From the IMG/VR virus record IMGVR_UViG_3300010885_072628: DNA of 10,909 bases; one strand, 5' to 3'. The notes under the pieces were generated by a model that did no database searches, was not told where the DNA came from, and was given only the letters and a program-made list of their open reading frames with translations. Numbering within the stretch: the first letter of the stretch is position 1; the number at the start of each line of letters is the position of its first letter. Source of the DNA: a virus. Lineage: Duplodnaviria > Heunggongvirae > Uroviricota > Caudoviricetes. Of the stretch, positions 1 through 10,909 are shown piece by piece. Made by a program: the position numbers and the translations under genes.

Positions 1-2
1 GA

Positions 3-194
3 TATGTTTTTGATATTGATTTTTTTAAAGAATTATCATATCCTCACCTAGATGGTGGAGGAGCGGTAGCTTTTAGATTAATCAATCAAGATAAAGAAAA
101 ATTTTTACATCTTTTTAATTCGCATAATGGATATTACGGTCACGGTTTTTCAATGAATGTTTCGAATAAAGAAATAAGAGAAGGAAATTTGTGA
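3..194 (+). CDS. 5'-truncated hypothetical phage protein (last 63 aa), not in the ORF track
   Basis: Frame 3 is open from the window edge: YVFDIDFFKELSYPHLDGGGAVAFRLINQDKEKFLHLFNSHNGYYGHGFSMNVSNKEIREGNL*. Its TGA (192-194) overlaps the GTG start of the next gene (GTGA). Confidence 0.75.
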   Translation, partial: YVFDIDFFKELSYPHLDGGGAVAFRLINQDKEKFLHLFNSHNGYYGHGFSMNVSNKEIREGNL

Positions 195-568
195 ACGCTT
201 TTGAAGCATTTATAAAAGCTGCTGAACTAAACAGTAGGGTCACAGCTTTAGAAGAAATTATCAAGACAGATCCTCAAATAGCTTTGAAATACGCTCTTTG
301 GGTAATTAGGGATAGATGGCCCGAAGGCGAAGATATAATATTGACTTGTGCCAAATCCAGTTATTTATATGCCAAAAACATAATTAAAAACAGATGGATC
401 GAAGCAGAAAACACTATTATGAAAGACACAGAAACATCTTGTCTTTACTCTATGAGTTTACTCAAAAGCAAACTACCAGAGACGATGCATAACATGATGT
501 TATTGCGTGCTATAGAAAATCCAAATGATAGCTACATTAAGCTATACTTTGACTATTTAGAAAAATAA
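191..568 (+). CDS. Hypothetical protein with 26-aa helical repeats (YA..vI..RWpEaE..I)
   Basis: GTG start with AAGGA SD upstream. Exact 26-residue periodicity: Y34/Y60/Y86, R16/R42/R68, W43/W69, E21/E47/E73, I24/I50/I76. Confidence 0.8.
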   Translation: MNAFEAFIKAAELNSRVTALEEIIKTDPQIALKYALWVIRDRWPEGEDIILTCAKSSYLYAKNIIKNRWIEAENTIMKDTETSCLYSMSLLKSKLPETMHNMMLLRAIENPNDSYIKLYFDYLEK

Positions 569-835
569 ATGAAATACGGAAATTGTCTTTTTGGTGCAAT
601 ATTTTTATTGTGGGTTTTAAGAAAACAAAATCCCACATGTATTCTCAGAGTTAGACCAGGAACTCTTACTCCACACTTCATGGTGAGAACAGACTCAGAA
701 CTTCATCATTATAAATTAGATAAAAACGTTTTGTGTTGGCCTTTTTGCTACATTATTTTCAAAGGCAGTTTTCAAAAATTAAAACCTGACCAAGAAATTT
801 TGTTTAAAAAAGGCATGGCAAGTCAAATTGGGTAG
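569..835 (+). CDS. Hypothetical protein (88 aa)
   Basis: ATG directly follows the previous TAA (TAAATG). N-terminal NCLFGAIFLLW and internal PHF/HHY motifs. Confidence 0.65.
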   Translation: MKYGNCLFGAIFLLWVLRKQNPTCILRVRPGTLTPHFMVRTDSELHHYKLDKNVLCWPFCYIIFKGSFQKLKPDQEILFKKGMASQIG

Positions 836-863
836 TCTGGGTAATTTTTAAATTTGGTCCGCC

Positions 864-880
864 AAAAAAATTGTACCCTA
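864..880 (+). promoter_or_regulatory. Conserved 17-bp element, copy 1 (AAAAAAATTGTACCCTA)
   Basis: Exact match to four other copies. Intergenic, 46 nt before the ATG at 927. The sequence is certain; the regulatory role is inferred. Confidence 0.7.
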
Positions 881-926
881 CCTTTACGTTGCGGCTAATT
901 TGTGCTATCCTCAGATCGGAGGAGAG

Positions 927-1169
927 ATGAACGATATTCGCAAGCAAGCAGAATTCGATAAAAAAAAGCAGGCACAGTTGCTTTGCGACATTACAGTAAA
1001 ATTGATCGCTGTTAAAGCTTCTATCAAAGACAAAGCTATTAGAAACAGCATCAGCGACATTGTTTTGATGATTAGCCTTTTTTGTGATACTGCTCCATTG
1101 AATCTTATCAACAACGATGTTGATACTGTGATGGAACATATGATTTCGTCTAATTTTACCGATGATTAG
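927..1169 (+). CDS. Hypothetical protein (80 aa, helical)
   Basis: Start moved from 900 to the in-frame ATG at 927, which follows a GGAGG SD (918-922). Confidence 0.7.
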   Translation: MNDIRKQAEFDKKKQAQLLCDITVKLIAVKASIKDKAIRNSISDIVLMISLFCDTAPLNLINNDVDTVMEHMISSNFTDD

Positions 1170-1194
1170 TTCTAACTTTTAGGAGAAGAAAATC

Positions 1195-1596
1195 ATGTCC
1201 AAGAGAATGCAAGAAAAAGTCAATATTCCAACTCATACTGTGATTAAATATCTGCGTGTAGGAGGAAATGGAGCTAATAAGCGAAAACCTCTGGGCGTTC
1301 TTGTCGCAGTAAAACTTCCAAATGGAGAGATTAGCGTTAATTATTCCTACTGTAATAGGAAAGATAGATTTGTTAAGAAGACGGCTCTTAATCTCGCCAT
1401 CGAAAGAGCTAAAGCAGAGGAAGTTTGCGACACCACTCCTTACAAGGTTGTGAAAGAGATCGAATCTTTCAGCAAGCGTATCGAGCGATATTATAAGAAG
1501 TCTGCAAAGCCTCCATATCTGCGTGTAAAGCCGTCAACTGTAGAAGATGGTCCGCAGAAAGAACCAGTCTTTGGACTTAATATAGATTTGATTTGA
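1195..1596 (+). CDS. Hypothetical phage protein (133 aa)
   Basis: AGGAG SD upstream. Contains YSYCNRKDRFVKKTALNLAIERA, resembling a C..kD.F.Kk.g..iA..RA motif I associate with uncharacterised phage proteins (unverified). Confidence 0.8.
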   Translation: MSKRMQEKVNIPTHTVIKYLRVGGNGANKRKPLGVLVAVKLPNGEISVNYSYCNRKDRFVKKTALNLAIERAKAEEVCDTTPYKVVKEIESFSKRIERYYKKSAKPPYLRVKPSTVEDGPQKEPVFGLNIDLI

Positions 1597-1632
1597 ACGA
1601 TTTGTCAAAAACAAAAAAGAAGGTATTGAAAA

Positions 1633-1827
1633 GTGAAAGTAAACGAAAGTTTTGAAGACTTTCCTTTATGGAAACTCAAACTCTCTGATTTAGAAGTTAA
1701 AGAGATAATCTGTAAACATCTACTGAAAGAGAATTACGAAGTTTCATCATCAGATATCAACATCTTTCCAATGACTAATTCGAAATATGAATTTGTAGTT
1801 CGACAGGCTAAAAAAATTGTACCCTAG
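1633..1827 (+). CDS. Hypothetical protein (64 aa)
   Basis: GTG start with AAGGT upstream. Fills the gap between two genes. Its last codons and TAG overlap element copy 2. Confidence 0.55.
   Translation: MKVNESFEDFPLWKLKLSDLEVKEIICKHLLKENYEVSSSDINIFPMTNSKYEFVVRQAKKIVP
1810..1826 (+). promoter_or_regulatory. Conserved 17-bp element, copy 2
   Basis: Exact match. Immediately followed by GAGG (SD), with the methyltransferase ATG 12 nt downstream. Confidence 0.7.
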
Positions 1828-1838
1828 AGGTTTGACTG

Positions 1839-2582
1839 ATGTCTACGAAGTATTTTATTTTAACAAAGCCTAAAAGTAGTGAAAAATCTGTTGCAGATGA
1901 TAGCGAAAATCAGATAATTAATCTAAACGATAGTAAGTTGAGTTATATTTTACCAGAAAATCTAATCACTTATTATTGTAAGAGAGGTCTTTTTGAATCT
2001 AATGTAATCGAGTGGTGCAAGAAATTTTGTAGCAAAGATAAGACCTTTGTAGATATTGGAGCACACACAGGAACATATACTCTATCACTAAGTGAGAAAA
2101 GTAAAAGCGTTGTTAGCTTTGAACCTCAGCAAATGACTTATTATGCTCTTTGCGGAAGTGTAGCTTTATCTAATTTGAAAAATGTAAAATGTTTTAATTT
2201 TGGCTTAGGTTCAGAAGAACAAGTCGGAATTAACGTTTTGAAGATCGTTAGCAATGATGGAGGCGGTTCTTCTCTTCACGAACAAGATGGAATGCCTGTT
2301 TTAAGAGAAGAAAAAATAAGAATCGAGACTCTTGATAGCCTTGGATTGAGTGACGTAGGCTTTATAAAGATGGATGTGGAAGATAATGAGTATTTTGTTT
2401 TGTTAGGAGCTAAAAAAACATTACAAAACAATTTTTTCCCTCCTATATTGTTCGAATGCAATAATGTCGAAAAAAATGCAAAACTATTTGATTACTTAAA
2501 AGAGTTGGCGTACAACGTGATTCAACTTGAGGCAGCAGATAACGGAGCAGCAAGCAATATGTATTTGGCAAAGCGAGGTTAA
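1839..2582 (+). CDS. FkbM-family SAM-dependent methyltransferase
   Basis: Motif I FVDIGAHTG, VVSFEP, and FIKMDVEDNEYFVLLGA (IKxDVEG-type) plus ILFE are the hallmarks of the FkbM/Methyltransf_21 family. Confidence 0.9.
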   Translation: MSTKYFILTKPKSSEKSVADDSENQIINLNDSKLSYILPENLITYYCKRGLFESNVIEWCKKFCSKDKTFVDIGAHTGTYTLSLSEKSKSVVSFEPQQMTYYALCGSVALSNLKNVKCFNFGLGSEEQVGINVLKIVSNDGGGSSLHEQDGMPVLREEKIRIETLDSLGLSDVGFIKMDVEDNEYFVLLGAKKTLQNNFFPPILFECNNVEKNAKLFDYLKELAYNVIQLEAADNGAASNMYLAKRG

Positions 2583-2604
2583 ACCTCAGACTAAAAAGTA
2601 TTTC

Positions 2605-2686
2605 GGTGGATTATTCAAGTGGTTAAAGAAGGCTGATTGTAAATCAGTCGCCCAAGGCTTCGTTGGTTCAAATCCAACATCCACCA
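2605..2686 (+). tRNA. trnY: tRNA-Tyr(GUA), bacterial type II, no encoded CCA
   Basis: Acceptor GGTGGAT/ATCCACC with discriminator A. Anticodon stem GCTGA/TCAGT, loop TT-GTA-AA (2639-2641). Long variable arm (GCC-CAA-GGC). T arm GTTGG-TTCAAAT-CCAAC. Confidence 0.95.
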
Positions 2687-2688
2687 AT

Positions 2689-2761
2689 GTGGCTATAGCT
2701 CAATTGGCAGAGCGGCAGATTGTGATTCTGTAGGTTGTGGGTTCAAGTCCCACTAGTCACC
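2689..2761 (+). tRNA. trnH: tRNA-His(GUG), no encoded G-1 or CCA
   Basis: Acceptor GTGGCTA/TAGTCAC with discriminator C. D stem GCTC/GAGC. Anticodon stem GCAGA/TCTGT, loop TT-GTG-AT (2722-2724). T arm GTGGG-TTCAAGT-CCCAC. Confidence 0.95.
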
Positions 2762-2783
2762 TAGAGGCGGGACGGGACGGGCT

Positions 2784-2800
2784 AAAAAAATTGTACCCTA
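2784..2800 (+). promoter_or_regulatory. Conserved 17-bp element, copy 3
   Basis: Exact match. Lies 22 nt after tRNA-His and 40 nt before the peptidase-vWA ATG. Followed by a GGTGC-GACAG-GCACC hairpin (2805-2819) and an AAGGAG SD. Confidence 0.7.
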
Positions 2801-2840
2801 GAATGGTGCGACAGGCACCTAGTAAAACAAGGAGAAGATA

Positions 2841-4295
2841 ATGGCTAAGACTAAAAAGAACACTAACGCTACTACAGCAGATGAATACCTGAATCGTGCA
2901 GGAGAGCTTCTCGGAGCTACTCCTGCTGGCACAGATTCAGATGGCAACTTGATTTTTGATAAGAAGCTAACTCAAGAAGAAGAAGAAGAAATCAAGAAGG
3001 TTTTCGAGGAAACTCTTAATTCTCTTGGAGTTACTTCGGAAGAACACAAATTGTTTAAGTCTGATATCGAAATGATTTGCTACAAGTATAGTCTTGAGTT
3101 TCCTTTCTGGGGAGTTCTCAGTGAGCGTTGCTCCTATAGTTTGACCAAGTTTCTTGTGCCAACTGCCGGAATTACCAAGGACGGAAACATTATTTTTAAT
3201 GTGGACTTCCTCCAGAGTCTTCGTGACAAGTATGGAAAGGTCTATCATAAAAAGTTGCTGTTTCTTGTTGCCCATGAAATTGCTCATTTTGCATTCGAAC
3301 ATGCAGAGCGTCAGGGCGAAAGAGATCAGATGCTCTTTAATGTCGCAGCAGATTTTGCAATCAATCTTCTGCTTCACTATCAGTTTTCGGGAAGTGCTGA
3401 TTACTGCATCGAAGGAGCATGCCTTGATACTAAGTATCATGATATGAGTGCAGAGCAAATCTATGAACTCATCAAAGATATGAAGAAGAAGAAGAAGCGC
3501 GATGGCGATGGCGATGGCGATGAAAATGGTGGAATCGGTGGTGACATGAAAGACATCTCGCCAGACGATCTGAAGAATAATTCCACATGTATTAGAGATC
3601 GTCGCATTCCTCTTCCAGATTTGCGTGGAAAAACTCCACAAGAAGCTCGTAAGATTTTGTCTGAATGGATCAACTCAGGTGCTCAAGAGGCTTTTGCTGT
3701 TGCTAAAGCACAAGGCAAGTTGCCTAATGATTTTGAACGGGCTATTAGCAAGCTGTTGCGTCCTCAAGTTGATTGGTTTAGAGCTTTTAAGCAAAAGATG
3801 AAGTTTGGAATTAGTCGAACAGAAAAGAGAGATACATGTTGGACACATCCAAATCGAAGATTTCTCGGTGCAGACTTTATTTTTCCAAGTAATATCGGCC
3901 CAGATTCACCTAAGATCGTTTATGCTATTGACACTTCTGGTTCAATGAGCGAAAATGACCTTTCACAGGCAATAAGCGAACTTGAGGATATTCGCAAGAA
4001 GTTTAATGCTAAGGTGTATTTTATGGATTGTGATGCTCAGGTTCATGGAAGTAGATGGATTCTTCCACATGAACCACTTCCTAAACTTGCTGGTGGTGGT
4101 GGAACTGATTTTATTCCTGTGTTTAATCATTTGATCGAAAAGCGTATTCGTCCTGACTATTGCTGTTTCTTTACAGATGGAGAAGGTAGCTTTCCTGATA
4201 CTAAGCCCCCTTTTGAAACTCTGTGGGTTATGACAGGAGATGTTAAGCCTCCATTTGGAGAAGTCATTAGAGTTAATGTTCCTTACGAGGGTTGA
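2841..4295 (+). CDS. Putative HExxH metallopeptidase + vWA (MIDAS) domain protein, DUF2201-like
   Basis: VAHEIAHFAFEH (HExxH) and FNVAADFAIN in the N-terminal half. The C-terminal vWA has MIDAS DTSGS, GGGTDF and FFTDG. A charged low-complexity linker lies between them. Confidence 0.9.
   Translation: MAKTKKNTNATTADEYLNRAGELLGATPAGTDSDGNLIFDKKLTQEEEEEIKKVFEETLNSLGVTSEEHKLFKSDIEMICYKYSLEFPFWGVLSERCSYSLTKFLVPTAGITKDGNIIFNVDFLQSLRDKYGKVYHKKLLFLVAHEIAHFAFEHAERQGERDQMLFNVAADFAINLLLHYQFSGSADYCIEGACLDTKYHDMSAEQIYELIKDMKKKKKRDGDGDGDENGGIGGDMKDISPDDLKNNSTCIRDRRIPLPDLRGKTPQEARKILSEWINSGAQEAFAVAKAQGKLPNDFERAISKLLRPQVDWFRAFKQKMKFGISRTEKRDTCWTHPNRRFLGADFIFPSNIGPDSPKIVYAIDTSGSMSENDLSQAISELEDIRKKFNAKVYFMDCDAQVHGSRWILPHEPLPKLAGGGGTDFIPVFNHLIEKRIRPDYCCFFTDGEGSFPDTKPPFETLWVMTGDVKPPFGEVIRVNVPYEG
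3483..3521 (+). repeat. In-frame microsatellites (AAG)5 and (GATGGC)3 encoding KKKKK-R-DGDGDGD
   Basis: Read directly. Lies in the linker between the peptidase and vWA domains. Confidence 0.85.
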
Positions 4296-4296
4296 A

Positions 4297-4590
4297 ATGG
4301 CTAAGAATAAAAAGAAGAAGCTAGAATCTAATCTCAACATAGATTCTACCTCTAAAACACAGTTAGAGCTTCTAAAGAAAAGATATGGCGATAGTTTGAA
4401 TGATGTAGATGTCACTTTGCCAATGACATATAATGAAGTTTTAAACTACTTCGGCAAACAGTGCGAAGAATTTAATCCTCAGTGCGGTTGCTGCCGCGCA
4501 TGGGTTCAATGGAACACCACAGGCCAAAAGGTTACTATTTCTTTAGATAGAGATGTAGTTTTAAAAGTTCTTAAAGAAGAAGGATATTAA
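4297..4590 (+). CDS. Hypothetical protein (97 aa) with Cys cluster
   Basis: Start moved from 4240 to the ATG at 4297, 1 nt after the upstream TGA, with a GAGG SD at 4287-4290. Contains CEEFNPQCGCCRAW. Confidence 0.75.
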   Translation: MAKNKKKKLESNLNIDSTSKTQLELLKKRYGDSLNDVDVTLPMTYNEVLNYFGKQCEEFNPQCGCCRAWVQWNTTGQKVTISLDRDVVLKVLKEEGY

Positions 4591-4592
4591 TA

Positions 4593-4769
4593 ATGAATCG
4601 TAAAGTTTTCTTGTTCGTAGTTTTTGCCATGCTTATTAGCGGAACTGTTTTGGCATCTAATAAAGTGTATAAATATCGTTGTCCGAAGTGTAAATTGGTT
4701 CAAGAATATGAAATTCAAGGAACAAAAAAGTGTCCTAACGATGGACGCATAATGATTAGGACTAATTGA
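4593..4769 (+). CDS. 58-aa putative exported zinc-ribbon/metal-binding miniprotein (not in the ORF track)
   Basis: MNRKVFLFVVFAMLISGTVLASNKVYKYRCPKCKLVQEYEIQGTKKCPNDGRIMIRTN*. Signal-peptide-like N-terminus, then CPKC...CPND. Fills the gap with 2-nt spacing to both neighbours. Confidence 0.8.
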   Translation: MNRKVFLFVVFAMLISGTVLASNKVYKYRCPKCKLVQEYEIQGTKKCPNDGRIMIRTN

Positions 4770-4771
4770 CT

Positions 4772-5176
4772 ATGAGTAAAACTATTACGTTGAGTGATTT
4801 GTACGAAAAAGCACTTTCTTCTGGATCTCGTCTTGAAGAAAAAGAAGAAAGAAAGATGTTGAAAGATGCCAAGTATGCGTATCTTTATGCGAAATATGTT
4901 CGTGGCGAGATTGCTAAGATGCCTAATAATGGGGCATGGGATTCTGAAGATTTAGATGTGTTCTTTGAAGATCATCCTAAATGGGCATTTCTCTATAGCG
5001 TTTTTGTAGAAAAAAATCAAAAGATTGTGAGATTTATGCTTGCAAACGCTATCAGTTCGAAATGCGTTGATAATGATGGCGGAGGTATTTTCCCAAATAA
5101 TATTGATTGGCCTAAAAGATTTTTCGATGAAGAAACAGGAGTGGATAAAATTAGGCAAGAGTTGGCCGGCCACTAA
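4772..5176 (+). CDS. Hypothetical protein (134 aa) with YLYA-type helical repeats
   Basis: Start moved from the TTG at 4766 to the ATG at 4772. DAKYAYLYAKYV and HPKWAFLYSVFV resemble the repeats of 191-568. Confidence 0.75.
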   Translation: MSKTITLSDLYEKALSSGSRLEEKEERKMLKDAKYAYLYAKYVRGEIAKMPNNGAWDSEDLDVFFEDHPKWAFLYSVFVEKNQKIVRFMLANAISSKCVDNDGGGIFPNNIDWPKRFFDEETGVDKIRQELAGH

Positions 5177-5195
5177 TTTTAAAATAGCGGCAGCT

Positions 5196-5212
5196 AAAAA
5201 AATTGTACCCTA
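5196..5212 (+). promoter_or_regulatory. Conserved 17-bp element, copy 4
   Basis: Exact match. Lies 19 nt after the upstream stop and 70 nt before the AAA+ ATPase ATG. Confidence 0.7.
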
Positions 5213-5282
5213 TAAGGGTGTCCCCAAGAGCGAGAACGAGTTTTTAACCTTAATTTTTTAGTTTGAAACAAAGGAGTTTTTA

Positions 5283-6371
5283 ATGTCTGAGAAGTTGCTT
5301 TCTACTGGTAATCTAATTACTGGCTCTCTTGCTAGTGAAATTCGTCGTTGCCGATCTGTTCAGACCAACAAGGGTCAGGGTCTGCCCATGATGATCTTTG
5401 GTAGTCCCGGCGTAGGCAAGAGCGAACAGGTTGTTCAAGCTCTTGATAAAGACAATGGTGATTTGCTGATCGATCTTCGACTCAACACCTTGGATAGTAT
5501 CGATATGCGAGGACTTCCTGTTATCAAGAAGGATAGCAATGGAAATCCTACACAGGTTGAATGGGTTCGACCAGAACATATTCCTGCTAATGGTCGTGGT
5601 ATCTTGTTTCTTGATGAAATCAATACCGCTCCACCTAGTGTTCAGAATCCTGCACTACAGTTGGTGTTGGATCGTAGAGTTGGCCCACATGAGTTGGGGA
5701 AGGATTGGTATATCGTTGCTGCTGGCAACAAGGCTGATGATCGGGCGCATATCCACCCTATCAGTTCCGCCCTTCGTCAGCGGTTTGCAATTTATCATTA
5801 CGAGCCGGACAAGGATACTTGGAGCAACTGGGCTGTGAGGAGTGGTGTTCATCCGAATGTTATCGGATTCATCAGCTTCAAGCCTGACAATCTGATTCAG
5901 GCTCCTATCGATGATGAGAGTGCTAATCCTTCTCCTCGTAGCTGGTACTATGTCTCTCAGAGGCTTCATGCCGATCAGTCGGAGCTTAGAGACATCTGTG
6001 CTGTTGTCGGAGCGGGCGCGGCAAGAGAGTTTATGGCTTACCAAAAGGTTTGCTCAAAGATTCCCGATATTGCCAAGCTGGTTGGTGGTAGGGAGACATT
6101 TACTGAGGATCGAAGTAATGTCACCATGAGCTATGCGGTTTCTAGTGCTCTCGGTGTTCATCTGTTGCGATCAAAGCACGTTGTTTCAGATGTGAACAAC
6201 TGCTTCAAGCATGCTATCAACAATATGGCTGGTGAGCCTAGCATGGTGTTCATCAGGTATTGTCTGCTGCAAGGCGATGAGAAGCTTAGGGCTACCATCG
6301 TTAGCTGCGAAGAGGGTAAGAAGTGGTTTGATAAGCACGGAGAACACCTCCAGAAGGCTATCAGCATGTGA
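5283..6371 (+). CDS. MoxR-like AAA+ ATPase (AAA_5 family), type commonly paired with DUF2201 peptidase-vWA proteins
   Basis: Walker A GSPGVGKS, Walker B ILFLDEIN, sensor-I AAGN, Arg finger SALRQRF, sensor-II-like SPRSW. AAGGAG SD. Confidence 0.92.
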   Translation: MSEKLLSTGNLITGSLASEIRRCRSVQTNKGQGLPMMIFGSPGVGKSEQVVQALDKDNGDLLIDLRLNTLDSIDMRGLPVIKKDSNGNPTQVEWVRPEHIPANGRGILFLDEINTAPPSVQNPALQLVLDRRVGPHELGKDWYIVAAGNKADDRAHIHPISSALRQRFAIYHYEPDKDTWSNWAVRSGVHPNVIGFISFKPDNLIQAPIDDESANPSPRSWYYVSQRLHADQSELRDICAVVGAGAAREFMAYQKVCSKIPDIAKLVGGRETFTEDRSNVTMSYAVSSALGVHLLRSKHVVSDVNNCFKHAINNMAGEPSMVFIRYCLLQGDEKLRATIVSCEEGKKWFDKHGEHLQKAISM

Positions 6372-6376
6372 TTTAG

Positions 6377-6422
6377 ACTGCTAACCCTCTATCAATAGGG
6401 ATGGAGGGTTAGCAGTTGTTTT
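6377..6422 (+). terminator. Putative rho-independent terminator
   Basis: 17-bp stem: 13 perfect bp ACTGCTAACCCTC/GAGGGTTAGCAGT plus 4 inner pairs including one G-U. 6-nt loop, TGTTTT tail, directly after the ATPase stop. Confidence 0.75.
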
Positions 6423-6444
6423 CATACAAACAAAAGGCAAACAA

Positions 6445-6771
6445 ATGATCTGGTACTTCTTATCGTTGGTCGGACAATTAACCATATTGGTATCTTTAAT
6501 TATTTTTTTCTCGATTGTTTCTTTTTGGGTTATAGGCAGCATGCTTGGGTTTTTTAACCTTCCGCACTACAGCAGCGATCTCTCATTTCCAGATCCTGAC
6601 GATATAGACGATGATCGGGCTATTATGATTCGGGAGGAAGCATGGGAGGATTTCCGATCTCAAAAACCTGTAGCTTATGCTAGAATCAATGAACGTGGCG
6701 ATTTGTATGATCTACGCAAGCAAAATAATCCTTATGTAGATCAAAAAACTGTTGTTCCGCTGTACCGCTAA
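6445..6771 (+). CDS. Hypothetical membrane-anchored protein (108 aa)
   Basis: Hydrophobic first ~37 aa, acidic linker, C-terminal KPVAY...VVPLYR. Confidence 0.65.
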   Translation: MIWYFLSLVGQLTILVSLIIFFSIVSFWVIGSMLGFFNLPHYSSDLSFPDPDDIDDDRAIMIREEAWEDFRSQKPVAYARINERGDLYDLRKQNNPYVDQKTVVPLYR

Positions 6772-6778
6772 AACCCGC

Positions 6779-6806
6779 TTGACGATTCTTTTTTTTGTGC
6801 TAAAAT
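6779..6806 (+). promoter_or_regulatory. Sigma70-type promoter (TTGACG-16 bp-TAAAAT, extended -10 TG)
   Basis: -35 TTGACG at 6779-6784, TG at 6798-6799, -10 TAAAAT at 6801-6806, 33 nt before the ATG at 6840. Confidence 0.7.
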
Positions 6807-6839
6807 CACAATATAACCCCAACTCCTACGGACTAAATC

Positions 6840-7718
6840 ATGCCAAAATTTTTCGAATCTGAGAAAAATCTTTTGAAAGTCGTGCCTCATTCTTCTATTT
6901 CTGCACAAGACTTGCTGGCTTTGAAAAATTTAGTTTCAAAAGACCCTGAGCATGTTCTCGATATGTTGCTGCTTTCAGGAAGCCTTTTTGAAGAAGTTAC
7001 AGGAAAGATTTCTGAAAACAAAGAACTATGTGGTGTTTATGATATACCCCACATGCGATTATCAACTAAAGCGTTCTATTTTCAGAACGCATTGGTTAAC
7101 ACTAACGAAATGAGTAGAATTCTCGAAGTTGATAGACATGGGGTTATAAATTTCGCTACGCTCCATAATCTCACAATGTTCACAAGTGGCAAATTTAGAG
7201 TTATTGTCAAAGATGGCAAATACTCTCAAGCAGTAAAGAATGAAATTGAAAATTCTGAATACAAGAAACAAGCACATTCTAGTTTGAAATTTATTGGTCG
7301 TGGACTTTTGTTGGAAATAGCCTGCGTCCTTATCAGAAGAAGCGTTAAAGAAGTGTTCACTTCCGAAGATCTTGAAAAAGTTCTTAGGTCTTACGGTAAG
7401 AATTTTGCATCCGCTTCTATTTCTGGTGCATGTGCAGAATTGTGCAAACCGGGCAAAGCTGTATTGCAGAAAATTAGTCGAGGAAAGTGGAAGCAAACTT
7501 TCTATTCTTCTTCTAATGTCTCTGTTGAACAAAAGCCAAGACAACAGCCGCAGCCCAGAAAAGTTTCTTTTGAAAGTCCTATTAAACCAGTCGAACAACC
7601 AAAAGCACCGCAGCAGAAAGATTTCAGTATTGATGCCATCATGAAGATTGTTGAGTCGAATCTTAGCGATTCAGCAAAAGAATATATCATTAACTCTATG
7701 AAAAGAAATTCTAATTAA
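6840..7718 (+). CDS. Hypothetical protein with putative HTH and winged-helix DNA-binding regions
   Basis: TNEMSRILEVDRHGVINFA is HTH-like. FTSEDLEKVL...SISGACAELCK...VLQKISRGKW fits a wHTH with a wing. P/Q-rich linker near the C-terminus. The ORF is certain; the function is inferred. Confidence 0.7.
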   Translation: MPKFFESEKNLLKVVPHSSISAQDLLALKNLVSKDPEHVLDMLLLSGSLFEEVTGKISENKELCGVYDIPHMRLSTKAFYFQNALVNTNEMSRILEVDRHGVINFATLHNLTMFTSGKFRVIVKDGKYSQAVKNEIENSEYKKQAHSSLKFIGRGLLLEIACVLIRRSVKEVFTSEDLEKVLRSYGKNFASASISGACAELCKPGKAVLQKISRGKWKQTFYSSSNVSVEQKPRQQPQPRKVSFESPIKPVEQPKAPQQKDFSIDAIMKIVESNLSDSAKEYIINSMKRNSN

Positions 7719-7723
7719 ACTAT

Positions 7724-7757
7724 TAATCCCTCCAGCATAAATATGCTAGGGGGATTA
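7724..7757. terminator. Stem-loop after the wHTH gene (possible terminator or RNA-stability hairpin)
   Basis: TAATCCCTCCAGCATA / TATGCTAGGGGGATTA inverted repeat with one mismatch and one G-U. No clear U tract. Confidence 0.45.
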
Positions 7758-7887
7758 TGGACGAACACCTATCGATAAAAGAATTATTTAGTTTCATCGG
7801 ATACAGCTTTTTGATCTTTCTAGCCATGTTGCCGGTACAACTTTTGTTTAAATACTTTTTTCTGTATCTTTTAAAAACATATTTCTA

Positions 7888-8115
7888 ATGTATGATTACA
7901 AAGAACTCTTCGACTACACGATTGAGTGTTTTAAAAAAATAGAAGCATACGAAATTCTTGGTAGAATTAAAGAAGATGTCAAGAATCTATCTTCGGATAA
8001 AGACAAACTACTTATATTGATTAATTTTCTCGCAGATCATTTAGACGAGAAAGAAACAAAGTTGCAGTCAGATTTGCTAAAACTTAGATCATCTATTTTG
8101 AATCAAGTTATCTAA
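7888..8115 (+). CDS. Hypothetical protein (75 aa, helical)
   Basis: Open frame with amphipathic helical composition. No clear SD. Confidence 0.55.
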   Translation: MYDYKELFDYTIECFKKIEAYEILGRIKEDVKNLSSDKDKLLILINFLADHLDEKETKLQSDLLKLRSSILNQVI

Positions 8116-8247
8116 CTTGTCGCCACGCCCTTAAATTTAAAAAATCATGCAGAACATCGTCAGGAACAAGGGCATGTTCAAGCCTTGAAAACGGATACTC
8201 CGTTCTTGCAACCATACGAAACAGCATTAGGAGTAGAAAACAAGAAC

Positions 8248-8598
8248 ATGAAAGTAGCAATTAATACGTGTTATGGCGGATTTAGTTTGTCAGATCTTGC
8301 GATTGAAAAGTTACTATCTATTAAGGGGATAGATTTTGAGAAACAGGAAAACGAACATCGTGACGCTTATTATTATAAAAAAGGTTTTCTTGGCAATAAC
8401 GAATACTATATCTCCAGATACGACTTCTGCGAAAATCGCTCAGATTCAGATCTGATTAGCGTGATTGAAGAAATGGGCGAAGCCGCAAATGGACCAACTG
8501 CAAAATTAAAAATTGTCGAAGTAGACTCTACTGACTGGCATATCGAGGAATACGATGGCGTTGAACATGTATCAGAAAATCACAGAACTTGGAGCTAA
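8248..8598 (+). CDS. Conserved hypothetical phage protein (116 aa)
   Basis: Start moved from the TTG at 8185 to the ATG at 8248 (AGGAG upstream, long spacing). INTCYGGFSLS...RSDSDLISVIEEMGEAANG...KLKIVE...IEEYDGVEHVSENHRTW matches a family I recognise from many tailed phages; function unknown. Confidence 0.8.
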   Translation: MKVAINTCYGGFSLSDLAIEKLLSIKGIDFEKQENEHRDAYYYKKGFLGNNEYYISRYDFCENRSDSDLISVIEEMGEAANGPTAKLKIVEVDSTDWHIEEYDGVEHVSENHRTWS

Positions 8599-8665
8599 TG
8601 CAAGCAAGTTTGTCTGTTTTTCATCTTGCTCACCAGCCAATCTTAAATTTTAAATTTGGGGCCGT

Positions 8666-8682
8666 AAAAAAATTGTACCCTA
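8666..8682 (+). promoter_or_regulatory. Conserved 17-bp element, copy 5
   Basis: Exact match. Lies 72 nt before the ATG of the second AAA+ ATPase. Confidence 0.7.
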
Positions 8683-8754
8683 AAAGGGGGTCACCGTTCG
8701 TCCAGTTCGATTAACCTTTGTTTCCATTAACCTGTTTGTTTAAAAGGATTTAAG

Positions 8755-9873
8755 ATGTCTCGGCCTAAAACTAAAGAAGCACTTTTGATTGAATCTGTTC
8801 TGTCAAGCGGCAACTTTGTTAATTATCGTATTTTCGCCAGTTCCGCTGAGTATCAGCAGTATAAGGCTCAAGAGAGCAAAGAAATCACAGAGATGTTTTT
8901 CAACAGCGTTAAGGTACGCTGGGTAAAAAATGGCGGTACTGTTTCTGGTTCTGCCGCTCCAACTGTTAGCACTGTAGAGAGCAAGCCAGAGTTCGCTTTC
9001 GAGCCATCAAAGTGGAGTTATTCTCCTGAAGCAACAGATATGATTCCTGTTATTGATAAGCACTTTGTTGTTGGCGATGACAACAAGGCTCTAATTGATC
9101 TGGTACAGAAGCGTAGTACGATTGGCAATGTCAACATTAGACTTGTTGGCCCTGCTGGCTGTGGCAAGACCAGCTTTGCTACCAACTACGCAGCTAATCG
9201 CAAGATGCCTGCTCTGATTATGGATTGTGCAAACGTGCGCGAACCTCGTGATTGGTTTGGTTATCGTAAATTCGATGCACAAACTAAGGAGATCGTTTGG
9301 CACGAAAGCATGTTCATTCGTATGATTGAAACTCCGGGCAGCGTTGTAGTGCTTGACGAATTGAATCGAGTTAGTCCTATGGTAATTAACACTTTGATTC
9401 CTTTGTTGGATCATCGTAGGGCTACTTACCTTGAGGAAGCCGGTCGCACTATTAAGTGTGCTGAAGGTGTTAGCTTCTGGGCTGCGATCAATGAGGGTAA
9501 TCAGTTCACAGGAACTATTCAGCTTGACGAAGCAATCAGTGATCGTTTCGGTCTTGTTGTTGAGTGTAAGTTTCTCGATGCAAAGACTGAGGGGAATGTT
9601 CTCAAAAGCAAGACGGGACTCAATATCGATGACTGCCGCAAACTTGTAGATGTTGCAAACCAAGTTCGTGCCAAGAGCCAAATGGATACTGCTGATGCCT
9701 TCAGCAAGCCCATTAGCACCCGTATGCTTGAAGAAGCTGCTACTGCTATGGTGATTGGTGGAACCAAGACTCTTTATTATACTCTGTTGAATCACTTTAG
9801 TGGTTCTGGTGGAGCTTCTAGCGAACGCCAAGGACTTCACAAGTTGCTGGTTGGTAAGTTTGGTACTATCTAA
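8755..9873 (+). CDS. CobS/CbbQ/NirQ-like MoxR AAA+ ATPase (AAA_5) with N-terminal extension
   Basis: Walker A GPAGCGKT, Walker B VVVLDELNR, AAINEG..FTGT..LDEAISDRF (sensor-I and Arg finger), ISTRML (sensor II). AAGGA SD. Confidence 0.92.
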   Translation: MSRPKTKEALLIESVLSSGNFVNYRIFASSAEYQQYKAQESKEITEMFFNSVKVRWVKNGGTVSGSAAPTVSTVESKPEFAFEPSKWSYSPEATDMIPVIDKHFVVGDDNKALIDLVQKRSTIGNVNIRLVGPAGCGKTSFATNYAANRKMPALIMDCANVREPRDWFGYRKFDAQTKEIVWHESMFIRMIETPGSVVVLDELNRVSPMVINTLIPLLDHRRATYLEEAGRTIKCAEGVSFWAAINEGNQFTGTIQLDEAISDRFGLVVECKFLDAKTEGNVLKSKTGLNIDDCRKLVDVANQVRAKSQMDTADAFSKPISTRMLEEAATAMVIGGTKTLYYTLLNHFSGSGGASSERQGLHKLLVGKFGTI

Positions 9874-9908
9874 TTATCTAACACACACCATCAAAAAGAG
9901 AAAAAATC

Positions 9909-10909
9909 ATGAAATCAGAATGGTTCAAAAAGTGGGAAGATGCTGAAGTCATCAAGGTTGATAAAAGCCAACCAGCTTTTCATGGCGATGGAGACGATGA
10001 TGATGAAGATGGTGAATATGTAAAACCTGGCGGATGGTGGGATAGGTTTCACAACAATAAGTCTTATACACCTGTAAAGAGTACAAGTGCATACCTCAGT
10101 TCTTCTTTCGACAGACATGATTCACGAACTTCGCAAGAAGATGATCTGTTGGAAGTCCTGAAGGAAATCAATAAGACTATCAACTTGACGCAAAACAGTA
10201 TGGATGGAGACGAAAAGAATATGGTTGTTCGTTTTAGTAACGGCAATCATGTTAATGATCTTTCTTCATCTGAGCTTTTTGTTTCGCCAAAAGTCATTAT
10301 GAACGGTCAGCGTATTCATTCAAAAAATAGCGATGAATACTTTGACGGGTTGGACGCTCTTAATGGCCAAGTCATGTTGTGCAGCTTTATGAGAAAAAGC
10401 GTACACAAAGTGGCCAGCAACCAATATGCCCTGAATATCAATTGGGCTATTCGTAATATTTACATGACGGATCTTCAAACTACTGCTGGTAACGAGATTC
10501 GCAAAGAATGGCCGGGATTTCAGTCATATATCGATCAGCAGCAAAAAGTATTTGCAATTAGCAAAGAAGCTGTCATTGACAGCTTTAATTCACCCGATCA
10601 AAATATTGATAATTTCATCAATATGATTTGCTATAACAGACTCAGCAAAGATCGTGTCGAATACCATGCTTTGTTTGAACAAGAAATTGCAGATCGTTTA
10701 ACTCTTGCTGATGAGGCTCTCAATAATACTCTAGATCAACCAATTGAAAACGTGTTGAGATTTAGAAGAGCAGAAGATGTCTACAAGAAGCTTCAAGAAA
10801 TTCTTGATCTTGAAACTCCACCGCCACCACCATGTTCAGACTCTAATTCAGACTCCGATTCAGACTCCGATTCAGACTCCGATTCAGACTCCGATTCAGA
10901 CTCCGATTC
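9909..10909 (+). CDS. 3'-truncated large protein (>333 aa), probable partner of the upstream ATPase; not in the ORF track
   Basis: Frame open from ATG 9909 (MKSEWFKKWEDAEVIKVDKSQPAFHGDGDDDDEDGEY...) to the window end, finishing ...ETPPPPPCSDSNSDSDSDSD. Starts 35 nt after the ATPase stop. Confidence 0.9.
   Translation, partial: MKSEWFKKWEDAEVIKVDKSQPAFHGDGDDDDEDGEYVKPGGWWDRFHNNKSYTPVKSTSAYLSSSFDRHDSRTSQEDDLLEVLKEINKTINLTQNSMDGDEKNMVVRFSNGNHVNDLSSSELFVSPKVIMNGQRIHSKNSDEYFDGLDALNGQVMLCSFMRKSVHKVASNQYALNINWAIRNIYMTDLQTTAGNEIRKEWPGFQSYIDQQQKVFAISKEAVIDSFNSPDQNIDNFINMICYNRLSKDRVEYHALFEQEIADRLTLADEALNNTLDQPIENVLRFRRAEDVYKKLQEILDLETPPPPPCSDSNSDSDSDSDSDSDSDSDSDSD
10836..10909 (+). repeat. 12-bp tandem repeat (TCAGACTCCGAT)n encoding Ser-Asp-Ser-Asp
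   Basis: One variant unit (TCAGACTCTAAT), then five perfect units (10848-10907) and a partial unit running off the window. Confidence 0.95.

Follow-up and report, generated by a model that had tools for sequence, protein, structure and literature searches.

The window (the whole stretch of DNA analysed; 10,909 nucleotides from a virus of the Caudoviricetes, IMG/VR record IMGVR_UViG_3300010885_072628) carries five exact copies of a 17-bp repeat, AAAAAAATTGTACCCTA, all on the + strand, at 864..880, 1810..1826, 2784..2800, 5196..5212, and 8666..8682 (copies 1–5). Only 0.12 copies are expected by chance, and none of 200 shuffles reached five. No further match with up to three mismatches was present on either strand of the window; for the 9-mer core of the repeat, at most one mismatch being allowed, the single extra match (10078-10086, − strand) is intragenic and chance-like. 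An earlier note on this DNA had reported the five same-strand copies and the lack of a reverse-complement copy, and both were reproduced, as were the GC-rich block before each copy (7–9 G+C in the 12 nt 5′ of it; 38.8% G+C in the window overall), the short distance of 12–72 nt to the next start (46, 12, 40, 70, and 72 nt for copies 1–5, from the end of the motif to a start codon with a Shine-Dalgarno site), and the lack of a sigma-70 −10 element at the expected distance from TTGTAC (no conserved hexamer 16–18 nt downstream, TATAAT-like hexamers included). The statement that each copy lies just after the end of a gene or tRNA fails for copy 2, which extends over the final codons of ORF 1633-1827 and whose terminal TA forms, with the next G, the stop codon of that ORF.

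Copy 1, with its core TTGTACCCT at 871-879, heads genes 927-1169, 1195-1596, and 1633-1827. Copy 2 heads a gene for an FkbM-type methyltransferase (1839-2582) followed by tRNA-Tyr (2605-2686) and tRNA-His (2689-2761). Copy 3 lies 23 nt past tRNA-His and heads a metallopeptidase-vWA gene (DUF2201_N/DUF2201; 2841-4295) and genes 4297-4590, 4593-4769, and 4772-5176; a copy is also found 5′ of the orthologue of the metallopeptidase-vWA gene in the relatives G001 (381 kb; contig about 79% complete) and L158. Copy 4 heads an AAA_5 ATPase gene (5283-6371; orthologues preceded by a copy in G001, L157, and L158), at the end of which is a strong terminator hairpin (6376-6417). Copy 5 heads a MoxR/CbbQ-like AAA ATPase gene (8755-9873; orthologues preceded by a copy in G001, L157, L158, and L159) and then a gene from 9909 onward.

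The conserved unit is the 9-mer TTGTACCCT, mostly followed by A, and not the 17-mer: relatives keep TTGTACCCT(A) preceded by a variable A/T-rich stretch of 7–8 bases, which is A7 in the lineage of the window only. The 17-bp invariance stressed previously is a property of this one lineage and not a general feature, the apparent rigidity over 17 nt being due to the sampling of only five copies from one lineage. The 10-mer TTGTACCCTA is the most over-represented 10-mer of G001 (71 forward and four reverse copies; 0.26 expected). All but three of the forward copies (68/71) fall in one 50-kb block of short genes (272-323 kb). For 60 of the copies in this block, a start codon with its own Shine-Dalgarno site is no more than 80 nt away (mean for random positions 25.9, maximum 39); for all 71 copies, the median distance to a Shine-Dalgarno-preceded start codon is 35 nt (interquartile range 32–40). 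The motif has no copies at 240-265 kb and 340-378 kb of G001, where tail-like ORFs are located. Four more metagenomic relatives, with AAA ATPase orthologues 58–75% identical, keep the core on the + strand only, and in the relatives it lies 5′ of the same orthologues though flanking DNA is unalignable. One copy in L157 lies 10 nt before tRNA-Lys, and other copies directly follow tRNA genes; genes headed by the motif are short accessory genes, ATPases, and tRNAs. A published description of this motif sequence was not found. The first proposal of the earlier note, a promoter for a phage sigma factor or RNA polymerase, or else an operator, is well supported on the promoter side by copy number, orientation, distance to starts and tRNAs, and conservation at orthologues in five diverged lineages, and the motif is very probably a promoter of some kind.

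In a logo of 76 copies, information is limited to positions −7 to +9, plus 16–18; nothing is conserved upstream of −8, either there or across 107 copies, and the logo holds no −35 block, no downstream −10 at any fixed distance, and no upstream −35/−10 pair. Neither the window (31 observed, 27.9 expected) nor the densest block of G001, 300-320 kb (27 observed, 31.5 expected), is enriched in sigma-70-like sites. An A/T palindrome-like element is found at −28/−27 in 15–22 of 107 copies, compared with 1.3–4.7% of random positions; in the window it starts 28 nt 5′ of the core in copy 1 (AATTTTTAAATT, 843..854), copy 4 (ATTTTAAAAT, a perfect palindrome, 5175..5184), and copy 5 (AAATTTTAAATTT, 8645..8657, also kept 5′ of the G001 orthologue). 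This element is optional and present in some copies only. It bears on the proposal that the motif is a regulator site (a repressor operator or a MotA-box-like activator site) with the true core promoter elsewhere: the invariance of the motif suits sequence-specific protein binding, and the palindrome at a fixed offset would allow extra factors to bind nearby. The motif itself, however, is asymmetric and not palindromic, and the lack of any fixed −10-like hexamer downstream or −35/−10 pair upstream, together with the lack of enrichment of sigma-70-like sites, also speaks against such a site, which we regard as very improbable; the asymmetry of the motif and the absence of a distinct core promoter next to it make a pure operator unlikely.

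Of the 107 copies, 88% have a pyrimidine at position 16 and 94% have a purine at position 17, a pattern found in each lineage taken separately. From this conserved pair, 7 and 8 nt past the motif, transcripts are predicted to start at the purine 8 nt past the 17-mer, that is, at G888 (preceded by C887, in keeping with the pair), G1834 (leaving a 5-nt leader), G2808, G5220, and G8690. With the exception of two copies, Shine-Dalgarno sites begin at least 7 nt past the end of the motif, and the tRNA-Lys of L157 starts at +11 past the motif; in the two exceptions (window 1810, G001 312915) the Shine-Dalgarno site abuts the motif, and the predicted start would remove both sites. The position of the motif in or near 5′ leaders, and the ability of its ACCC to pair with a downstream GGGT in some copies, would also suit an element that works at the RNA level, in processing, as part of a leader structure, or as a signal for translation. 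This is scarcely credible, since folds downstream of the motif are no better than shuffles (z −0.73 to +1.18), Rfam gave no match, one copy precedes a tRNA gene by 10 nt, and some copies directly follow strong terminators, so that upstream transcripts would not reach them.

Copies 2 and 3 lie within 23-nt direct repeats (1806-1828, 2780-2802), the longest stretch common to any pair of copies, at the ends of a cassette of the methyltransferase, tRNA-Tyr, and tRNA-His genes (1806..2802, +). The cassette is absent in G001, where a single motif copy joins the same two flanking genes. Comparison with relatives for breakpoints at the element, as suggested in the earlier note, yielded this one clean case, promoters being too dense for statistics. 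The alternative proposed there, a recombination or cassette boundary resembling the promoter-stem-loop (PeSL) elements of T4-type phages, would be in keeping with one insertion between copies sharing 23 nt; the element as a PeSL was rejected, as the defining sigma-70-like promoter and stem-loop are lacking. No + strand terminator-like hairpin abuts any copy in the window, and a terminator hairpin directly precedes 4 of 32 copies in G001 300-320 kb. That the repeat is primarily a cassette boundary, with transcription secondary, would also fit the strong variation in gene content between conserved anchor genes among lineages; yet with promoters every 1–3 genes, breakpoints near promoters are expected by chance, the insertion is a single case, and the tight distance to start codons, strict orientation, and retention 5′ of orthologues are properties of promoters. 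The closest methyltransferase homologue (84%) is on a contig that lacks the motif; cassette and motif thus did not move together. A primary boundary role is accordingly most unlikely, and such a role is at most a side effect of the promoter.

A search of G001 for the phage sigma or polymerase genes that a phage-specific promoter might call for returned three sigma-70-family genes, encoding proteins of 96 aa (region 2 only), 292 aa, and 303 aa (both regions 2 and 4), and no detectable phage polymerase. G001-type phages keep a 90–96-residue sigma with region 2 only; the 303-aa sigma gene has a TTGTCA-N16-TATAAT promoter, kept in an 84%-identical homologue; and G001 also has a free-standing alpha-CTD gene. 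Two of the three sigmas have region 4, where a −35 might be expected, and no −35 is seen at the motif. No motif lies within 10 kb of homologues of two of the three sigmas on their contigs, which is uninformative. Because G001 has three sigma-70-family genes and no phage RNA polymerase was found in it, the sigma version of the promoter is favored. A promoter of a non-canonical RNA polymerase encoded by the phage, and either packaged in the virion or made early, is suggested by a core longer and more rigid than most sigma elements, by the crowding of copies in a block of short, early-looking genes, and by a G001 protein of 4404 residues, possibly concealing an enzyme, that matched no Pfam or PHROG family across the 3992 N-terminal residues scanned, the contig being about 79% complete. 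Against this, neither Rpb2_6 nor Rpb1_2 was matched in that contig, nor was the T7-type polymerase family (PF00940), in a search that gave no match in control genomes either; the three sigma genes and the alpha-CTD gene point to the host enzyme, and the pyrimidine-purine pair 8 nt downstream suits sigma-type geometry. We therefore consider a phage polymerase distinctly unlikely. A narrower form of the sigma reading would assign the motif to the conserved 90–96-residue, region-2-only sigma, with an alpha-CTD-like protein perhaps docking on the A/T palindrome 28 nt upstream and the approximately 70 same-sense copies serving also as joints for cassette swapping; this is unlikely as a whole, and if it were true, the factor would be among the smallest promoter-specificity factors known.

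We would assign a probability of about 0.62 to the reading that the repeat is a phage-specific, single-element promoter class of uncultured giant freshwater phages, most likely served by the host RNA polymerase with a phage sigma, and with occasional cassette homology. The recognized unit would be TTGTACCCT, mostly with the following A, without a −35 block; TACCCT could act as a −10-like hexamer, retaining the T, A, and final T of TATAAT, with TTG just upstream, and initiation would take place at the conserved purine 8 nt past the 17-mer. The reader would most likely be the core RNA polymerase of the host, equipped with a sigma-70-family factor encoded by the phage. As one sigma gene has a conserved host-type promoter, units headed by the motif may be switched on after the first, host-sigma-driven genes. 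Dozens of near-identical copies in one orientation would probably provide, now and then, short homologies for the gain or loss of gene cassettes. The promoter is an ordinary kind of element, and knowledge of how phage promoters work is unchanged by it. Its use would lie in mapping transcription in this clade of uncultured giant freshwater phages, with about 70 units marked in G001 and five in the window and with starts predicted to the base; in telling genes with host-type promoters from a regulon driven by the motif (short accessory genes, two MoxR-type ATPase modules, the peptidase-vWA gene, tRNAs); and in a cheap marker for fragments of this phage group in metagenomes. With three candidate sigmas for one 9-nt element, it could also show how huge phages without a polymerase of their own reprogram the host enzyme.

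T7-type promoters consist of a conserved block of 17–23 nt running up to the start site and are read by a single-subunit phage polymerase; the repeats described here are likewise near-invariant, single-block, strictly oriented, and intergenic, but invariance across lineages is confined to 9–10 nt, the start-like dinucleotide is 8 nt away from the end of the block instead of abutting it, and no T7-type polymerase was found in G001 by the search lacking a working control. T4 late promoters (TATAAATA) are read by gp55 with gp33 and the sliding clamp. They share with the motif a single −10-region element without a −35, and a small sigma-like reader may have its counterpart in the region-2-only sigma of G001-type phages; they differ in sequence from TTGTACCCT, and the motif is found ahead of short accessory, ATPase, and tRNA genes and is lacking from the parts of G001 with tail-like genes. 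A TATAAATA-like box within the motif was rejected: the only alignable TA is the end of CCCTA, yet 12 of 107 copies have T or G in place of its A, where T-12/A-11 of the T4 late box should be fixed; the bases after CCCTA fit TAnAA(A/G) only loosely, and the alignment would put the start after several Shine-Dalgarno sites.

PeSLs of T4-type phages combine a sigma-70-like early promoter with a terminator stem-loop (PMC2839356, PMC4122927). Like them, the motif is present as many same-sense promoter copies in a hyperplastic region where many genes have no known function, with at least one cassette between two copies; unlike them, its promoter is not sigma-70-like, and terminators abut the few copies counted above in G001 and none in the window. 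The middle/late promoters of phiEco32 read by gp36 have a single element, tAATGTAtA, with starts 6–8 bp downstream (PMC8948821). They resemble the motif in a single highly conserved 9-nt element without a −35, located 5′ of phage genes only. The start is predicted here at 8 nt downstream. The two differ in sequence, tAATGTAtA being unrelated to TTGTACCCT, and in number, with six copies in phiEco32 and about 70 in the giant phage, for whose motif the sigmas are candidates from sequence; by analogy with phiEco32, the phage would supply a sigma-70-family protein, here from the genes seen in G001, to the core polymerase of its host.

The 17-mer AAAAAAATTGTACCCTA occurs in five exact copies, all on the + strand, at window positions 864, 1810, 2784, 5196 and 8666, as the earlier note had it and as a scan of both strands bore out; allowing up to three mismatches revealed no additional site on either strand of the window. 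Shuffled sequences gave an expectation of 0.12 matches, and none of 200 shuffles reached five. The + strand also carries every plausible gene of the window and both tRNA genes. The next SD-preceded start codons lie 46, 12, 40, 70 and 72 nt past the five copies, respectively. The GC-rich block described 5′ of each copy is present (7–9 G+C in 12 nt vs. 38.8% window-wide). Copy 1810, said to lie just after a gene end, overlaps the stop codon of ORF 1633–1827. A CRISPR array is excluded by the irregular spacing, as had been stated, and by the position of every copy directly upstream of a gene.

No near-identical match to the window was found among cultured phages (ATPase protein matches at most 33% identical). 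The peptidase-vWA protein (gene 2841–4295) shares 70% amino-acid identity with that of G001, a 381-kb viral contig; a 146-kb viral contig has flanks and a sigma gene identical to those of G001. With up to three mismatches, the 17-mer gave 52 forward and 4 reverse matches in G001 (reversed-pattern control, 2 forward and 1 reverse); the 10-mer TTGTACCCTA gave 71 forward and 4 reverse, 68 of the forward copies falling within 272.0–322.6 kb. TTGTACCCTA is the most over-represented 10-mer of G001 (second-order background; 0.26 expected). Alignment of the second ATPase (MoxR/CbbQ-like, 8755–9873) added four metagenome lineages, L157 (75%), L158 (61%), L159/L160 (58%) and the fragment L161, with 1–13 copies of TTGTACCCT(A/T) each, on the coding strand only. 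Among the matches listed in a 14-mer scan of viral contigs, mostly chance, several copies were seen only in G001 and its near-identical 146-kb contig. An exact literature search with the 10-mer returned nothing but unrelated primer sequences. A second strand-biased word of G001, ATACCACC (84 forward, 9 reverse), was rejected as a promoter class, being a tandem repeat of the contig end (379–381 kb); this long repeat (379300–381443; periods 15 and about 30 nt) is rich in ATACCACC, reaches the contig end and looks like repetitive coding sequence rather than a regulatory motif.

The conserved part of the motif is shorter than 17 nt. In 107 copies, collected with the 9-mer core TTGTACCCT as search key, 95 have A as the tenth base and the other 12 have T or G; the variants found in one-mismatch searches are nearly all at this base. 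The seven bases 5′ of the core are A/T-rich but vary, with AAAATAA-type stretches in G001 and different ones in the other lineages, which ties both the A7 run and the identity over 17 nt to the lineage of the window and to a sample of five. No conserved block was found farther 5′ of the A/T-rich stretch. Nor does a conserved -10-like hexamer lie 16–18 nt past TTGTAC, in line with the earlier remark that a sigma70 -10 is missing at the expected distance. With the first T of the core as position 0, position 16 is a pyrimidine in 88% and position 17 a purine in 94% of the 107 copies (G 75, A 26), both within every lineage.

An SD-preceded start codon lies within 80 nt of 60 of the 68 clustered copies of G001 (random positions of the block: mean 25.9, maximum 39); when all 71 copies are taken, the distance from motif to start codon has a median of 35 nt (interquartile range 32–40). 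The peptidase-vWA orthologues of the window, G001 and L158 each have a copy 5′ of the gene, as do the first-ATPase genes (AAA_5, 5283–6371) of the window, G001, L157 and L158; the second ATPase gene has one in every one of the five lineages. The intergenic DNA around these conserved copies is no longer alignable between lineages. A tRNA gene is followed by a motif copy after 9–23 nt in G001 and in the window, and 10 nt separate the end of a copy from tRNA-Lys in L157; use of the signal thus extends beyond protein genes to RNA genes. Directly 5′ of some G001 copies, a terminator hairpin with T-run is found. Taken together, conservation, gene positions, and the tRNA and terminator contexts favour a promoter far above any other reading of the motif. 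The first proposal of the earlier note, a phage-specific promoter or operator, is well supported as regards the promoter by positions, orientation and conservation; a mere operator is unlikely, the motif being not palindromic and having no separate core promoter beside it. The AATTGTACCCTA form has been read as a lineage-specific giant-phage promoter, and the present results, from sequence comparison, agree on promoter. RNA folds of the five window leaders were no better than those of shuffles, and an Rfam scan of the window gave two tRNAs and nothing else.

Paired copies 83–121 nt apart were observed 5′ of the second ATPase in L158 (9821/9942) and L159 (2690/2773), with a conserved hairpin between them, which suggests either a leader with tandem promoters or a small structured RNA. 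Over the final 15 kb of the G001 block, an inverted copy lies 13–21 nt 5′ of several forward copies (TAGGGTACAA ... TTGTACCCTA); reverse copies stand at 307984, 317029, 319988 and 321403, and partial ones near 319204, 319752, 321593, 322006 and 322543. They may form a palindromic binding site or act as divergent promoters for antisense transcripts. Just past the last promoter copy (about 322700–322800), three direct repeats of about 23 nt each (CGTTGCAAAATCCCGGTTACAAA-like) mark the switch of G001 from the + strand promoter block to minus-strand genes.

Transcription is predicted to start at the purine 8 nt past the 17-mer, on which three independent hints agree: the pyrimidine-purine pair at positions 16–17; the onset of SD sites, at least 7 nt past the motif in 64 of 66 copies (exactly +7 or +8 in five, +2 to +6 in none); and the L157 tRNA, which begins at +11. 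Predicted starts in the window are 888, 1834, 2808, 5220 and 8690, with leaders of 39, 5, 33, 63 and 65 nt for copies 864, 1810, 2784, 5196 and 8666, respectively. Given this start, TACCCT would stand in place of the -10 hexamer with an 8-nt discriminator, and would retain T, A and the final T of TATAAT. A hexamer TA(n)AA(n) past CCC, the final TA opening a TATAAATA-like box, is disfavoured as -10; the box fits less well because its A varies and because the start would fall past several SD sites. An A/T palindrome-like element begins exactly 28 nt 5′ of the core in three window copies (843, 5175, 8645). Such elements occur at -28/-27 in 15–22 of 107 copies, vs. 1.3–4.7% of random positions, mostly in the G001 part matching the window, and would centre near -39 from the predicted start. 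The region near -39 is a binding place of upstream elements and activators. As -10 of a tandem host-type promoter the palindrome was rejected, no -35 lying at workable spacing (copy 5196, by eye); a host-type promoter scan of the window gave no site using it. L178, whose sigma is 51% identical and which comes from a more distant phage, has TTTTACCCTATAAA at 14330–14400, 8 nt past a TTGACA, so that an ordinary host-type promoter, TTGACA-N16-TATAAA, results; this may be chance or a hint of motif origin.

The window itself has a good, near-consensus host-type promoter at 6779–6806 (TTGACG-N16-TAAAAT with TG), which indicates that the host uses the ordinary consensus and that TTGTACCCT is a separate class. 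Of the phage sigma or RNA polymerase genes looked for as candidate readers, G001 (about 79% complete) has three sigma-70-family genes: 162412–162702 (L028:2412–2702; 96 aa, region 2 only), 197511–198389 (292 aa, regions 2 and 4) and 330421–331332 (minus strand; 303 aa, regions 2 and 4). Rpb2_6 and Rpb1_2 gave no match in this contig, both searches having matched 14 of 14 control genomes; the T7-type polymerase family gave none either, in a search that matched zero controls and so cannot show absence. TTGTCA-N16-TATAAT stands 5′ of the 303-aa sigma gene and is conserved for a homologue (84% identical) that a different contig encodes, so this sigma looks like an early gene read by host sigma. 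The 96-aa sigma belongs to a family (P0102–P0108) of 90–96 residues with region 2 only, which share 51–99% identity among related phage contigs; one member, of 161 residues, has retained region 4, and FliA region 2 is the best match of solved structure. In phiEco32, the missing -35 element is explained by gp36 lacking homology to region 4 (PMC8948821), and by this analogy the short sigma is an attractive candidate reader of the motif. No motif cluster was found within 10 kb of homologues of the 303-aa sigma (42–84% identical) or the 96-aa sigma (about 70%), an absence that is uninformative since the G001 sigma genes also lie outside the cluster. The 96-aa sigma gene follows an Amidoligase_2 gene in two of three relatives compared, and a protein of about 300 residues is encoded just 3′ in all three. 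G001 and its kin also encode a free-standing alpha-CTD-like protein (RNA polymerase alpha C-terminal domain match) of 84–90 residues (G001 169538–169705, L168; L166 3729–3992; L167 6940–7194; L169 17410–17673; L178 1540–1797), whose gene often adjoins a ClpX-like gene. A 4404-residue open frame occupies G001 348024–361238; its first 3992 residues, the part scanned, matched no Pfam or PHROG family.

The second proposal, a PeSL-like cassette boundary, finds a case in the methyltransferase-tRNA unit. In G001 only a single motif copy separates the homologue of ORF 1633–1827 from the peptidase-vWA gene; in the window these two genes stand farther apart, with copies 1810 and 2784 enclosing the methyltransferase and two tRNAs. 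Copies 1810 and 2784 share 23 identical bases (1806–1828, 2780–2802), more than any other pair, a pattern expected from recombination of two promoter copies or from an insertion that duplicated one. The closest methyltransferase homologue (84%) is encoded on a contig that lacks the motif, which indicates that the promoter did not arrive together with the gene. Gene content between conserved anchor genes differs widely among lineages. Comparison of relatives for breakpoints at the element yielded this one case, and promoters are so dense here that some breakpoints would fall near them by chance.

Other features of the window are a strong 18-pair terminator (6376–6417) 3′ of the first ATPase; a 292-residue gene (6840–7718) headed by the host-type promoter 6779–6806, for which neither a family match nor a G001 homologue was found and which may be specific to the lineage and carry a host-type promoter of its own; and a 12-nt tandem repeat (GATTCAGACTCC; 10846–10909), encoding an Asp-Ser pair run in the gene starting at 9909, the G001 orthologue of which has 735 residues.

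The motif is a real feature and most probably a phage-specific promoter class, its sequence described in no paper found and its kind ordinary. The present comparison adds the core of 9 nt and a predicted start, an inventory of sigma genes, conservation 5′ of orthologues and the cassette case. PeSLs are defined by a sigma-70-like promoter and a regular stem-loop (PMC2839356); the motif differs from them in having neither, and identity with PeSL falls on both features. The phiEco32-type promoters, read as single elements by the phage sigma gp36, are favoured as a nearer analogue of the motif than the T4 late promoters.
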